From Escherichia phage vB_EcoM_G50, in the sequence record NC_054917.1: a stretch of DNA of 64,000 nt, one strand, 5' to 3'. How positions within the stretch are numbered: the first letter of the stretch is position 1; every line of letters begins with the position of its first letter. The position numbers were made by a program, and so were the translations under genes. Below, one piece after another: positions 1 to 64,000 of the stretch. The notes under the pieces are model-generated. The model worked only from the letters and a program-made list of their open reading frames with translations, did no database searches and had not been told where the DNA came from.

Positions 1-423
1 TATTCGGTAAAGTGAAGGACCCATCGCATATTGCCACTGAGTACGAGGAATAAGAGCAAAAGCGTCCATCTCTGGAATCATAACGCCATCTTTATTTTCA
101 AAATAAGACTCGCAATGGCAATTTCTGAACATCTCATGCTCTACTGGAATCGTATAATAAAACAACTGTAAGTCTTTATTACTAGAATATTTAAATACAC
201 CTAGGTCTTCTAGAAGGTCTGGATTATAATTACTAAAGCCAGTCTCTTCTAAACATTCTCTTTTTGCAGCTTCCAGTGCATTCAAATCAGAACTTTCTAC
301 ACGCCCCTTTGGAATATCCCAACGATGTGCCATCATTCCAGGCTTACGAGAACCAGTAACTCGTCCCATAAATAAATCTTTATCTTCTGTCATAAAGATA
401 ATACCAGCTGATAATGTTTTCAT
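1..423 (-). CDS. nudE: Nudix hydrolase NudE (C-terminus cut by window edge)
   Basis: Reverse-strand ATG at 421-423; translation MKTLSAGIIFMTEDKDL... contains Nudix box GRVESSDLNALEAAKRECLEETGF; frame stays open to position 1. Confidence 0.85.
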   Translation of the reverse strand, partial: MKTLSAGIIFMTEDKDLFMGRVTGSRKPGMMAHRWDIPKGRVESSDLNALEAAKRECLEETGFSNYNPDLLEDLGVFKYSSNKDLQLFYYTIPVEHEMFRNCHCESYFENKDGVMIPEMDAFALIPRTQWQYAMGPSLYRI

Positions 424-908
424 TTTAATTTCCTGCATTCAGTGATAAAATTATTTAAATTTTGAGTATATTTCTTTTCATCAAAAATCTTTTGCTGCCT
501 ACGTAACCGCCATGGCATTTCAATGAACACGCACCATATTCCTGATAGTACTGCTGCTGTAAAAATATTAACAAGTATAATTAAAAGAATCCAATCTTCC
601 GTTCTGCCTACTGGACTTTCTCCAAAGAAGCAAAATACAAATGATGTCACAGGAAAACTAATAATATACCACAGAATCATAATCTTATCTGTGAACCAAT
701 CAGCGTTCGTTAATTTAGCGCGACCATTATGAATACACACGAATTTATCATCTGTTGCAGTAGATGGCTTAACTGGTTGATATCCCATTCTAAACTCCCT
801 AATCAGCAAATTTTTCATATCTTCGGAACAGCCATTCCAGTCAACTCTATCAACTGAAATGCCATCATCCCCGTCATCTAAATCATACCAGCGAGTTTTT
901 AAAATCAT
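420..908 (-). CDS. small predicted 2-TM membrane protein, tandem paralog A
   Basis: ORF track 420..923 begins at TTG; first ATG at 906-908 overlaps upstream stop (ATGA); hydrophobic helices ILWYIISFPVTSFVFCFF and LLIILVNIFTAAVLSGIWCVF; C-terminal tail FITECRKLK. Confidence 0.5.
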   Translation of the reverse strand: MILKTRWYDLDDGDDGISVDRVDWNGCSEDMKNLLIREFRMGYQPVKPSTATDDKFVCIHNGRAKLTNADWFTDKIMILWYIISFPVTSFVFCFFGESPVGRTEDWILLIILVNIFTAAVLSGIWCVFIEMPWRLRRQQKIFDEKKYTQNLNNFITECRKLK

Positions 909-1267
909 TTGATTTTCCTGCAATCACTCACAAACTCTTTCATTGATTCATTTTCAATATAAGACATGTAGCTATTATATTCTTTTAATTGTATTTTGTA
1001 ATCCTTTTTTCTTTGCCAATTTATTTTAAAATTATCATAATGAAAATATAGCATGGTACCAAAGAATGAAAATAATGAAATAATTTTAGTATAGCGAAGT
1101 TCACTCCAAACTTCTATTATATTTACTGTGCCGTCGATGTTTAAAATAAGACAGTCAATTAATAATCCAAAAAGACTACCCGCAAGAGCTGCAGCCAACG
1201 CCACAGCAAAAATTAAAAATGACTCAGGAAGCGAATATTTGACTTTATTTAGTTTTGGCTTTTGCAT
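905..1267 (-). CDS. small predicted 2-TM membrane protein, tandem paralog B
   Basis: ATG start; helices FLIFAVALAAALAGSLFGLLIDCLIL and IISLFSFFGTMLYF; C-terminal tail EFVSDCRKIK; stop overlaps next start. Confidence 0.5.
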   Translation of the reverse strand: MQKPKLNKVKYSLPESFLIFAVALAAALAGSLFGLLIDCLILNIDGTVNIIEVWSELRYTKIISLFSFFGTMLYFHYDNFKINWQRKKDYKIQLKEYNSYMSYIENESMKEFVSDCRKIK

Positions 1268-1641
1268 CGTGATTCCTTAACAAATTTCATAATTTCATCA
1301 AATTCATACGCAGCAAGTTTAAGCTGATGTTCCTTTTTAATCTTTTTACACTGTGCTTTCCAATCACGTACGCGTTTACGATAATGCCTTCCTTGATACC
1401 AGTATCCTACCCAATTTACAGGTACTAATAAAAGTGGAACTATTAATGGAAGAATTAGCATTAACACAAGTATTTCGCCAGAATCAATATCAGTCATAAC
1501 ATCTAAAACACCTCCAATAATCAATAGAATTACAAATGATATGAGTATAACAGGACCTATTAATACATCAGTAGGAATTAGCTGGCGCTTTAATTCATAC
1601 TTCAAAGGTTTACTTGGAAGGTATAGTGATGGCTTTGACAT
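1249..1641 (-). CDS. small predicted 2-TM membrane protein, tandem paralog C
   Basis: ORF track 1249..1662 begins at TTG; first ATG at 1639-1641 (MSKPSLYLP...); helices LIGPVILISFVILLIIGGVLDV and ILVLMLILPLIVPLLLVPV; C-terminal tail KFVKESRCK. Confidence 0.5.
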   Translation of the reverse strand: MSKPSLYLPSKPLKYELKRQLIPTDVLIGPVILISFVILLIIGGVLDVMTDIDSGEILVLMLILPLIVPLLLVPVNWVGYWYQGRHYRKRVRDWKAQCKKIKKEHQLKLAAYEFDEIMKFVKESRCKSQN

Positions 1642-2218
1642 ATTCTCTACATTCCTTAACAAATTTTTCTAGTAATAAATCACTTTCAAAATTAGGATTT
1701 TCCACTAATTTATCAAAAAGATCATCAACAATATTCAAGATATTTCTTTTACTAAGAATACGTTTATTTTCATGCTTCGTTTCAGAATCAACTATAAGAG
1801 TAAAGAAATATTTCTTTCCCTGAAATTTTACTGTAGTATCAATATAGAATAAATTTGACTTTTGTAAGTTACGTTTAAACCATGCGTCACTTAAACTATA
1901 AACACCGAGATAATCAAAATCGTCGTTTAAATAACAAACTGTCCATTCAGGAGAAATGAAATCAGTAAATTCAACATCAAAATCACATGTCAATAAATGA
2001 ATTGATTCAATATTGTTAATAAGTATTCCAGGACGTATTAAAGACTTTTTACCTCTGGAAAATCTTCCAGAAAGACTTTCATCAGTTTCATATGAAGAAC
2101 CCCAATAATAATTACGTCCTTCTGCCATACGTTTAAGAGCATTTAGTAATTGATCTGGAACATCAACCTGTCTTTGGAACTCTTCAAACATTGAATTGAA
2201 ATCACTTTGCATTTTCAT
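1610..2218 (-). CDS. hypothetical protein (202 aa) with the same C-terminal tail motif
   Basis: Long ORF with SD GGAGTAAATAGGAATGAAAATG upstream; C-terminus EKFVKECREY matches tail of the three downstream membrane ORFs. Confidence 0.55.
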   Translation of the reverse strand: MKMQSDFNSMFEEFQRQVDVPDQLLNALKRMAEGRNYYWGSSYETDESLSGRFSRGKKSLIRPGILINNIESIHLLTCDFDVEFTDFISPEWTVCYLNDDFDYLGVYSLSDAWFKRNLQKSNLFYIDTTVKFQGKKYFFTLIVDSETKHENKRILSKRNILNIVDDLFDKLVENPNFESDLLLEKFVKECREYVKAITIPSK

Positions 2219-2239
2219 TCCTATTTACTCCAAGTAATA

Positions 2240-2253
2240 GGGGCCGAAGCCCC
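2240..2253. terminator. GC-rich stem-loop GGGGCCGAAGCCCC
   Basis: Perfect hairpin GGGGC-CGAA-GCCCC between ORF 2260..2853 and ORF 1610..2218. Confidence 0.5.
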
Positions 2254-2259
2254 TTATCA

Positions 2260-2853
2260 TTATTTCAGAGAATTAATGTATTCCTGAACATCGGCAGAAG
2301 TAGTTTCAACCCCAGAAATATTACCGTTAAAGGTTTCAACTCGAGCAAGGGTATCTTCAATATCAACCTTAGTCAGTGCTGCAATTTCAACTACATCATC
2401 AGCAGTACTAATTCCAAGGGCATTTGCCGCACGAGTTTCACGGATATATTCCAATTTAACTGCAAGTTCTTGGCGAGCATCATCTAACTCAACTACTTTC
2501 TTAGCGATTTCAATTCGCATTTCGGCATAACCGTCAGCCTTAGTAGTCAACTGCTCAGCTGTTCGACGATATAGTAAACCAAGTTTAGCATGCATTGTTA
2601 CATCTTGACCTTCGGAAAGAAGCTTGCGAATTTCACGCTCTTTTGATTCGGCCTGTTTATTCTTTTCAATAACAAGTTCACGAATACGTTTTTCTTCATT
2701 AATAGATTTAATAGAAGCAGTTTTTAGATCTTTAATTTTATCAAGTAGTTTTGCTGCTGCAGCGGTATATTGTTCTTCAACAGATAGATTTTTAGCCATA
2801 GCAGAACCAAGTTTAGTGCGAATAAAATCAACAATTTTCTTCAGTGTGTTCAT
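2260..2853 (-). CDS. coiled-coil protein, possibly PspA/IM30-like (197 aa)
   Basis: Long ORF with heptad-like charged/hydrophobic pattern ([31 protein letters not shown]); family assignment is a weak guess. Confidence 0.5.
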
Positions 2854-2899
2854 AGTATTTCCTTAGGTTAATTAAGATTTAAAATCCATGAGAGTATTA

Positions 2900-3073
2900 T
2901 ACTCCGGATAGTTTGTAAACTATTTCAACATCGCCTTTTGCTGCTTTATAACCTTCAGCCCAAGATACAACCGAGTTTTTATCTGAAGATTCAAATTCTG
3001 GCATTGGACTTTCATCAATGTTCACACAGTATGTTTCTTCATTTTCGTCAAACCAAATAGTTAAAGTAGTCAT
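2900..3073 (-). CDS. small hypothetical protein (~57 aa)
   Basis: ATG at 3071-3073 preceded by GGAGAAATAAATG; acidic product MTTLTIWFDENEETYCVNIDES...; below the ORF-track size cutoff. Confidence 0.3.
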
Positions 3074-3141
3074 TTATTTCTCCGCTTCTGTGATTGTTTT
3101 GATAAGTCTATAATAACACCGTCCTTGGTGTTTGTACACAC

Positions 3142-3417
3142 TTATTTCATATTATTGAAATATTCTTCTGCGATTTCATCGTTATCGTGGTAAACTTTAG
3201 AAGACAGTTTAACATAACCTTCAGCAGTGAACATATTAATCACAACTTTTACAGTATACCACTGACCGTCTTCATTACCCATTACTGCGTAAGTTTCAAA
3301 CATCAGATGGTCAGGACCGATAACTTTAATATCATTCACTGTACGACCGAAATCTTCTGAAACGCATTTCATAAAGAAGTTGAACAGTTCGCCGTAATTA
3401 TCCATTTCATTCTCCAA
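3142..3417 (-). CDS. hypothetical protein (91 aa)
   Basis: ORF with early-promoter-like module immediately upstream. Confidence 0.5.
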   Translation of the reverse strand: MENEMDNYGELFNFFMKCVSEDFGRTVNDIKVIGPDHLMFETYAVMGNEDGQWYTVKVVINMFTAEGYVKLSSKVYHDNDEIAEEYFNNMK

Positions 3418-3440
3418 GTTGTTTTCTGTATCAGTAGTTG

Positions 3441-3500
3441 ATAGTTGTATAGTACCACGGAAGAACAGAGATGTAAACAGTTTTGTGAAAAATTTTTTAA
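3441..3500 (-). promoter_or_regulatory. sigma70-type early promoter module (copy 1)
   Basis: Minus strand reads ttcacaaaactGTTTACatctctgttcttccgTGgTACTATAc; -35 GTTTAC and extended -10; shares flanking words with copies at 7585-7640 and 7945-8000. Confidence 0.5.
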
Positions 3501-3644
3501 AAAGTTTTAGGGAATTCTAGGGAAGGGAGGGGCAATTAAAGGATAGGATAATATATTATAAAGGGTAGAAACTAAATGATGCCTAGAGAGGTCCAGAAAG
3601 GCCTAGATGCCAAAAAGCCCTATCATTTAGATAGGGATTTAAAA

Positions 3645-4208
3645 TTATTTATCTAGTTTAGTTATTATAGCTTCTACGGCAGCTTTTAGCTTAGATGCGG
3701 TGTTAATACGATTTTTAATTTCAGTATACGCATCGCCAAGAACATCAAGGCTATCAGAATAAACACTTACACTATTGCGTTCGCTATTTGAAATAGAACC
3801 TTTAGTTTTACGATCAAAATCGGTGTACACGTCTTGAAGATCACGCGCTGCCTTCTTTGCATCATCCAATGCATCAAGAGCTTTATTCAAAGCATTAACG
3901 TATTTTTTAGTGTCGAACATATTCTTAGAAATTTTAGCAGGTGCACGTTCAGGAGTAGCTAATACAGATTTAGGAACCTGAGCGCCAGATGCCAATTTCT
4001 TAGAAATTTTGAAAAACGCTTTATTGAATTTATTTTCTTGACTCATCGTAAAAGAACTATTATCGATGTTGTACATTTCAATAGCTTTAGCTTTCCACTT
4101 AAGAAAATCGCCGCGGTCTTTTGGGTCCAAGTGGAAAAATACTTTAGTAAGATCTGCTTCAGATGGTAATTTTGCTGCTTCGGTTAAAAATTCGGCATAG
4201 GTTTTCAT
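3645..4208 (-). CDS. internal-protein-like head protein (IPIII-like, 187 aa)
   Basis: N-terminus MKTYAEFLTEA matches recalled T4 internal-protein capsid-targeting leader with L-x-E gp21 cleavage site; lysine-rich. Confidence 0.6.
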   Translation of the reverse strand: MKTYAEFLTEAAKLPSEADLTKVFFHLDPKDRGDFLKWKAKAIEMYNIDNSSFTMSQENKFNKAFFKISKKLASGAQVPKSVLATPERAPAKISKNMFDTKKYVNALNKALDALDDAKKAARDLQDVYTDFDRKTKGSISNSERNSVSVYSDSLDVLGDAYTEIKNRINTASKLKAAVEAIITKLDK

Positions 4209-4300
4209 TTAAAATCCTTGAAATAATTTATCGGTTGGTTATTAATTATTTATTACTTTGTTATTATCCGTAACAGCATTCTCTATGTGATTCAAACTAA

Positions 4301-4325
4301 AAACCCCAACCTTTCGGTCGGGGCT
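4301..4325 (-). terminator. stem-loop GCCCCGACCGAAAGGTTGGGG plus U-tract
   Basis: Hairpin directly 3' of ORF 4333..4806; near-identical copy at 4859-4885. Confidence 0.6.
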
Positions 4326-4332
4326 AAGAATG

Positions 4333-4806
4333 TTATTTGATTTGTTTAGCAGACCAAATGCGGTCTTTGATGATTTTTTGAATGTCTTCAACATACTCTA
4401 GGTCATGAGCATGTGGGTTATCTTTGAAACTATAAGCACGAGCTAGTTTTTGGCCTTCAGTTTTGATTACTAAAAGCTCTTTAAGGATAGCTTCATATTT
4501 AGCGATAATTCCTTTAACAATATTTTTTTCTTGTGCAGCTTTAGGATCTGCTTTAGGAGCAGGTTTACCCGAAGCCTTTGCAAAAGCAGCACCAGTAGCA
4601 ACTAAACTTTTCCAGGCCATACTAACCGCATTTCCTGTAAATCCTTCTGCTTTCATGTCGCGAGCAAACTGGAATCGTGATTCGTCAGAAGCATCTTTAT
4701 AGGAATATTTACCCGCTGCAATGGCTGCTTTTGCGACAGCTTGAATTTCGGTGCTAGATGCTTCATTTAACACCGCTTCATTTAAAAATTGAGCATATGA
4801 TTTCAT
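4333..4806 (-). CDS. internal-protein-like head protein (IPII-like, 157 aa)
   Basis: N-terminus MKSYAQFLNEA (capsid-targeting-like leader, L-x-E site); late promoter TATAAATA just upstream. Confidence 0.6.
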   Translation of the reverse strand: MKSYAQFLNEAVLNEASSTEIQAVAKAAIAAGKYSYKDASDESRFQFARDMKAEGFTGNAVSMAWKSLVATGAAFAKASGKPAPKADPKAAQEKNIVKGIIAKYEAILKELLVIKTEGQKLARAYSFKDNPHAHDLEYVEDIQKIIKDRIWSAKQIK

Positions 4807-4846
4807 CTTATTTCCTGTTTTAATTCGTGGATTTAATATACTACTA

Positions 4847-4854
4847 TATTTATA
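4847..4854 (-). promoter_or_regulatory. T4 late promoter TATAAATA
   Basis: Plus strand tatttata = minus-strand TATAAATA about 40 nt upstream of ORF 4333..4806. Confidence 0.6.
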
Positions 4855-4858
4855 CTAA

Positions 4859-4885
4859 AAAGCCCCAACCTTTCGGTCGGGGCTA
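4859..4885 (-). terminator. stem-loop GCCCCGACCGAAAGGTTGGGGC plus U-tract (repeat copy)
   Basis: About 33 bp nearly identical to 4293-4328; lies 3' of the structured region 4886-5195. Confidence 0.6.
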
Positions 4886-5195
4886 AGCCTTGCGGCAACC
4901 TTGTCGGGGTTCCACCTGCTAAGGCAAGTGTTTGTACGAAACGCCGGGATTCGAACCCGGTTATTAAGCAGTTGACGCTACTTAATATTTTTAAAAGGCC
5001 ATATCTCGACCATATCCGAACGTTCCGTCAAAAACGCTACTCGGCTTACGGCAAAGATATTTCCTCGAATCGATAATTCGGTGCGCCGTTTCTGCTGTGA
5101 TGTAAGAGGGCATCAACAAATCATAAAGATTTATTAACACAATTCCTTACCCAGGGAACATCAGTCCGACGACTTACCGGTAGCGACCCGGTTTC
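4886..5195 (-). ncRNA. candidate structured stable RNA
   Basis: About 310 nt with no ORF of 60 aa or more, downstream of the tRNA operon; minus strand has a tRNA T-arm-like CCGGGTTCGAATCCCGG and several GC hairpins; ends at a terminator. Confidence 0.3.
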
Positions 5196-5546
5196 TTAAT
5201 ATTCTTTTAAAGCATCAATCTGTTCACGACGTTTACGCCATAAATCAATTGCTTCATACGCAGATTCAGCATTTCGAATTGGACGGCATTTATATAAAGA
5301 CTTGTGATTTTGATATTGCGTAGATAACGGAATTTTATCTAAAAGGTCTTTACGTTCAAAGTATTCGTAACCATCTAAGCCAAATGAACGATTTTTGAGA
5401 AATTGCCAATGACCAAATTCGTTTTGAATATAAATATAATCCGCGTGTTGATAAAGTAAATTAATTTCACGAAATGAGATATGTTTTTCATATTCATTGA
5501 AGTAAAATGTTAAATCATGAACTACTAAATAAACATTACCTTTCAT
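5196..5546 (-). CDS. hypothetical protein (116 aa)
   Basis: ORF directly 3' of tRNA-Arg on the same strand; no recognised motif. Confidence 0.45.
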   Translation of the reverse strand: MKGNVYLVVHDLTFYFNEYEKHISFREINLLYQHADYIYIQNEFGHWQFLKNRSFGLDGYEYFERKDLLDKIPLSTQYQNHKSLYKCRPIRNAESAYEAIDLWRKRREQIDALKEY

Positions 5547-5565
5547 ATTTTCCTCACTTATAATT

Positions 5566-5641
5566 GGTCGAGGCAGTAGGGATCGAACCTACGACCTAGG
5601 ACTTAGAAGGTCCTTGCTCTTCCTTCTGAGCTATGCCCCGT
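5566..5641 (-). tRNA. tRNA-Arg (UCU)
   Basis: Cloverleaf; acceptor CGGGGCA/TGCCTCG; anticodon loop CTTCTAA; T-loop GGTTCGATCC; CCA encoded. Confidence 0.85.
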
Positions 5642-5645
5642 AATT

Positions 5646-5721
5646 GGGGTGACCGATGGGAGTCGAACCCATGACTACGAGAATCACAATCTTGAGTTCT
5701 ACCAACTGAACTACGGCCACA
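5646..5721 (-). tRNA. tRNA-His (GUG), tentative
   Basis: Acceptor GTGGCCG/CGGTCAC, discriminator C, CCA encoded; anticodon loop TTGTGAT; one A-C mismatch in anticodon stem; no encoded G-1. Confidence 0.6.
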
Positions 5722-5835
5722 TTAATACCTACTCCAACAATCAAGATGTCTTCACACGAAATTAAGAGAAGAGTGATCAGTTCAACCCCGATAATCGCGT
5801 CAAGTAGATATTAATGTGACAACTGTCACAAATTT
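5722..5835 (-). ncRNA. candidate small RNA in tRNA-cluster gap
   Basis: 113-nt gap between tRNA-Asn and tRNA-His; contains palindrome GTGACAGTTGTCAC; no ORF; no folding done. Confidence 0.2.
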
Positions 5836-5910
5836 GGCGGACGTGATAGGATTCGAACCTATAACCAATCGCTTAACAGGCGATCGCTCTGCCATTGAGC
5901 TACACATCCA
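5836..5910 (-). tRNA. tRNA-Asn (GUU)
   Basis: Acceptor GGATGTG/CACGTCC; anticodon loop CTGTTAA; T-arm ATAGGTTCGAATCCTAT; CCA encoded. Confidence 0.8.
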
Positions 5911-5914
5911 AATT

Positions 5915-6001
5915 GGTGGGGAGTGATGGAGTCGAACCACCCGAGTCGCAATGACAATGGATTTACAGTCCACACCGCTACCTCTACGGGATAACTCCCC
6001 T
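5915..6001 (-). tRNA. tRNA-Tyr (GUA), long variable arm
   Basis: 87 nt; acceptor GGGGAGT/ACTCCCC; anticodon stem-loop GTGGA-CTGTAAA-TCCAT; CCA encoded. Confidence 0.8.
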
Positions 6002-6014
6002 TAATTCTTAATTT

Positions 6015-6089
6015 GGTGGCCCTGGGTGGAATTGAACCACCATCTGGCGATTATGAGTCGCTTGCTTGAACCTTCCAGCTACAGGGCCT
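6015..6089 (-). tRNA. tRNA with CAU anticodon (Ile2 or Met)
   Basis: Acceptor GGCCCTG/CAGGGCC; anticodon loop CTCATAA; T-arm GTGGTTCAATTCCAC; CCA encoded. Confidence 0.75.
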
Positions 6090-6090
6090 T

Positions 6091-6166
6091 GGTGCTGATT
6101 GACGGAATCGAACCGCCGACCTTCTCATTACAAGTGAGTTGCTCTACCTACTAAGCTAAATCAGCA
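6091..6166 (-). tRNA. tRNA-Thr (UGU)
   Basis: GCTGATTTAGCTTAGTAGGTAGAGCAACTCACTTGTAATGAG...; anticodon loop CTTGTAA; CCA encoded. Confidence 0.9.
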
Positions 6167-6171
6167 AAACT

Positions 6172-6261
6172 GGCGGAGGCGATAGGATTTGAACCTATGA
6201 GTCGCCGGAGCGACTGCCGGTTTTCAAGACCGGTGCATTAAACCACTCTGCCACGCCTCCA
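6172..6261 (-). tRNA. tRNA-Ser (UGA), long variable arm
   Basis: 90 nt; acceptor GGAGGCG/CGCCTCC; anticodon stem-loop CCGGT-CTTGAAA-ACCGG; CCA encoded. Confidence 0.85.
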
Positions 6262-6263
6262 GT

Positions 6264-6337
6264 CTCCATACAAGGATTTGAACCTTGGACCTCCTGATCC
6301 CAAATCAGGCGCTCTACCAAACTGAGCTACACGGAGT
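6264..6337 (-). tRNA. tRNA-Pro (UGG), no encoded CCA
   Basis: Acceptor CTCCGTG/TATGGAG; anticodon stem-loop CCTGA-TTTGGGA-TCAGG; 2 nt from tRNA-Ser. Confidence 0.8.
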
Positions 6338-6346
6338 AAATTAAAT

Positions 6347-6421
<75 letters not shown>

Positions 6422-6426
6422 AATTT

Positions 6427-6513
6427 GGTGCGAGAAGTGGGACTCGAACCCACAAGGAAATCATTCCGCAGCATTTTAAGTGCTGTGCCTTTACCAATTT
6501 GACCATTCTCGCG
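6427..6513 (-). tRNA. tRNA-Leu (UAA), long variable arm
   Basis: 87 nt; acceptor GCGAGAA/TTCTCGC; anticodon stem-loop CAGCA-CTTAAAA-TGCTG; CCA encoded. Confidence 0.85.
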
Positions 6514-6514
6514 C

Positions 6515-6587
6515 TGGGAATAAAGGACTCGAACCTTTGCATCCTGGAATCAAAATCCAGTGCCTTACCAACTTGGCTAATTCCCAA
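6515..6587 (-). tRNA. tRNA-Gln (UUG), no encoded CCA
   Basis: Acceptor TGGGAAT/ATTCCCA; anticodon stem-loop CTGGA-TTTTGAT-TCCAG; 1 nt from tRNA-Leu. Confidence 0.8.
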
Positions 6588-6683
6588 TTATTAACAAAGG
6601 CTCTCAAGCAAGAACCCTTGATGATAGAGGGTATTAATCAGTGCGATATGAGTTAATAATAACAAATAATTCTTAAAGCATAT

Positions 6684-6971
6684 TTACCATTTATGATAAT
6701 ACATATTTACGATGCATTCAAGACCCAAAGGATTCTTGAAAATATCATATTCAAGAGGACCTTTTTCCGTTTCAATAAAGAAATCAAAATTTACTGTATT
6801 AAATTTACGGTCTTCCTTCACTAATTTAACTTGAGAAGATGAACGATCAATGTAAACCTTTTCAACTTCAAAACATGTTAAAATGCCATAATCATCAATC
6901 AAGGCTTTAGCTGCTTCTTGATCATATTTATATCCATTTTCAATGGATGATACTTTCGCATAAAGAATCAT
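6684..6971 (-). CDS. hypothetical protein (95 aa)
   Basis: ORF between tRNA cluster and ipI; no recognised motif. Confidence 0.5.
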   Translation of the reverse strand: MILYAKVSSIENGYKYDQEAAKALIDDYGILTCFEVEKVYIDRSSSQVKLVKEDRKFNTVNFDFFIETEKGPLEYDIFKNPLGLECIVNMYYHKW

Positions 6972-6973
6972 TA

Positions 6974-7378
6974 TTAACCTTTATCAACAATAGTATGTGT
7001 ATGGGCATTTACGATTTGCCACCAGTCAAAACTATCGCCAAATCGTTTTGATTTATTGTCTTCAATAATTTGGCGTAATTCATCTTCTGTTTCAGCATAC
7101 GCAATCAAATCATCATATCCACCGCAAGGATAGTAATTATCGCCTGCGAACAAAAGAAAATTTACTTTAGATGGGTCTACATAATAATGCTCTTTAGGAT
7201 ATTTAGTTCCTTTCCAATCAGTTACTTCAACATAACGATAAGAAAATCCATTTTTACTTTCAACCCAACTCCACGCTTCAAAAGGAGTATTAAAAACTCT
7301 ATCAGGTATTAAATTACCTTCAAAATGAGAAGGATTTGCATAATCCCCAGCATAAACATAATATTCGTTAATATTCAT
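6974..7378 (-). CDS. hypothetical protein (134 aa), Tyr/Trp-rich
   Basis: ORF tightly packed with neighbours; no recognised motif. Confidence 0.5.
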   Translation of the reverse strand: MNINEYYVYAGDYANPSHFEGNLIPDRVFNTPFEAWSWVESKNGFSYRYVEVTDWKGTKYPKEHYYVDPSKVNFLLFAGDNYYPCGGYDDLIAYAETEDELRQIIEDNKSKRFGDSFDWWQIVNAHTHTIVDKG

Positions 7379-7564
7379 TTATTCACCTTTAGAAATTTTA
7401 TCCATAACAATAGCGATTAAACCAATTAAAAATGCTACTACAAGTGAAAAAACATTTTCTGCTGTAGTCAATAATCCACATATAAATCCAACAAACATTG
7501 AAAAACTAAAAGCAGAAGCAGAAATTGCAATAGCAACATTTCGAATTAATTCACAACGTTTCAT
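7379..7564 (-). CDS. small hydrophobic membrane protein (61 aa)
   Basis: ORF with two hydrophobic stretches (VAIAISASAFSFSMFVGFICGLL, VVAFLIGLIAIV); early promoter module upstream. Confidence 0.45.
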   Translation of the reverse strand: MKRCELIRNVAIAISASAFSFSMFVGFICGLLTTAENVFSLVVAFLIGLIAIVMDKISKGE

Positions 7565-7584
7565 TTTATTCTCCTCAGTAGTTG

Positions 7585-7640
7585 ATAGGGTAATAGTATC
7601 ACAACTAAAACCCTATGTAAACAACTTTGTGAAATATTTA
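7585..7640 (-). promoter_or_regulatory. sigma70-type early promoter module (copy 2)
   Basis: Minus strand tttcacaaagttGTTTACatagggttttagttgTGaTACTATTaccctat; inverted repeat TAGGGT/ACCCTA brackets the -10. Confidence 0.5.
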
Positions 7641-7928
7641 TTACAAAAGATTTTTAGCAATAATCTTGAGATGTGCCGCAGAAATGTGTTTAGCTTTAAA
7701 CAACGCAGTTTCTTCAGCAGGAGAGATAATGATTGTAGCACCATCCTTTTTAGCAGACCACCCATCACCTAGGTAAACAGTACCTTTGATTTCTTCGCCA
7801 TCAACCAAACTAATCATTGGTTTACCTTCTCGTCCTTTATTTGCTTTAATAACTTCAGAAGTAAGAGTAGCTTCAGTAATAGTAGAAACCGGGGTAGTTG
7901 TAGAAGTAAATTCTTTGAAAGTTTTCAT
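7641..7928 (-). CDS. ipI: internal protein I (IPI) precursor
   Basis: 95-aa product MKTFKEFTSTTTPVSTITEATLTSEVIKANKGREGKPMISLVDGEEIKG... matches recalled T4 IPI. Confidence 0.85.
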   Translation of the reverse strand: MKTFKEFTSTTTPVSTITEATLTSEVIKANKGREGKPMISLVDGEEIKGTVYLGDGWSAKKDGATIIISPAEETALFKAKHISAAHLKIIAKNLL

Positions 7929-7944
7929 TTTATTTTCCTAATTA

Positions 7945-8000
7945 ATTTTGATGAGATAATAGTATCACTACCTCATCAACGTGTAAACAACTTTGTGAAA
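7945..8000 (-). promoter_or_regulatory. sigma70-type early promoter module (copy 3)
   Basis: Minus strand tttcacaaagttGTTTACacgttgatgaggtagTGaTACTATTatctcatcaa; inverted repeat TTGATGAG/CTCATCAA brackets the -10. Confidence 0.5.
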
Positions 8001-8697
<697 letters not shown>

Positions 8698-8698
<1 letters not shown>

Positions 8699-9411
8699 TA
8701 TAGTACCTTTAGTGTATTTTTAATTTTAGAAAAAAGTTCTTCAAGAGAACCATCGTTTGTAATTACTAAATCGCCATCACGAATTGGCAATCCAGCTTCT
8801 GTAATATGAGTATCATTGGATTTTTGACCAGGACGAACTACATGAATTACTGTAGCACCCATCGCCCTAGCCGCATCCATTTCATGATCTTGACGAGTAT
8901 CAGGAACGATATAATAATCATAACCTGAGTTAAATTTATCAAGATAATCTAAAGCAAATAATTTTACCCAATACATGCGGTCGAAGTTATTAACAATCAA
9001 ATCCGTACCTAGGGCTTGCATCAGACGACGGACTGACCATTGATCTTCAATATTATTTATAACGTCAGCAATCTTGTTAAATGCTACGAAATTAACTGCG
9101 TCATCAAAAACAAACACACCTTTAATTGGGCTTTTACTATTAAGATAGCAAAATGCTTGTTCCATAATCGTAATTACTTCTAATTTAGTCAGATTTAAAT
9201 TAGTCTCACGATCATAGTCAATTCCTTCAAACTCTTTACGAGTTAAGCAAGGATAGTCAGTGTTTGCTGCAAATACACCCCATGCATAAGCCAATGCATC
9301 CTTAATAGGACCAGCAAGTTGATATTTAACTGCAGAATAATTATTCATAATAAAATCTGCAGTAGTATCTTTTCCACTACGCTTTACACCACTTAAAAAG
9401 ATTAGTTTCAT
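8698..9411 (-). CDS. 1: deoxynucleoside monophosphate kinase gp1
   Basis: MKLIFLSGVKRSGKDTTADFI... P-loop GxxxxGK[ST]; T4 gene order. Confidence 0.9.
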
Positions 9412-9460
9412 ATGTTTCTCCTCAAATTTAGTTAAGATTATAACACATGAAACTGAAGCA

Positions 9461-9991
9461 TTAAACTTCTGCTATAATTTTGCCATCTTTTTCTACTTGA
9501 AAATACGTATAAGGAATCGTTGCTGTGCATACTAAGGCTGGGTCTGAATCTTCCGTGTAGCTAAATTCTACTTCAGACAGGTCAGAAACCCAAGGCTTAT
9601 AAAAATTTATTGACATCACGATTTCAGTTTTACTATTATCTAAAATGTAAAGCGTAATGTATTCAGGACCTGTTTTTTGGGCAGTATTTTCGCCTGTAAG
9701 ATAGTTACTAGTTCCTAGCATCCATTCATACATTCCTATCCACGACTTAAGCTCTTCATCAACTATAAATCTCACGATGAGTGGGTCGTACTCAAATGTA
9801 ACACCTGGACGTTGTGCTCGGCCTAGTCCAAACGGCCCAGTCACGGTATCAGTAACAGGTATCCTAATTCCTGGAATAGGAACTGACTGAGCATTTAAAG
9901 TAAAAGCAGATGTAGTATTACTATGCGGTATTGATACTACAAAGTTAGTTGTATTTGCTTGGTTAAAAATTTGTTGTAGTGCTTGCGACAT
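9461..9991 (-). CDS. 3: tail completion/sheath stabiliser gp3
   Basis: 176 aa as in T4; position 1-3-2-4. Confidence 0.8.
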   Translation of the reverse strand: MSQALQQIFNQANTTNFVVSIPHSNTTSAFTLNAQSVPIPGIRIPVTDTVTGPFGLGRAQRPGVTFEYDPLIVRFIVDEELKSWIGMYEWMLGTSNYLTGENTAQKTGPEYITLYILDNSKTEIVMSINFYKPWVSDLSEVEFSYTEDSDPALVCTATIPYTYFQVEKDGKIIAEV

Positions 9992-10097
9992 ATATTCCTC
10001 ATAATGCTTTATAAGTGTTGGTGGTATAATGGGTCTAAGTCCCTTCTATTCAATTCCAATTAGAACAAACAATAGAAAAGAATGGAAGATAATAGAA

Positions 10098-10922
10098 TTA
10101 GATATTTGACCAGACTTTGTTTGCAGAGAAACGTTTTCCTTTTGAAACGAACTGCTGAAGTGGCATTAATACAACGTTCGCCCAGTCTTTCGGGGCGATT
10201 TCAACAAGGCTACCCATGATATTACCAGGTATATATGCCTTAATCATTTGGTCTGCACCCCTAAATCCTTTCACTTGACTCCAATCAATTTTTAATTTCG
10301 TTTTATTAGTAATAGTAGGTGTATTTGAATATTGCTTTAAAAGCTCTTCTAGAAATTGCTGACGAGCTTTAGGTGGAATATAGTGCAAGTTCAATCCGTA
10401 CATTAAATTATGTTTACCTAAACCAAGGTAAATTATCAAAGGAAATTTATCCCAGTAAGGAAGAGTTTCCTTGTGTTTAGCATCATAAGCAAAAGCATAT
10501 ATTCGTCCCGGCTGCGGGCGAACAACTTTATGTCCTTTTACTTGCTTAATAGTTTCAGCAAACCACTTTCTGGTTTTATTATTAATTGCTGCACCTTCAT
10601 TACGAATTTTATCACGCAATGTTTGTCTGAATGAATTTATCATAAGCAGTTGTCTTTCTTGCTTATTGAGTTTATTCATTGGTTTTGATTCAAGCTTTTG
10701 AATCTTTTCAGCCGTTTTAATTCCTGAAGCATATTTTGACATTGCCGAAGTAAACGTAGAGTATTTGATTCCTCTTTCTTCAGCAAATTGCTTTCCTGTC
10801 ATTCCTTTTGCTTTGGCCTTTCTGTATTCAAGACCTATCTGAATCCATTTCTTTTCGTTTAATGATTGCTTAACCTTTGGAACTTGGGGAGTGCTTTCAT
10901 TAATTATTTGAAAAATAGCCAT
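10098..10922 (-). CDS. 2: DNA end protector gp2
   Basis: 274 aa as in T4; basic, lysine-rich. Confidence 0.8.
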
Positions 10923-11374
10923 TATGCCCCCTTAAAGCCAAGAGCTCGTAATCCATCTTCTGTTAGAATTCTAAATTTTATTCCACGCTTTTCAGCTAAA
11001 GATTGTGCTGCTTTCCATTTGTCAGTATTAACGGAATATGTATAAATTTCATTCATAAATCTTTTCTTCGCTGCGGTTGTTAGATGTGCTGGTTTAACTG
11101 GTGGTTGTGTTTCTTTTTTAGGTTTTATTTCAATAAAAAATTCTTGTCCAGAAGAATCTTTCATCCAAATATCCATGAAGTATCTACGTTTTTTCCCTTC
11201 TGCATTACAAAAATAAGGAATTACTGCTGTTTCACTACCCCATGCAATAATTTCTGGATTTTTATCTAACCATTCAAAAAAGAATTTTTCCCAATTTGAT
11301 CTATACGTAATTTTTTTAGGGTCACCTCTGTATTTTGATATATTTTTAGGAACCCATTTTCCAGAATATGCCAT
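10922..11374 (-). CDS. 4: head completion protein gp4
   Basis: 150 aa as in T4; stop/start overlap with gene 2. Confidence 0.8.
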
Positions 11375-11385
11375 TGGATTCTCCT

Positions 11386-11393
11386 TATAAATA
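11386..11393 (+). promoter_or_regulatory. T4 late promoter TATAAATA (for gene 53)
   Basis: Exact TATAAATA about 30 nt upstream of ATG at 11422. Confidence 0.6.
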
Positions 11394-11400
11394 GATAATA

Positions 11401-11408
11401 TATTTATA
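11401..11408 (-). promoter_or_regulatory. T4 late promoter TATAAATA (for gene 4)
   Basis: Plus-strand tatttata; divergent from and interleaved with the gene 53 promoter. Confidence 0.55.
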
Positions 11409-11421
11409 AACAGGAGGGCCC

Positions 11422-12012
11422 ATGCTCTTTACATTTTTTGATCCGATTGAATATGCGGCCAAAACGGTGAATAAAAACGCGCCGACTATTCCTATGACAG
11501 ATATTTTTAGAAACTATAAAGACTATTTCAAACGCGCTCTTGCGGGATACCGCTTACGTACTTATTATATTAAAGGTTCACCACGCCCGGAAGAATTAGC
11601 AAATGCTATATATGGAAATCCGCAGTTGTATTGGGTTTTATTGATGTGTAATGATAATTATGATCCGTATTATGGATGGATTACTTCACAAGAAGCTGCT
11701 TATCAAGCATCTATACAAAAATACAAAAACGTAGGTGGAGACCAAATAGTATATCATGTGAATGAGAATGGTGAAAAATTTTATAATTTAATATCATACG
11801 ATGATAATCCATATGTTTGGTATGACAAAGGTGATAAAGCTAGAAAATATCCTCAATATGAAGGAGCACTTGCTGCGGTCGATACGTATGAAGCTGCTGT
11901 TCTTGAAAATGAAAAACTTCGTCAAATAAAAATAATAGCAAAATCAGACATCAATTCATTTATGAACGACCTTATACGTATAATGGAGAAATCTTATGGA
12001 AATGATAAGTAA
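11422..12012 (+). CDS. 53: baseplate wedge protein gp53
   Basis: 196 aa as in T4; immediately upstream of gene 5. Confidence 0.85.
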   Translation: MLFTFFDPIEYAAKTVNKNAPTIPMTDIFRNYKDYFKRALAGYRLRTYYIKGSPRPEELANAIYGNPQLYWVLLMCNDNYDPYYGWITSQEAAYQASIQKYKNVGGDQIVYHVNENGEKFYNLISYDDNPYVWYDKGDKARKYPQYEGALAAVDTYEAAVLENEKLRQIKIIAKSDINSFMNDLIRIMEKSYGNDK

Positions 12013-13723
12013 TAACCTTAATTGGTTTGTTGGTGTTGTTGAAGATAGAATGGACCCATTAAAATTAGGTCGTGTTCGTGTTCGTGTAGTTGGTCTGCAT
12101 CCACCTCAAAGAGCACAAGGCGACGTAATGGGTATTCCAACTGATAAATTACCATGGATGTCAGTTATTCAACCTATAACTTCTGCAGCAATGTCTGGAA
12201 TTGGAGGCTCCGTTACTGGTCCGGTAGAAGGAACTAGAGTTTATGGTCATTTTTTAGACAAATGGAAAACTAACGGAATTGTTCTTGGCACGTACGGTGG
12301 AATAGTTCGCGAAAAACCTAATAGACTTGAAGGATTTTCTGACCCGACTGGACAGTATCCTAGACGTCTAGGAAATGATACTAACGTATTAAACCAAGGC
12401 GGAGAAGTAGGATATGATTCGTCTTCTAATATTATCCAAGATAGTAATCTAGACACTGCGATAAATCCCGATGATAGACCGCTATCAGAGATTCCAACTG
12501 ATGATAATCCAAATATGTCAATGGCTGAAATGCTTCGCCGTGATGAAGGATTAAGACTAAAAGTTTATTGGGATACTGAAGGATATCCGACAATTGGCAT
12601 TGGTCATCTTATCATGAAGCAACCAGTTCGTGATATGACCCAAATTAATAAAGTTTTATCAAAACAAGTTGGTCGCGAAATTACTGGAAATCCAGGTTCT
12701 ATTACAATGGAAGAAGCGGTAACTTTATTTGAGCGTGATTTGGCTGATATGCAACGTGACATTAAATCACATTCTAAAGTTGGCCCAGTTTGGCAAGCAG
12801 TTAATCGTTCTCGTCAAATGGCATTAGAAAATATGGCATTTCAGATGGGCGTTGGCGGTGTAGCTAAATTTAACACAATGTTAACTGCTATGTTAGCCGG
12901 AGATTGGGAAAAGGCATATAAAGCTGGTCGTGATTCACTGTGGTATCAACAAACAAAAGGCCGTGCATCCCGTGTTACCATGATTATTCTTACCGGGAAT
13001 TTGGAATCATACGGTATTGAAGTTAAAACACCAGCTAGGTCTTTGTCGGCAATGGCTGCTACTGTAGCAAAGTCTTCTGATCCAGCTGACCCTCCTATTC
13101 CGAATGATTCGAGAATTTTATTTAAAGAACCTGTTTCTTCATATAAAGGTGAATATCCGTATGTTCACACAATGGAAACTGAAAGCGGTCATATTCAGGA
13201 ATTTGACGATACCCCGGGACAAGAACGATACAGATTAGTTCATCCGACTGGAACATATGAGGAAGTATCACCGTCAGGAAGAAGAACAAGAAAAACTGTT
13301 GATAATTTGTATGATATAACAAATGCTGATGGTAATTTTTTGGTAGCCGGTGATAAAAAGACTAACGTCGGTGGATCAGAAATTTATTACAACATGGATA
13401 ATCGTCTTCACCAAATAGATGGAAGCAATACAATATTTGTGCGTGGCGATGAAACTAAGACAGTTGAAGGTAATGGAACTATCCTAGTCAAAGGTAATGT
13501 TACTATTGTAGTTGAAGGTAATGCTGACATTACAGTTAAAGGAGATGCTACCACTTTAGTTGAAGGAAATCAGACTAATACAGTAAATGGAAATCTTTCT
13601 TGGAAAGTTGCTGGTACAGTTGATTGGGACGTTGGTGGCGATTGGACAGAAAAAATGGCATCTATGAGTTCTATTTCATCTGGTCAATACACAATTGATG
13701 GATCGAGGATTGACATTGGCTAA
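11996..13723 (+). CDS. 5: baseplate hub / cell-puncturing protein gp5 with lysozyme domain
   Basis: 575 aa; MEMISNNLNWFVGVVED...; lysozyme domain (EGLRLKVYWDTEGYPTIGIGH); C-terminal VxGxxxxx beta-helix repeats; matches recalled T4 gp5. Confidence 0.95.
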   Translation: MEMISNNLNWFVGVVEDRMDPLKLGRVRVRVVGLHPPQRAQGDVMGIPTDKLPWMSVIQPITSAAMSGIGGSVTGPVEGTRVYGHFLDKWKTNGIVLGTYGGIVREKPNRLEGFSDPTGQYPRRLGNDTNVLNQGGEVGYDSSSNIIQDSNLDTAINPDDRPLSEIPTDDNPNMSMAEMLRRDEGLRLKVYWDTEGYPTIGIGHLIMKQPVRDMTQINKVLSKQVGREITGNPGSITMEEAVTLFERDLADMQRDIKSHSKVGPVWQAVNRSRQMALENMAFQMGVGGVAKFNTMLTAMLAGDWEKAYKAGRDSLWYQQTKGRASRVTMIILTGNLESYGIEVKTPARSLSAMAATVAKSSDPADPPIPNDSRILFKEPVSSYKGEYPYVHTMETESGHIQEFDDTPGQERYRLVHPTGTYEEVSPSGRRTRKTVDNLYDITNADGNFLVAGDKKTNVGGSEIYYNMDNRLHQIDGSNTIFVRGDETKTVEGNGTILVKGNVTIVVEGNADITVKGDATTLVEGNQTNTVNGNLSWKVAGTVDWDVGGDWTEKMASMSSISSGQYTIDGSRIDIG

Positions 13724-14252
13724 TATACTTCCAATGAGCGCTGATTTAGGAGAATCCATGGAAGGTTCTTCTATCGACGTCACCTTTACCGCTCAATTAG
13801 AAACAGGTGAAACGTTAGTATCTATAAATATAACTAGTTACGAAGAAACTCCTGGGGTTTTAGTAGAAGAAAATCGTTTATATGGAACGTATGAATCTGT
13901 ATTTGGATTTGGAAATGATGCGTTGAAATATCGTTTAGATAATGAATTTAAAACTGCTGCTTCATGGGAAGACCTTCCAACTGATTCTAATACTCAGTTA
14001 TATCTATGGAAAGCTCCTCAAAACCTCCAGAAGACATTCACTTACGAAGTAACATTAATATATGACTACCAAGAACAAAGTGAATCTGGAGGTTCTGGCA
14101 GTAATTCTAGGTCATCTTCTGATACTACTGAACCAACGAATCCTCCAGCTCCAATAAGAAAAACTCTTGTTAAAAATTATACAAAAACTATAGTTGGAAA
14201 TTGGAGTCGTTGGGCTAATAAATTGAGAAGCTATGTGTATGAGAGGCCATAA
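13695..14252 (+). CDS. hypothetical protein, T4 5.1-like
   Basis: ORF between genes 5 and 5.4; true start may be the ATG near 13734. Confidence 0.55.
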
Positions 14253-14546
14253 ATGTCAGGATTAAGTTACGATAAGTGTGTTACTGCTGGTCATGAAGCG
14301 TGGCCTCCAACGGTTGTGAATGCCACACAAAGTAAAGTATTCACTGGAGGAATTGCTGTTCTCGTGGCAGGTGATCCAATTACAGAACATACAGAAATTA
14401 AAAAGCCATATGAAACACATGGCGGAGTGACACAACCTAGAACTTCTAAGGTATATGTCACTGGAAAGAAAGCTGTTCAAATGGCTGATCCAATATCATG
14501 CGGTGATACTGTGGCTCAGGCATCATCTAAAGTATTCATTAAATAG
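14253..14546 (+). CDS. 5.4: PAAR-repeat spike tip protein gp5.4
   Basis: 97 aa; position and size as T4 gp5.4. Confidence 0.8.
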
Positions 14547-14554
14547 GATTTAAA

Positions 14555-16537
14555 ATGGCAAATACCCCTGTAAATTATCAATTAACAAGAACAGCAAATG
14601 CTATTCCCGAGATATTCGTCGGGGGCACATTTGCTGAAATAAAACAAAACCTCATTGAATGGCTTAATGGTCAAAATGAATTTTTGGATTATGATTTTGA
14701 AGGCTCAAGATTAAACGTTTTGTGTGACCTTTTGGCTTATAATACACTGTACATCCAGCAGTTTGGTAATGCTGCCGTGTATGAAAGCTTTATGCGTACT
14801 GCTAACTTACGTAGTTCAGTAGTTCAAGCGGCACAAGATAATGGATATTTACCTACTTCAAAATCAGCTGCTCAAACTGAAATTATGCTAACTTGTACAG
14901 ACGCATTGAATAGAAATTACATTACTATTCCTCGTGGTACTCGCTTTTTAGCATATGCAAAGGATACTTCTGTTAATCCTTATAACTTTGTATCTACCGA
15001 AGATGTTATTGCTATTCGCGATAAAAATAACCAATATTTTCCGCGTTTAAAGCTGGCTCAAGGACGTATAGTAAGAACTGAAATCATTTATGATAAATTA
15101 ATACCTATTATCATTTATGACAAAAATATAGATAGAAACCAAGTTAAGCTGTATGTTGATGGAGCAGAATGGATTAACTGGACAAGAAAGTCAATGGTTC
15201 ATGCTGGTTCTACATCAACAATTTACTACATGCGTGAAACTATTGATGGAAATACTGAATTTTATTTTGGTGAAGGTGAGATTTCTGTTAACGCGGCAGA
15301 AGGAGCATTGACCGCTAATTATATTGGAGGTCTTAAACCTACTCAGAACTCTACGATTGTTATTGAGTACATCAGTACTAATGGTGCAGATGCGAATGGC
15401 GCAGTCGGATTTTCATACGCAGATACATTAACAAATATAACTGTCATCAACATTAATGAAAATCCAAACGATGACCCAGATTTTGTTGGGGCAGATGGCG
15501 GCGGTGACCCAGAAGATATTGAACGTATTCGCGAATTGGGTACTATTAAACGTGAAACCCAGCAACGATGCGTAACTGCGACTGACTATGATACATTCGT
15601 TTCAGAGAGATTTGGTTCTATTATTCAAGCAGTTCAGACTTTCACTGATTCTACTAAACCTGGTTATGCATTTATTGCTGCTAAACCTAAATCAGGTCTG
15701 TATTTAACTACTGTACAACGCGAAGATATTAAAAATTATCTCAAAGACTATAATTTAGCTCCTATTACGCCATCAATTATTTCTCCTAATTATCTTTTTA
15801 TTAAGACTAATTTAAAAGTCACATATGCTTTAAATAAGCTACAAGAATCCGAACAGTGGCTCGAAGGTCAAATAATTGATAAAATTGATCGTTATTATAC
15901 CGAAGATGTAGAAATTTTTAACTCATCTTTCGCTAAATCTAAGATGTTGACATATGTAGATGATGCAGATCATTCTATCATTGGCTCATCGGCGACAATT
16001 CAAATAGTACGTGAAGTACAAAACTTCTATAAAACGCCTGAAGCGGGTATTAAATACAATAATCAAATAAAAGATCGTTCTATGGAATCTAATACGTTTT
16101 CATTTAATTCTGGACGAAAGGTTGTAAATCCTGATACTGGTTTAGAAGAAGATGTATTATATGACGTTCGTATAGTATCAACAGACCGAGATTCTAAAGG
16201 AATTGGTAAAGTTATTATTGGTCCATTTGCTTCTGGCGATGTTACAGAAAATGAAAACATTCAGCCGTATACAGGCAACGATTTTAACAAATTAGCAAAT
16301 TCTGATGGACGCGACAAATACTATGTTATCGGTGAAATAAATTATCCAGCTGATGTGATTTACTGGAATATCGCTAAAATTAATTTAACATCTGAAAAAT
16401 TTGAAGTTCAGACTATTGAATTATATTCTGACCCAACCGATGATGTTATCTTTACTCGCGATGGTTCACTGATTGTATTTGAAAATGACTTACGTCCACA
16501 ATACTTAACTATCGATTTGGAGCCTATATCACAATGA
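14555..16537 (+). CDS. 6: baseplate wedge protein gp6
   Basis: 660 aa as in T4; gene order. Confidence 0.9.
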   Translation: MANTPVNYQLTRTANAIPEIFVGGTFAEIKQNLIEWLNGQNEFLDYDFEGSRLNVLCDLLAYNTLYIQQFGNAAVYESFMRTANLRSSVVQAAQDNGYLPTSKSAAQTEIMLTCTDALNRNYITIPRGTRFLAYAKDTSVNPYNFVSTEDVIAIRDKNNQYFPRLKLAQGRIVRTEIIYDKLIPIIIYDKNIDRNQVKLYVDGAEWINWTRKSMVHAGSTSTIYYMRETIDGNTEFYFGEGEISVNAAEGALTANYIGGLKPTQNSTIVIEYISTNGADANGAVGFSYADTLTNITVININENPNDDPDFVGADGGGDPEDIERIRELGTIKRETQQRCVTATDYDTFVSERFGSIIQAVQTFTDSTKPGYAFIAAKPKSGLYLTTVQREDIKNYLKDYNLAPITPSIISPNYLFIKTNLKVTYALNKLQESEQWLEGQIIDKIDRYYTEDVEIFNSSFAKSKMLTYVDDADHSIIGSSATIQIVREVQNFYKTPEAGIKYNNQIKDRSMESNTFSFNSGRKVVNPDTGLEEDVLYDVRIVSTDRDSKGIGKVIIGPFASGDVTENENIQPYTGNDFNKLANSDGRDKYYVIGEINYPADVIYWNIAKINLTSEKFEVQTIELYSDPTDDVIFTRDGSLIVFENDLRPQYLTIDLEPISQ

Positions 16538-19500
16538 CAGTAAAAGCACCTTCAGTCACTAGTCTCAGAATTTCCAAGTTATCCGCAAATCAGGTGCAAG
16601 TACGCTGGGATGACGTTGGTGCTAATTTCTACTATTTTGTAGAAATCGCTGAGACAAAAACAAACTCGGGGGAAAATCTCCCGAGTAATCAATACAGATG
16701 GATTAACTTAGGATATACTGCAAATAACAGCTTCTTTTTTGATGATGCTGACCCATTGACATCATACGTTATTAGAGTAGCTACAGCTGCGCAAGATTTT
16801 GAGCAGTCTGATTGGATTTATACCGAAGAGTTTGAAACTTTTGCTACAAATGCTTATACATTTCAAAACATGATTGAAATGCAATTAGCCAATAAATTCA
16901 TTCAGGAAAAATTTACTCTTAATAATTCTGATTATGTTAATTTTAATAATGACACTATAATGGCTGCATTGATGAATGAATCGTTCCAATTCAGCCCGTC
17001 ATATGTTGATGTTTCATCAATAAGTAATTTTATTATTGGTGAAAATGAGTATCATGAAATACAAGGTTCTATTCAGCAAGTATGTAAGGATATTAACCGA
17101 GTTTATTTGATGGAATCAGAAGGGATTCTATATCTTTTTGAGCGTTATCAACCTGTAGTTAAAGTATCCAATGATAAAGGACAAACCTGGAAAGCTGTAA
17201 AGCTCTTCAATGACCGTGTAGGATATCCTTTATCTAAGACAGTATATTACCAATCTGCGAACACAACATACGTTCTAGGATACGACAAGATTTTCTATGG
17301 CCGCAAATCTACTGATGTTAGATGGTCAGCTGATGATGTCAGATTTAGTTCGCAGGATATAACATTCGCTAAACTCGGCGACCAATTACATCTAGGATTT
17401 GATGTAGAAATTTTTGCCACTTACGCGACTTTACCGGCTAATGTATACCGTATTGCAGAAGCTATTACTTGCACCGATGATTACATTTACGTTGTCGCTA
17501 GAGACAAAGTTAGATACATAAAAACGAGCAATGCACCTATAGATTCTGATCCATTATCTCCAACATATTCGGAAAGACTTTTTGAACCTGATACTATGAC
17601 TATAACCGGAAATCCTAAAGCAGTATGCTATAAAATGGATTCTGTCGGTGATAAAGTTTTTGCTCTTATTATTGGCGAAGTTGAAACATTAAATGCTAAT
17701 CCTAGAACATCAAAAATAATTGATTCTGCTGATAAAGGAATATATGTTTTAAATCATGACGCAAAAACGTGGAAAAGAGTTTTTGGCAATACTGAAGAAG
17801 AAAGAAGACGTATTCAACCGGGGTATGCGAATATGTCAACTGATGGCAAATTAGTTTCTCTATCTTCGAGTAATTTTAAATTTTTAAGTGATAACGTTGT
17901 TAATGACCCTGAAACTGCAGAAAAATATCAGTTAATCGGTGCCGTTAAATATGAATTTCCTCGTGAATGGTTAGCTGATAAACATTATCATATGATGGCA
18001 TTTATAGCGGATGAAAAGTCTGATTGGGAAACTTTTACTCCTCAGCCGATGAAATACTACGCAGAACCATTCTTTAACTGGTCTAAAAAATCTAACACGC
18101 GTTGTTGGATAAACAACTCTGATAGGGTTGTAGTAGTTTATGCTGATTTAAAATATACTAAAGTTATAGAAAACATTCCTGAAACATCACCAGATAGATT
18201 AGTTCATGAATACTGGGATGATGGCGATTGTACTATAGTAATGCCAAATGTTAAATTCACTGGATTTAAAAAATATGCATCTGGGATGCTTTTCTATAAA
18301 GCCTCTGGTGAAATAATTTCTTACTATGATTTTAACTATCGTGTTAGAGACACCGTCGAAATTATTTGGAAGCCAACTGAAGTATTTTTAAAAGCATTTT
18401 TACAAAACCAAGAGCATGAAACTCCTTGGTCGCCTGAAGAAGAGCGTGGATTAGCTGACCCTGATTTAAGACCATTGATTGGCACAATGATGCCTGATTC
18501 TTATTTGTTACAGGATTCGAATTTTGAGGCATTTTGCGAAGCATATATTCAGTATCTTTCTGATGGATATGGAACTCAGTATAACAATTTACGAAATTTA
18601 ATTCGTAACAAATATCCACGAGAAGAGCATGCATGGGAATATTTGTGGTCAGAGATATATAAAAGAAACATTTATTTAAATGCTGACAAACGCGATGCTG
18701 TTGCAAGATTTTTCGAATCACGCAGCTATGATTTTTATTCTACTAAAGGAATTGAAGCATCATACAAATTTCTTTTTAAAGTTCTTTATAATGAAGAAGT
18801 TGAAATTGAAATTGAATCTGGGGCTGGTACTGAATATGATATAATCGTTCAATCTGATTCTTTGACTGAAGACTTAGTAGGACAAACGATTTATACAGCT
18901 ACAGGAAGATGTAATGTTACTTATATAGAAAGAAGCTATTCTAATGGTAAATTGCAATGGACCGTAACTATTCATAATCTTTTGGGAAGATTAATTGCCG
19001 GTCAAGAAGTTAAAGCAGAAAGACTCCCTAGTTTCGAAGGCGAAATTATTCGTGGTGTTAAAGGAAAGGATTTGCTTCAAAATAATATAGACTATATTAA
19101 TAGAAGTCGATCATATTATGTAATGAAAATTAAATCCAATTTGCCTTCTTCCCGCTGGAAATCTGACGTTATTCGTTTTGTTCATCCAGTAGGATTTGGA
19201 TTTATAGCAATTACTCTTTTAACGATGTTTATTAATGTTGGTTTAACTCTTAAACATACAGAGACTATAATTAATAAATACAAAAACTATAAATGGGATT
19301 CTGGATTGCCTACTGAATATGCTGATAGAATAGCTAAATTGACTCCAACCGGTGAAATTGAGCATGATTCGGTAACAGGCGAAGCAATTTATGAACCTGG
19401 CCCAATGGCTGGTGTAAAATATCCTCTTCCTGATGACTATAATGCTGAAAATAATAATTCAATATTTCAAGGTCAATTGCCATCTGAACGACGTAAATTA

Positions 19501-19632
19501 ATGAGTCCTCTATTTGATGCATCTGGAACAACATTTGCACAATTTAGGGATTTAGTTAATAAACGTCTAAAAGATAATATAGGAAATCCAAGAGACCCTG
19601 AAAATCCAACACAGGTTAAAATAGATGAATGA
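16534..19632 (+). CDS. 7: baseplate wedge initiator gp7
   Basis: 1032 aa as in T4; gene order. Confidence 0.9.
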   Translation: MTVKAPSVTSLRISKLSANQVQVRWDDVGANFYYFVEIAETKTNSGENLPSNQYRWINLGYTANNSFFFDDADPLTSYVIRVATAAQDFEQSDWIYTEEFETFATNAYTFQNMIEMQLANKFIQEKFTLNNSDYVNFNNDTIMAALMNESFQFSPSYVDVSSISNFIIGENEYHEIQGSIQQVCKDINRVYLMESEGILYLFERYQPVVKVSNDKGQTWKAVKLFNDRVGYPLSKTVYYQSANTTYVLGYDKIFYGRKSTDVRWSADDVRFSSQDITFAKLGDQLHLGFDVEIFATYATLPANVYRIAEAITCTDDYIYVVARDKVRYIKTSNAPIDSDPLSPTYSERLFEPDTMTITGNPKAVCYKMDSVGDKVFALIIGEVETLNANPRTSKIIDSADKGIYVLNHDAKTWKRVFGNTEEERRRIQPGYANMSTDGKLVSLSSSNFKFLSDNVVNDPETAEKYQLIGAVKYEFPREWLADKHYHMMAFIADEKSDWETFTPQPMKYYAEPFFNWSKKSNTRCWINNSDRVVVVYADLKYTKVIENIPETSPDRLVHEYWDDGDCTIVMPNVKFTGFKKYASGMLFYKASGEIISYYDFNYRVRDTVEIIWKPTEVFLKAFLQNQEHETPWSPEEERGLADPDLRPLIGTMMPDSYLLQDSNFEAFCEAYIQYLSDGYGTQYNNLRNLIRNKYPREEHAWEYLWSEIYKRNIYLNADKRDAVARFFESRSYDFYSTKGIEASYKFLFKVLYNEEVEIEIESGAGTEYDIIVQSDSLTEDLVGQTIYTATGRCNVTYIERSYSNGKLQWTVTIHNLLGRLIAGQEVKAERLPSFEGEIIRGVKGKDLLQNNIDYINRSRSYYVMKIKSNLPSSRWKSDVIRFVHPVGFGFIAITLLTMFINVGLTLKHTETIINKYKNYKWDSGLPTEYADRIAKLTPTGEIEHDSVTGEAIYEPGPMAGVKYPLPDDYNAENNNSIFQGQLPSERRKLMSPLFDASGTTFAQFRDLVNKRLKDNIGNPRDPENPTQVKIDE

Positions 19633-20629
19633 TTCAAGTGTTATCTATCGTGCGATAGTTACTTCAAAATTTAGAACAGAAAAAATGTTGAATTTTTATA
19701 ATTCAATTGGAAGTGGTCCGGATAAAAACACTATCTTTATCACATTTGGAAGATCAGAACCATGGTCATCAAATGAAAATGAGGTGGGATTTGCCCCACC
19801 TTATCCCACCGATTCTGTATTAGGTGTAACTGACATGTGGACTCATATGATGGGAACTGTAAAGGTTCTTCCATCTATGCTTGATGCAGTTATTCCTCGT
19901 AGAGATTGGGGAGATACTAGATATCCGGATCCATACACATTTAGAATTAACGATATTGTAGTATGTAACTCAGCTCCTTACAATGCTACCGAATCAGGCG
20001 CAGGCTGGTTAGTATATCGTTGTTTAGATGTTCCTGATACCGGAATGTGTTCAATAGCATCTTTAACTGATAAAGATGAATGCCTTAAGTTAGGTGGAAA
20101 ATGGACTCCTTCTGCTAGGTCAATGACTCCTCCTGAAGGTCGAGGAGATGCGGAAGGAACAATCGAACCTGGAGACGGATATGTTTGGGAATATCTTTTT
20201 GAGATTCCGCCTGATGTATCTATAAATAGATGCACGAATGAATATATCGTGGTTCCTTGGCCTGAGGAATTAAAAGAAGACCCGACTAGATGGGGATATG
20301 AAGATAATCTCACATGGCAACAAGATGATTTTGGATTAATTTATCGGGTTAAGGCAAATACTATCCGTTTTAAAGCATATTTAGATTCAGTTTATTTTCC
20401 TGAAGCTGCATTGCCGGGAAATAAAGGATTTAGACAAATATCAATAATCACGAATCCTCTTGAAGCTAAAGCTCATCCAAATGACCCAAACGTTAAAGCT
20501 GAAAAGGATTATTATGATCCGGAAGATTTAATGAGGCATTCGGGCGAAATGATTTATATGGAAAATAGGCCACCTATTATCATGGCAATGGATCAAACAG
20601 AAGAAATCAATATTCTGTTTACATTTTAA
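19625..20629 (+). CDS. 8: baseplate wedge protein gp8
   Basis: 334 aa as in T4. Confidence 0.9.
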   Translation: MNDSSVIYRAIVTSKFRTEKMLNFYNSIGSGPDKNTIFITFGRSEPWSSNENEVGFAPPYPTDSVLGVTDMWTHMMGTVKVLPSMLDAVIPRRDWGDTRYPDPYTFRINDIVVCNSAPYNATESGAGWLVYRCLDVPDTGMCSIASLTDKDECLKLGGKWTPSARSMTPPEGRGDAEGTIEPGDGYVWEYLFEIPPDVSINRCTNEYIVVPWPEELKEDPTRWGYEDNLTWQQDDFGLIYRVKANTIRFKAYLDSVYFPEAALPGNKGFRQISIITNPLEAKAHPNDPNVKAEKDYYDPEDLMRHSGEMIYMENRPPIIMAMDQTEEINILFTF

Positions 20630-20636
20630 CTTAAGG

Positions 20637-20654
20637 GAGCCCATGGGCTCCCTT
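20637..20654 (+). terminator. stem-loop GGGAGCCCATGGGCTCCC plus T-tract
   Basis: Perfect 7-bp stem followed by TTTTTCTT after gene 8. Confidence 0.6.
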
Positions 20655-20660
20655 TTTCTT

Positions 20661-20668
20661 TATAAATA
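20661..20668 (+). promoter_or_regulatory. T4 late promoter TATAAATA (gene 9)
   Basis: Exact TATAAATA 25 nt upstream of gene 9 ATG. Confidence 0.65.
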
Positions 20669-20692
20669 CTATAAACTCATAAGGAAACCGCT

Positions 20693-21559
20693 ATGTTCAT
20701 TCAAGAACCAAAGAAATTGATTGATACCGGCGAAATTGGTAACGCTTCTACTGGTGATATCTTATTCGACGGTGGTAATAAAATTAATAGTGATTTTAAC
20801 GCAATTTATAATGCGTTTGGCGATCAACGTAAAATGGCAGTAGCAAATGGCACTGGAGCAGATGGTCAAATTATCCATGCTACTGGATATTATCAAAAAC
20901 ACTCTATCGCAGAGTACGCAACTCCAGTAAAAGTTGGCACTAGGCATGATATTGATACCTCTACTGTAGGTGTTAAAGTTATCATTGAAAGAGGCGAACT
21001 TGGTGATTGTGTTGAATTTATTAACTCAAATGGATCAATATCAGTTACTAATCCTTTAACAATTCAAGCCATTGATTCAATTAAAGGTGTTTCAGGTAAT
21101 TTAGTAGTAACTAGCCCATATAGTAAAGTAACTTTACGTTGTATTTCATCTGATAATTCTACATCGGTGTGGAATTATTCTATTGAAAGTATGTTTGGTC
21201 AAAAGGAATCACCAGCTGAAGGTACATGGAATATTTCTACATCCGGATCAGTTGATATTCCACTATTTCATCGTACTGAATATAACATGGCTAAATTGTT
21301 AGTTACATGCCAATCAGTAGATGGAAGAAAAATTAAAACGGCAGAAATAAATATTCTTGTGGATACTGTTAATTCAGCGGTCATTTCTTCTGAATATGCT
21401 GTCATGCGAGTTGGGAATGAAACCGAAGAAGACGAAATCGCTAATATTGCATTTAGTATTAAAGAAAATTATGTAACGGCGACTATAAGTTCTCCAACTG
21501 TCGGTATGAGAGCAGCAGTTAAAGTTATTGCTACGCAGAAAATCGGGGTGGCTCAATAA
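20693..21559 (+). CDS. 9: baseplate protein gp9 (long tail fibre socket)
   Basis: 288 aa as in T4. Confidence 0.9.
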   Translation: MFIQEPKKLIDTGEIGNASTGDILFDGGNKINSDFNAIYNAFGDQRKMAVANGTGADGQIIHATGYYQKHSIAEYATPVKVGTRHDIDTSTVGVKVIIERGELGDCVEFINSNGSISVTNPLTIQAIDSIKGVSGNLVVTSPYSKVTLRCISSDNSTSVWNYSIESMFGQKESPAEGTWNISTSGSVDIPLFHRTEYNMAKLLVTCQSVDGRKIKTAEINILVDTVNSAVISSEYAVMRVGNETEEDEIANIAFSIKENYVTATISSPTVGMRAAVKVIATQKIGVAQ

Positions 21560-23367
21560 TGAAACAAAATATTAATATCGGTAATGTTGTTGATGATGGT
21601 ACCGGTGACTACCTGCGTAAAGGTGGTATAAAAATAAATGAAAACTTTGATGAGCTTTATTATGAGCTTGGTGATGGAGATGTTCCATATTCAGCCGGTG
21701 CCTGGAAAACTTATGATGCTTCATCTGGCCAAACACTAAAAGCTGAGTGGGGAAAATCATACGCTATTAATACCTCTTCTGGAAGAGTAACTATAAATCT
21801 TCCAAAAGGAACTGTCAATGATTACAACAAGGTAATTAGAGCTAGAGACGTATTTGCTACATGGAACGTCAACCCAGTTACATTAGTAGCTGCTTCCGGC
21901 GATACGATTAAAGGGTCTGCAGTACCAGTTGAAATTAATGTTCAATTCAGCGATTTGGAATTAGTGTATTGCGCCCCAGGACGTTGGGAATATGTCAAAA
22001 ATAAGCAAATTGACAAAATTACCAGTTCAGACATCAGTAATGTAGCTCGTAAAGAATTTTTAGTCGAAGTCCAAGGGCAAACAGACTTTTTAGATGTTTT
22101 CCGTGGAACTAGTTATAATGTAAATAACATCAGAGTAAAACATCGTGGTAACGAATTGTATTACGGCGATGTATTTAGTGAAAACAGCGATTTTGGCTCT
22201 CCGGGCGAAAACGAAGGTGAATTAGTTCCTCTTGATGGATTTAATATTCGATTAAGACAGCCTTGTAATATTGGTGATACTGTTCAAATTGAAACATTTA
22301 TGGATGGCGTATCACAGTGGAGAAGTTCATATACAAGACGTCAAATTAGAGTGTTAGATTCAAAATTAACGTCAAAGACTTCTTTAGAAGGAAGCATTTA
22401 CGTTACTGATTTATCAACAATGAAATCAATTCCGTTTTCAGCTTTTGGATTAATTCCAGGTGAACCTATTAATCCTAATTCTCTTGAGGTTCGTTTTAAT
22501 GGAATTTTACAAGAATTGGCTGGAACAGTTGGAATGCCATTATTTCATTGTGTCGGTGCAGATTCAGACGATGAAGTAGAATGCTCTGTTTTAGGTGGAA
22601 CTTGGGAACAGTCTCATACCGACTATTCAGTTGAAACTGATGAAAACGGCATACCAGAAACATTGCACTTCGATAGAGTATTTGAGCATGGCGACATTAT
22701 TAATATCACCTGGTTTAACAATGATTTAGGTACATTATTAACAAAAGATGAGATTATTGATGAAACTGATAATCTCTATGTATCGCAAGGACCAGGAGTA
22801 GATATTTCCGGTGATGTAAATTTAACAGACTTCGATAAAATTGGTTGGCCAAATGTAGAAGCAGTTCAATCTTATCAACGTGAATTTAATGCTGTTTCAA
22901 ATATCTTTGATACGATTTATCCTATTGGAACTATATATGAAAACGCTGTTAATCCAAATAACCCTGTTACATATATGGGATTCGGCTCATGGAAATTATT
23001 TGGGCAAGGAAAAGTTTTAGTTGGATGGAATGAAGATATTTCGGACCCTAACTTTGCTCTAAATAACAACGATTTAGATTCGGGTGGAAATCCTTCACAT
23101 ACTGCGGGTGGAACAGGCGGTTCTACTTCTGTTACATTGGAAAATGCTAATCTTCCTGCAACTGAAACAGATGAAGAAGTTCTAATAGTTGATGAAAATG
23201 GATCAGTCATTGTTGGTGGATGTCAATATGACCCAGATGAATCCGGTCCAGTTTACACGAAATACCGTGAAGCTAAAGCATCTACTAACTCTACTCACAC
23301 TCCGCCAACATCAATAACTAACATTCAACCATATATTACAGTTTATCGTTGGATAAGGATTGCATAA
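21559..23367 (+). CDS. 10: baseplate wedge protein gp10
   Basis: 602 aa as in T4. Confidence 0.9.
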
Positions 23368-24026
23368 TGAGTTTACTTAATAATAAAGCGGGAGTTATTT
23401 CCCGCTTAGCCGATTTTCTTGGTTTTAGACCTAAAACTGGCGACATCGATGTAATGAATCGTCAATCAGTTGGGTCAGTGACAATTTCTCAATTAGCGAA
23501 AGGATTTTATGAACCAAACGTAGAATCAGCTATTAATGACGTTCATAATTTTTCTATAAAAGACGTTGGTACAATTATTACTAATAAAACTGGTGTTTCT
23601 CCTGAGGGTGTTTCTCAAACTGATTATTGGGCATTTTCGGGAACTGTAACAGATGATTCGCTTCCTCCTGGTTCTCCTGTTACTGTATTAGTATTCGGTC
23701 TTCCAGTTTCAGCAACAACCGGAATGACAGCTATTGAGTTTGTCGCCAAAGTTCGTGTTGCTCTACAAGAAGCTATTGCGTCATTTACTGCTATCAATTC
23801 ATATAAAGACCATCCAACTGACGGTAGTAAATTAGAAGTTACTTATTTAGATAATCAAAAACATGTATTAAGCACATATTCTACATATGGAATAACTATT
23901 TCCCAAGAAATTATTTCCGAATCTAAGCCTGGATATGGCACATGGAATTTGCTTGGTGCACAAACTGTAACTTTAGATAATCAGCAAACTCCAATAGTAC
24001 TTTATCATTTTGAGAGAACAGCATGA
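23367..24026 (+). CDS. 11: baseplate wedge / short tail fibre attachment gp11
   Basis: 219 aa from ATG overlapping gene 10 stop (TAATG); [20 protein letters not shown]... matches recalled T4 gp11. Confidence 0.9.
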
Positions 24027-25606
24027 GTAATAATACATACCAACACGTTTCTAATGAATCTCGCTATGTAAAATTTGATCCAACTGGTACAAATTTTCCA
24101 GCAGAGATTACTGATGTTCAGGCTGCTATAGCAGCCATTTCTCCTGCTGGTGTAAATGGAGTTCCTGATGCATCATCAACAACAAAAGGAATTTTATTTC
24201 TTGCCACTGAACAGGAAGTTATCGACGGAACTGATAATACCAAAGCAGTTACACCCGCAACGTTGGCAACAAGATTATCTTATCCAAACGCAACTGAAAC
24301 TGTTTACGGATTAACAAGATATTCAACCAATGATGAAGCGATTGCCGGAGTTAATAATGAATCTTCTATAACTCCCGCTAAATTTACTGTTGCCCTTAAT
24401 AATGCCTTTGAAACACGAGTTTCAACTGAATCATCAAATGGAGTTATTAAAATTTCATCTCTACCGCAAGCATTAGCTGGCGCAGATGATACTACTGCGA
24501 TGACTCCGTTAAAAACGCAGCAGTTAGCTATTAAACTAATTGCGCAAATCGCTCCTTCTGAAACCACAGCTACCGAATCGGACCAAGGTGTTGTTCAATT
24601 AGCGACAGTAGCTCAAGTTCGTCAAGGAACCTTAAGAGAAGGCTATGCAATTTCTCCTTATACGCTAATGAATTCTACTGCTACTGAAGAATATAAAGGC
24701 GTAATTAAATTAGGAACACAATCAGAAGTTAACTCGAATAATGCTTCTGTTGCGGTTACTGGTGCAACTCTTAATGGTCGTGGTTCTACAACGTCAATGA
24801 GAGGCGTAGTTAAATTAACTACAACTGCCGGTTCACAAAGCGGAGGTGATGCTTCATCGGCATTAGCTTGGAATGCTGACGTTATCCACCAAAGAGGTGG
24901 TCAAACGATTAATGGAACACTTCGCATTAATAATACGCTCACAATAGCTTCAGGCGGAGCAAATATTACCGGAACAGTTAACATGACCGGTGGTTATATT
25001 CAGGGTAAGCGTGTTGTAACACAGAATGAAATAGATAGAACTATTCCTGTCGGAGCTATTATGATGTGGGCGGCAGATAGTCTTCCTAGTGATGCTTGGC
25101 GCTTCTGTCATGGCGGAACTGTTTCAGCGTCGGATTGCCCATTATATGCTTCTAGAATTGGAACAAGATACGGCGGAAGCTCATCAAATCCTGGATTACC
25201 TGATATGCGTGGTCTTTTTGTTCGTGGCTCTGGTCGTGGCTCTCACTTAACAAATCCAAACGTTAATGGTAATGACCAATTTGGTAAGCCTAGATTAGGT
25301 GTAGGTTGTACCGGTGGATATGTTGGTGAAGTACAAAAACAACAAATGTCTTATCATAAACACGCTGGCGGATTCGGTGAGCATGATGATTCTGGAGCAT
25401 TCGGTAATACCCGTAGATCAAATTTTGTTGGTACACGTAAAGGACTTGACTGGGATAACCGTTCATATTTCACCAATGACGGATATGAAATTGACCCAGC
25501 ATCACAACGAAATTCCAAATATACACTAAATCGTCCTGAATTAATTGGAAATGAAACACGTCCATGGAACATTTCTTTAAACTACATAATTAAGGTAAAA
25601 GAATGA
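24023..25606 (+). CDS. 12: short tail fibre gp12
   Basis: 527 aa as in T4. Confidence 0.9.
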
Positions 25607-27066
25607 CAGATATTGTACTGAATGACTTACCATTCGTTGACGGCCCTCCTGCAGAGGGCCAGAGCCGCATTTCCTGGATTAAAAACGGCGAAGAAATATT
25701 AGGAGCTGACACACAGTATGGAAGTGAAGGCTCAATGAATAGACCTACAGTTTCTGTACTAAGAAATGTTGAAGTTCTTGATAAAAACATTGGAATACTT
25801 AAAACATCTTTAGAAACCGCAAATAGTGATATTAAAACAATTCAGGGTATCTTAGATGTATCTGGTGATATTGAAGCTTTGGCCCAAATAAGTATCAATA
25901 AAAAGGATATTTCTGACCTTAAAACGCTAACCAGTGAACATACAGAAATATTAAATGGAACCAATAGTACAGTTGACAGCATTCTTGCTGATATTGGTCC
26001 ATTTAACTCCGAGGCCAACTCTGTATACAGAACGATCAGAAATGATTTACTATGGATAAAGCGTGAACTTGGACAATACACGGGTCAAGATATTAATGGT
26101 CTTCCTGTTGTAGGAAATCCTAGCACAGGAATGAAGCATCGCATTATTAATAATACTGATGTCATTACTTCACAGGGAATACGTTTAAGCGAATTAGAAA
26201 CAAAATTTATTGAATCTGACGTAGGTTCTTTGACTATTGAAGTTGGTAATCTTCGCGAAGAACTTGGACCTAAACCACCATCATTTTCACAAACCGTTTA
26301 CAGTCGCTTAAATGAAATTGACACTAAACAGACAACAGTTGAGTCTGACATTAGTGCTATTAAGACCTCAATAGGATATCCAGGAAATACTTCGATTATC
26401 ACGAATGTTAATACAAACACTGATAATATTGCATCTATTAATTTAGAGCTAAATCAAAGTGGAGGTATTAAACAGCGTTTAACCGTTATTGAAACTTCCA
26501 TTGGTTCAGATGATATTCCTTCGAGTATTAAAGGCCAAATCAAAGATAACACAACTTCAATCGAAGCTCTAAATGGAATCGTCGGTGAAAACACTTCATC
26601 TGGTTTAAGAGCGAATGTTTCGTGGTTAAACCAAATTGTTGGAACTGATTCTAGCGGTGGACAACCTTCTCCTCCTGGGTCTCTTTTAAACCGAGTTTCT
26701 ACAATTGAAACTTCTGTTTCAAGCTTGAACAACGATGTTCAAAACCTACAAGTAGAGATTGGTAATAACAGCGCAGGAATTAAAGGGCAAGTTGTAGCGT
26801 TAAATACTTTAGTAAATGGAACTAATCCAAACGGTTCAACTGTCGAAGAACGTGGATTAACCAATTCAATAAAAGCTAACGAAACCAACATTGCATCAGT
26901 TACACAAGAAGTGAATACAGCCAAAGGCAGTATATCTTCTCTGCAAGGTGATGTTCAAGCTCTACAAGAAGCAGGTTATATTCCTGAAGCTCCGAAAGAT
27001 GGCCAAGCTTACGTTCGTAAAGACGGCGAATGGGTATTACTTTCTACCTTTTTATCACCAGCATAA
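25603..27066 (+). CDS. wac: fibritin (whisker antigen control)
   Basis: 487 aa; coiled-coil repeats; C-terminal foldon [27 protein letters not shown]. Confidence 0.95.
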
Positions 27067-27069
27067 CAT

Positions 27070-27085
27070 GGGGCCGCAAGGCCCC
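27070..27085 (+). terminator. stem-loop GGGGCCGCAAGGCCCC
   Basis: Perfect hairpin after wac stop. Confidence 0.5.
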
Positions 27086-27098
27086 AAAGGATTTTTAA

Positions 27099-28800
<1,702 letters not shown>

Positions 28801-28841
28801 TAAATATTATAAACTAATTAAAGCCCAGATTAGGAGAAATC

Positions 28842-31982
<3,141 letters not shown>

Positions 31983-32010
31983 TATTAAAGCATATTAAAG
32001 AGGATTAAAA

Positions 32011-33990
32011 ATGACTTTATTATCTCCGGGCATTGAGCTCAAAGAAACTACGGTTCAAAGCACCGTGGTTAATAACTCTACTGGTACAGCAGCTTTGGCC
32101 GGTAAATTCCAGTGGGGTCCTGCTTTTCAGATTAAACAGGTTACAAATGAAGTAGATTTAGTTAATACTTTTGGTCAACCTACAGCTGAAACTGCTGATT
32201 ATTTTATGTCTGCAATGAATTTCTTACAATATGGAAATGATTTACGAGTTGTGCGCGCTGTCGATAGAGATACCGCTAAAAACTCATCTCCGATTGCTGG
32301 TAATATTGAATACACTATTTCTACCCCAGGTAGTAACTACGCGGTTGGAGATAAAATCACAGTTAAGTATGTTTCAGAAGACATTGAAACGGAAGGTAAA
32401 ATTACCGAAGTAGATGCTGATGGAAAAATTAAGAAAATTAATATTCCTACCGCAAAAATTATCGCTAAAGCGAAAGAAGTCGGTGAATATCCAGCATTAG
32501 GTTCTAACTGGACCGCGGAAATTTCTTCGTCTTCCTCTGGTTTAGCTGCAGTAATAACTCTTGGAAAAATTATTACTGATTCTGGTATTTTATTAGCTGA
32601 AATTGAAAATGCTGAAGCTGCCATGACAGCGGTTGAATTTCAAACAAATCTTGAAAAATATGGAATTCCAGGAGTAGTAGCTCTTTATCCAGGTGAATTG
32701 GGCGATAAAATCGAAATTGAAATCGTATCTAAAGCTGACTACGCAAAAGGTGCTTCTGCATTACTCCCAATTTATCCAGGTGGCGGAACACGCGCATCTA
32801 CTGCCAAAGCAGTGTTTGGATATGGACCACAAACTGATTCACAATACGCTATTATAGTTCGTCGCAATGATGCTATTGTTCAAAGCGTTGTTCTTTCAAC
32901 AAAGCGTGGTGAAAAAGATATTTACGATAGTAACATCTATATTGATGACTTTTTCGCAAAAGGTGGTTCAGAATATATTTTCGCAACTGCACAAAACTGG
33001 CCAGAAGGCTTCTCTGGAATTTTAACTCTGTCTGGCGGATTATCATCAAATGCTGAAGTAACAGCAGGAGATTTGATGGAAGCTTGGGACTTCTTTGCTG
33101 ACCGTGAATCCGTTGATGTTCAGTTGTTTATTGCTGGCTCTTGTGCCGGTGAATCTTTAGAAACAGCATCTACTGTCCAAAAACATGTTGTTTCAATCGG
33201 GGATGCTCGCCAAGATTGCTTAGTATTGTGCTCACCACCGCGTGAAACTGTAGTTGGAATTCCTGTAACTCGTGCTGTTGATAACTTAGTCAATTGGAGA
33301 ACTGCAGCAGGTTCATACACTGATAATAACTTTAATATCAGTTCAACCTACGCAGCAATTGATGGTAACTACAAATATCAGTATGACAAATATAATGATG
33401 TAAATCGCTGGGTTCCATTAGCAGCTGATATTGCTGGTTTATGTGCAAGAACCGATAACGTTTCTCAGACTTGGATGTCTCCAGCTGGTTATAATCGCGG
33501 CCAGATTCTTAACGTTATTAAACTTGCTATTGAAACTCGCCAGGCGCAGCGCGATCGTTTATACCAAGAAGCTATCAACCCGGTAACCGGTACAGGTGGT
33601 GATGGTTACGTATTGTATGGTGATAAAACAGCTACTTCTGTTCCTTCTCCATTTGATCGTATTAACGTTCGTCGTCTGTTTAATATGTTGAAAACGAATA
33701 TCGGACGTAGTTCAAAATATCGTTTGTTCGAATTAAACAACGCATTTACTCGTTCATCATTCCGCACAGAAACTGCCCAATACTTACAGGGAATTAAAGC
33801 TCTCGGTGGAATTTATGAATATCGTGTAGTTTGCGATACAACAAATAACACTCCGTCAGTAATTGATAGAAATGAGTTTGTTGCAACATTCTACATCCAA
33901 CCGGCGCGCAGTATAAATTATATTACTTTGAATTTCGTCGCAACTGCTACTGGTGCAGATTTCGATGAGTTAACTGGTCTTGCAGGTTAA
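32011..33990 (+). CDS. 18: tail sheath protein gp18
   Basis: 659 aa as in T4. Confidence 0.95.
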   Translation: MTLLSPGIELKETTVQSTVVNNSTGTAALAGKFQWGPAFQIKQVTNEVDLVNTFGQPTAETADYFMSAMNFLQYGNDLRVVRAVDRDTAKNSSPIAGNIEYTISTPGSNYAVGDKITVKYVSEDIETEGKITEVDADGKIKKINIPTAKIIAKAKEVGEYPALGSNWTAEISSSSSGLAAVITLGKIITDSGILLAEIENAEAAMTAVEFQTNLEKYGIPGVVALYPGELGDKIEIEIVSKADYAKGASALLPIYPGGGTRASTAKAVFGYGPQTDSQYAIIVRRNDAIVQSVVLSTKRGEKDIYDSNIYIDDFFAKGGSEYIFATAQNWPEGFSGILTLSGGLSSNAEVTAGDLMEAWDFFADRESVDVQLFIAGSCAGESLETASTVQKHVVSIGDARQDCLVLCSPPRETVVGIPVTRAVDNLVNWRTAAGSYTDNNFNISSTYAAIDGNYKYQYDKYNDVNRWVPLAADIAGLCARTDNVSQTWMSPAGYNRGQILNVIKLAIETRQAQRDRLYQEAINPVTGTGGDGYVLYGDKTATSVPSPFDRINVRRLFNMLKTNIGRSSKYRLFELNNAFTRSSFRTETAQYLQGIKALGGIYEYRVVCDTTNNTPSVIDRNEFVATFYIQPARSINYITLNFVATATGADFDELTGLAG

Positions 33991-34025
33991 TACGGTGCAT
34001 TCTAAAGGCCTGTTTCGGCAGGCCA

Positions 34026-34033
34026 TATAAATA
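34026..34033 (+). promoter_or_regulatory. T4 late promoter TATAAATA
   Basis: Exact octamer upstream of gene 19. Confidence 0.5.
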
Positions 34034-34084
34034 CACTATATCCTTAATTCTTTAATTCTATATGCCCTAGGTTAAACATAGGGA

Positions 34085-34092
34085 TATAAATA
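34085..34092 (+). promoter_or_regulatory. T4 late promoter TATAAATA (gene 19)
   Basis: Exact octamer 15 nt upstream of gene 19 ATG. Confidence 0.55.
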
Positions 34093-34106
34093 CTACAGAG
34101 GCTAAT

Positions 34107-34598
34107 ATGTTTGTAGATGATGTAACACGAGCGTTTGAATCTGGTGATTTTGCTCGACCTAACTTATTCCAAGTAGAAATTTCTTATCTTGGACAAAATT
34201 TTACGTTTCAATGTAAAGCCACTGCTTTACCAGCTGGTATTGTAGAAAAAATTCCAGTCGGATTTATGAACCGTAAAATTAACGTAGCAGGCGATCGTAC
34301 ATTCGATGACTGGACTGTTACAGTAATGAACGATGAGGCACATGATGCACGCCAGAAGTTTGTTGATTGGCAAAGCATTGCTGCTGGGCAAGGGAACGAA
34401 ATTACTGGTGGAAAACCAGCAGAGTATAAAAAGAGCGCTGTTGTTCGCCAATATGCTCGTGACGCTAAAACTGTAACAAAAGAAGTCGAAATTAAAGGCC
34501 TGTGGCCTACTAACGTGGGTGAACTTCAATTAGATTGGGATTCAAACAATGAAATCCAAACCTTTGAAGTAACTCTCGCTCTCGATTATTGGGAATAA
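34107..34598 (+). CDS. 19: tail tube protein gp19
   Basis: 163 aa as in T4. Confidence 0.95.
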   Translation: MFVDDVTRAFESGDFARPNLFQVEISYLGQNFTFQCKATALPAGIVEKIPVGFMNRKINVAGDRTFDDWTVTVMNDEAHDARQKFVDWQSIAAGQGNEITGGKPAEYKKSAVVRQYARDAKTVTKEVEIKGLWPTNVGELQLDWDSNNEIQTFEVTLALDYWE

Positions 34599-34603
34599 AA
34601 TGA

Positions 34604-34619
34604 ATGGGGAGAAATCCCC
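34604..34619 (+). terminator. stem-loop TGGGGAGAAATCCCCA
   Basis: Hairpin directly after gene 19 stop. Confidence 0.45.
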
Positions 34620-34630
34620 ATCCTGCTTAA

Positions 34631-36255
<1,625 letters not shown>

Positions 36256-36256
<1 letters not shown>

Positions 36257-36501
36257 TGGAAGGTTTAATTGAAGCTATTAAATCAAACGACCTCGTAGCC
36301 GCTCGTAAATTATTTGCTGAAGCCATGGCTGCAAGAACGATTGATTTAATTAAAGAAGAAAAAATCGCTATCGCTCGTAATTTCTTAATCGAAGGTGAAG
36401 AACCTGAAGACGAGGATGATGAAGACGAAGATGGTGATGATAAAGACGACAAAAAAGACAAAGACTCTGACGAAGATGACGAAGACGAGGATGATGAATA
36501 A
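36256..36501 (+). CDS. 67: prohead core protein gp67
   Basis: 81 aa with poly-acidic C-terminus ([12 protein letters not shown]...). Confidence 0.85.
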
Positions 36502-36926
36502 TGCTTCTGATCCCTGAAACTCATGAATTAGTTCTCGAGAATGTCGAAGCACTTATTCCTGAAGCACAGGGTCGCTTTGACGAATTGTCTTCTGCTTTAA
36601 ATAAAGACGATATAAATACAATTGTCGAGAATATGCTTGATGATGAAACTGATTTAGCAGTTGCATTAGCTTCTATTAATGAAAATATGCCGTTAAATGA
36701 ATTCATTGTTAAGCATGTTTCAGCTCGTGGTGAAATTACACGTACTAAAGACCGCAAAACACGCGAACGTAATGCATTTCAAACCACTGGGCTGTCTAAA
36801 GCAAAACGTAGACAAATTGCTCGCAAAGCTACCAAAACGAAGATTGCCAATCCAGCAGGTCAATCTCGTGCTCAGCGTAAGCGTAAAAAAGCTCTTAAAC
36901 GCCGTAAAGCATTAGGATTAAGCTAA
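36501..36926 (+). CDS. 68: prohead core protein gp68
   Basis: 141 aa; basic C-terminus; between 67 and 21. Confidence 0.85.
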
Positions 36927-37564
36927 TGAATGAACCCCAATTACTAATTGAAACTTGGGGTCAACCTGGCGAAATTATTGATGGTGTGCCAATGCTTGAA
37001 TCCCACGATGGAAAAGACTTAGGTTTAAAACCGGGTTTATACATCGAAGGAATATTCATGCAAGCAGAAGTCGTCAATAGAAATAAACGTCTTTATCCAA
37101 AACGCATATTAGAAAAAGCGGTAAAAGACTATATTAATGAGCAAGTTTTAACTAAACAAGCTCTCGGAGAATTAAATCATCCTCCACGCGCTAATGTTGA
37201 CCCGATGCAAGCCGCTATCATTATAGAAGATATGTGGTGGAAAGGAAATGACGTATACGGACGAGCTCGTGTTATTGAAGGTGACCACGGTCCTGGAGAT
37301 AAATTAGCAGCTAATATTCGTGCCGGATGGATTCCAGGAGTTTCTTCTCGTGGATTAGGTTCATTGACTGACACAAATAAAGGTTATCGTATCGTAAACG
37401 AAGGATTCAAATTAACTGTAGGTGTTGATGCAGTATGGGGTCCAAGTGCTCCAGATGCATGGGTAACTCCTAAGGAAATTACCGAATCACAGACGGCGGA
37501 AGCCGATACAAGTGCCGATGACGCCTATATGGCTCTCGCAGAGGCCATGAAAAAAGCGTTATAA
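36926..37564 (+). CDS. 21: prohead core protease gp21
   Basis: 212 aa as in T4. Confidence 0.9.
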   Translation: MNEPQLLIETWGQPGEIIDGVPMLESHDGKDLGLKPGLYIEGIFMQAEVVNRNKRLYPKRILEKAVKDYINEQVLTKQALGELNHPPRANVDPMQAAIIIEDMWWKGNDVYGRARVIEGDHGPGDKLAANIRAGWIPGVSSRGLGSLTDTNKGYRIVNEGFKLTVGVDAVWGPSAPDAWVTPKEITESQTAEADTSADDAYMALAEAMKKAL

Positions 37565-37567
37565 ATA
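37560..37567 (+). promoter_or_regulatory. T4 late promoter TATAAATA (gene 22)
   Basis: Exact octamer overlapping gene 21 stop. Confidence 0.55.
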
Positions 37568-37594
37568 TTATTATCTAAACAACAGGACTACAAA

Positions 37595-38404
37595 ATGCTT
37601 AAAGAACAACTGATTGCTGAAGCGCAAAAAATTGATGCTTCCGTTGCTCTTGATAGTATTTTCGAATCAGTTAATATTTCTCCGGAAGCAAAAGAAACTT
37701 TCGGCACTGTATTCGAAGCTACCGTCAAGCAGCACGCCGTTAAATTAGCTGAATCTCATATCGCTAAAATTGCTGAAAAAGCAGAAGAAGAAGTAGAAAA
37801 AAATAAAGAAGAAGCCGAAGAAAAAGCTGAGAAGAAAATCGCTGAGCAAGCTTCTAAATTCATCGACCATCTTGCGAAAGAATGGCTCGCTGAAAATAAA
37901 TTAGCAGTTGATAAAGGCATCAAAGCCGAACTGTTTGAATCCATGCTTGGTGGATTAAAAGAGCTCTTTGTTGAACACAACGTTGTTGTTCCAGAAGAAT
38001 CAGTTGATGTTGTGGCTGAAATGGAAGAAGAGCTGCAAGAACATAAAGAAGAATCAGCTCGTCTGTTCGAAGAACTCAATATGCGCGACGCATATATCAA
38101 TTATGTGCAGCGTGAAGTGGCATTGAGCGAAAGTACTAAAGATCTGACTGAGTCTCAAAAAGAAAAAGTCTCTGCTCTGGTCGAAGGTATGGATTATTCA
38201 GATGAATTCTCAAATAAATTGAGTGCCATCGTAGAAATGGTGAAGAAGTCTAATAAAGATGAAAGCACTATTACTGAGGGTATAAATACTCCTGATACTG
38301 AAGCAGCCGGACTGAATTTCGTCACTGAAGCTGTAGAAGATAAAACTGCACCTGGTGCAGAAGATATTGTAAGTGTATATGCGAAAGTCGCATCTCGTTT
38401 CTAA
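37595..38404 (+). CDS. 22: prohead core scaffold protein gp22
   Basis: 269 aa; highly acidic, helical; gene order. Confidence 0.9.
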   Translation: MLKEQLIAEAQKIDASVALDSIFESVNISPEAKETFGTVFEATVKQHAVKLAESHIAKIAEKAEEEVEKNKEEAEEKAEKKIAEQASKFIDHLAKEWLAENKLAVDKGIKAELFESMLGGLKELFVEHNVVVPEESVDVVAEMEEELQEHKEESARLFEELNMRDAYINYVQREVALSESTKDLTESQKEKVSALVEGMDYSDEFSNKLSAIVEMVKKSNKDESTITEGINTPDTEAAGLNFVTEAVEDKTAPGAEDIVSVYAKVASRF

Positions 38405-38422
38405 TTTTAAAGGTTAACACAA

Positions 38423-39988
38423 ATGACTATCAAAACTAAAGCTGAACTTTTGAACAAATGGAAGCCATTACTGGAAGGTGAAGGTTTACCGGAAATTGCT
38501 AATAGCAAACAAGCGATTATCGCTAAAATCTTTGAAAACCAGGAAAAAGATTTCCAGACAGCTCCAGAGTACAAAGACGAAAAAATTGCTCAGGCATTTG
38601 GTTCTTTCTTAACAGAAGCTGAAATCGGTGGTGACCACGGTTACAATGCTACTAACATCGCTGCCGGTCAGACTTCTGGTGCAGTAACTCAGATTGGCCC
38701 AGCTGTTATGGGTATGGTACGTCGTGCTATTCCTAACCTGATTGCTTTCGATATTTGTGGTGTTCAGCCGATGAACAGCCCGACCGGTCAGGTATTCGCA
38801 CTGCGCGCAGTATATGGTAAAGACCCAATCGCTGCCGGTGCTAAAGAAGCATTCCACCCAATGTATGGTCCAGATGCAATGTTCTCTGGTCAGGGTGCTG
38901 CTAAGAAATTCGCTGCTTTGAAAGCAAGTGATACTCTTGAAGTTGGAACTATTTACACCCACTTCTTCCAGGACACTGGTACTGTGTATCTGCAAGCTAC
39001 AGAAGCTAAGCAAATTGATACTAGTGCAACTGACGCAGCTAAATTAGATGCTGAAATTAAGAAACAAATGGAAGCTGGTGTACTGGTAGAAATCGCTGAA
39101 GGTATGGCTACTTCTATCGCTGAACTCCAGGAAAGTTTCAACGGTTCTACCGATAACCCATGGAATGAAATGGGCTTCCGTATCGATAAACAAGTTATCG
39201 AAGCTAAATCTCGCCAGCTGAAAGCTGCTTACTCTATCGAATTAGCACAAGACCTCCGCGCTGTTCACGGTATGGATGCTGATGCTGAACTGTCTGGTAT
39301 TCTGGCTACCGAAATCATGCTGGAAATCAACCGCGAAGTTGTTGATTGGATTAACTACTCAGCCCAGGTTGGTAAATCTGGTATGACCCTGACTCCGGGT
39401 TCTAAAGCTGGTGTATTTGACTTCCAGGATCCGATTGATATTCGTGGTGCTCGCTGGGCGGGTGAATCCTTTAAAGCTCTGTTGTTCCAGATTGACAAAG
39501 AAGCAGTTGAAATTGCTCGTCAGACCGGTCGTGGTGAAGGTAACTTCATTATCGCTTCCCGTAACGTAGTTAACGTTCTGGCTTCAGTTGATACTGGCAT
39601 TTCTTATGCTGCACAGGGTCTGGCTACCGGCTTTAACACTGATACTACCAAGTCAGTATTTGCTGGTGTTCTGGGTGGTAAATACCGTGTATATATCGAC
39701 CAGTATGCTAAACAGGATTATTTCACCGTAGGTTATAAAGGTCCGAACGAAATGGATGCAGGTATTTACTATGCTCCATATGTAGCTCTGACTCCGCTGC
39801 GTGGTTCCGATCCGAAGAACTTCCAACCAGTAATGGGATTCAAAACTCGTTACGGTATCGGTATCAACCCATTTGCAGAATCCGCTGCTCAGGCTCCGGC
39901 TTCTCGCATCCAGAGCGGTATGCCTTCTATTCTGAATAGCCTTGGTAAAAACGCTTACTTCCGCCGTGTATATGTTAAAGGTATCTAA
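38423..39988 (+). CDS. 23: major capsid protein gp23
   Basis: 521 aa; MTIKTKAELLNKWKPLLEGEGLPEIANSKQAII... matches recalled T4 gp23; strong codon usage. Confidence 0.97.
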   Translation: MTIKTKAELLNKWKPLLEGEGLPEIANSKQAIIAKIFENQEKDFQTAPEYKDEKIAQAFGSFLTEAEIGGDHGYNATNIAAGQTSGAVTQIGPAVMGMVRRAIPNLIAFDICGVQPMNSPTGQVFALRAVYGKDPIAAGAKEAFHPMYGPDAMFSGQGAAKKFAALKASDTLEVGTIYTHFFQDTGTVYLQATEAKQIDTSATDAAKLDAEIKKQMEAGVLVEIAEGMATSIAELQESFNGSTDNPWNEMGFRIDKQVIEAKSRQLKAAYSIELAQDLRAVHGMDADAELSGILATEIMLEINREVVDWINYSAQVGKSGMTLTPGSKAGVFDFQDPIDIRGARWAGESFKALLFQIDKEAVEIARQTGRGEGNFIIASRNVVNVLASVDTGISYAAQGLATGFNTDTTKSVFAGVLGGKYRVYIDQYAKQDYFTVGYKGPNEMDAGIYYAPYVALTPLRGSDPKNFQPVMGFKTRYGIGINPFAESAAQAPASRIQSGMPSILNSLGKNAYFRRVYVKGI

Positions 39989-40003
39989 TCTTTGACGATT
40001 TAA

Positions 40004-40019
40004 GGGACCTTCGGGTCCC
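40004..40019 (+). terminator. stem-loop GGGACCTTCGGGTCCC plus T-tract
   Basis: Perfect hairpin followed by TTTAGTTGTTTTT after gene 23. Confidence 0.65.
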
Positions 40020-40036
40020 TTTAGTTGTTTTTATGG

Positions 40037-40044
40037 TATAAATA
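40037..40044 (+). promoter_or_regulatory. T4 late promoter TATAAATA (gene 24)
   Basis: Exact octamer about 28 nt upstream of gene 24 ATG. Confidence 0.6.
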
Positions 40045-40071
40045 AATCATATAAACCAAAAGGAAAGCGCA

Positions 40072-41355
40072 ATGGCTAAAATCAACGAACTTCTGCGCGA
40101 ATCAACCACAACGAATAGCAACTCAATCGGTCGCCCAAATCTCGTTGCTTTGACTCGCGCTACCACTAAATTAATATATTCTGACATTGTAGCAACACAA
40201 AGAACTAATCAACCTGTTGCTGCTTTTTATGGTATCAAATACCTTAACCCAGACAACGAATTTACGTTTAAAACTGGTGCTACTTACGCTGGCGAAGCTG
40301 GGTACGTAGACCGAGAACAAATCACAGAATTAACAGAAGAGTCTAAATTAACTCTCAATAAAGGCGATTTATTCAAATATAATAATATCGTTTATAAAGT
40401 ATTAGAAGATACACCATTTGCTGATATTGAAGAAAGCGATTTAGAATTAGCTCTTCAGATTGCAATTGTTCTTTTAAAGGTTCGTCTATTTTCTGATGCA
40501 GCATCAACAAGCAAATTTGAAAGCTCTGATAGCGAAATTGCGGATGCTAGATTCCAGATTAATAAATGGCAAACCGCAGTTAAATCTCGTAAACTTAAAA
40601 CTGGCATTACAGTTGAATTAGCACAAGATTTAGAAGCAAATGGATTCGATGCTCCTAATTTCTTGGAAGATTTGCTTGCAACTGAAATGGCGGATGAAAT
40701 CAATAAAGATATTCTGCAATCTTTGATTACAGTATCAAAACGCTATAAAGTTACAGGAATTACTGATACTGGATTCATTGATTTGAGTTATGCATCTGCA
40801 CCTGAAGCTGGTCGTTCATTATACCGAATGGTGTGTGAAATGGTTTCGCATATCCAAAAAGAATCAACTTATACTGCAACGTTCTGTGTTGCTTCAGCTC
40901 GTGCCGCTGCGATTCTTGCTGCATCAGGTTGGTTAAAACATAAACCAGAAGATGATAAATATCTTTCACAAAATGCCTATGGGTTCTTAGCTAATGGTTT
41001 ACCGCTTTATTGCGATACTAACAGCCCATTAGATTATGTAATCGTTGGCGTAGTAGAAAATATTGGTGAAAAAGAAATTGTCGGATCAATTTTCTATGCT
41101 CCGTATACAGAAGGTCTTGACTTAGATGACCCTGAACATGTAGGTGCATTTAAAGTTGTAGTTGATCCAGAAAGCTTACAACCATCTATCGGTTTATTGG
41201 TTAGATATGCTTTATCTGCAAATCCTTACACTGTAGCAAAAGATGAAAAAGAAGCAAGAATAATTGATGGTGGAGACATGGATAAAATGGCGGGTCGTTC
41301 AGATTTGTCTGTTTTATTAGGTGTTAAATTACCAAAAATTATCGTTGATGAATAA
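40072..41355 (+). CDS. 24: capsid vertex protein gp24
   Basis: 427 aa; gp23 paralog. Confidence 0.95.
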   Translation: MAKINELLRESTTTNSNSIGRPNLVALTRATTKLIYSDIVATQRTNQPVAAFYGIKYLNPDNEFTFKTGATYAGEAGYVDREQITELTEESKLTLNKGDLFKYNNIVYKVLEDTPFADIEESDLELALQIAIVLLKVRLFSDAASTSKFESSDSEIADARFQINKWQTAVKSRKLKTGITVELAQDLEANGFDAPNFLEDLLATEMADEINKDILQSLITVSKRYKVTGITDTGFIDLSYASAPEAGRSLYRMVCEMVSHIQKESTYTATFCVASARAAAILAASGWLKHKPEDDKYLSQNAYGFLANGLPLYCDTNSPLDYVIVGVVENIGEKEIVGSIFYAPYTEGLDLDDPEHVGAFKVVVDPESLQPSIGLLVRYALSANPYTVAKDEKEARIIDGGDMDKMAGRSDLSVLLGVKLPKIIVDE

Positions 41356-41359
41356 AACA

Positions 41360-41379
41360 AAGGGACCAAAAGGTCCCTT
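41360..41379. terminator. bidirectional stem-loop AAGGGACCAAAAGGTCCCTT
   Basis: Hairpin between convergent gene 24 (+) and rnlB (-), T-tract on + side. Confidence 0.6.
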
Positions 41380-41384
41380 TTTAT

Positions 41385-42389
41385 TTAACTTACCAATTCA
41401 ATCCAAGCCGGACGAAGTACATCTTGTACCATTTTAACTAATTCCTTTTTAATCAAAGAAGGATTATCTGCTTGAGTTAGAGTAATACCTTCACGAGAAG
41501 TTTCTTCCAAAATATCTTGAACAGTTAGTCCCATCACCTTTCCAAAATCTTTTGGACCAATTTCGCCAATTTTAGAAATAACGTTATTTACCCGGTTCAG
41601 TGTAACGTAGCAAGCTAAAATTCCCAGCAATTTATTATCAGCTTCTGACAGCTCAACTTTAGCTTTAATAGGCTTATCAGACTTTTTCTTTTCGCTAAAT
41701 TTAGAGTTCTTGCATTTAATAGCTACACGATTGCCATTAGGCATCCAAGAAGGATAACAAGGTTTCAATACATAACCTTCAGCGGTAAATACTTCGCCTT
41801 TTGCTTCGGCATTCCAGACGCATTTATTTGCATCAACTAATCCAGCATGGTCTACTGTAAAATTATAATCTTGGACGACAGAATCTAAATCATTTGGCAA
41901 TTTAATAAGCTCTTCAAATTTACCGCGACCTAAAAGTGGAGCCATTTTAAATTTAAATGTATTACAGAATGATTCCATCATATAATCATCGACATAAGTC
42001 ACATCACCACTTTCGGTAGTAACAATAATGTCAAATACATAAAAATCTTTATCACCATAATCGACATTCTTCTGAATGCCAGGTCCAGCAAATTCGCCAA
42101 AGACTTGATAAGATACAACTGCCGAAGTTTCCATAATATCTTGTACTGCTTTAATGGAATCAGCGTAATTCTTTAGAATAATTTCATACCCAAAGAAATC
42201 TTCAGCAGGAAGAATCGGTCCAGTACGTTTAGCACAAGTTGCTTTATCGCGTTCAATAATCAGTGAGAAATTTGTGCCATGAATCTTTTCACGAGCTACC
42301 CATTCGCCGCCAGTCAATCCTAAACTGTAAAGTTTTTCAATGAATTTAGAATTGTAATGATTTTCAAGACTGCTATACTTTTTAAACAT
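41385..42389 (-). CDS. rnlB: RNA ligase 2
   Basis: 334 aa; nucleotidyltransferase motif I KIHGTN; position after gene 24 as in T4. Confidence 0.85.
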
Positions 42390-42398
42390 AATTAATCC

Positions 42399-42677
42399 TC
42401 AAAATGTAATTTCTAACCAATCACCATCACGCTGATCACTATTGACTTTAAAGCTAAATCCTTCTTTTCTCAGCCAATCACCAATTTCTTCAGTAATCAA
42501 TTTATCGCGAGCAGTACAATAATAACTAAAATATGTTTTACCTTGTTCAGCTGCTTTATTAGCAAGTTCCGAAAAATCTTTAATAAAACACTCTAGCTTG
42601 AACTGCTTACTTTTAAGTGCTTTTTCGCGTAATTGATTAGCAAAAGATTCATTTTCATAAAGATCATACTGTTCCAT
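42399..42677 (-). CDS. hypothetical protein (92 aa)
   Basis: ORF between hoc and rnlB. Confidence 0.5.
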   Translation of the reverse strand: MEQYDLYENESFANQLREKALKSKQFKLECFIKDFSELANKAAEQGKTYFSYYCTARDKLITEEIGDWLRKEGFSFKVNSDQRDGDWLEITF

Positions 42678-42879
42678 TTTTCACCTTTTTATTGATATGT
42701 CTTTTTCTATAGACAACTTTTTCTCGAGTCTCAAATTTATTCTTAGCAGTCATAGCTCGAGCCCATAATACAGCCACTTCTTTCGCCTGTAAATTCAATT
42801 CACGAGCAATTTCAATGAATGACTTTCCAGACTCATGGAGTGTAAACACCACAACCTCAGTTCTCATAATCAATCTCAT
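42664..42879 (-). CDS. small putative helix-turn-helix protein (about 65-71 aa)
   Basis: Segment LHESGKSFIEIARELNLQAKEVAVLWARA resembles an HTH; basic C-terminus. Confidence 0.45.
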   Translation of the reverse strand: MRLIMRTEVVVFTLHESGKSFIEIARELNLQAKEVAVLWARAMTAKNKFETREKVVYRKRHINKKVKNGTV

Positions 42880-42948
42880 GTTATCGAGTTGGTGCCATTA
42901 TATACATCGTTTTCTGATTGTGTTTTGTGTGCTTTCAAAATGAAGAAA

Positions 42949-42962
42949 GGGGCCGAAGCCCC
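42949..42962 (-). terminator. stem-loop GGGGCCGAAGCCCC plus U-tract
   Basis: Hairpin 3' of hoc followed on minus strand by TTTCTTCATTTTG. Confidence 0.55.
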
Positions 42963-42967
42963 TGAGA

Positions 42968-44128
42968 TTATGGATAGGTATAGATGATACCAGTTTCTAA
43001 AGCAGTTTTATGAATGATGTATCCATTACGCGATTCTTGAACATCAACTTCTGGATAGTCTTTCATCATCTTCTGAAGAGTGTAACGATGCAGGTAGTAT
43101 TTACTATCTGGATCTTCAGTTTTCCAATCTTTACCTTCTTCAGTCATTTTTTGGATTTCATCCATAACCCACCAACCGCACCAGATATAAGCTGAAGTAC
43201 GATGTGGAAGAGGATGAACATAAGGCAATTCACCTTCCGGTTCCGGAGCAACTTTATCAGTTACCTGAACTTGACCTTCTGCTGTAATAGTTTTGCTATC
43301 ATAATCAGTGGCAGTAACAGTTGCAGTAACTTCAATGGTTTGACTTCCAATAGATGATGTATCAACGGTGTATACATTAGTTGACCCTTCTACAGGAGAA
43401 GAATCTTTCTTCCATGAATACGTAATTTGTGCTTCTTCTGGAGCATCCGTAACGTTAGCAGTAAATGTAGCCGAAGCATCTTGCTGAACATTAATAGAAG
43501 GAGGAGTCAATGTAACCTGTGGATTCATTGTCTTTTTATTAACCGTTAATGATACTTCATTAGAAGTAACTTCCTTTTCATTATCTTCATTAGAAGTAAC
43601 TTCCTTTTCATTATAATTTTCTGCAGTTACTTGGGCTACACACTTAATTGTTTTAACTCCGCTTGTGGAAGGAGTGTAATTGAATGTAGCAGAAGTTGCT
43701 TCGCCTACAGGAGAACCGTCAACGTACCATTGATACGTAGCAGTTGCGCCAGATGGCTGTGAAGCTAAGGCAGCAGTAAATTCAACGGCTGTTCCGATTA
43801 CTCCTTCTGGAGGACTATTAGGAGTTACAGCTAAGGTAGTTGTTTGTGTCTTATTTTGAACTGTGATAGTTGTAGTAGCTTCTGCTGTTTCAGCATCAGT
43901 ATCTGGGACTGGGTTTGTTGCAACTACTTTAATAGTCTTTTGACCGGCAGGTCCTTTTAATACATAATTAAAAGTTGCTTCAGCTCCATCTTGTGGAAAA
44001 TCATCTACAGTCCAAGCATATGTAATAGGTCCATCTCCAGTTTGACCACTGGGTGTAGCAGTAAACTGCTTAGTTTCATCAATAACCCCTGTCGGTGTTT
44101 TAGGAGTTATATCAACTGTAAAAGCCAT
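42968..44128 (-). CDS. hoc: highly immunogenic outer capsid protein Hoc (Ig-like domains)
   Basis: 386 aa; MAFTVDITPKTPTGVIDETKQFTATPSGQTG... and C-terminal ELPYVHPLPHR...IIYTYP match recalled T4 Hoc. Confidence 0.9.
   Translation of the reverse strand: MAFTVDITPKTPTGVIDETKQFTATPSGQTGDGPITYAWTVDDFPQDGAEATFNYVLKGPAGQKTIKVVATNPVPDTDAETAEATTTITVQNKTQTTTLAVTPNSPPEGVIGTAVEFTAALASQPSGATATYQWYVDGSPVGEATSATFNYTPSTSGVKTIKCVAQVTAENYNEKEVTSNEDNEKEVTSNEVSLTVNKKTMNPQVTLTPPSINVQQDASATFTANVTDAPEEAQITYSWKKDSSPVEGSTNVYTVDTSSIGSQTIEVTATVTATDYDSKTITAEGQVQVTDKVAPEPEGELPYVHPLPHRTSAYIWCGWWVMDEIQKMTEEGKDWKTEDPDSKYYLHRYTLQKMMKDYPEVDVQESRNGYIIHKTALETGIIYTYP
43555..43614 (-). repeat. perfect 30-bp tandem duplication inside hoc
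   Basis: cttcattagaagtaacttccttttcattat occurs twice back to back; encodes NEKEVTSNED twice in frame. Confidence 0.9.
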
Positions 44129-44137
44129 AAGTTATCC

Positions 44138-44818
44138 TTATTTTAATGTTACGAAAGAAGAATTGCGTGTTTCACGAATTAAAACTGATCCGTCGCGGTT
44201 AATGTAATAAATTAAGCTAAATAAAGTTTGGTGTGCTGACGCATGTTCAAAACTAGTTGGGTGAGATTTCCAATCCGGAGTTTCAGCAATCCATTGATAA
44301 ATCCACCAAGGAACAGTGCAGAATCCTGGATTTTTTCCAATCAGCTGAAGATTTGGGCTAAAGTTTTCCGGAAGAGTAAATACAGACAGCTTTTCAGATT
44401 CAATAATCTCAGCTACAGCCTGCTCGAATTTTTCTTCAACAAAAGGAGTATCTTCAATCAAAACATCGGTATTTTCAGGAATTTTATCCGTTTCTACTAC
44501 TTCAATTTTAATGTCAGATTTAACCGGAGAATCAATCAGAAGTGCTGCCTCTGGATTGACTTCTTCATCGTCATATTTTAATCCGTCTGCAGCATCAGCA
44601 GCATCAATTAAGTCTTTAATAGATAACCCATCAGTCTCTGGCATAGGTTCACTAGCGAGCTGCTGGAGGGCTTCTTCAATATCAACAACGATATTATCAA
44701 AAGATTTATTCTTTTTGACTTTTATACCAAACTGTTCAGCATATTCAGCTAATTTAGCCTTAGCTTCTTTATTATCATCAAGAGCCTTCAGCTCTGCAAT
44801 ATAATCTTTATCTATCAT
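44138..44818 (-). CDS. inh: prohead protease inhibitor Inh
   Basis: 226 aa as in T4; adjacent to hoc. Confidence 0.75.
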   Translation of the reverse strand: MIDKDYIAELKALDDNKEAKAKLAEYAEQFGIKVKKNKSFDNIVVDIEEALQQLASEPMPETDGLSIKDLIDAADAADGLKYDDEEVNPEAALLIDSPVKSDIKIEVVETDKIPENTDVLIEDTPFVEEKFEQAVAEIIESEKLSVFTLPENFSPNLQLIGKNPGFCTVPWWIYQWIAETPDWKSHPTSFEHASAHQTLFSLIYYINRDGSVLIRETRNSSFVTLK

Positions 44819-44831
44819 AATATTTCCTCAG

Positions 44832-44839
44832 TATAAATA
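44832..44839 (+). promoter_or_regulatory. T4 late promoter TATAAATA (uvsW)
   Basis: Exact octamer about 30 nt upstream of uvsW ATG. Confidence 0.55.
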
Positions 44840-44868
44840 TAGATATATTTATTACATGGTATTTAGAC

Positions 44869-46380
44869 ATGACTGACATTAAAGTACATTTTTATGATTT
44901 TAGTCACGTGAGAATTGATTGTGAAGAAAGTACATTTCATGAACTCCGTGATTTCTTTAGCTTTGAAGCTGATGGATATCGTTTTAATCCGAAATACAAA
45001 TATGGTCACTGGGATGGACGAATCCGTCTTTTAGATTATAATCGCCTTCTTCCGTTTGGCTTAGTCGGGCAAATTAAAAAGTTCTGTGATAACTTTGGCT
45101 ATAAAGCCTGGATTGACCCACAAATTAACGAAAAAGAAGAATTATCAAGAAAAGATTTTGATGAATGGCTTTCTAAATTAGAAATCTATTCAGGAAATAA
45201 AAGAATTGAACCGCATTGGTATCAAAAAGACGCAGTGTTCGAAGGGTTAGTTAATCGTCGTAGAATTCTTAATCTTCCAACATCCGCAGGTAAATCTTTA
45301 ATTCAAGCTTTGCTTGCACGTTATTATTTGGAAAATTATGAAGGTAAAATTCTTATCATTGTTCCAACAACTGCTCTGACAACTCAGATGGCTGATGACT
45401 TTGTTGATTATCGTTTATTCAGTCATGCAATGATAAAGAAAATTGGCGGCGGAGCATCAAAAGATGATAAATATAAAAATGATGCACCGGTAATTGTTGG
45501 TACATGGCAAACTGTAGTAAAACAACCAAAAGAATGGTTCTCACAGTTTGGAATGATGATGAATGATGAATGCCATCTTGCTACAGGAAAAAGTATTTCA
45601 TCTATCATATCAGGTTTAAATAACTGCATGTTCAAATTCGGTTTGTCTGGTTCATTACGTGATGGCAAAGCCAATATCATGCAGTATGTTGGAATGTTTG
45701 GTGAAATATTTAAGCCAGTAACGACTTCTAAATTAATGGAAGATGGACAAGTAACTGAGCTAAAAATTAATAGTATTTTTCTTCGCTATCCCGATGAGTT
45801 CACTACTAAATTAAAGGGAAAAACTTACCAAGAAGAAATAAAAATTATTACTGGGCTCAGTAAAAGAAATAAATGGATCGCTAAATTAGCTATTAAACTT
45901 GCGCAAAAAGATGAAAACGCTTTTGTCATGTTTAAACACGTATCGCACGGTAAAGCTATTTTCGATTTAATTAAAAATGAATACGATAAAGTTTATTACG
46001 TATCAGGGGAAGTTGATACCGAAACTCGAAACATAATGAAAACCTTAGCTGAAAACGGTAAAGGAATAATTATAGTAGCTAGTTATGGTGTATTTTCTAC
46101 TGGTATTTCAGTTAAAAATCTGCATCATGTTGTTTTAGCGCACGGTGTTAAATCTAAAATTATTGTATTGCAAACAATAGGTCGTGTATTACGTAAGCAT
46201 GGTTCTAAAACAATCGCAACGGTCTGGGACCTCATTGATGATTGCGGTGTTAAGCCAAAATCTGCTAATACAAAAAAGAAATATGTTCATTTGAACTATC
46301 TTTTAAAACACGGCATTGATCGTATTCAGCGCTACGCAGATGAAAAATTTAATTACGTAATGAAAACAGTTAATTTATAA
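44869..46380 (+). CDS. uvsW: UvsW RNA-DNA and DNA-DNA helicase
   Basis: 503 aa; SF2 helicase Walker A LPTSAGKS and DECH box. Confidence 0.9.
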   Translation: MTDIKVHFYDFSHVRIDCEESTFHELRDFFSFEADGYRFNPKYKYGHWDGRIRLLDYNRLLPFGLVGQIKKFCDNFGYKAWIDPQINEKEELSRKDFDEWLSKLEIYSGNKRIEPHWYQKDAVFEGLVNRRRILNLPTSAGKSLIQALLARYYLENYEGKILIIVPTTALTTQMADDFVDYRLFSHAMIKKIGGGASKDDKYKNDAPVIVGTWQTVVKQPKEWFSQFGMMMNDECHLATGKSISSIISGLNNCMFKFGLSGSLRDGKANIMQYVGMFGEIFKPVTTSKLMEDGQVTELKINSIFLRYPDEFTTKLKGKTYQEEIKIITGLSKRNKWIAKLAIKLAQKDENAFVMFKHVSHGKAIFDLIKNEYDKVYYVSGEVDTETRNIMKTLAENGKGIIIVASYGVFSTGISVKNLHHVVLAHGVKSKIIVLQTIGRVLRKHGSKTIATVWDLIDDCGVKPKSANTKKKYVHLNYLLKHGIDRIQRYADEKFNYVMKTVNL

Positions 46381-46392
46381 GGGCTTCGGCCC
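46381..46392 (+). terminator. stem-loop GGGCTTCGGCCC between uvsW and uvsW.1
   Basis: Perfect GC hairpin immediately after uvsW stop, followed by GGAGAAAAAGATG. Confidence 0.45.
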
Positions 46393-46405
46393 TTTGGAGA
46401 AAAAG

Positions 46406-46636
46406 ATGTTACTAGAATTTAAACAATTTCTTTATGAAGCTTCTATTGATGAATTTATGGGTAAAATTGCCTCTTGTCAAACATTAGAAGGTCTAGAAGA
46501 ACTTGAAGCTTATTATAAGAAAAGAGTTAAAGAAACTGAATTAAAAGATACTGATGACATCTCCGTGAGAGATGCTTTGGCAGGAAAAAGAGCTGAATTA
46601 GAAGATTCAGACGATGAAGTAGAAGAAAGCTTTTAA
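46406..46636 (+). CDS. uvsW.1: UvsW.1 small acidic protein
   Basis: 76 aa from ATG with SD GGAG; ORF track starts it at a TTG at 46394; different frame from uvsW. Confidence 0.7.
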   Translation: MLLEFKQFLYEASIDEFMGKIASCQTLEGLEELEAYYKKRVKETELKDTDDISVRDALAGKRAELEDSDDEVEESF

Positions 46637-46691
46637 ATTAAAAAAGGCCCAACCAAAAAGGAAGGGCCAAAACTATAGACTAAAGGTCACA

Positions 46692-46859
46692 CTATAGCAA
46701 AAGTTGCGTTTCATTTAATTGTTCTTCCGAACTTTCTGAAACTGGTAGTTCTTTGATGTAATTATAGCAAGGCCCAGGATGTACAGGACCTTTGTCTGTT
46801 TCAACAACCAATGCAGAATCGATTGGAGTTTTACAGACAACACAAATCTTATCTGACAT
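46692..46859 (-). CDS. small Cys-containing protein (55 aa), possible zinc ribbon
   Basis: ATG at 46857-46859; MSDKICVVCKTPIDSALVVETDKGPVHPGPCYNY...; CxxC...PC; below ORF-track cutoff. Confidence 0.35.
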   Translation of the reverse strand: MSDKICVVCKTPIDSALVVETDKGPVHPGPCYNYIKELPVSESSEEQLNETQLLL

Positions 46860-46887
46860 GATTGTCTCCTCTAAATTATATATCTAT

Positions 46888-47112
46888 TTATATAACTCTC
46901 ATATGCATATCAATGCCCATATCTTTAGAATAAAAATATTCATCAAGATATCCGGCAAATTTTCCTTTAATATAAAGGACATCTTCACCGCATGGGTGGT
47001 CGGCCAGGATACGAATATCCTGACGCTTGAGATTATACTTTTTCATTAAGAATTGAATTTCCGTTTCGAATTCTTCTTCATAATTAAAAGCATCATCAAT
47101 GCTATATTTCAT
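46888..47112 (-). CDS. hypothetical protein, uvsY.-2-like (74 aa)
   Basis: ORF immediately downstream of uvsY with stop/start overlap. Confidence 0.55.
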   Translation of the reverse strand: MKYSIDDAFNYEEEFETEIQFLMKKYNLKRQDIRILADHPCGEDVLYIKGKFAGYLDEYFYSKDMGIDMHMRVI

Positions 47113-47525
47113 TATTTTCCAGCCTCAAATGCTCGCATGTCTTGAATATGCTTGATAGCAAATCCACGTGATTTAATAGCATCAAGAGCTCCGCTACAGA
47201 AATCCAATAAAATTCCCCAATATTGTAATGAAGTATCAACTTTTAAAACATCCTTATCAGCTGATAGAACTGTCTTCATTTCTGATTTCTCATAACGATC
47301 CATACTAAATTCATCACCATCTCCTCGTCCCGAGTAGTAGTCTAATTTAGCTTTAAGAGCAACTTTTTTCTGTGCGTCAATTCTAAGCATTTCCTTTTTA
47401 ATACTTGAATGCTTATTGAGCCATTTACTATATAACATCACATTATTAGCTGCTTCATACTGTAATTTAGTCGAATCTATAAACACATCTTTCTTCAATT
47501 CTTCTTGAAGATCTTCTAATCTCAT
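47112..47525 (-). CDS. uvsY: recombination mediator UvsY
   Basis: 137 aa as in T4. Confidence 0.85.
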   Translation of the reverse strand: MRLEDLQEELKKDVFIDSTKLQYEAANNVMLYSKWLNKHSSIKKEMLRIDAQKKVALKAKLDYYSGRGDGDEFSMDRYEKSEMKTVLSADKDVLKVDTSLQYWGILLDFCSGALDAIKSRGFAIKHIQDMRAFEAGK

Positions 47526-47591
47526 ATTGTTCTCTATTCAATTGTTATTGGATGGACTTAGATTCATTATACCACGTTTACACGTGAAGCA

Positions 47592-47990
47592 TTATACTCT
47601 ATTACTGGAAGCCAGTTGTAGTTTTATCTGCTCAATATCATCAGGGTTATCGATGACCGAAAAGCGTATTTCTACTATCAGAGTATAATCATCATAAACT
47701 GGTATTACATTAACTGCTAATTTATCAATACGTGGCTCGTAGTTTCTTACTGCGCTTTCAATGTTACGCTCAACAGTATCAGCAGTAAGAGGAGTCATAT
47801 TCTCAAAAAGCTGATCAGATAAATCACATCCAAATTCCGGGTCAAATGGTCTCGACCCTTTTCTAGTTGTAATAATTCCCAAAAGGCTATTTTTAATTGA
47901 CCTTAATCCAAGGGATCTAGAAACATCTTTGTCCCAATCCATTTTCATTTCTGGGTCAATGTCAGAATAAAGCTTATTAATATTTGCCAT
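47592..47990 (-). CDS. 25: baseplate wedge protein gp25
   Basis: 132 aa as in T4. Confidence 0.9.
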   Translation of the reverse strand: MANINKLYSDIDPEMKMDWDKDVSRSLGLRSIKNSLLGIITTRKGSRPFDPEFGCDLSDQLFENMTPLTADTVERNIESAVRNYEPRIDKLAVNVIPVYDDYTLIVEIRFSVIDNPDDIEQIKLQLASSNRV

Positions 47991-48616
47991 TACAATAGCT
48001 CAAAGAATTCTTTGAGTCCTCTTATTACATGAGCGTGAGTTTTTCCACACTCTGGACATTTAATTGGAACAGCCAAATAAACAGTAGGCTTTAAAAGCAT
48101 ATCTTTTATAGCTACAATATCTGACTCTGTGATGATAGAATATAAATCTTCCAACTCTTTTTCATTTAAGTCTTCAATTGGAATGCTTTCCCCGTTAGCA
48201 TGAATCGTTTCTATACATGATACTATCATGTGGGCTATATTTTTATCATCAAAAATTTTAGGGTAATGGAACTTAATTTTAATGTCACCCAGTGTATACC
48301 AGAGGTCTTCTGGTGCATCTATTTGTGTATGTAATAGATTTATATGGGTTGGTATTTCAGTTCCACAGGTGCACTTCCAGGAGTTTTCGTGATTAACTTC
48401 TCCAAGAGAATGCGCCCATAAATGAATCAGCAGTAGTTCTGATTCTTGGCGGTTTAAATCTTTTGCATTTGTACAGTCTTTGATTAGCTTTTTAACGATC
48501 TCTTCTACTGAACCGTTCTTTTTAGCAGTAATAAGTTCTAGATATTCTTTAAGAGTAAATGCGCGACAGTTGATTATTTTAGAACCAACTCTCACGTCAA
48601 ATTTGTATTCATACAT
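47990..48616 (-). CDS. 26: baseplate hub assembly protein gp26
   Basis: 208 aa as in T4. Confidence 0.85.
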
Positions 48617-48637
48617 ATTTAGCTCCTTTATTTATCA

Positions 48638-48645
48638 TATTTATA
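48638..48645 (-). promoter_or_regulatory. T4 late promoter TATAAATA (gene 26)
   Basis: Plus-strand tatttata; overlaps the + strand promoter by 4 nt. Confidence 0.5.
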
Positions 48646-48649
48646 AATA
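48642..48649 (+). promoter_or_regulatory. T4 late promoter TATAAATA (gene 51)
   Basis: Exact octamer 18 nt upstream of gene 51 ATG. Confidence 0.55.
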
Positions 48650-48666
48650 GAATAAAAGGAGCATCT

Positions 48667-49416
48667 ATGGCAAACATTATTCGTTGTAAATTACCAGATG
48701 GTGTTCATCGTTTTAAACCATTTACGGTAGAAGATTATCGAGATTTTTTGTTAGTTCGAAACGATATAGAACATCGGTCACCACAAGAACAAAAAGAAAT
48801 AATTGCTGATTTAATTGCTGATTATTTTGGAGACTATCCGAAGACTTGGCAACCATTTATATTTTTGCAGGTATTTGTAGGGTCAATAGGTAAAACTAAA
48901 GTACCGGTCACATTTGTATGTCCAAAATGTAAAAAAGAAAAGACAGTTCCATTTGAAATATATCAAAAAGAATTAAAGGAACCTGTTTTTGATGTAGCTA
49001 ATGTTAAAATTAAATTAAAGTTTCCTTCTGAGTTTTATGAAAATAAAGCAAAGATGATTACTGAAAATATTCATTCTGTTCAAGTAGATGAAATATGGTA
49101 TGATTGGAAGGAAATTAGTGAATCAAGTCAAATAGAACTTGTTGACGCCATCGAGATAGAAACATTAGAAAAAATTCTCGATGCAATGAATCCTATTAAT
49201 TTAACGCTACACATGTCATGCTGTGATAAGTATGTAAAAAAATACACTGATATAGTAGATGTGTTTAAGCTATTAGTTAACCCAGATGAGATATTTACTT
49301 TTTATCAAATTAATCACACACTCGTAAAAAGTAATTATAGTTTAAATTCAATAATGAAAATGATTCCTGCCGAGCGCGGATTCGTATTAAAACTGATTGA
49401 GAAGGATAAACAATAA
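48667..49416 (+). CDS. 51: baseplate hub assembly catalyst gp51
   Basis: 249 aa as in T4. Confidence 0.85.
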
Positions 49417-50591
49417 TGAGTATGTTGCAACGCCCAGGATATCCAAATCTCAGCGTTAAATTGTTTGATAGCTACGACGCTTGGAGTAATAATAGATTTG
49501 TTGAATTAGCTGCTACTATTACCACATTAACTATGCGGGATTCTCTTTATGGTCGAAATGAAGGAATGCTGCAGTTTTATGATTCTAAAAACATCCATAC
49601 AAAAATGGATGGAAATGAAATAATTCAGATTTCTGTAGCTAATGCAAACGATATTAATAATGTTAAAACAAGAATTTATGGATGTAAGCATTTTTCCGTG
49701 TCAGTAGATTCAAAGGGTGATAACATCATTGCTATTGAATTGGGAACTATTCATTCTATAGAAAATCTTAAATTTGGCAGACCGTTTTTCCCTGATGCAG
49801 GTGAATCTATAAAGGAAATGCTTGGTGTCATTTATCAAGACCGTACGCTATTGACTCCACCTATAAATGCTATAAATGCTTATGTTCCTGATATTCCGTG
49901 GACTAGTACATTTGAAAACTATTTGTCATATGTCAGAGAAGTTGCTCTAGCTGTAGGAAGTGACAAATTTGTGTTTGTGTGGCAAGACATCATGGGAGTT
50001 AACATGATGGACTATGATATGATGATAAATCAAGAACCGTATCCAATGATTGTCGGTGAGCCATCTTTAATAGGTCAATTCATCCAAGAATTAAAATATC
50101 CATTAGCATATGATTTCGTTTGGTTGACTAAATCGAATCCTCACAAACGCGACCCAATGAAAAACGCTACCATCTACGCGCATTCATTTTTAGATTCTTC
50201 ATTGCCAATGATTACTACAGGAAAAGGCGAAAACTCTATTGTAGTGTCAAGGTCAGGTGCTTATTCTGAAATGACTTATAGGAATGGATATGAAGAAGCT
50301 ATTCGTCTTCAAACTATGGCGCAATACGATGGCTATGCTAAATGTTCTACTGTCGGTAATTTTAACTTGACTCCTGGCGTTAAAATTATTTTTAATGATA
50401 GTAAAAACCAATTTAAAACAGAATTTTACGTTGATGAAGTCATCCATGAATTATCAAATAATAATTCAGTAACTCATCTATATATGTTCACTAATGCAAC
50501 GAAACTGGAAACAATAGACCCAGTTAAGGTTAAAAATGAATTTAAATCTGATACTACCACTGAAGAAAGTAGTTCTTCCAATAAGCAATAA
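49416..50591 (+). CDS. 27: baseplate hub protein gp27
   Basis: 391 aa as in T4. Confidence 0.9.
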
Positions 50592-51069
50592 AGAAGTTTC
50601 TATTCCTAAAATGGGTCTTAAACACTATAACATTTTAAAAGATGTTAAAGGTCCTGATGAAAATTTAAAACTTCTTATTGATTCTATTTGTCCGAATTTA
50701 TCACCGGCAGAAGTTGATTTCGTTTCTATTCATTTATTGGAATTTAATGGAAAGATTAAATCTCGCAAAGAAATAGATGGTTATACTTATGACATTAATG
50801 ATGTTTATGTATGCCAAAGATTGGAATTTCAATACCAAGGAAATACATTTTATTTTAGACCTCCTGGAAAATTTGAACAATTTTTAACGGTGAGCGATAT
50901 GTTATCCAAATGCTTGCTTAAGGTCAATGATGAAGTTAAAGAAATTAATTTTCTTGAGATGCCAGCATTCGTTTTAAAATGGGCAAATGATATTTTTACA
51001 ACTTTAGCAATTCCTGGCCCTAATGGTCCAATAACCGGAATTGGCAATATTATTGGATTATTTGAATGA
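50536..51069 (+). CDS. 28: baseplate hub distal subunit gp28
   Basis: 177 aa as in T4; overlaps gene 27 3' end. Confidence 0.85.
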
Positions 51070-52838
51070 AAAAGCCACAAGAAATGCAAACGATGCGTAG
51101 AAAAGTTATTTCAGATAATAAACCAACACAGGAAGCGGCTAAATCCGCTTCTAACACTTTATCTGGACTTAACGATATATCTACGAAATTGGATGATGCT
51201 CAAGCTGCTTCTGAATTAATTGCTCAAACTGTCGAAGAAAAATCGAATGAAATAATTGGAGCAATTGACAACGTAGAAAGCGCAGTGAGTGATACTACTG
51301 CCGGTTCTGAGTTAATTGCTGAAACTGTCGAAATTGGCAATAATATTAATAAAGAAATCGGTGAATCACTCGGGAGCAAATTAGATAAATTAACAAGTTT
51401 ACTAGAACAAAAAATTCAGACAGCCGGAATTCAACAAACAGGAACTAGTTTAGCTACGGTTGAAAGCGCTATTCCTGTTAAAGTTGTTGAGGATGATACA
51501 GCTGAATCTGTGGGTCCTTTATTACCGGCTCCTGAAGCAGTTAATAATGATCCTGATGCTGATTTTTTCCCTACCCCTCAGCCAGTTGAACCTAAACAAG
51601 AATCGCCAGAAGAAAAACAGAAAAAAGACGCATTTAACTTAAAATTATCTCAAGCTTTAGATAAATTAACAAAGACTGTTGATTTCGGATTTAAGAAATC
51701 TATTTCAATTACTGATAAAATATCAAGCATGCTATTTAAGTATACCGTCAGTGCTGCTATTGAAGCTGCTAAAATGACTGCAATGATATTGGCTGTTGTT
51801 GTTGGAATAGATCTGCTGATGGTTCACTTTAAATATTGGTCAGATAAATTTTCGCAGGCTTGGGATTTGTTTAGTTCAAACTTTACTAAATTCTCTAGCG
51901 AAACCGGAACATGGGGTCCTTTATTACAGAGCATCTTTAGTTCTATTGATGAAATTAAAAAATTCTGGGAAGAGGGAGATTGGGGCGGTTTGACGGTAGC
52001 TATTGTAGAAGGGCTTGGAAAGGTTCTTTATAATTTAGGTGAACTTATTCAATTAGGTATGGCTAAATTATCTGCGGCAATTCTTCGAGTCATTCCTGGT
52101 ATGAAGGATACTGCTGATGAAGTAGAAGGAAGAGCACTAGAAAATTTCCAAAATTCTACTGGAGCATCTCTCAATAAAGAAGACCAGGAAAAAGTTGCAA
52201 ATTATCAAGATAAACGAATGAACGGAGACCTTGGTCCGATAGCAAAAGGATTAGATAAAATTGCTAATTGGAAAACTCGTGCATCTAACTGGATTCGTGG
52301 CGTTGATAATAAAGAAGCACTAACTACCGACGAAGAACGCGCAGCAGAAGAAGAAAAATTAAAGCAACTTTCACCAGAAGAAAGAAAAAATGCTTTAATG
52401 AAGGCTAATGAAGCTCGGGCCGCGATGATTCGTTTTGAAAAATATGCTGATTCAGCTGATATGAGTAAAGACTCAACGGTTAAATCAGTTGAAGCTGCCT
52501 ATGAAGACCTTAAAAAACGGATGGATGACCCGGATTTAAATAATTCACCGGCAGTTAAAAAAGAACTTGCTGCTAGATTTTCTAAAATTGATGCTACTTA
52601 TCAAGAGCTCAAGAAAAATCAGCCTAATGCCAAACCTGAAACTTCTGCTAAATCGCCAGAAGCAAAACAAGTCCAGGTAATAGAAAAGAACAAAGCACAG
52701 CAAGCTCCTGTTCAACAAGCATCTCCTTCGATCAATAATACTAATAACGTTGTTAAGAAAAATACTGTCGTTCATAATATGACACCCGTAACGAGCACGA
52801 CTGCTCCTGGTGTATTTGATGCGACTGGAGTTAATTAA
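51066..52838 (+). CDS. 29: baseplate hub / tail length determinator gp29
   Basis: 590 aa as in T4. Confidence 0.9.
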   Translation: MKKPQEMQTMRRKVISDNKPTQEAAKSASNTLSGLNDISTKLDDAQAASELIAQTVEEKSNEIIGAIDNVESAVSDTTAGSELIAETVEIGNNINKEIGESLGSKLDKLTSLLEQKIQTAGIQQTGTSLATVESAIPVKVVEDDTAESVGPLLPAPEAVNNDPDADFFPTPQPVEPKQESPEEKQKKDAFNLKLSQALDKLTKTVDFGFKKSISITDKISSMLFKYTVSAAIEAAKMTAMILAVVVGIDLLMVHFKYWSDKFSQAWDLFSSNFTKFSSETGTWGPLLQSIFSSIDEIKKFWEEGDWGGLTVAIVEGLGKVLYNLGELIQLGMAKLSAAILRVIPGMKDTADEVEGRALENFQNSTGASLNKEDQEKVANYQDKRMNGDLGPIAKGLDKIANWKTRASNWIRGVDNKEALTTDEERAAEEEKLKQLSPEERKNALMKANEARAAMIRFEKYADSADMSKDSTVKSVEAAYEDLKKRMDDPDLNNSPAVKKELAARFSKIDATYQELKKNQPNAKPETSAKSPEAKQVQVIEKNKAQQAPVQQASPSINNTNNVVKKNTVVHNMTPVTSTTAPGVFDATGVN

Positions 52839-52846
52839 GGAATAAT

Positions 52847-53941
52847 ATGGCAATTGTTAAAGAAATAACTGCTGATTTAATTAAAAAGTCCGGTGAGAAA
52901 ATTTCAGCCGGACAGAGTACTAAATCAGAAGTAGCAACTAAAACATACACTGCCCAGTTTCCAACTGGGCGTGCTAGTGGTAATGACACTACAGGGGACT
53001 TCCAGGTAACAGATCTATATAAGAATGGATTATTATTTACTGCATACAATATGTCATCTAGGGATTCTGGAAGTCTTAGATCGATGAGATCTAACTACTC
53101 TTCTTCATCTTCGAGTATTTTAAGTACAGCTAGAAACACTATTAGTAGTACAGTATCAAAACTATCAAATGGATTAATATCAAACAATAATTCAGGAACA
53201 ATAAGTAAAGCTCCTGTGGCAAATATTCTTTTACCGAGATCTAAATCTGATGTTGATACATCATCACATAGATTTAATGATGTTCAAGAAAGTCTTATCA
53301 GCAGAGGCGGAGGTACTGCTACTGGCGTGTTAAGTAATATTGCTTCAACTGCAGTATTTGGTGCGCTAGAAAGTATAACACAAGGTATAATGGCTGATAA
53401 TAATGAACAGATTTATACGACAGCCAGAAGTATGTATGGCGGTGCTGAGAATAGAACTAAAGTGTTTACATGGGATTTGACTCCACGTTCAACAGAAGAT
53501 TTAATGGCTATTATTAATATCTATCAATATTTTAACTATTTTTCTTATGGTGAAACGGGTAAATCTCAATATGCTGCTGAAATAAAGGGGTATTTAGATG
53601 ATTGGTATCGTTCTACGTTAATTGAACCTTTATCTCCGGAAGACGCGGCTAAAAATAAAACACTATTTGAGAAAATGACATCGAGTTTAACTAACGTTCT
53701 AGTAGTTTCAAACCCGACAATTTGGATGGTGAAAAACTTTGGTGCAACATCTAAGTTTGATGGAAAAACGGAAATATTTGGCCCATGCCAAATACAGAGC
53801 ATCAGATTTGATAAAACACCTAATGGTAACTTTAACGGATTAGCTATTGCTCCAAACCTCCCTAGTACATTTACTCTTGAGATTACTATGAGAGAAATTA
53901 TCACGTTAAACCGTGCTTCTTTATATGCGGGGACTTTTTAA
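52847..53941 (+). CDS. 48: baseplate-tail tube junction protein gp48
   Basis: 364 aa as in T4. Confidence 0.9.
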   Translation: MAIVKEITADLIKKSGEKISAGQSTKSEVATKTYTAQFPTGRASGNDTTGDFQVTDLYKNGLLFTAYNMSSRDSGSLRSMRSNYSSSSSSILSTARNTISSTVSKLSNGLISNNNSGTISKAPVANILLPRSKSDVDTSSHRFNDVQESLISRGGGTATGVLSNIASTAVFGALESITQGIMADNNEQIYTTARSMYGGAENRTKVFTWDLTPRSTEDLMAIINIYQYFNYFSYGETGKSQYAAEIKGYLDDWYRSTLIEPLSPEDAAKNKTLFEKMTSSLTNVLVVSNPTIWMVKNFGATSKFDGKTEIFGPCQIQSIRFDKTPNGNFNGLAIAPNLPSTFTLEITMREIITLNRASLYAGTF

Positions 53942-54906
53942 TGTATTCTTTAGAGGAATTTAATAATCAAGCAATAAACGCAGATTTCCAACGTAATAAT
54001 ATGTTTAGCTGCGTTTTTGCGACAACTCCATCAACTAAAAGCTCTTCGTTGATAAGTTCAATTAGCAACTTTTCTTATAATAACTTGGGCCTAAATTCAG
54101 ATTGGTTAGGATTAACTCAAGGCGATATTAATCAGGGAATTACCACGCTAATTACTGCTGGCACACAAAAACTGATAAGAAAATCAGGGGTTAGTAAATA
54201 TCTTATTGGTGCCATGAGTCAACGCACAGTTCAAAGTTTATTGGGCTCATTTACAGTTGGTACATATTTAATTGATTTCTTTAATATGGCATATAACTCA
54301 TCTGGATTGATGATATACTCTGTAAAAATGCCAGAGAATAGATTATCCTATGAAACTGACTGGAACTATAATTCTCCTAATATTCGTATAACTGGGAGAG
54401 AATTAGACCCTTTGGTTATTTCATTTAGAATGGATTCAGAAGCTTGTAACTATCGTGCAATGCAAGACTGGGTTAACGCTGTTCAAGACCCAGTAACTGG
54501 ATTGCGTGCTTTGCCGCAAGATGTCGAGGCAGATATTCAGGTTAATCTTCATGCTCGTAATGGATTACCTCATACTGCTGTGATGTTCACTGGATGCATT
54601 CCAGTGTCAGTGAGTGCTCCTGAGTTATCATATGATGGAGATAACCAAATAACTACATTTGATGTTACTTTTGCGTATAGAGTCATGCAGGCTGGGTCAG
54701 TTGATAGACAAGCTGCGCTTGAATGGCTTGAATCTGCTGCTATAAATGGCATTCAAAGCGTTCTCGGAAATAGTGGAGGTGTTACTGGACTATCTAATTC
54801 GCTTTCACGACTTAGTAGATTAGGAGGAACTGCGGGAAGCATTTCAAACATTAATACTATGACGGGAATTGTCAACTCGCAAAGTAAAATATTAGGAGCA
54901 ATATAA
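53941..54906 (+). CDS. 54: baseplate-tail tube initiator gp54
   Basis: 321 aa; T4 gp54 is about 320 aa. Confidence 0.9.
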   Translation: MYSLEEFNNQAINADFQRNNMFSCVFATTPSTKSSSLISSISNFSYNNLGLNSDWLGLTQGDINQGITTLITAGTQKLIRKSGVSKYLIGAMSQRTVQSLLGSFTVGTYLIDFFNMAYNSSGLMIYSVKMPENRLSYETDWNYNSPNIRITGRELDPLVISFRMDSEACNYRAMQDWVNAVQDPVTGLRALPQDVEADIQVNLHARNGLPHTAVMFTGCIPVSVSAPELSYDGDNQITTFDVTFAYRVMQAGSVDRQAALEWLESAAINGIQSVLGNSGGVTGLSNSLSRLSRLGGTAGSISNINTMTGIVNSQSKILGAI

Positions 54907-54908
54907 CA

Positions 54909-54930
54909 ATGGGGACCGAAAGGTCCCCAT
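54909..54930. terminator. bidirectional stem-loop ATGGGGACCGAAAGGTCCCCAT
   Basis: Perfect hairpin plus T-tract between convergent gene 54 (+) and ORF 54935..55225 (-). Confidence 0.6.
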
Positions 54931-54934
54931 ATTT

Positions 54935-55225
54935 TTATTTACGGAATGAAATAAAAGCAGCAACTGAAGCAACTAAACTGTCTTCAATATAAACTTCAAT
55001 TTTTACCGGAGCTTCTGACTCAAATTTACCTGTTACTACACCTTGGAAAATACTTTCAGTCTGCTCTGGCTTTGAAAAATTTTCAGAAGGAAAAATTCCG
55101 AACTTTTTATCTGTTCCAAAAATTTTGATAAATTCATCGTAAACTGCTTCATTAAAAGCATTATCAGCAGGAATAACGCCTTCAACTACAAGTTCTTGAC
55201 CTAAAAAGCGTAAAGAAGATTTCAT
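54935..55225 (-). CDS. hypothetical protein (96 aa)
   Basis: ORF downstream of the alt genes. Confidence 0.5.
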   Translation of the reverse strand: MKSSLRFLGQELVVEGVIPADNAFNEAVYDEFIKIFGTDKKFGIFPSENFSKPEQTESIFQGVVTGKFESEAPVKIEVYIEDSLVASVAAFISFRK

Positions 55226-55285
55226 TTTGTGTTCCTCATGTTATGTAAGTAAAATTATTATAACACAACACGAGGGACTTGTAAA

Positions 55286-57343
55286 CTACATTTTGAACTT
55301 TTTAGACATTCCGTTGATGTTAACCAAAGAAGCCAAGATTTGAGAAACTTCGTTTTCCTCTTCTTTTGATTCTTCTACAAGGAATTGATTAAATCCAGCC
55401 ATTGGACGAACTTCACCAGTTTCCATCAGATGATCGCCATCATATACCGATTCTTCTAATTGTTCAGAAGGAGGAACGATTGTGCCTTCGATTAAATACT
55501 TGTTATAAGCAGTTTCTTTCATCATGTACGTGCTCACTTTATTAATCTTCAGCAAAATTCCACGCGGTAAAATAACTTCAGCTTCTGATGGAAATCCTGA
55601 TAAATGACCTGGAACGATAACTTTGATTCGCTCAGCTCCTTTTATTACCATACCTACGCTAGTTTCAGCATCTTCATTAGCATATGCGGAATGACTACCC
55701 GTATGCATTAAATCTTCAGCATCAACTGAACCTTCTCCTTCACCAGAAAATACTGCACTGGAATCATCTAGGGCCATATAGTTTTTACCATACTCACCGA
55801 AGATATTTGGTTTAAGCGATGTGGATACGAAGTTCTTGAAATAGAACATTTTATTTTCAATATTATGACGTAAAGTTTTAAAGGTAACTTCTTGTCCACG
55901 GTAAAGTGTAGTTCCTGGAGGAAGAACTGATCCTTTGGCAAAGGCAGAATCCATTGTCTCGATGTGTTTAATAGCTCGTTCCATGTATTCTTCACGGGTA
56001 GAATCTGGTTTACCCAAGAGGAACGAGTTCATTTCAACATATGAATCTGCACAATAATCTTCAATTACATCGGACTCAGCCTGAGTTAATCCTTTTGGGG
56101 GTACTTCAGTACTTGCATATTCATACGCTTGAGAAGCAGACTCATTAATCAATTTATAAATGCCATTCATGACAAATTGAATAATAGCTACCTTTTCATC
56201 TGGCGTGGCTTTAGAACCTTTAACTAAATCATTGACAATTTTCTTAATAACATCAAAGCTATTAGAAATATTAATGTCAGCGAGATCGCTTAAAATTTTA
56301 TCAGTTTTATAATCAAAAAATTCTTTATTCTTTAAATATTCCTGAGAACCTTGATATGTTATATCGCTCTGTAACTTGATAGATGGATCACGTAAACGTG
56401 CATGAGCCAATGCAATATGATTTCGGAAGCTTTCTAATTCATAATCGCTAGATTTAAAACGAGAAGCACTTCTCATACCACCGATAGCTCCTTTGCTGAA
56501 GTTTGAACCAACCTGAATAACGCCAGAGTTCATTGGTCCTTCTGCTTTATATACCGGAACTTTAGATTCAAACTCTTGATATTTCTTAGCAGCGAAGCTA
56601 TCACCCTGAAGTGAAGCATCGACAGTAGAATATTGAGCTTGTGCTGCTAATCGACGACTAATTTTAGTTTTCTGAATAACAGCTTGATCCGTACGCTTAT
56701 CATTTTCTAAAGCAATAGAAGCAGCAACAGCAACAGCTTTAGGAACAGCATTACCTGTTTTAACGTCTACATAAACATCACCAACCTTTGATTCAACCTT
56801 TGTGAATAACTCAGTTGAAATAGGAGGTACACCTGGAATGTCTTCTAAATTGGCATTTTTACGGTAAACCATAATATATGTGTACTTTTTATCGTAATCC
56901 CAGATTTCCTTTAAAAGAACATATCGACCTGCTCCTTTAGTACGCACTAAACGATCGGCAATAACTTGCATTTGACGAGCTGCACCGTTTGTTTTACTCT
57001 TTAATACGCGGAATAGGCATGCGTCAATTTTGTACTGTTTCATTGTCTGAAGAGCAGTATCAAAAACCGCATTAATGACACCAATTGGATTTCCACCTAA
57101 GTTTTTAAGTTTAACTAATGATAGTTTCTCATTAACGCCTATCATTACGATATGCATCATTTTATCGCCTGGCTTAACGTTTTTATTTGTATCACCGCCA
57201 GAGGTGTATGTACAAAATCTAAATCCAGGAAGCACACTTTCTTCACCGGCTTGAATAGCAAAAATTTGAGGTATTTTATGCTTAGGATTTAAGTTAACAA
57301 CCGGCGCCGAAGCGCCGTCAAATAATTCTGTAATAAGTTCCAT
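55286..57343 (-). CDS. Alt-family ADP-ribosyltransferase paralog (685 aa)
   Basis: N-terminus MELITELFDGASAPVVNLNPKHKIPQIF... parallels the upstream Alt; ART-like motifs FVSTSL (S-T-S) and EAEVILPRG (E-x-E). Confidence 0.75.
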   Translation of the reverse strand: MELITELFDGASAPVVNLNPKHKIPQIFAIQAGEESVLPGFRFCTYTSGGDTNKNVKPGDKMMHIVMIGVNEKLSLVKLKNLGGNPIGVINAVFDTALQTMKQYKIDACLFRVLKSKTNGAARQMQVIADRLVRTKGAGRYVLLKEIWDYDKKYTYIMVYRKNANLEDIPGVPPISTELFTKVESKVGDVYVDVKTGNAVPKAVAVAASIALENDKRTDQAVIQKTKISRRLAAQAQYSTVDASLQGDSFAAKKYQEFESKVPVYKAEGPMNSGVIQVGSNFSKGAIGGMRSASRFKSSDYELESFRNHIALAHARLRDPSIKLQSDITYQGSQEYLKNKEFFDYKTDKILSDLADINISNSFDVIKKIVNDLVKGSKATPDEKVAIIQFVMNGIYKLINESASQAYEYASTEVPPKGLTQAESDVIEDYCADSYVEMNSFLLGKPDSTREEYMERAIKHIETMDSAFAKGSVLPPGTTLYRGQEVTFKTLRHNIENKMFYFKNFVSTSLKPNIFGEYGKNYMALDDSSAVFSGEGEGSVDAEDLMHTGSHSAYANEDAETSVGMVIKGAERIKVIVPGHLSGFPSEAEVILPRGILLKINKVSTYMMKETAYNKYLIEGTIVPPSEQLEESVYDGDHLMETGEVRPMAGFNQFLVEESKEEENEVSQILASLVNINGMSKKFKM

Positions 57344-57346
57344 GAT

Positions 57347-59443
57347 TTATCCTTGAACGAACTTGTAAGGCATGTTTGTAATATCTATGCAAGACGCAAT
57401 AATTCCAAGAGATGATTCTACTTTCTGTTTAACATTTGATGAAACAAACGATGCAAAGTCAACTCTGTCTTCTATTTCAATATCATCTGTCATTGCAACT
57501 ACTTCACCGGTTTCCATTAGACGGTCACCGTCATAAATGACTGATTCGGTGAGCTCTTCTGTAGTCATAACTTCAGCTTGAATGAGTTTTGTATTATTAG
57601 ATGTTGTTCCGTCATTATTAGAAGCATCAGTTATTTTATTAACTTTGACCATCAATCCGCGTGGTAGAATAACTTCAGCTTCTGTTGCTATTCCGAGACT
57701 TCCTGGATATACAACATTAACTTTATGAGCTCCATCAATTGCCCATCCTATTTGAACTTTAACGTATTCAGGATTTTCTTTATACGCTCTTATTTCGTTT
57801 GGATTAATAGTTATTCCTTCTTCATTTTTATCAACTGTTAATTCATTACGAGCTTCTGGTTCTAAAAGACCAATACCAGCATGCGTAATTCCAAAACGTC
57901 CAAAAATGATAGGAGTTAAAGAAGTAGATACAAAATTTCTGAAATAGAACACTTTATTTTTAACTAGCGCTTCGTATATAGGAGCAGTCATACTTTGAGC
58001 ACGATAAACTGTAATGCCTTCTGGTATACGGTCACCATTTTCAAAAGCTGAATCTAAATTATTTATCGCAGATTCAATTTCTTTTTCACTCATTACATCA
58101 TATCGTTCTGGATTGTAGCGGCCTAAAAGAAGATTATTGATGTCAGTATATCCTGATCCACAATACTCTCTAATGCCGCGCTTTTGTGATGGAGTATATT
58201 TAGAACCATCACGGGCAATAGTAATATCAATCATTGGACCTGCACCAATTCCAGAAAAGCTATAAATCATTCGTTTGAGGAATTTAGTTTTTGCTGCGTT
58301 CCAGGAATTTTTAGTTATTTCTTCCCAGACTTCATCTGGCTGTCCTTTACGGGTTTTATTATGTTTATCAAGCCAATTATCTTTATATTCTTCAAAGAAT
58401 TGATTAACAGCTGCTGCGTATTTCTCTAAACATTTTATTGAAGTGGTTGGTTCATTTTTAATCGCATTAAGAATTACATCTTTAATTTTTTCAGAAACTT
58501 CATTAACCTCACTTTTTGAAAAGAATTTATAGTCATAGTGAAGTTCATCTGCGGTTCCTTCGGCAATGATTTTTGCTGCCTTAGTTTTAGAAGCTAATGA
58601 ATTAATTCCAAGCTTCATTTCTTCTGCTTCGGGAATTAAAGGAGCTGTAGCAGGTTTATTGAAATTAGCTGCGGTAGATTCATATTTCTGGAATAATTCA
58701 CTTTCAAATCTAGAAGATTCCAATGACTGACTTTGCGCAATTGCTCTACGGGAAATTTTAACTTTAACGATTACAGCTTGGTCAGAACGTTTATCGTTTT
58801 CTTGCGCAATAGATGCCGCAATTGCCTCATTTTTAGTTACTTGAGCTCCAGTATCTTTATTGATATAAACATCGCCGACTTTCGATTCAACTTTAGTAAA
58901 GAGCTCGGTACTAATTTCCGGAACTCCTGGAATGTCTTCTAGTGATACATTTTTGCGATGTATAAGAATATATGCATACTTTTTATCGTAATCCCAGAGT
59001 TCCTTAAGAAGGACGTATCTGCCACCTGAACGACTGCGGATAAGTCTATCAGCAATAACTTGAATTTGTCGAGCTTGACCAGCAGTTTTAGACTTAAGAA
59101 TACGAAGCATACAGGCATCAATTTTATACTGACGCATCGTTTGCATCGCAACAGTAAAAACTGAATTGATGTAATTAATTGGGCTTGGACCGAGACCTTT
59201 CAATTTAGCAATTGAACCTTTAGCAGTTAATGTAAAAGGAACAATGTGCATCATTTTATCGCCCATCTTTAGATCACGGTTAGTATCACCTCCAGATGTA
59301 TAGGTACATAAACGAAAGCCTGGTTGTTCAATTGCGTCATCAACATGAACTGAAAAAATTTGCGGTATTTTCTTCTTTGGATTTAAGTTTGTAATCGGAA
59401 GAGTAGTATCTTCGTCAAATAATTCTGTAATGAGTTCCATCAT
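57347..59443 (-). CDS. alt: NAD-protein ADP-ribosyltransferase Alt (head-packaged, injected)
   Basis: 698 aa; MMELITELFDEDTTLPITNLNPKKKIPQIFSVHVDD... matches recalled T4 Alt; motifs R, FVSTSL, EAEVILPRG. Confidence 0.85.
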   Translation of the reverse strand: MMELITELFDEDTTLPITNLNPKKKIPQIFSVHVDDAIEQPGFRLCTYTSGGDTNRDLKMGDKMMHIVPFTLTAKGSIAKLKGLGPSPINYINSVFTVAMQTMRQYKIDACMLRILKSKTAGQARQIQVIADRLIRSRSGGRYVLLKELWDYDKKYAYILIHRKNVSLEDIPGVPEISTELFTKVESKVGDVYINKDTGAQVTKNEAIAASIAQENDKRSDQAVIVKVKISRRAIAQSQSLESSRFESELFQKYESTAANFNKPATAPLIPEAEEMKLGINSLASKTKAAKIIAEGTADELHYDYKFFSKSEVNEVSEKIKDVILNAIKNEPTTSIKCLEKYAAAVNQFFEEYKDNWLDKHNKTRKGQPDEVWEEITKNSWNAAKTKFLKRMIYSFSGIGAGPMIDITIARDGSKYTPSQKRGIREYCGSGYTDINNLLLGRYNPERYDVMSEKEIESAINNLDSAFENGDRIPEGITVYRAQSMTAPIYEALVKNKVFYFRNFVSTSLTPIIFGRFGITHAGIGLLEPEARNELTVDKNEEGITINPNEIRAYKENPEYVKVQIGWAIDGAHKVNVVYPGSLGIATEAEVILPRGLMVKVNKITDASNNDGTTSNNTKLIQAEVMTTEELTESVIYDGDRLMETGEVVAMTDDIEIEDRVDFASFVSSNVKQKVESSLGIIASCIDITNMPYKFVQG

Positions 59444-59463
59444 ATCCTCTCTAGTGTTTATTC

Positions 59464-59471
59464 TATTTATA
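59464..59471 (-). promoter_or_regulatory. T4 late promoter TATAAATA (alt)
   Basis: Plus-strand tatttata about 20 nt upstream of alt start. Confidence 0.5.
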
Positions 59472-59492
59472 AAATTAAAGGCCCGAAGGCCT

Positions 59493-59681
59493 TTAATAAT
59501 CTAATGGTAAGAGAGTACGATATATTTCAAACTTTGGACCTTTTTCATAGGCATCAAATGTTTCTGTGAATTTATTATAAGCATATGCATCTATAAATTC
59601 AATCATAATTTGTGATACAGAAGTAGAAACATCTCCACCTTCTTTTTGAGCAACGACAATTGTTTCTAAGTAAGCTTTCAT
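59493..59681 (-). CDS. hypothetical protein (62 aa)
   Basis: ORF with stop/start overlap with ligase gene. Confidence 0.45.
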   Translation of the reverse strand: MKAYLETIVVAQKEGGDVSTSVSQIMIEFIDAYAYNKFTETFDAYEKGPKFEIYRTLLPLDY

Positions 59682-61141
59682 AGACCAGTTACCTCATGAA
59701 AATCACCAAATACATCCTCGAATGTATTAGCTTTAGTTTTATCTTCACGTAAACGAATCGCAATCGGAAGAAATAATTTAACGTAATCAGTGCGGCCATC
59801 AGATTTTAACCAACCGTTGCATTCGCACTCTAGAATTTTTCCAATATAATAATTTTGGTTTTCCATAATGCGAGTACGGTCAAGTTCATGCGATTTTACA
59901 CCGGCTTTATCTTTTAAGCCTGAACCTGCATTTACTTTAATTTTTCCACACTCTGATTCAAGAATAAATCCACCAGCTTTAGTAGGGTCTTTACGGTGAG
60001 GATAAATTCCTACAATTTTTAAATCAACATCAATTACTTCTTTAAATTTATAGAGATTTTTTGAACGAGCATTTTCCCACAATCCGTCGGTATTTTTGAG
60101 AATAATACCTTCAAAACCTTGGTCAATATATTTTTTATAAATTACCTTAGCTTCATCTAGGTTATTTACTACTTGGTTTTCAATTAAAATTACTTTATCA
60201 TATCCTGATGTCATTTGTTCTAGTTTAGAAAAACGTACATCATATTTTAAACGAAACGCCGGAAGACCGTATATTTCTACCAACGGGACATAATCCCAGA
60301 CCTGAAACTTCATGCATTTGGCTTCTTTTTCGGAAATGGTTCCTTTTAAGGATTTATTAGCGATTCCATTAGAAGTAGTACGAGATTCCGCTACTTCGGC
60401 GAATTCTTTAGCTTTACTAATTTCAGGATAAGCATCAAAAAGAAAATCTAGGCCTTCTGGTTCCTTTTTAACTTGCTCATGGTATACCAATTCGCCATCA
60501 ATTAACACACCTTCTGGATGAATCTGGCGGGCTTCAGCAGTCATTTTGATTAATTCTTCCTTAAGAAGATCTAATCCTAGATATTCATTACCAGCTCGTG
60601 ATAAAAGACGAACATCATCTAATTCATCACCTCGAACTTCAGCAAAACACCGAGATCCATCTGCTTTTAACTGTGCAAAAGCTGGAAACTTGATATTCTT
60701 ACTAATGCCTTTTTCATCATAAGAACTTGCCAGCATTTGAGGTTGTTCAGGAATTAAACCTGGCCAAACTTTGTTTGCAATAGATACTGAAGCACCGCAT
60801 TCAAGGTCTCGCATCATCACTCGACGCAAAACTTCAACATCATCCTTTTTACCATCGGTGATATATCCAGTCAATTCCTCAATTGCAGCATTTCCAGTCA
60901 ATTTCCGAGTAGCTAACGTGAATTCAATGAAGTCAAGCATATCGGTAATAGTCAGCATTCCAAAACTCTGGGTAGCAATACCAGGTTTAGGCCATTTCTT
61001 TATATAATACTGTAACCCACGAGAATAAGTCAGACGATATACCCGTTTAAGCAATTCATTATCTTTATTCTTTTCAAGAATTGCTTGCTTCTGCTTAGTT
61101 GATCCAATAGATGCTATTTCATTCAGAATTTTAAGAATCAT
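59678..61141 (-). CDS. 30: ATP-dependent DNA ligase gp30
   Basis: 487 aa as in T4; adenylation motif KADGSR. Confidence 0.95.
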   Translation of the reverse strand: MILKILNEIASIGSTKQKQAILEKNKDNELLKRVYRLTYSRGLQYYIKKWPKPGIATQSFGMLTITDMLDFIEFTLATRKLTGNAAIEELTGYITDGKKDDVEVLRRVMMRDLECGASVSIANKVWPGLIPEQPQMLASSYDEKGISKNIKFPAFAQLKADGSRCFAEVRGDELDDVRLLSRAGNEYLGLDLLKEELIKMTAEARQIHPEGVLIDGELVYHEQVKKEPEGLDFLFDAYPEISKAKEFAEVAESRTTSNGIANKSLKGTISEKEAKCMKFQVWDYVPLVEIYGLPAFRLKYDVRFSKLEQMTSGYDKVILIENQVVNNLDEAKVIYKKYIDQGFEGIILKNTDGLWENARSKNLYKFKEVIDVDLKIVGIYPHRKDPTKAGGFILESECGKIKVNAGSGLKDKAGVKSHELDRTRIMENQNYYIGKILECECNGWLKSDGRTDYVKLFLPIAIRLREDKTKANTFEDVFGDFHEVTGL

Positions 61142-61407
61142 TGTTCATCCTTCAGAGTTTGATTTACAGCTCTATTATAAATCAATTCATCATTAAGCTC
61201 AGGCAAAGACTTATGATATGTAGTTCTAACTTTATTTCCTTGCATCCAGTGCTTGACATAAATGAAACCTTGCTCTACACATTTTTTAAAAATTCGTTCG
61301 TCTTTTTGAGCTCGGAATTCTGGATTGCATCTAAAAAATTGATTTACGTGACCGTAATCACGTGTAGTATTACCTTCATTTTCATAAATAGTGTGAACGA
61401 CAAACAT
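61138..61407 (-). CDS. hypothetical protein, 30.1-like (89 aa)
   Basis: ORF immediately upstream of ligase, overlapping termini. Confidence 0.55.
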   Translation of the reverse strand: MFVVHTIYENEGNTTRDYGHVNQFFRCNPEFRAQKDERIFKKCVEQGFIYVKHWMQGNKVRTTYHKSLPELNDELIYNRAVNQTLKDEQ

Positions 61408-62270
61408 TAGAATGCTCCTTGGAAAATATTATCACCACTAGTAAATCTATTAAAATACCCTGCATCGCCAGGCTTGGTATAACTCCACGTATGGAATGGA
61501 TTCATATGATATGGGTGTGTATAATATGGATTATATGGATGTGTATAATATGGATTATACGGATTAAATCCAGGAGTTCTCCAGGTAGTGTTCCAACGAA
61601 AAGAATCGTTTTTAACCATCTTCTCAATTACATCTTTTATAGCTTTTTCACTATCAAAACTTTCTTTATTTTCCTTTGGTGAAAAAAGCTTATTTTCTAC
61701 ATCATTCCATGTATAAACTCGCTGAGCGGTTTTTGGAATATTGTCACGCTCTCCTCGCGCCATCCAATAAACAGGAACATTTAATATTTCACTCGCATGA
61801 TCGCAATGGTGAGCGAGATCGTCAATGTAACAAATTACGTTATATTTCTCTTTTGCCTTTTTGAACAACTCTTCTTTTGAAGAATCATGACCACACATCA
61901 TTACTTCTGAGAAGGCACCAGGAAAAAGAGCATTCAAATTAAATTGACGATTCAACAGAGCGTCAATAGAATCACCCAATGCTGTAACAGCTACAAAATT
62001 ATAATCTTCTTTTAATTTGTTAATTACACACAGGGCATCTTTATACGGAGACAAATAACGAATAAAATCTGAACGATTGTATTTTTCAATTAACTTGACG
62101 CCAAGTTCTTCATCACAATTAAAGAGTTTACCTGGAGAAATAAATTTCTCATCTTGGATCATTTTTAAAATATGTTCTAACGGAAGATTATATTTCTGAG
62201 CAAAATAAGGAAGGCCTGATTGCCAGCTTAAACATACTCCATCAATATCAGTTAAAATAGTAGGCTTCAT
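61407..62270 (-). CDS. HAD-like hydrolase with Tyr/Pro/His-rich C-terminal repeats, 30.2-like
   Basis: 287 aa; N-terminal HAD motif I LTDIDGV; C-terminus NPYNPYYTHPYNPYYTHPYHMNPF. Confidence 0.6.
   Translation of the reverse strand: MKPTILTDIDGVCLSWQSGLPYFAQKYNLPLEHILKMIQDEKFISPGKLFNCDEELGVKLIEKYNRSDFIRYLSPYKDALCVINKLKEDYNFVAVTALGDSIDALLNRQFNLNALFPGAFSEVMMCGHDSSKEELFKKAKEKYNVICYIDDLAHHCDHASEILNVPVYWMARGERDNIPKTAQRVYTWNDVENKLFSPKENKESFDSEKAIKDVIEKMVKNDSFRWNTTWRTPGFNPYNPYYTHPYNPYYTHPYHMNPFHTWSYTKPGDAGYFNRFTSGDNIFQGAF
61511..61558 (-). repeat. 24-bp tandem repeat (2 copies) in C-terminal coding region
   Basis: atgggtgtgtataatatggattat / atggatgtgtataatatggattat, one mismatch; encodes NPYYTHPY units. 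Confidence 0.85.
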
Positions 62271-62731
62271 AGAGAGTCTCTTAATAGATTTAACACATCA
62301 ATAAATTCAGCTTCGGTTAGTATTGTATCATCTTTTGTTAGACCACTAGCCATGCTGTGCTTCAAAACTTTTCCTTTCGAGGCTTGTAATGCATCGCGAA
62401 AGCCCTTGTTTTGGAACGCTGCTTCAAAATATGCATTTGTGTATAATTCTTTCCATGCTTCGGAATATCTTGAAAACGGAGTTCCAAGCCAGAACAACGT
62501 GCCACGGTCCTGAGCTCTTGCATAAGACCTTCCAGCTTGTTGGGCGGCAAGCCCGGATAACCCAAATATACGACGCTGTTGTTCAACATTTTTCACCTTG
62601 CATCCTTGGAGGAATCCTTCGAGACCTCCAAATTGGATACCATCCATAACAAAAGGCCATTGGGCGAAATTACTTAATGCACATGATGGCCATCTAAAAT
62701 TGCTTCTAATCTCTAACTCAGACATTTTCAA
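62267..62731 (-). CDS. NADAR (YbiA/DUF1768)-like protein, 30.3-like
   Basis: 154 aa; segment LSNFAQWPFVMDG resembles recalled E. coli YbiA motif LSNFAAWPIKVDG. Confidence 0.65.
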   Translation of the reverse strand: MKMSELEIRSNFRWPSCALSNFAQWPFVMDGIQFGGLEGFLQGCKVKNVEQQRRIFGLSGLAAQQAGRSYARAQDRGTLFWLGTPFSRYSEAWKELYTNAYFEAAFQNKGFRDALQASKGKVLKHSMASGLTKDDTILTEAEFIDVLNLLRDSL

Positions 62732-62924
62732 TACTTATAATTTCAACATCAGCCCAATGACCATAGCAAGGAAGACGAAATTCAACTGGCCAGTTAGGGT
62801 CCTTTTCTAATATAATAGACTGAACTTGTGGCTCTTCATGTTCATCGGTATACGGACCTTTATACGTTACTTTATATGTGACCTTAATGTACTGAATTCC
62901 AAAAATCTTATTAATTATATTCAT
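62718..62924 (-). CDS. hypothetical protein (68 aa)
   Basis: ORF with overlapping termini in the 30.x array. Confidence 0.45.
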   Translation of the reverse strand: MNIINKIFGIQYIKVTYKVTYKGPYTDEHEEPQVQSIILEKDPNWPVEFRLPCYGHWADVEIISIENV

Positions 62925-63118
62925 ATTAATTCCTTTAATCCATAGATAGGAGATAATTCATCACCCATACGAAGGTCTTCATTTCCATCTACCCAGGAAA
63001 CAATATAAGCCTCTTTTATTTGAATACCACTCCATTTAAATGGAGGTAGAACCTTAGAAATTAATCCAGGTATACCAACTCCCTTTAATTCAACAGTTTG
63101 ACCTAAAAAGAATTTCAT
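62921..63118 (-). CDS. hypothetical protein (65 aa)
   Basis: ORF with overlapping termini in the 30.x array. Confidence 0.45.
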   Translation of the reverse strand: MKFFLGQTVELKGVGIPGLISKVLPPFKWSGIQIKEAYIVSWVDGNEDLRMGDELSPIYGLKELI

Positions 63119-63405
63119 TAAAACCTCATCTGAAAACCGTGCGATTTAACATTACCGCCGCCAATATCAGAAATATTAATTTCGCGCGCAATTGAAGGGT
63201 CAATGTCAATTTCACGATTGAGTTTAGTAATAGCTAGAGTATCACGCCCATTTACAGTACGGAACTCTAAAGGGCAGACTACATTAACGTAGTTTTTAAT
63301 TGATTCACTGGTAGGTTGCAAATGAGCAGGAAGGTCTTTAGGTGCCTTAGAGAAAACCACTTCACAGAAATTTTTGCGGGTATCAAAATAAGTAGTCATA
63401 AACAT
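63118..63405 (-). CDS. hypothetical protein (95 aa)
   Basis: ORF in the 30.x array. Confidence 0.5.
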   Translation of the reverse strand: MFMTTYFDTRKNFCEVVFSKAPKDLPAHLQPTSESIKNYVNVVCPLEFRTVNGRDTLAITKLNREIDIDPSIAREINISDIGGGNVKSHGFQMRF

Positions 63406-63446
63406 AGTATTTTCCTCAGTAAGGGGCCGAAGCCCCTCATTTTATT

Positions 63447-63812
63447 TTAAATATCAAATTCGTTAAGAACTACATCAAAGATCGCTTCAAGATGCTCAGG
63501 TTTAGCTCTGTTACTCAGAATATGACGAATCCAAGTTTTAACCAGAAGCTTACGATTGACGCCATTCCAGCAAGGATGAGTACCTAAATCGCGTTGACGG
63601 AAATCATCATCTAATGCGATTTTAAAAGAAGAACCTTCTTTCGTGATTGAAACCGTGATGCCATTTTCAAATCGCATATAAACGTAGTTAGGAGTCATAT
63701 ACTGTTCAATTTCGCATACTGATCCATTTTGATGTTTCCAAAGGCAGATAGTATCAATAGAACCTGCAATACCATTAGAAACATATTTACGTTCAAAGTT
63801 GATGTAGTTCAT
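63447..63812 (-). CDS. hypothetical protein (121 aa)
   Basis: ORF preceded by hairpin GGGGCCGAAGCCCC at 63423-63436. Confidence 0.5.
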   Translation of the reverse strand: MNYINFERKYVSNGIAGSIDTICLWKHQNGSVCEIEQYMTPNYVYMRFENGITVSITKEGSSFKIALDDDFRQRDLGTHPCWNGVNRKLLVKTWIRHILSNRAKPEHLEAIFDVVLNEFDI

Positions 63813-63880
63813 TTTTATTCTCCGAGATGTTTAATTGCGGTACAGGTATATAATATCATATCCTGTACCAAAGTAAACAA

Positions 63881-64000
63881 TTATTTTACTACTTTCCAAT
63901 GTTGCATGTCAAGTTTACCAACTTTTTTCATCTTCTCAATTAAGCGTTCGGCACGTTGGCGGGCTGTAACATAATACCATTCACCCAATTCATTTTGTTC
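63881..64000 (-). CDS. partial CDS (C-terminal 39 codons of an upstream gene)
   Basis: Open frame from window edge to TAA at 63881-63883 (...EQNELGEWYYVTARQRAERLIEKMKKVGKLDMQHWKVVK); hairpin GGTACAGG...CCTGTACC downstream. Confidence 0.4.
   Translation of the reverse strand, partial: EQNELGEWYYVTARQRAERLIEKMKKVGKLDMQHWKVVK

Follow-up and report, generated by a model that had tools for sequence, protein, structure and literature searches.

In Escherichia phage vB_EcoM_G50 and its relatives, the polymorphism of the gene block between the tRNA operon and ipI is a matter of the trna.3 allele, rather than of gene presence. trna.3 is a sharply bounded allele-swapping cassette set in an almost invariant block, and we consider this the one observation of value made on the locus.

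The window (the whole stretch of 64,000 nucleotides that was analysed) holds three minus-strand ORFs at positions 6684-6971 (95 aa), 6974-7378 (134 aa) and 7379-7564 (61 aa), which are packed end to end and lie between tRNA-Gln and ipI. These positions and lengths, taken from the ORF list, agree exactly with the first-pass annotation of this DNA, which had also described the last protein as hydrophobic (its GRAVY value is 1.22). Downstream of the trio and on the same strand, tRNA-Gln (6513-6586) is the first of 11 tRNA genes, and an Rfam scan detected only these 11 tRNAs. The next gene upstream is ipI (7641-7928; Pfam IPI_T4, E = 2e-53), beyond which lies 57B/Acb1 (8001-8456; Pfam Acb1, E = 2.6e-60); these matches confirm what had been stated earlier, namely that the neighbouring proteins IPI and Acb1 act against host defence. 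Elsewhere in the 64-kb window, neither Trna.2 nor Trna.3 has a paralogue.

Each of the three ORFs is preceded by a Shine-Dalgarno sequence, and their stop and start codons abut, as TAA-ATG between trna.4 and trna.3 and as TAA-TA-ATG between trna.3 and trna.2, which suggests translational coupling. A consensus scan placed a T4-type early promoter for a trna.4-trna.3-trna.2 transcript at 7593-7621 on the minus strand (9/12 matches plus the TG), with a -35 element TTTACA, a 17-nt spacer and an extended -10 element TG-n-TACTAT. This promoter lies just downstream of the ipI stop codon and approximately 1 kb upstream of tRNA-Gln, and no terminator-like site was found between it and the tRNAs; the trio therefore makes up a protein-coding leader, of about 1 kb, of the early tRNA transcript. 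Moreover, a direct repeat of about 80 nt brackets ipI (7559-7635 and 7923-8001). It comprises an early promoter, a ribosome site and first codons, so that the promoter of the trio is one of its two copies, and the arrangement fits the promoter-cassette shuffling described for T4-type phages, as well as the view that ip genes evolve in an arms race. The gap between the trna.2 stop codon and tRNA-Gln measures 97 nt. Within it, marking the 3' boundary of the ORF cassette, lies a candidate MotA-dependent middle promoter (6656-6680, minus strand), read from the sequence as a MotA box TGCTTTA at 6680-6674, 12 nt, and TATTAT at 6661-6656, which matches the T4 middle-promoter consensus; such a promoter would permit transcription of the tRNAs without the ORFs. 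A hairpin 5' of tRNA-Gln was rejected as a feature, as it is no more stable than shuffled sequence (z = -1.2).

Judged from sequence, the identity and anatomy of the three ORFs are secure: they are orthologues of T4 trna.2, trna.3 and trna.4 (UniProt P13324, P13323 and P13322), with amino acid identities of 97% (96.8%), 85% and 100%, respectively. At the DNA level, the stretch from 6500 to 8000 is 100% identical to Escherichia phage REP4 (GenBank) and 94.8% identical to T4. The first-pass annotation had been unable to name any of the ORFs, and uncharacterised they are, but names do exist: the trio is already known as orphan genes of T4, annotated in the T4 record X03016, of the 1980s, as ORF2-4 without assigned function. 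Trna.2 matched PHROG 2023 over residues 1-95 of 95 (E = 3.1e-48), and Trna.3 and Trna.4 matched PHROG 1411 (E = 2.7e-50) and PHROG 1692 (E = 6e-35) over their full length; all three are families of unknown function. Database homologues carry precomputed assignments to the recent Pfam accessions PF27001 (Trna.2), PF26894 (Trna.3) and PF26870 (Trna.4), which the Pfam set searched here predates. In our own Pfam search none of the three ORFs reached the cut-off (best E = 0.05), and ipI and 57B matched strongly in the same search. Searches of the three proteins against Pfam, NCBIfam, PADLOC and PDB, profile searches included, returned nothing significant, the sole listed match to the PADLOC defence models being that of REase_II to Trna.3 (E = 0.03, 12 bits). 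Likewise, the database searches found no housekeeping orthologue of any of the three genes, and the literature yielded no paper on what trna.2, trna.3 or trna.4 do. The names trna.1 and trna.2 are also given, in the SegB paper, to ORFs of T2L, but those ORFs lie within the tRNA cluster of T2 and are not the genes described here, so that the paper provides no evidence on T4 trna.2.

The trio of the window shares its order, spacing and early promoter with that of T4, and in both phages the genes are conserved hypothetical, early and non-essential. The two phages differ in trna.3, which encodes 134 aa in the window and 136 aa in T4 and which in the window contains the other of the two helix-loop modules (type a, ...QIIEDNKSKRFGDSF...), as well as in the downstream tRNA cluster, which in the window is T2-type (11 tRNAs, no segB).

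These are real genes that are under purifying selection, whose proteins are made early and which are dispensable on laboratory E. coli. Among 13 phages, pairwise dN/dS was 0-0.47 for all three genes, and within Tequatrovirus trna.4 displayed a dN of 0 at a dS of 0.05-0.19. Time-resolved omics of T4 revealed early RNA from all three genes and early Trna.2 and Trna.3 proteins, Trna.4 protein not being detected; Trna.2 has also been identified by mass spectrometry in T4-infected cells (DRT1 study, 2026). In the transposon map of T4 (HIDEN-SEQ), 23/25 TA sites were occupied in trna.2, 39/40 in trna.3 and 16/17 in trna.4, all three genes being called non-essential, and CRISPRi-ART in T4 scored all three as 'Not Fit', that is, no fitness effect of the knock-down. 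The earlier annotation had named a lack of conservation and expression as a point that would speak against it; the ORFs are in fact conserved across genera and expressed in T4.

As to their distribution, tblastn retrieved trna.2 in 802, trna.3 in 762 and trna.4 in 789 phage records, with 57B in 1484 and ipI in only 290. Homologues of the trio span Tequatro-, Mosig-, Dhaka-, Gapriver-, Gelderland- and Karamvirus, the Klebsiella T4-like phages and Edwardsiella phage PEi26, their reading frames persisting across genera at 27-60% identity; matches in Erwinia phage Cronus are weaker. Gene order was compared in twelve further related loci: trna.4 is followed by trna.3 in constant order in all of them except Cronus, and trna.2 comes directly after trna.3 in all but two, as no trna.2 could be detected in UPEC07 and that of Cronus is located within the tRNA cluster. 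The position of trna.2 after a trna.3-type gene and before the tRNAs was found in JS98, PhiKpNIH-6, CM8, MLF4, HY126, Lutter and CGG4-1. The same trio order holds in the examined Tequatro-, Dhaka-, Mosig-like and Klebsiella T4-like loci, and the set is partial or rearranged in Gaprivervirus UPEC07, in Gelderlandvirus (extra ORFs and a single-domain trna.3) and in Erwinia phage Cronus. In GEC-3S, the one Krischvirus examined, the trio is absent from the equivalent locus, there is no tRNA cluster there, and the equivalent slot carries dmd. The ipI slot is variable, with one to four different ip genes per locus, as is the stretch after trna.2, which contains extra ORFs, HNH or GIY-YIG endonucleases and different tRNA sets. 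The former description of the locus as highly polymorphic among T-even phages therefore applies to the ipI slot and to the trna.3 allele, but not to the gene content and order of the trio, which are stable. In addition, one database protein, P0084, is a fusion that points to a natural deletion extending from the middle of trna.3 over trna.2 and the tRNAs.

When six Tequatrovirus genomes were compared, Trna.4 and 57B did not differ (100% identity) and Trna.2 differed little (96-98% identity), but the Trna.3 proteins of the other phages are only 85, 60, 51, 51 and 50% identical to that of the window. A sliding DNA comparison within the genus gave the boundaries of this divergence: identity is at least 87%, and mostly 93-100%, through trna.4, and falls to 30-60% starting exactly at the trna.3 ATG. 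It rises again over the codons of NFLLFAGDNYYPxGGY, dips a second time at codons ~88-116, returns to 83-97% from the FDWWQIVN codons and remains at 90-100% over the greater part of trna.2. For the pair of window and CM8, dS is 1.14 in trna.3, as against 0.10 in trna.4 and 0.23 in trna.2. Moreover, only 30 of the 762 Trna.3 records are at least 95% identical to the window copy, against 458 of 802 for Trna.2 and 504 of 789 for Trna.4. As neither Trna.2 nor Trna.4 changes in step with the Trna.3 allele, the variable surfaces of the latter are unlikely to face either of these two proteins.

The N-terminal domain of Trna.3 falls into at least five classes: class I, in the window and T4; class II, in JS98, UP19 and AnYang, and also in Tequatrovirus S2_01; class III, in CM8, MLF4 and Lutter, and also in Gaprivervirus UPEC07; class IV, in HY126; and class V, in Klebsiella phages. 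Since S2_01, a Tequatrovirus, has the Dhakavirus class (dN 0.018, dS 0.63), one and the same class occurs in different genera. Within classes, dN/dS of trna.3 is 0.02-0.11 even at a dS of 0.6-1.2, and such low ratios at high dS indicate that the alleles are old, individually constrained lineages which have been moved by recombination, including between genera. The helix-loop module in turn exists in two types, a (that of the window) and b (...DIIKENENKPxYGSNRF...), and all six combinations of classes I-III with types a and b were seen, which points to a crossover zone within the conserved motif. Allele swapping at trna.3 is thus recombination of old lineages, and positive selection is not thereby proved, within-class dN/dS being very low. 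We found no paper in the literature describing this allele swapping.

The two halves of Trna.3, an acidic protein with a pI of 4.7, are related to each other. The N-terminal domain (7166-7378, minus strand; codons 1-71) is a copy of the family domain that has diverged, and it constitutes the principal hypervariable module, of class I in the window. The C-terminal domain (6974-7165, minus strand; codons 72-134 plus the stop codon) carries the canonical motif of the family (PHROG 1411), NFLLFAGDNYYPxGGYxD ... FDWWQIVNAxTHTIV, and the invariant family columns NFLLFAGDxYYPxGG..D and FDWWQIVN..TH.IV are present in the window protein. The second variable module, the helix and loop at codons ~88-116 (type a in the window), lies inside this C-terminal domain. 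When the N half was aligned to the C half with hhalign, a match over the full length was obtained (probability 92%, E = 6e-7), and Trna.3 is therefore a tandem duplication of a phage-specific domain of about 60 aa. The AF2 model of the protein (pLDDT 82) shows two beta-(beta)-alpha-beta-beta units, with beta-beta-alpha-beta-beta in the C-terminal domain; fold comparison gave no informative match, and no solved structure was found.

A profile search of 1.84 billion cluster representatives returned 502 relatives of Trna.3. Nearly all of them are stand-alone proteins of 60-75 aa that match the C-terminal domain only, with the consensus YLLFAG..YYPxGG..D ... DWWQIVD..T..IV, and they are carried by Staphylococcus Kayvirus-type phages, Bacillus phages, a cyanophage and many uncultured phages. 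Only 3 loci with the domain were found when 185,579 species genomes of bacteria and archaea were searched, and all three are metagenome-assembled. No gene neighbour of the stand-alone members recurs in 41 IMG/VR loci, so that context provides no functional hint, and the 20 longer members that were scanned for domain fusions include one fusion to an XRE-type helix-turn-helix and nothing else. The copy number of the domain at the locus itself ranges from 1 to 3: most T-even genera have the fused two-domain trna.3, the Klebsiella phages add a further single-domain ORF, and Gelderlandvirus has a single 70-aa domain gene followed directly by trna.2.

Regarding the two flanking genes, trna.2 (6684-6971, minus strand) encodes a conserved, acidic protein of 11 kDa (pI 4.9), which is 60% identical to its Gelderlandvirus orthologue; its AF2 model, with a pLDDT of 50.6, is unusable for fold search. 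The possibility that Trna.2 is a distant member of the Trna.3 domain family was discarded, hhalign giving a probability of 0.4%. The product of trna.4 (7379-7564, minus strand) has hydrophobic segments at about residues 9-33 and 37-55 and K/R-rich ends, on account of which it is predicted to be a small two-helix membrane protein forming an N-in/C-in hairpin.

The first-pass annotation had pointed out that the neighbours are anti-defence proteins, and it is on this neighbourhood that an anti-defence reading of the trio draws; an anti-defence or host-interaction role is plausible. Our preferred reading, which we hold tentatively and with somewhat less than even confidence, is that the trio forms an accessory module for interaction with the host, most probably in counter-defence, and that it would act by stoichiometric protein binding rather than by catalysis. 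In its favour we count the divergence of Trna.3 between conserved flanks, the occurrence of one allele class in different genera, the free combination of N-domain classes and loop types and the varying number of domain copies, and, as context, the neighbours IPI and Acb1 and the presence of dmd in the equivalent slot of Krischvirus. Proteins that are small, acidic, phage-restricted and devoid of enzymatic signatures, and of which one, Trna.3, varies in its modules next to invariant neighbours, are most economically read as binders facing outside the phage, most likely towards host factors that vary, such as defence proteins. In such a mechanism Trna.3 would be the specificity element, in which the conserved C-terminal domain may serve as scaffold or shared contact, and the N-terminal domain and helix-loop module may recognise variable host targets, the alleles being exchanged at the conserved motif; Trna.2 would be another binding protein, for which DRT1 is the one candidate partner.

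The trio can be compared with several known systems. With the T-even internal proteins (IPI, IPII, IPIII and other Ip proteins) it has in common the neighbourhood and the type of early promoter, small size and dispensability. Ip proteins carry a leader with the consensus MKT/S..EF..., ending at a gp21 protease site L/I-x-E. IPI starts MKTFKEFTSTTTPVSTITE, whereas the three ORFs start MILYAKVSS, MNINEYYVY and MKRCELIRN; this capsid-targeting leader is absent from all three, whose products are accordingly made in the cell rather than injected and do not belong to the internal-protein class. The Ip proteins are injected inhibitors of GmrSD-type restriction enzymes, and their diversity among close relatives has been read as an arms race (PMC12373910). 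Their variation is moreover of another kind, as ip genes are present or absent as unrelated genes between promoter repeats, while trna.3 varies as alleles of one conserved gene. The proteins resemble, on the other hand, small acidic binding inhibitors such as anti-CRISPRs and anti-restriction proteins of the Ocr/Arn type in size, acidity, lack of enzymatic motifs and early expression; those inhibitors are likewise phage-restricted, occur solo without conserved neighbours and turn over rapidly between relatives.

Two published data sets bear on counter-defence. In a study of DRT1 (2026) with T4, Inh and Trna.2 were the only proteins enriched with wild-type DRT1 over the reverse-transcriptase knockout, a co-purification that could be non-specific binding to the DNA-protein adduct. 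Moreover, a saturated transposon library of T4 has been exposed to RexAB, RnlAB, CBASS, DarTG1 and DarTG2 and also grown in minimal medium; rIIA/B, dmd, 57B, adfN, tk.4 and vs were reported as hits, the trio was absent from them, and in the first comparison table its adjusted p-values were 1.0. It is possible, if rather doubtful, that Trna.3 confers specificity in counter-defence as a modular protein, or else evades a defence trigger, its conserved domain being joined to a recognition domain and a loop that can both be exchanged and whose old alleles, shuffled between T-even genera, match host immune variants, and that Trna.2 is a direct binder of DRT1, as inhibitor or as trigger.

Another explanation, which we judge unlikely, is that the trio serves the co-transcribed tRNA cluster, in maturation, modification, charging or protection from host anticodon nucleases. 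The single early transcript without a terminator before tRNA-Gln is what such a role would predict, and so is the fact that the trio precedes the tRNAs in the examined loci of Tequatro-, Dhaka- and Mosig-like and of Klebsiella T4-like phages, as it does, with additional ORFs, in Gelderlandvirus; linkage to the tRNA cluster persists throughout the Tevenvirinae loci that were examined. The candidate middle promoter before tRNA-Gln, however, would supply the tRNAs independently, and the stretch that separates trna.2 from the tRNAs often contains inserted ORFs and homing endonucleases. The Trna.2-like ORF inside the tRNA cluster of Erwinia phage Cronus, as well as the joint lack of trio and tRNAs at the equivalent site of GEC-3S (one Krischvirus), would also agree with it, but this shared distribution may be mere phylogeny, and the downstream tRNA sets range from 3 to more than 20 while the trio is constant. 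Furthermore, profile searches found an RNA-binding or enzymatic signature in none of the three proteins, both soluble proteins are acidic (pI 4.7-4.9), which is unusual in RNA binders, and the Trna.3 alleles swap independently of their flanks.

It is also improbable that the trio takes part in phage-phage conflict, that is, in superinfection or marker exclusion, with Trna.4 acting at the inner membrane and the Trna.3 alleles representing incompatibility groups. Trna.4 is, like T4 Imm, Sp and other small early membrane proteins, very small, early and of the inner-membrane type, its two-helix topology being predicted, and the T4 exclusion proteins Imm and Sp are of this same general type. No sequence similarity to Imm, Sp or other known exclusion proteins was found in the Pfam and PHROG searches, however, and the invariance of Trna.4 within Tequatrovirus means that it cannot itself encode specificity. 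Discrete, long-lived and freely recombining alleles such as those of Trna.3 would also be expected for self/non-self discrimination among related phages, and T4/T2 marker exclusion by SegB is known to take place in the surrounding region (SegB paper), but a nuclease or DNA-binding signature is absent from the three proteins. The notion that the ORFs have no selected function, serving as leader or spacer with trna.3 diversity arising neutrally from recombination or homing-endonuclease co-conversion, is hardly credible and is largely refuted by the selection and proteomics data, for although two genome-wide screens found the genes dispensable, many relatives have homing endonuclease genes (segB, HNH) close by and the P0084 fusion implies loss in nature, each of the three genes has a dN/dS far below 1 (very low within trna.3 classes), the frames persist across genera, Trna.2 and Trna.3 are detected in T4-infected cells, and co-conversion by a downstream endonuclease would alter trna.2 before trna.3, the opposite of what is observed. 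The probability left after the counter-defence reading and these three alternatives is assigned to something else.

Returning to the counter-defence reading, if Trna.3 does act as a specificity protein and Trna.2 does bind DRT1, the cassette would be a third anti-defence unit beside IPI and Acb1. Trna.3 is in any case built of a duplicated domain that is widespread in phages, and its allele swapping, together with the Trna.2-DRT1 lead, could lead to a function for three of the many T4 genes that are still without one.

The tRNA cluster of the window, as seen in its 5196-6088 region, is of the T2 type and not of the T4 type. It comprises 11 tRNAs and lacks segB, and the place of the T4 tRNA-Arg/segB/tRNA-Ile segment is taken by other content, namely a 116-aa ORF (5196-5546, PHROG 3355), tRNA-Arg, tRNA-His, an unannotated gap of 114 nt (5721-5834), tRNA-Asn, tRNA-Tyr and a tRNA with a CAT anticodon; rnaC (4935-5073) and rnaD (5080-5196) are present. 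The ORFs designated "T2L trna.1" and "T2L trna.2" in the SegB paper lie within the T2 tRNA cluster (PMC2330249). They are distinct from the T4 trna.2 gene, and the common name can mislead literature searches. In the window, the trna.2 stop is separated from tRNA-Gln by 97 nt, which hold a candidate middle promoter with a MotA-like box (6656-6680, minus strand; TGCTTTA, 12 nt, TATTAT). Immediately 5' of tRNA-Gln there is an 11-bp hairpin (6595-6620), the stability of which is no greater than that of shuffled sequence.

Between genera, the Trna.3-type domain and Trna.2 differ in copy number and placement. Gelderlandvirus carries a Trna.3-type gene with one domain, followed by trna.2 (Salmonella phage CGG4-1, locus L014, 2111-3500), Klebsiella phages have an additional single-domain ORF ahead of trna.3 (L003, 2943-3131; L013, 1296-1502), and in Erwinia phage Cronus (L004, 334-519 and 3447-3767) a Trna.2-like ORF is located within the tRNA cluster.

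T4 e.7 is missing at 3637-4851, and this stretch has no T4 counterpart; among the other ORFs therein is one of 157 aa (4333-4806), assigned to PHROG 2280, of unknown function. The search of cluster representatives returned a 94-aa protein, P0084, in which a fragment of class III Trna.3, ending ...DIIKEN, is fused to the C-terminus of the ORF type found at 4333-4806 in the window (...PHAHSLEYVEDIQKIIKDRIWSAKQIK). Such a fusion implies a natural deletion in some phage, with loss of the trna.3 end, trna.2, the entire tRNA cluster and rnaC/rnaD.

On both sides of ipI, the internal-protein gene, lies a direct repeat of approximately 80 nt (7559-7635 and 7923-8001, minus strand), the copies of which are 78-84% identical; a third, partial copy is found at 3472-3490. 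The repeat contains a T4 early promoter, a ribosome site and ATGAAA, and in each bracketing copy an inverted repeat spans the -10 element, albeit with different sequences (ATAGGGT/ACCCTAT versus TGATGAG/CTCATCA). The repeat appears to resemble the promoter cassettes proposed to act as gene shufflers in T4-type phages. In agreement with this reading, ipI occurs in only 290 phage records, compared with approximately 790 for the flanking trna.4.

Follow-up and report, generated by a model that had tools for sequence, protein, structure and literature searches.

The hoc gene and its tandem repeat

The window, which is the whole 64-kb stretch of phage vB_EcoM_G50 (G50) DNA that was analysed, carries the gene hoc on its minus strand, and a tandem repeat lies inside this gene. 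The main features are as follows.

42968..44128, minus strand: hoc of vB_EcoM_G50, encoding the 386-aa head outer capsid (decoration) protein (QBO65049.1 / YP_010070007.1)
43585..43614, minus strand: repeat copy A (5' in the gene, gene nt 515-544), ATAATGAAAAGGAAGTTACTTCTAATGAAG, encoding (Y)NEKEVTSNE and modelled as a new low-confidence loop
43555..43584, minus strand: repeat copy B (3' in the gene, gene nt 545-574), the identical 30-mer, encoding (D)NEKEVTSNE, with which the G strand of Ig domain 2 begins in the model
43583..43585, minus strand: junction codon GAT, whose G ends copy A and whose AT begins copy B, giving a novel Asp182

G50, a Tequatrovirus, comes from pig manure in Hameln, and its genome (MK327942, 167,728 bp, ~410x coverage) was described without mention of hoc (Korf et al. 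2019, PMC6563267). The 386-aa product matches G50 Hoc (QBO65049.1 / YP_010070007.1) exactly in the protein collection, while comparisons in the annotated phage collection are to relatives of G50 and not to MK327942 itself; the best 12-kb match there is IME339 (97.7% identical). The gene is located between inh and 24.3 in the uvsW … rnlB-24-23 late-gene block of T4-like phages. Its neighbouring ORFs encode 226 aa (Inh), 503 aa (UvsW), 71, 92 and 334 aa (RNA ligase 2), and the order uvsW-inh-hoc-24.3-24.2-rnlB is that of T4, found also in a syntenic contig (by Pfam labels) and in annotated relatives.

An alignment of the product with T4 Hoc (PDB 5vf3_Z, 376 aa; E 1.5e-206) extends over both full lengths and has a single 10-residue gap, which falls at the repeat. 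The original prediction had called the gene hoc and noted that its product exceeds T4 Hoc by exactly one repeat unit, and the ORF and the alignment agree with it on both counts. Hoc is marked by a capsid-binding domain at its C-terminus, which is homologous to residues 281-376 of T4 Hoc and has a conserved ESRNG loop, Arg300 and Asp313 (PMC10385173). In G50, the C-terminal ~95 residues are near-identical to those of T4 Hoc, with ESRNG, His-Arg and WVMDE present, and a Foldseek search with the G50 model retrieved the T4 Hoc C-domain (8t1x_X) at 98% identity. The N-terminal part of the AlphaFold model forms three all-beta domains, that is, an Ig-like string, for which NCAM Ig1-3 and RB49 Hoc (3SHS) occupy Foldseek ranks 1-2; the Pfam matches to Ig_3, PKD and I-set are below threshold. 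With this C-domain, Ig-like string and genomic position, the G50 product is Hoc, the T4-type head outer capsid decoration protein. By homology, it would bind the centre of the gp23 hexamer on the mature capsid and be dispensable for infectivity.

Window positions 43555-43614 form a perfect 2 x 30 bp tandem repeat, for which Tandem Repeats Finder reports a period of 30, 2.0 copies, 100% matches, no indels and a score of 120, the highest among its 45 rows for the 64-kb window. The unit reads CTTCATTAGAAGTAACTTCCTTTTCATTAT on the plus strand, identical to the unit given in the original prediction, and ATAATGAAAAGGAAGTTACTTCTAATGAAG on the coding strand. The periodicity extends over exactly 60 nt, with 0 extra matching bases at either flank, and the chance expectation of a 30/30 tandem is ~2.6e-10 over all positions and periods up to 500 at the base composition of the window. 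The only other perfect tandem with a period of at least 12 in the window is a 12-mer at 48800-48823. Further tandem repeats in the window, at 61509-61564, 13462-13570, 36405-36498, 37775-37836 and the last-named site, comprise 24 bp x 2.3 (93% matches, score 98), 24 bp x 4.5, 15 bp x 6.3, a GAA-rich run and the perfect 12 bp x 2; the 15 bp x 6.3 repeat is GAA/GAT-rich and presumably encodes an acidic tract.

The duplication is in frame and starts at gene nt 515, codon position 2. Its junction reads …TCTAATGAAG|ATAATGAAAAG… in DNA and …VTAENY-NEKEVTSNE-D-NEKEVTSNE-VSLTVNKK… in protein, so that the copies agree at 30/30 positions and NEKEVTSNED is added, as the original prediction had it. The invariant Tyr172 is retained in copy A only. 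The ten-residue insertion has 3 Glu and 1 Asp (4 acidic residues) and 1 Lys (basic) among its residues, and the calculated net charge of Hoc at pH 7 goes from -23.1 to -26.1 with it.

Position of the repeat in the Hoc fold

AlphaFold2 models of G50 Hoc and of the single-copy Hoc of RB33, both of moderate overall confidence (mean pLDDT 76-78), were compared. The approximate layout of G50 Hoc and the region that differs between the models are as follows.

Residues 1-93: Ig-like domain 1 (D1)
Residues 94-199: Ig-like domain 2 (D2)
Residues 200-292: Ig-like domain 3 (D3)
Residues 293-386: capsid-binding C-domain
43580..43624, minus strand: enlarged F-G connection of Ig-like domain 2 (residues 169-183, ~15 residues) in the AlphaFold2 models

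In the RB33 model, the F strand of domain 2 (157-168) is followed by a six-residue turn (169-174, pLDDT ~91-93) and the G strand (175-187). In the G50 model, the F strand is again 157-168; it is followed by a loop at 169-183 (pLDDT ~46, and below 50 for 174-181) and a G strand at 184-197. Thus, as modelled, the duplication turns a tight F-G beta-turn within domain 2 into a loop of ~15 residues. The original prediction had placed the added residues between Ig-like domains, which the models do not bear out: the insertion lies inside Ig-like domain 2, between its F and G strands, and the D2/D3 boundary (…TVNKK|TMNPQ…, at ~residue 199) is ~17 residues past it. By these models, the insertion is in the hairpin of an Ig domain and not in a linker. 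In the standard Ig topology, the F-G loop is at the N-terminal end of the domain, and by this topology the enlarged loop would point to the D1-D2 junction, in the capsid-distal part of the fibre.

Among 77 aligned representatives of four-domain Hocs, variation clusters in Ig domains 1 and 2 (positions 54, 73, 77, 104, 107, 126, 160, 170 and 174, among others), and domain 3 and the capsid-binding domain are almost invariant. We also noticed that Hoc residues ~145-259 (window ~43352-43696) match dozens of antibody lambda light chains in the PDB (E ~2e-6 to 4e-4), a similarity in amino acid sequence that is unusually clear for a phage Ig-like domain pair.

Distribution and origin of the duplication

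The G50 Hoc allele forms a singleton cluster, with 1 member on 1 contig, among ~15 billion proteins. A 181-nt query across the site matched 617 phage records, and in the best 60 of these the full-coverage matches extend over 151 nt where there is one copy, 152 nt in the T6 records, and 439 nt where an additional domain accompanies the one copy; the duplication is seen in none of them. A codon-degenerate pattern for the exact junction (TSNEDNEKEVT) and a pattern for any KEVTSN…KEVTSN duplication with a gap of 6-24 nt both gave 0 matches in IMG/VR, GTDB genomes and JGI metagenomes, while the latter pattern did match its positive controls, the window and the contig L007 described below. No further case appeared in 21 IMG/VR loci, the complete E. 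coli genomes gave 0 matches, and no small tandem duplication in hoc is reported in the literature that we found. All other aligned Hocs, down to 44% identity, have a D2 F-G connection of one and the same length, and Tyr172 is invariant.

Among 120 of 905 Hoc cluster representatives (the matches listed) and 32 hoc loci, short tandem duplications are present only in G50 and in one further assembly. The latter encodes a 385-aa Hoc (P0040) on a 47-kb Logan contig from run ERR11808698 and contains a perfect in-frame tandem of 27 bp x 2.1 (L007, 3512-3567; score 112; 56-nt periodic stretch), across which the protein reads …TATD-YDTKEVTSN-YDTKEVTSN-EVSL…. As in G50, nearly the same stretch of the D2 F-G hairpin is duplicated. 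The ERR11808698 case differs from that of G50 in its unit (27 bp; 9 aa, YDTKEVTSN), in 2 nt of microhomology at the unit ends and in its allele, TATDYDTKE, whose unduplicated form is found in 6 of the 77 four-domain representatives among the matches listed; moreover, the Tyr is duplicated, whereas G50 has Asp in place of Tyr in the second copy. The two hoc genes are only 92.5% identical. The different allele, unit length and end homology, together with this divergence, indicate that the two duplications are independent events, as judged from the sequences.

A stable length polymorphism of the VNTR type would be expected to show copy-number alleles common to several genomes. What we found instead is two genomes, each with a private 2-copy allele, and no pattern matches in IMG/VR, GTDB genomes or JGI metagenomes, indicating that the repeat is not such a polymorphism. 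The suggestion in the original prediction of a polymorphic site thus holds weakly, in that one other assembly has an independent 27-bp duplication there, and fails in that no other genome surveyed has either allele.

The same prediction had allowed for an assembly artefact, in which G50 itself would have a single copy and the other 30-mer would stem from the assembler or the consensus step. No collection searched has a second instance of the G50 allele, and Korf et al. 2019 name two sequencing platforms (PacBio RSII with HGAP3, or MiSeq 2x300 with SPAdes at k55) without saying which was used for G50, both of which leave room for such an error. However, k-mers across the site each occur just once at 31, 33, 55 and 77 nt, and at the ERR11808698 site there is likewise no repeated k-mer of 31 nt or longer. 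At k = 55, the de Bruijn graph is thus free of ambiguity at the G50 site, and reads are the only possible source of the junction k-mers. In addition, MiSeq 300-nt or PacBio reads are long enough to cover all 60 nt, and the coverage is ~410x. An event of this type, with another unit length and allele, also occurs at this site in an unrelated assembly, for which other software was used (Logan, k = 31). An artefact is, on this sequence evidence, highly unlikely, and the two-copy variant is presumably the majority form in the stock, where it may have appeared while the phage was being propagated in the laboratory.

The unduplicated allele (…AENYNEKEVTSNEVSL…) is common in relatives, including RB32/RB33 and T6, all of which have a single copy in the alignment to related hoc genes that had been proposed as a check. 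The single-copy sequence of RB32/RB33 Hoc is …VTAENYNEKEVTSNEVSLTVNKK…, and the 30-mer of RB33 differs from the G50 unit by 1 nt, which is synonymous; that of T6 is also 1 nt away, and the unit is matched at 30/30 positions by the terminal domain copy in a six-domain Hoc (L010). At the protein level, the AENYNEKE allele is found in 21 of the 77 four-domain representatives among the matches listed. The identity of the two copies, the abundance of the single-copy progenitor allele and the 1-nt distance to RB33 and T6 support the view, also put forward in the original prediction, that the event is recent.

Two of the relatives have hoc genes that are unusual in other respects. In T6 (L008, NC_054907), hoc contains a +1 frameshift at locus positions 814-833 (GTTAAAAAGAATT against GTTAAAAA-AATT in RB33), ~35 nt upstream of the equivalent of the repeat site (window ~43650), and is annotated as two overlapping CDSs. 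A second T6 record (MH550421) has a span of 1132 nt as against the 1131 nt of a four-domain hoc, again +1 nt, and from these records T6 may be a natural hoc-defective phage. In L001 (MZ560701, phage TU01), ambiguous bases in hoc give X in the translation, a low-quality stretch.

Hocs with more domains are frequent among the relatives. In the 120 representatives among the matches listed, five-domain Hocs (472 aa) account for 29 and six-domain Hocs (568/570 aa) for 8; examples are those of L002 (KFS-EC3), L004 (Pu-Krd-SF4), L009 and L010, and the proteins P0002-P0039. Each additional unit is 96 aa long and is a copy of Ig domain 2; through divergence, the identity of these copies has fallen to 75-81% in DNA. 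KFS-EC3, whose Hoc is overall the closest to that of G50 (97% identical in amino acids), has a five-domain version, indicating that domain number changes between very close lineages.

These Hocs raise the alternative that the G50 gene descends from a five-domain Hoc (472 aa) by an out-of-register deletion of 258 bp between domain-2 copies, with ten residues left over. The abundance of five- and six-domain Hocs in close relatives (37 of the 120 representatives among the matches listed), the five domains of the nearest Hoc overall, KFS-EC3, and the presence of AENYNEKE in two domain copies of a few multi-domain Hocs (P0027, P0002, P0004 and P0005) are in line with such a history. The DNA of two of these four candidates, P0027 (L009) and P0004 (L010), argues against it: the two 30-nt segments within each differ by 1-2 nt, so that the deletion would leave an imperfect repeat, and the domain copies are just 75-81% identical. 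The internal copies read ACAATG…TCG and the terminal copy A[T/C]AATG…TCT, while both G50 copies are of the terminal-copy type and identical at 30/30 positions. The ERR11808698 duplication would, moreover, require the same unlikely history in another allele. On the DNA of these two candidates we reject this origin, which we regard as extremely improbable.

Taken together, the G50 duplication is very probably genuine and evolutionarily very young, having arisen from the common four-domain AENYNEKE-type allele presumably through an error that needed no end homology, and it would leave a Hoc with an intact fold and a longer loop. Neither the G50 nor the ERR11808698 duplication has diverged copies, and both are rare and private, which suggests that they are young and probably short-lived variants.

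Mutational mechanism and possible consequences

T4-type phages replicate in a recombination-dependent manner, and short duplications and deletions are known in them from classical genetics. We infer that an error of replication or recombination without end homology struck a four-domain AENYNEKE-type hoc and copied gene nt 515-544 head to tail. Slipped-strand mispairing typically uses short direct repeats at the unit ends, and the G50 unit has 0 bases of microhomology there; simple slippage is therefore not directly supported, and we reject it as the G50 mechanism. The only internal direct repeat, TAATGAA, has a spacing of 21 nt, which predicts a 21-bp unit and not the 30-bp one. Folding of the DNA revealed the following elements around the two ends.

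43625..43632, minus strand: 5' arm (AAGTAACT) of an 8-bp inverted repeat, from DNA folding of the ancestral RB33 sequence
43594-43601 and 43564-43571, minus strand: 3' arm (AGTTACTT) of this inverted repeat, one in each repeat unit
43547..43562, minus strand: second small potential hairpin, TAATGA-AGTA-TCATTA, with the right end of the duplication (GAAG|TA) in its 4-nt loop

The ancestral RB33 DNA has a folding energy of -7.4 kcal/mol (z = -2.5), and the left end of the duplication falls within the 23-nt loop of the potential AAGTAACT/AGTTACTT hairpin. A causal role of both potential hairpins in the duplication is speculative. The inverted repeat itself encodes 'QVT' in strand F and 'EVT' in strand G.

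Two independent perfect duplications at the same spot of a loop whose length is otherwise fixed hint at a local mutational hotspot or at transient selection; the site may be mutation-prone or insertion-tolerant. In the first case, local DNA structure, namely the AAGTAACT/AGTTACTT inverted repeat, the TAATGA-AGTA-TCATTA hairpin and the palindromic GGAAGTTACTTCC core, would favour template switching, and duplications would recur regardless of selection. Folding of the ancestral single-stranded DNA is more favourable than that of shuffled controls (z = -2.5 to -2.7), both G50 endpoints are within predicted loops, and both independent duplications include the palindromic core GGAAGTTACTTC(C/T), with their left ends 1-3 nt apart. 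On the other hand, the hairpins have little stability (-7 kcal/mol, equalled by 2-5 of 200 shuffles), the right end of the ERR11808698 duplication lies in a stem and not in a loop, and hundreds of hoc genes have the same sequence without a duplication. We therefore hold a hotspot to be a tentative explanation, with perhaps a modest chance of being right.

The product of the event would be a Hoc fibre whose domains and capsid-binding C-domain are intact and whose F-G turn has become a loop ~10 residues longer. This loop would be flexible and more acidic (net charge -3 per molecule) and would be present on each of up to 155 fibres per capsid. Since Hoc is dispensable and the loop is predicted to be solvent-exposed, the change should be tolerated. 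Hoc domain 2 thus probably accepts an insertion of 9-10 residues in the F-G hairpin. Nonetheless, the otherwise invariant length of the F-G turn, down to 44% identity, and the invariance of Tyr172 suggest that the insertion may be mildly harmful and not neutral. The duplication is most likely neutral or slightly deleterious, with no phenotype or a slight one, although it may modestly alter surface charge, antigenicity or glycan contacts.

Small changes in the Ig domains of the dispensable Hoc are known to alter adhesion, as with D246N (PMC9271167) and the deletion of 29-33 (PMC13248984), and the acidity of Hoc has been linked to pH-dependent clustering and dispersion (PMC10385173). This raises the possibility that the loop extension was selected. 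The D2 F-G loop is equivalent in topology to CDR3 of antibody V domains and would face ligands or antibodies, and the gain could come from glycan or mucus binding, from immune escape or from negative charge governing the pH-dependent clustering of virions. The only two short tandem duplications in the Hocs surveyed (120 of 905 clusters, the matches listed) are in the same hairpin, turn positions 170 and 174 are among the more variable Hoc sites, and the 21-residue window over the turn has at least 10 alleles among 77 sequences. The four acidic residues and one basic residue that are added fit the reported link between acidity and clustering, and small Hoc changes do affect adhesion to glycans and mucus in the studies cited above. 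However, both alleles are singletons with undiverged copies that have neither spread nor persisted, the loop length does not vary in any other aligned Hoc down to 44% identity, and D2 contains none of the published binding determinants, which belong to D1 (residues 29-33) and D3 (D246). Two events also make for weak statistics, as their co-location would arise by coincidence with a probability of roughly 5% in the survey of 120 of 905 Hoc clusters (the matches listed). We consider selection for the longer loop unlikely.

By analogy with CDR3, the D2 F-G hairpin could be a recurrently hit, insertion-tolerant element that retunes the adhesion or recognition of the 155 capsid fibres, though we give this only a slim chance. 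Were it true, G50 and ERR11808698 would be snapshots of an ongoing adaptive evolution of loop length, and the site would lend itself naturally to internal display in T4 engineering. Current T4 display designs use fusions at the Hoc termini, and tolerance of insertions in the F-G hairpin may serve the internal display of peptides on T4 capsids. Taken alone, the G50 case matters little, being an ordinary small and recent mutation in a dispensable, well-studied protein of a published genome, and is probably a young, near-neutral error of replication or recombination in a surface protein.

Compared with T4 Hoc (highly immunogenic outer capsid protein; PDB 5vf3/8t1x), the G50 protein is longer by ten residues, which lie in the F-G hairpin of Ig domain 2, and has a charge of -26 at pH 7 as against -14, making it the more acidic of the two. 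The surroundings of the site in RB32/RB33 Hoc (376 aa), which has the single-copy AENYNEKE allele, are identical to those in G50 save the duplication and 1 nt in the unit, and RB33 Hoc differs in having one copy only and a tight, confidently modelled F-G turn. The five- and six-domain Hocs (472 and 568 aa) of Tequatrovirus and Mosigvirus have likewise changed their length by duplication centred on Ig domain 2; while these gained whole 96-aa domains that have since diverged, G50 gained part of one hairpin, in identical copies. In the tail fibre of EfV12-phi1, likewise a protein of the virion surface, a perfect tandem duplication arose recently and in frame during experimental evolution (PMC6365445). 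In contrast to G50, the EfV12-phi1 units are 1.8 kb long and variable in copy number, with a demonstrated link to host resistance, and they lie in a tail fibre and not in a capsid decoration protein.

Follow-up and report, generated by a model that had tools for sequence, protein, structure and literature searches.

The closest described counterparts of the locus analyzed here are the alt.-2/Alt2 genes of phages T2, RB14, RB32, RB51, Bas35, Bas37, and Bas39, each of which encodes a 685-aa protein and lies 3 nt after alt. Duplications of alt were described earlier by Nolan et al. (2006), and adjacent duplicated alt-family genes in other Straboviridae are known from the literature and from genome annotations (PMC1524935). 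Such tandem paralogues include ORF187c/188c of phage 44RR, altb of IME08, the three copies of WG01 and MX01, and those of Merlin, all of which belong to other genera and are 45–49% identical to Alt2. The gene pair as a sequence feature is thus already known, having been annotated in hundreds of genomes and discussed in 2006. Its product has received little attention: in the searchable literature, we found no published biochemical function for alt.-2/Alt2 of T2, RB, or BASEL phages, no functional or proteomic study of Alt2, and no report of Alt2 in virions, of its activity, or of its target; the only mentions were annotation tables and a HIDEN-SEQ transposon-sequencing class.

More distantly, bacterial mono-ADP-ribosyltransferase (ART) toxins of the C3/VIP2/iota/Vis-type R-S-E group (PF03496) resemble the Alt family in the fold of the catalytic domain and in their R, S-T-S, and E-x-E motifs, of which the E-x-E form is linked to specificity for arginine. 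However, sequence identity to these toxins is only 14–25%, and the Alt family adds an N-terminal domain of ~235 residues, a helical middle domain, and propeptides removed by a protease. Delivery also differs, proceeding via the capsid for the Alt family and via secretion or a binary-toxin route for the toxins.

Organization and transcription of the alt-alt2 locus

The window, a 64,000-nt stretch of the Escherichia phage vB_EcoM_G50 genome (NC_054917.1; Tequatrovirus), carries alt at 57347..59440 and alt2 at 55286..57343, both on the minus strand. The first gene encodes 697 aa and is the positional orthologue of T4 alt. Starting it at the ATG at 59443 would give a 698-aa open reading frame (57347..59443, minus strand) beginning with MMELITELFDE, while the ATG at 59440, which yields the 697-aa protein, is the start annotated in T2, RB14, and PP01. 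The second gene, a paralogue of alt designated alt.-2 in RB14, RB32, and RB51 and Alt2 in the BASEL phages, encodes 685 aa beginning with MELITELFDGAS. The first-pass annotation had described two adjoining ORFs of ~690 aa separated by 3 nt, and both statements agree with the ORF listing and the sequence: the alt stop codon TAA (57349–57347) is followed by a spacer of exactly 3 nt, ATC (57344..57346), and then by the alt2 start codon ATG (57343–57341), all on the minus strand. The Shine-Dalgarno sequence of alt2, AAGGA, lies within the final codons of alt (junction sequence TCGTTCAAGGATAAATCATG). Flanked by gene 54/alt.-3 on one side and alt.1/gene 30 on the other, the pair occupies the position of T4 alt, with the baseplate genes encoded on the other strand. 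The neighboring alt.-3 (54935..55225, minus strand; 96 aa), named according to the T4 annotation, encodes a DUF5498 protein (PF17602, E = 1.4e-64) that is not an ART.

The late promoter previously proposed upstream of the first gene is indeed present, as the T4-type motif TATAAATA at 59464..59471 on the minus strand, at a distance of 21 nt from the first alt ATG, and T4 has the same motif in the same place. It is the sole copy within ~10 kb on either side; the whole window holds 22 copies vs. a chance expectation of 9.9. A terminator-like hairpin (AAAGGCC-TTCG-GGCCTTT followed by a T-run; 59477..59494, minus strand), also found in T4, lies downstream of alt.1 and directly before this promoter. 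Our consensus search detected no second late promoter between alt and alt2. Directly after the alt2 stop begins an early sigma-70-type promoter, (G)TTTACA-17-TATAAT with extended TG (55257..55285, minus strand; 11 of 12 consensus positions matched), which drives alt.-3 and forms the 3′ boundary of the proposed late transcription unit of alt and alt2. Given the 3-nt gap between the genes, we infer that alt2 is co-transcribed with alt from the single late promoter.

Family membership, catalytic motifs, and selection

Alt and Alt2 align end to end with 40% identity (E = 3e-161). Identity is distributed unevenly, at 67% over residues 1–238, 16% in the middle region (239–415), and 34% in the ART domain (416–628), so this pairwise alignment bears out the earlier observation that the two proteins diverge centrally. 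The Pfam family PF03496 (ADPrib_exo_Tox) matches the two ORFs with E = 2.7e-20 and 1.8e-37, at 73 bits for Alt2 and 129 bits for Alt against a curated cut-off of 23.4. Both ORFs also match phrog_802, annotated as Alt-like RNA polymerase ADP-ribosyltransferase (E = 2.8e-255 and 3.1e-272), over residues 1–685 and 1–696, that is, with full-length colinearity to the Alt family. Together with the T4 alt position of the locus, these matches support the first-pass assignment of both ORFs as full-length Alt-family ARTs. The precomputed Pfam family PF26846 was assigned to all homologues.

All three catalytic motifs noted at first pass occur in both proteins in colinear order: in Alt, R480 (58001–58003), the S-T-S motif at residues 505–507 (57920–57928), and E587-A-E589 (within 57674–57691); in Alt2, R482 (55898–55900), S-T-S at 507–509 (55817–55825), and the ARTT/catalytic segment F584-P-S-E587-A-E589 (55577–55594), all on the minus strand. 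The catalytic arginine, S-T-S, and E-x-E are invariant in an alignment of 14 diverse homologues, while the ARTT-loop residue three positions ahead of the first catalytic glutamate varies, being F584 in Alt2, isoleucine in Alt, and proline in T4 Alt. The fold model of Alt2, which is of moderate confidence and has only 14 sequences behind it, shows an ART fold. A sequence search of solved structures returned zero matches for Alt2, and therefore no experimental Alt-family structure was available for comparison. Based on these motifs, Alt and Alt2 are most likely arginine-specific mono-ADP-ribosyltransferases of the R-S-E clade.

Across five genomes (the window, T2, RB14, Bas39, and CrRp10), in all of which the 685-aa ORF is intact, dN/dS was 0.02–0.06 for alt2 and 0.02–0.10 for alt, indicating equally strong purifying selection. 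The first-pass annotation had named a degenerate second ORF lacking catalytic residues as an observation that would count against its reading; the intact motifs and the low dN/dS lead us to reject such a degenerate copy.

The T4 remnant and the distribution of alt2

The window Alt is 70% identical overall to T4 Alt (NP_049811, 682 aa), with 244 of 245 residues identical over positions 1–245, 31% identity over 246–420, and 58% over 421–600, and represents a different allele. The two alt genes share their flanks, the terminator and TATAAATA, and their products share the R/STS/E-x-E motifs as well as the cleavage motifs ITE-6 and LTE. Alt2 is 42% identical to T4 Alt, and its full architecture is colinear with it. 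Whether T4 also carries a second Alt-like gene had been left uncertain at first pass, and the synteny check revealed no full gene, only the remnants alt.-1 (NP_049810) and alt.-2 (NP_049809), which match Alt2 residues 1–56 (95%) and 62–116 (98%), respectively. In T4, the alt2 frame is interrupted around codon 57, and T4 lacks the equivalent of window positions 55306–56995, corresponding to a deletion of ~1.69 kb. In addition, PHROG families 23015 and 15247 match Alt2 more strongly than Alt. While the T4 record takes alt.-1 and alt.-2 for an old duplicate of the beginning of alt, our comparison indicates that they are what is left of a recently decayed full-length alt2.

At least 400 phage records contain the alt-alt2 pair, among them those of T2, RB14, RB32, RB51, and BASEL phages, and alt2 is kept intact in about 400. 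The window alt2 differs from the alt.-2/Alt2 copies of T2, RB14, RB32, RB51, Bas35, Bas37, and Bas39 only allelically (94–98% nucleotide and 97–99.6% protein identity; dN of about 0.01). A deletion with the T4-type junction was found in 91 records (T4 and 90 others), and phage sutha carries a different alt2 deletion. Alt2 is dispensable in nature, which counts against the explanation that we prefer below. In Bas37, which has a matching Alt2 (685 aa)/Alt (698 aa) pair, Alt2 was classed as Intermediate by transposon sequencing, with insertions in 116 of 164 TA sites, while Alt was classed as Non-essential, with insertions in 164 of 179 (bioRxiv 10.1101/2025.11.20.689424, including supplementary file 8). 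The Intermediate class is a hint of a fitness contribution, which polar or technical effects could also produce. We considered whether bas37_0033, the gene tested against Mokosh, was Alt2, but the annotation table of the preprint identifies it as Alt and bas37_0032 as Alt2.

Alt2 as a candidate second head-packaged enzyme

The processing sites of T4 Alt were mapped by mass spectrometry to ITE-6 and LTE-619 (PMC5694885). Putative sites for the gp21 prohead protease occur in the window Alt at ITE-6 (59423–59431) and LTE-632 (57545–57553), and in Alt2 at ITE-6 (57326–57334) and LEE-631, an L-x-E motif (55451–55459), all on the minus strand. Both cleavage motifs mapped in T4 Alt are therefore retained at the aligned Alt2 positions, with E6 and E631 forming invariant columns, and the SxYDGD...ETGE context around the C-terminal Alt2 site is conserved in the homologue alignment. 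Given that the L/I-x-E motif is short and occurs seven times in Alt2, the conservation of these two sites is suggestive rather than proof. The Alt2 fold model is predicted to be disordered beyond residue 629, in line with a propeptide.

Taken together, we consider it likely that this Tequatrovirus alt region is in its complete two-gene form and that Alt2 is a second head-packaged ART with targets different from those of Alt. One late promoter would produce a bicistronic alt-alt2 message, with the alt2 ribosome-binding site inside the end of alt. The two products would share the architecture of T4 Alt: first a 6-residue N-terminal propeptide with ITE at its end, then a conserved N-terminal alpha/beta domain, a helical middle part that varies, the ART domain in the C-terminal portion, and finally a C-terminal tail that is cut off after L-x-E. 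Like Alt, Alt2 would be incorporated into the core of the prohead, where the gp21 protease would trim its two ends, and would enter the host together with the DNA, whereupon it would ADP-ribosylate host proteins with NAD+ as donor. Given that its middle domain and ARTT loop diverge strongly from those of Alt, the targets of Alt2 are probably not the same as those of Alt.

A different possibility is that Alt2 is active but unpackaged, made late and acting on host or phage proteins in the already infected cell. Its place as the distal cistron would fit such a role, as would the count of ~40 Alt copies per T4 head without a second species, though T4 has no Alt2 in any case. However, the MELITE propeptide, the N-terminal domain 67% identical to that of Alt, and the L-x-E/SxYDGD context are all kept under strong purifying selection, and the ARTs that act within T4-infected cells, ModA and ModB, are small, are made early, and have none of these features (PMC10468400), which makes an unpackaged Alt2 improbable. 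[quoted passage not shown] The gene has been deleted at least twice, given the T4-type junction and the separate event in sutha, and T4 grows well without it. Yet outside the N-terminal domain the two proteins are only 16–34% identical and differ in the ARTT loop, the dN/dS of 0.02–0.06 opposes drift, and the retention of intact alt2 in about 400 records argues against redundancy. Moreover, even alleles of Alt are not interchangeable, as Bas37 Alt failed to replace T4 Alt in the case of Mokosh type I. A pseudoenzyme reading, in which Alt2 has a structural or regulatory role in the core and no catalytic activity, has no specific support among our findings, and we regard it as very unlikely.

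Extending the preferred reading of Alt2 as a second head-packaged ART, we tentatively propose that it is an effector delivered by the capsid to host targets of its own, possibly anti-defense in function and possibly the more ancestral form of the family, which was overlooked through its loss from T4. The possible anti-defense role of Alt2 is suggested by analogy with T4 Alt, which has MazF among the proteins it acts on and works against Mokosh type I. Alt2 may be the more ancestral form; it retains the canonical aromatic ARTT-loop residue and is 46–52% identical to Alt-like proteins of other genera, vs. 33–40% for T4-type Alt.

Given that T4 has no intact alt2, most work on phage ADP-ribosylation has passed the gene by. 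T2 and about 400 relatives encode an intact alt2 that is under strong selection and carries all the hallmarks of a packaged enzyme. If our explanation is correct, an injected enzyme that most T-even phages possess would have been missed because the model phage lost the gene. In comparisons among T-even phages, the injected ART repertoire would then differ between strains, which may bear on sensitivity to defense systems, on host takeover, and on ADP-ribosylome studies.

The alt-alt2 locus

The final 12 kb of the window follow the T4 gene order, with genes 29, 48 and 54 on the plus strand and, on the minus strand, alt.-3 (54935-55225; DUF5498, 96 aa), alt2 (55286-57343; 685 aa), alt (57347-59440/59443; 697/698 aa), alt.1 (59493-59681) and the DNA ligase gene 30 (59678-61141). 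The first-pass annotation described alt and its downstream neighbor alt2 as adjacent ADP-ribosyltransferase (ART) genes of the Alt family, with colinear catalytic motifs and a divergent central region. This finding is real and its interpretation essentially right. Exactly 3 nt (ATC) lie between the two ORFs (TAA-ATC-ATG), and both products score well over the cut-off for Pfam ADPrib_exo_Tox and match PHROG 802 ("Alt-like RNA polymerase ADP-ribosyltransferase") along their full length. Both proteins have the catalytic Arg, S-T-S and E-x-E residues at colinear positions, and none of these residues varies among 14 diverse homologues that were aligned. Alt and Alt2 share 40% identity over their whole length (E = 3e-161), distributed as 67% in residues 1-238, 16% in the helical middle (239-415) and 34% in the ART domain. 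An AlphaFold2 model of Alt2 (mean pLDDT 73) has an alpha/beta N-terminal domain (∼11-235), a helical middle (∼250-470), an ART domain (∼475-625) and a tail that is disordered from residue 629.

The start of alt (59440-59443) comprises two ATG codons in succession (MMELITE...), as it does in T4, and the annotated length is 697 aa in T2, RB14 and PP01 and 698 aa in the BASEL phages Bas37 and Bas39; the second ATG fits the reported 6-residue propeptide (ITE-6). Beyond gene 30, a gene 30.2-like minus-strand ORF (61407-62270) encodes 287 aa, compared with 837 nt and 278 aa annotated for T4 gene 30.2, and carries a short tandem peptide repeat, NPYNPYYTHPYNPYYTHPY, in its C-terminal part.

Loss of alt2 and mosaicism of alt

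Whether T4 also has a second Alt-like gene had been left uncertain. The T4 locus (NC_000866) reads 54, alt.-3, alt.-2 (67 aa), alt.-1 (61 aa), alt (682 aa), alt.1 and 30, and the window alt is the positional orthologue of T4 alt (70% identity, vs. 42% between Alt2 and T4 Alt). T4 alt.-1 corresponds to Alt2 residues 1-56 (95% identity) and alt.-2 to residues 62-116 (98%), and T4 DNA has no equivalent of window positions 55306-56995. Together, these close matches and the missing segment indicate that what T4 retains here is the remnant of a recently decayed alt2 and not a second Alt. The T4 record describes alt.-1 and alt.-2 as "an old duplication of the first part of gene alt"; instead, these ORFs (5066-5451 of the T4 sequence L001, vs. 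window 56996-57343) look like the product of a recent frameshift and a 1.69-kb deletion in a full alt2. The T4-type deletion junction is common to 91 records, natural isolates included. Phage sutha (4512-4628 of its sequence, L003) has another alt2 deletion, distinct from and independent of the T4-type one, that left a 38-aa stump annotated as Alt-like, which shows that loss of the paralogue is recurrent.

The window, T2, RB14, Bas39 and CrRp10 all keep alt2 as an uninterrupted 685-aa ORF, and its pairwise dN/dS (0.02-0.06) is comparable to that of alt (0.02-0.10). Between the window Alt (57347-59440) and T4 Alt (L001 5455-7503), residues 1-245 match at 244 of 245 positions, while identity is 31% in residues 246-420, 58% in 421-600 and 88% in 601-697; alt dN is 0.21 vs. 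T4 and 0.003-0.013 among T2-type alleles. Relative to T4, alt is a mosaic, and the pattern looks as if alleles of the middle and catalytic domains had been exchanged like cassettes. Alt2 is found beside either allele class, as in Bas35, which has a T4-type 683-aa Alt together with Alt2.

Predicted transcription and packaging

Upstream of alt, a GC-rich hairpin and its T-run (59477-59494) are followed by TATAAATA (59464-59471), the late promoter that the first-pass annotation had noted, in an arrangement identical to that of T4. No promoter was found between alt and alt2, and the alt2 ribosome-binding site, AAGGA, is embedded in the 3' end of alt. Only past the alt2 stop codon, directly abutting it, does a strong early-type promoter (TTTACA-17-TATAAT) begin, and this one serves alt.-3. 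The segment formed by alt.-3 and its own promoter spans 54935-55285, and alt.-3 dN is almost zero over six phages; T4 can evade the CmdTAC defence system when read-through extends the C terminus of Alt.-3 (PMC11618068). Genes 54 and alt.-3 are convergent, and the gap between them holds a perfect hairpin with a 9-bp stem, ATGGGGACC-GAAA-GGTCCCCAT (54909-54930), which has a terminator score on either strand.

T4 Alt is present at about 40 copies per head and is ejected together with the DNA (PMC9026906); mass spectrometry showed that gp21, the prohead protease, trims it at ITE-6 and LTE-619 (PMC5694885). Alt2 keeps ITE-6, and its LEE-631 aligns to T4 LTE-619. The Glu of both putative Alt2 cleavage motifs is invariant, the downstream S-x-YDGD-x-L-x-ETGE context is kept in 14 of 14 homologues, and predicted disorder in the Alt2 model starts at this second site. 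Virion proteomics for Alt2 was not found in the literature searched. As the simplest reading, we infer that alt and alt2 would be expressed from a single late bicistronic message and that both products would enter the prohead core.

Specificity, phage genetics and distribution

At the position 3 residues before the first catalytic Glu, in the substrate-recognition (ARTT) loop, Alt2 has an aromatic residue (F584; F584-E589 at 55577-55594) and Alt-like proteins of other genera have Y or F, whereas the T2-type/T4-type Alt lineage has Ile, Pro or Gln (I584-E589 in the window Alt, 57674-57691). An aromatic residue here helps C3 and iota-type toxins to recognize their substrates. The suggestion that the paralogues differ in target specificity is supported, though not proven, by this residue and by the divergence of the middle and ART domains. 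Alt2 is 46-52% identical to JS10-type and KM16-type Alt-like proteins, vs. 33-40% for Alt, and may represent the more ancestral form.

A 2025 preprint reported transposon sequencing of Bas37, which encodes the same pair, with an Alt2 of 685 aa and an Alt of 698 aa (10.1101/2025.11.20.689424). Alt2 (bas37_0032) was classed as "Intermediate" (116 of 164 TA sites hit) and Alt (bas37_0033) as "Non-essential" (164 of 179). T4 Alt aided evasion of a Mokosh type I system, a role that Bas37 Alt could not fill; Alt2 was not discussed. These data demonstrate functional differences between Alt alleles and give a hint of a fitness contribution by Alt2.

Megablast of the region returned 540 phage records, almost all Tequatrovirus (best match 97.8% identical), 355 of them with at least 80% query coverage. 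The segment absent from T4 was found in 400 records at 93-98% nucleotide identity, including T2, RB5, RB14, RB18, RB32, RB51 and BASEL phages, and 401 records have an Alt2 protein copy with at least 90% identity. The full-length gene is named alt.-2 in RB14, RB32 and RB51, RefSeq calls alt and alt2 alike "Alt-like RNA polymerase ADP-ribosyltransferase", and BASEL phage annotations distinguish "ADP-ribosyltransferase Alt" and "ADP-ribosyltransferase Alt2". Nolan et al. (2006; PMC1524935) described T4 alt.-1/alt.-2 and ORFs of RB49 and 44RR as paralogous alt duplications, one of them full-length, and multiple Alt copies also occur in Merlin and in Dhakavirus-type phages (IME08 "altb"; three places in WG01 and MX01). 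The alt-alt2 pair is therefore already known and well annotated, and any novelty would lie in the biochemistry of Alt2: its putative packaging, its substrates and a possible anti-defence role.

Follow-up and report, generated by a model that had tools for sequence, protein, structure and literature searches.

The closest described counterparts of gene 30.3 are the T4 protein of the same name, the DarG1 antitoxins and E. coli YbiA. T4 gp30.3 is AdfN, a guanine-specific DNA ADP-ribosylglycohydrolase that is both necessary and sufficient against DarTG1 (PMC11257639, PMC11125620, HIDEN-SEQ bioRxiv 10.1101/2025.11.20.689424). Deletion of adfN makes T2 and T4 sensitive to DarTG1 by about 4 logs, and ectopic AdfN alone rescues RB69, whose own, inactive allele has lost the C-terminal helix; AdfN is dead when it carries E36A or K43A, and the purified enzyme strips ADP-ribose (ADPr) from DNA (PMC11257639). 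Hydrolysis of guanine-ADPr by gp30.3 in vitro has also been reported (PMC11125620), as has the clearing of guanine-ADPr from phage DNA by AdfN during infection. In the absence of infection AdfN(T4) does not detoxify DarT1, which the authors say might reflect a need for a further phage factor (PMC11257639). Transposon data from T4 give 30.3 a log2FC of -7.25 under DarTG1 (HIDEN-SEQ, bioRxiv 10.1101/2025.11.20.689424), and in the same data T4 can do without adfN on K-12 that lacks DarTG1. Earlier work had already classed the protein as a phage NADAR and noted that it is co-located with ADP-ribosyltransferases (ARTs) in T4-like phages (Iyer et al., PMC9503650). Phage NADARs carry a signature His in the last strand (PMC11125620, PMC11543638), and roles have been assigned to the catalytic Glu and Lys of NADARs through E88 and K95 of E. 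coli C7 NADAR (PMC11543638; see also PMC11257639). Gene 30.2, the neighbour of 30.3, is one of some 100 genes of T4 that have yet to be given a function (PMC11257639); neither it nor 30.3 is mentioned by Petrov et al. in their review of T4-related genomes, and we found no mention of gp30.2 by name in the literature searched.

The window, a 64,000-nucleotide stretch of Escherichia phage vB_EcoM_G50 (NC_054917.1), is that of a T4-like coliphage, with 97–99% nucleotide identity to many Tequatrovirus genomes, and the region studied is the 30.4-30.3-30.2-30.1-30 gene string of such phages. All five genes are on the minus strand and follow one another head to tail, the stop codon of one overlapping the start of the next. 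Gene 30.4 (62718..62924; 68 aa, unknown function; phrog_2042, E=8e-34) has its stop codon in an 8-nt overlap with the start of adfN, and the two genes are therefore probably translationally coupled, judging from the arrangement of the sequence. The adfN/30.2 junction is a tightly packed ATGA overlap, and gene 30.1 (DUF3045; 61138..61407; PF11243, E=6e-63) separates 30.2 from the ligase, its start overlapping the 30.2 stop in the sequence TAATG. Gene 30 encodes the ATP-dependent DNA ligase (59678..61141; PF01068, E=1e-31). Two alt paralogues follow on the same strand, coding for ADP-ribosyltransferases of 698 aa (57347..59443; PF03496, E=2e-37) and 685 aa (55286..57343; PF03496, E=3e-20) that are 40% identical to each other. 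As the initial annotation had stated, both of the genes of interest are within about 3 kb of the Alt genes, the distances from their 3' ends being about 2.0 kb for 30.2 and about 2.8 kb for 30.3. A scan of positions 59400–64000 found 22 promoter-like sites versus 17.5 +/- 5.2 in shuffled sequence, which is no excess, and on the minus strand from 30.7 to the ligase it found nothing resembling a terminator; the scan is compatible with co-transcription and is no evidence for it.

The open reading frame at 62267..62731 (minus strand) had been singled out for a YbiA-like motif, and this motif, LSNFAQWPFVMDG, is present at residues 17–29 of the 152-aa AdfN (nt 62639–62677). It is not a chance motif, because the reading frame matches Pfam PF08010 (Phage_30_3) at E=7e-69 and 230 bits, the gathering cut-off being 36 bits. 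Over its full length and without gaps the protein is identical to T4 gp30.3 at 148 of 152 positions (97%), and the four substitutions (T82/V, E89/P, F104/I and M125/I, this phage/T4) are all non-catalytic and either conservative or peripheral. The TTG at 62731 is merely the first possible start of the mechanical reading frame. We place the true start of adfN at the ATG at 62725 (gene 62267..62725, minus strand), since the T4 annotation of 152 aa agrees, the gap-free alignment begins at this ATG, and the published numbering of E36 and K43 is reproduced; the two extra upstream codons, TTG-AAA (62726..62731, minus strand), are probably not translated. Catalytic E36 is encoded at nt 62618–62620, K43 at 62597–62599 and the phage-type H123 at 62357–62359. 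Across the family alignment of 46 homologues E36 and H123 are invariant and K43 is conserved at 90% or more. Searches of PDB sequences with the single sequences of AdfN and gp30.2 gave nothing useful; the AdfN family profile had E. coli YbiA as its best PDB sequence (E=0.005, over the SNF...E..Q..K motif), with the E-x-x-x-Q-x-x-K segment aligned to SEHYFQAQKF of YbiA. The 152-aa frame runs without a frameshift and its C-terminal helix is intact, unlike that of RB69.

The AlphaFold model of AdfN (pLDDT 92.5) leads to the same family. Its best match in the PDB is YbiA (2b3w; E=1.6e-4, TM 0.69), the others being 8bat (G. lovleyi NADAR) and 8bau with nothing else above noise, such that the model matches solely YbiA, G. 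lovleyi NADAR and P. nicotianae NADAR. H123 sits where the last strand (120–122) ends, and the helix at 138–151 is present. By profile and model AdfN thus belongs to the NADAR superfamily of enzymes, which bears out the initial annotation.

Comparison with the characterized NADARs places AdfN closest to its T4 namesake, with which it shares the position between 30.4 and 30.2, E36, K43, His123 and the intact C-terminal helix. It resembles DarG1 (BC4488 subfamily; e.g. G. lovleyi NADAR, 8bat) in fold and in the Glu/Lys pair, and DarG1 catalyses the same reaction as T4 AdfN, taking ADP-ribose off guanine in DNA. However, AdfN differs from DarG1 in all three features that mark a DarG1-type antitoxin: it lacks the N-terminal extension, has His123 and not Asp in the last strand, and has 30.4 and 30.2 as neighbours rather than a DarT1 toxin; in addition, T4 AdfN is unable to replace DarG1 in uninfected cells. 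YbiA, an N-glycosidase of riboflavin intermediates, is the best structural match, and no other PDB sequence is matched significantly by the family profile; the two proteins share an SNFxxxP...E(G/H)(F/Y)xQxxK motif, but they are only 18% identical, the Glu typical of the YbiA subfamily is His in AdfN, and their biological roles differ. From the 97% identity to the T4 protein, for which the mechanism has been demonstrated by experiment, and the intact catalytic and C-terminal residues, we infer that AdfN of this phage would act as follows. Host DarT1 would ADP-ribosylate guanines of the phage DNA and block its replication; AdfN, through a NADAR active site of E36, K43 and a His123 that replaces the Glu/Asp of cellular NADARs, would hydrolyse the N-glycosidic ADP-ribose-guanine bond to restore replicable DNA. 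AdfN would then supply the phage with the activity of the DarG1 antitoxin, as an orphan copy. The proposal that this gene is a candidate anti-DarTG factor is in agreement with what has already been shown experimentally for the 97%-identical T4 protein (PMC11257639, PMC11125620).

The adjacent 287-aa reading frame (61407..62270, minus strand), which begins MKPTILTDIDGV, was noted at the outset for an HAD-type DxDGV motif, and the observation extends to all four HAD motifs and to the fold. Motif I is D8-x-D10-G-V (D8-I-D10-G-V; nt 62241–62249), motif II is T96, motif III is K132 and motif IV is D150-D151; among 43 aligned family members D8, D10, G11 and K132 are invariant, and T96, D150 and D151 are conserved at 90% or more. 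The model is a confident HAD structure, with a Rossmannoid core and a large helical C1 cap at approximately residues 16–86, and the phosphatase core spans approximately residues 1–200 (61671..62270, minus strand). Together, motifs and model predict gp30.2 to be a true HAD-superfamily phosphatase, C1-capped and with its catalytic motifs intact; it would be a Mg2+-dependent phosphomonoesterase with Asp8 as the nucleophile and Asp10 as the general acid/base. The helical cap points to a small-molecule substrate, and from the fold and motifs this is most likely a nucleoside monophosphate. More than 1,400 sequenced T4-like phages carry the gene.

The gp30.2 protein itself has no Pfam or NCBIfam match even at E<=10; 9 of the 43 family members match Pfam NT5C (PF06941), with a best E of 1.2e-4 that is similar to that for the generic PF00702, and the best PDB sequence for the family profile is mouse cdN, at E=0.056. 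gp30.2 thus weakly resembles 5'(3')-deoxyribonucleotidases. Its best profile and Foldseek matches are cdN/mdN and the bacterial NT5C-like 3bwv; like them it has a HAD-IA fold, a helical cap and a DxDGV motif, and the stretch after motif I can be aligned (W-Q-S-G-L in gp30.2, F-E-S-G-L in mouse cdN). However, identities to these proteins are 15–22%, the Pfam threshold is unreached, and gp30.2 has a long disordered tail. T5 Dmp, a deoxynucleoside-5'-monophosphatase, is an early phage enzyme whose motif I reads DxDGT; it has no Pfam match, and we rejected it as a relative, hhalign covering motif I alone (35 columns, probability 1.8%).

The C-terminal tail of gp30.2, delimited by pLDDT and the family alignment, comprises approximately residues 201–287 and the stop codon (61407..61670, minus strand). 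It has one predicted helix (207–220) followed by a disordered Asn/Pro/Tyr/His-rich segment, with pLDDT below 50 at residues 250–287. Within it lies a 24-nt tandem repeat of 2.3 copies (61509..61564; TRF score 98, 93% matches) that encodes NPYYTHPY repeats, and T4 gp30.2 is 10 aa shorter at this repeat, seen as an alignment gap. Among homologues the tail varies in length from 0 to about 150 aa, and in many it is absent or unalignable.

The initial annotation had further suggested a possible ADP-ribose processing neighbourhood. If Alt, AdfN and gp30.2 formed one such pathway, gp30.2 might for example dephosphorylate a product of the released ADP-ribose or serve as a T-even-specific helper of AdfN in vivo. 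The co-orientation and packing of the genes and the ATGA overlap of adfN and 30.2 would fit this, as would the expression of NADAR genes with ARTs in T4-like phages (Iyer et al., PMC9503650) and the inactivity of AdfN(T4) against DarT1 in uninfected cells, for which an extra phage factor is allowed by the authors (PMC11257639). However, whereas 30.3 insertions are lost under DarTG1, insertions in 30.2 (71 sites, log2FC -0.12, p=0.61) and in alt (178 sites, log2FC -0.01) are neutral, and those in 30.4 are mildly depleted (log2FC -1.79, padj 0.014; all T4 transposon data). On K-12, with RnlAB or DarTG1, and in M9 compared with LB, 30.2 insertions are without phenotype (T4 transposon data), and because they are neutral under DarTG1 we rejected gp30.2 as a helper that would confine the action of AdfN to T-even infection. 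RB69 is rescued by AdfN alone, and purified AdfN works alone in vitro (PMC11257639, PMC11125620). Linkage was counted at 73 related loci, with AdfN sought within 6 kb upstream. AdfN is found within this distance in 36 and abuts gp30.2 in 21, the latter being a point in favour of a single pathway, but half of the loci have no AdfN inside 6 kb of gp30.2, and in sampled Klebsiella T4-like phages AdfN homologues are at coordinates distant from those of gp30.2 in related phages. The ligase, in contrast, is directly downstream of gp30.2 in 68 of the 73, in phages of Escherichia, Klebsiella, Acinetobacter, Aeromonas and Vibrio. Moreover, ADP-ribose offers no phosphomonoester to an HAD enzyme unless Nudix cleavage occurs first. 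We consider a common pathway very unlikely and do not retain the notion of an ADP-ribose processing neighbourhood; gp30.2 is independent of AdfN, and its evolutionary tie is to DNA ligase and not to the ADP-ribose enzymes.

The ligase linkage in these phages, together with the fact that even 35%-identical gp30.2 homologues have genes of replication and recombination around them (gp59, UvsX and a PD-(D/E)XK nuclease), could be taken to mean that gp30.2 is a DNA-end 3'-phosphatase that readies nicks for the adjacent ligase, like the HAD domain of polynucleotide kinase-phosphatase. We regard this as unlikely, since HAD C1 caps typically enclose small substrates and polynucleotide phosphatases are cap-less, whereas gp30.2 has a large modelled cap; there is no PNKP-type structure among its top Foldseek matches, T4 already has a 3'-phosphatase in PseT, and the ligase adjacency may be plain synteny of a conservative genome backbone. 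Somewhat less doubtful, although still improbable, is that gp30.2 is no mere housekeeping leftover but a phosphatase of nucleotides that matters under certain conditions, in the conflict between phage and host or in DNA metabolism; it could, for example, destroy a defence-made or harmful nucleotide, or trim a pool of nucleotides on which ligation or replication depends. On this reading its fast-evolving, repeat-bearing disordered tail could be a targeting or interaction module. For AdfN, the main substrate might instead be soluble ADP-ribose derivatives or, as for YbiA, riboflavin-pathway intermediates, the DarTG1 phenotype being a side activity. Iyer et al. (PMC9503650) have made the case that low-molecular-weight ADPr signals are what phage NADARs mostly act on; YbiA is the closest solved structure, and in uninfected cells AdfN gives no rescue from DarT1 (PMC11257639, PMC11125620). 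Yet the 4-log defect of the adfN deletion is seen on DarTG1 hosts only, adfN being dispensable on K-12 without DarTG1, catalytic mutants fail and the purified enzyme removes DNA ADPr (PMC11257639), and the YbiA-subfamily Glu is replaced by His; such a soluble substrate seems to us the most improbable of these proposals. We are highly confident that the observations are best explained jointly by 30.3 being adfN, a putative anti-DarT1 enzyme, and 30.2 encoding a predicted HAD phosphomonoesterase that is independent of AdfN and tied to the ligase.

The region as a whole is ordinary and already explained, and the anti-DarT reading of gene 30.3 is right but already known, having been published in 2024–2025. 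Gene 30.2 is narrowed to a C1-capped HAD phosphatase, predicted from its motifs to be catalytically intact; it is ligase-linked and, from the T4 data, dispensable for DarTG1 counter-defence. The value that remains in the observation is modest. An intact adfN in another T4-like phage predicts DarTG1 resistance of that phage, and no more. The adfN gene is a textbook-in-the-making example of a phage orphan antitoxin-like enzyme that undoes DarTG1 DNA ADP-ribosylation.

The 30.3 reading frame (62267..62731, minus strand), which had been flagged for a motif resembling that of E. coli YbiA, was confirmed and includes LSNFAQWPFVMDG. As a start, the TTG at 62731 is just the earliest candidate codon; initiation from the ATG at 62725 yields a 152-aa protein, as annotated in T4 and matching published residue numbers. 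The product matches Pfam PF08010 (Phage_30_3; E=7e-69) and is identical to T4 gp30.3 at 148 of 152 residues in a gap-free alignment. When a family profile of 46 diverse homologues was used, YbiA was the top PDB sequence (E=0.005), with the alignment spanning exactly the flagged motif SNFAxxP...E(G/H)(F/Y)xQxxK. An AlphaFold model from the 46-homologue alignment is confident (pLDDT 92.5) and matches YbiA (TM 0.69) and the NADARs of Geobacter lovleyi (8bat) and Phytophthora (8bau), with only noise beyond these in the PDB. E36 and H123 are invariant among the 46 homologues, and K43 is kept in at least 90%. At the last-strand position YbiA has Glu and DarT-linked NADARs have Asp, whereas phage NADARs including AdfN have His, which is a phage NADAR signature (PMC11543638; PMC11125620). 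Sequence profile, predicted fold and catalytic residues thus confirm the proposed membership of the NADAR superfamily, and gene 30.3 is adfN.

The initial annotation also read this gene as a candidate anti-DarT factor, correctly so from published data on the orthologous T4 gene, for which the role is already established and not new. Johannesman, Carlson and LeRoux mapped T-even resistance to the DarTG1 toxin-antitoxin defence to 30.3 and renamed it adfN (PMC11257639). Deletion from T4 or T2 lowers plating on DarTG1 cells by about four logs, E36A and K43A proteins are inactive, and purified AdfN acting alone in vitro strips ADP-ribose from DarT1-modified DNA; RB69, which is sensitive owing to a frameshift deleting the last 15 residues of AdfN, is rescued by ectopic AdfN supplied alone in trans (PMC11257639). 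In an independent study gp30.3 hydrolysed guanine-ADPr in vitro (PMC11125620), and 30.3 insertions were lost in a T4 transposon screen under DarTG1 (log2FC -7.25, adjusted p about 0; bioRxiv 10.1101/2025.11.20.689424). The window's adfN is full length and retains the C-terminal helix; from its 97% identity to T4 AdfN, the straightforward prediction is that the protein would be active and the phage DarTG1-resistant.

In the portion of the DarTG1 transposon sheet consulted, 30.4 is the sole other significant gene (log2FC -1.79, padj 0.014), with 30.5 at -3.0 and non-significant. The stop of 30.4 (62718-62924, minus strand) overlaps the adfN start, and the depletion of 30.4 is most simply explained by polarity on adfN; a helper role for 30.4 is also conceivable.

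Public databases contain AdfN proteins of T4-like phages that are truncated or fused (homologue records P0107, P0113, P0115, P0116, P0117 and P0156), with truncated proteins of 109 aa in phage SV76 and 91 aa in UGJNEcP4, and some variants joined to gp30.7-like or other domains; such phages, like RB69, may have no working AdfN and be sensitive to DarTG1. The T4-annotated internal ORF 30.3' was found in another frame inside adfN (62362-62589, minus strand; 75 aa). It is 84% identical to its T4 copy, and the overlapping adfN frame 97%; nucleotide differences here are mostly silent for adfN and amino-acid-changing for 30.3', which speaks against 30.3' being a conserved coding sequence.

The adjoining 287-aa ORF (61407..62270, minus strand), noted earlier for a HAD-type motif, is present and begins MKPTILTDIDGV. 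Its product, gp30.2, is 90% identical to T4 gp30.2 and a member of phrog_420, and has no match among Pfam and NCBIfam models; the 1,443 phage records with a homologue cover T4-like phages of Escherichia, Klebsiella, Aeromonas, Acinetobacter, Vibrio and further hosts. When 43 diverse members are aligned, each of the four HAD motifs is seen to be conserved (D8-x-D10-G and K132, both invariant, T96, and D150-D151); an Asp at the nucleophile+2 position distinguishes phosphatases and phosphomutases from dehalogenases. In the gp30.2 model, residues 1-190 are predicted with confidence (pLDDT >90) and those beyond ~228 are disordered, and Foldseek returned 118 HAD matches at E<=0.001, headed by deoxyribonucleotidase-like 3bwv, YfnB, and cytosolic and mitochondrial 5'(3')-deoxyribonucleotidases. 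Mouse cdN is the top PDB sequence for the family profile (E=0.056, aligned from motif I through the cap), and Pfam NT5C gives sub-threshold matches in 9 of the 43 members (best E=1e-4, about equal to the generic HAD model). On the motifs, the model and the structural comparison, gp30.2 is therefore classed as a C1-capped HAD phosphatase, and the HAD assignment stands. T5 Dmp nucleotidase was rejected as a specific relative.

Residues ~201-287 of gp30.2 comprise one predicted helix followed by a disordered Asn/Pro/Tyr/His-rich segment. This tail contains NPYYTHPY units encoded by a 24-nt tandem repeat (61509-61564; 93% matches over 2.3 copies), which makes gp30.2 10 aa longer than its T4 counterpart at that site. 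Across the family the tail is unalignable and ranges from absent to ~150 aa, a variation in length that suggests rapid slippage-driven evolution.

Several hundred genomes of Tequatrovirus (T4-like) phages of Escherichia, Shigella and Yersinia share 97-99% DNA identity with the 2 kb around adfN and 30.2. Between 55.3 kb and 63.8 kb every gene is on the minus strand and in T4 order: two alt paralogues, alt.1, 30 (ATP-dependent DNA ligase), 30.1 (DUF3045), 30.2, 30.3, and 30.4 to 30.7. Stop and start codons overlap at 30.4/30.3 (8 nt), 30.3/30.2 (ATGA) and 30.2/30.1 (TAATG), and no terminator-like site was found on the minus strand between 30.7 and the ligase gene; the 30.7-to-30 string is therefore most likely co-transcribed. 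The top sigma-70-like site of the scanned region (63883-63912, minus strand; TTGACA, 18 nt, TAAAAT; 11/12) lies ~70 nt upstream of the 30.7 start and could be an early promoter of this string; the total of sites in the scan was not above the shuffled-sequence level.

The alt paralogues are both full length (685 aa, 55286-57343; 698 aa, 57347-59443; minus strand), match PF03496 and share 40% identity, and they end 4.1 kb and 2.0 kb, respectively, from the 30.2/adfN pair. T4, in contrast, has a single alt with short remnants (alt.-1, alt.-2) of an old duplication. Two alt copies are also present in several related loci.

That NADAR and ART genes lie together in T4-like phages was noted before by Iyer et al. 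(PMC9503650); the initial annotation proposed that adfN, 30.2 and alt form an ADP-ribose processing neighbourhood. Such a functional unit is not supported by gene order, AdfN positions, T4 transposon data or the sufficiency of AdfN. Profile searches around gp30.2 homologues at 80 IMG/VR loci, 73 with enough flank, placed ligase immediately downstream and co-oriented in 68 of the 73 and an alt gene within 6 kb in 55, with AdfN within 6 kb upstream in only 36 and abutting gp30.2 in only 21. AdfN homologues occur in 1,509 phage records, about as many as gp30.2, and in sampled Klebsiella T4-like phages their coordinates differ from those that gp30.2 has in related phages, as compared across different genomes. 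Distant gp30.2 homologues neighbour gp59, UvsX, PhoH and a PD-(D/E)XK nuclease. The most distant (35-41% identity) are without a neighbouring ligase: that at locus L074 (5986-6603) lies near PhoH, the PD-(D/E)XK nuclease, a patatin-like phospholipase and gp59, and that at L071 (6001-6645) near UvsX. In T4, 30.2 is non-essential (insertions at 72 of 72 sites), and under DarTG1 both 30.2 (log2FC -0.12, p=0.61) and alt (log2FC -0.01) are unaffected; 30.2 is also neutral with RnlAB and in M9 vs LB (bioRxiv 10.1101/2025.11.20.689424, supplementary file 7). The neutral 30.2 insertions under DarTG1 contradict the idea that gp30.2 is a T-even factor enabling AdfN to act, during infection only.

The conserved pairing with ligase would fit an action of gp30.2 on DNA ends, but the large cap in its model and the absence of PNKP-like structures among the top Foldseek matches make this improbable. 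For gp30.2 as a C1-capped HAD phosphatase, a nucleoside monophosphate is the most likely guess at a substrate rather than a result. We regard the finding as ordinary.
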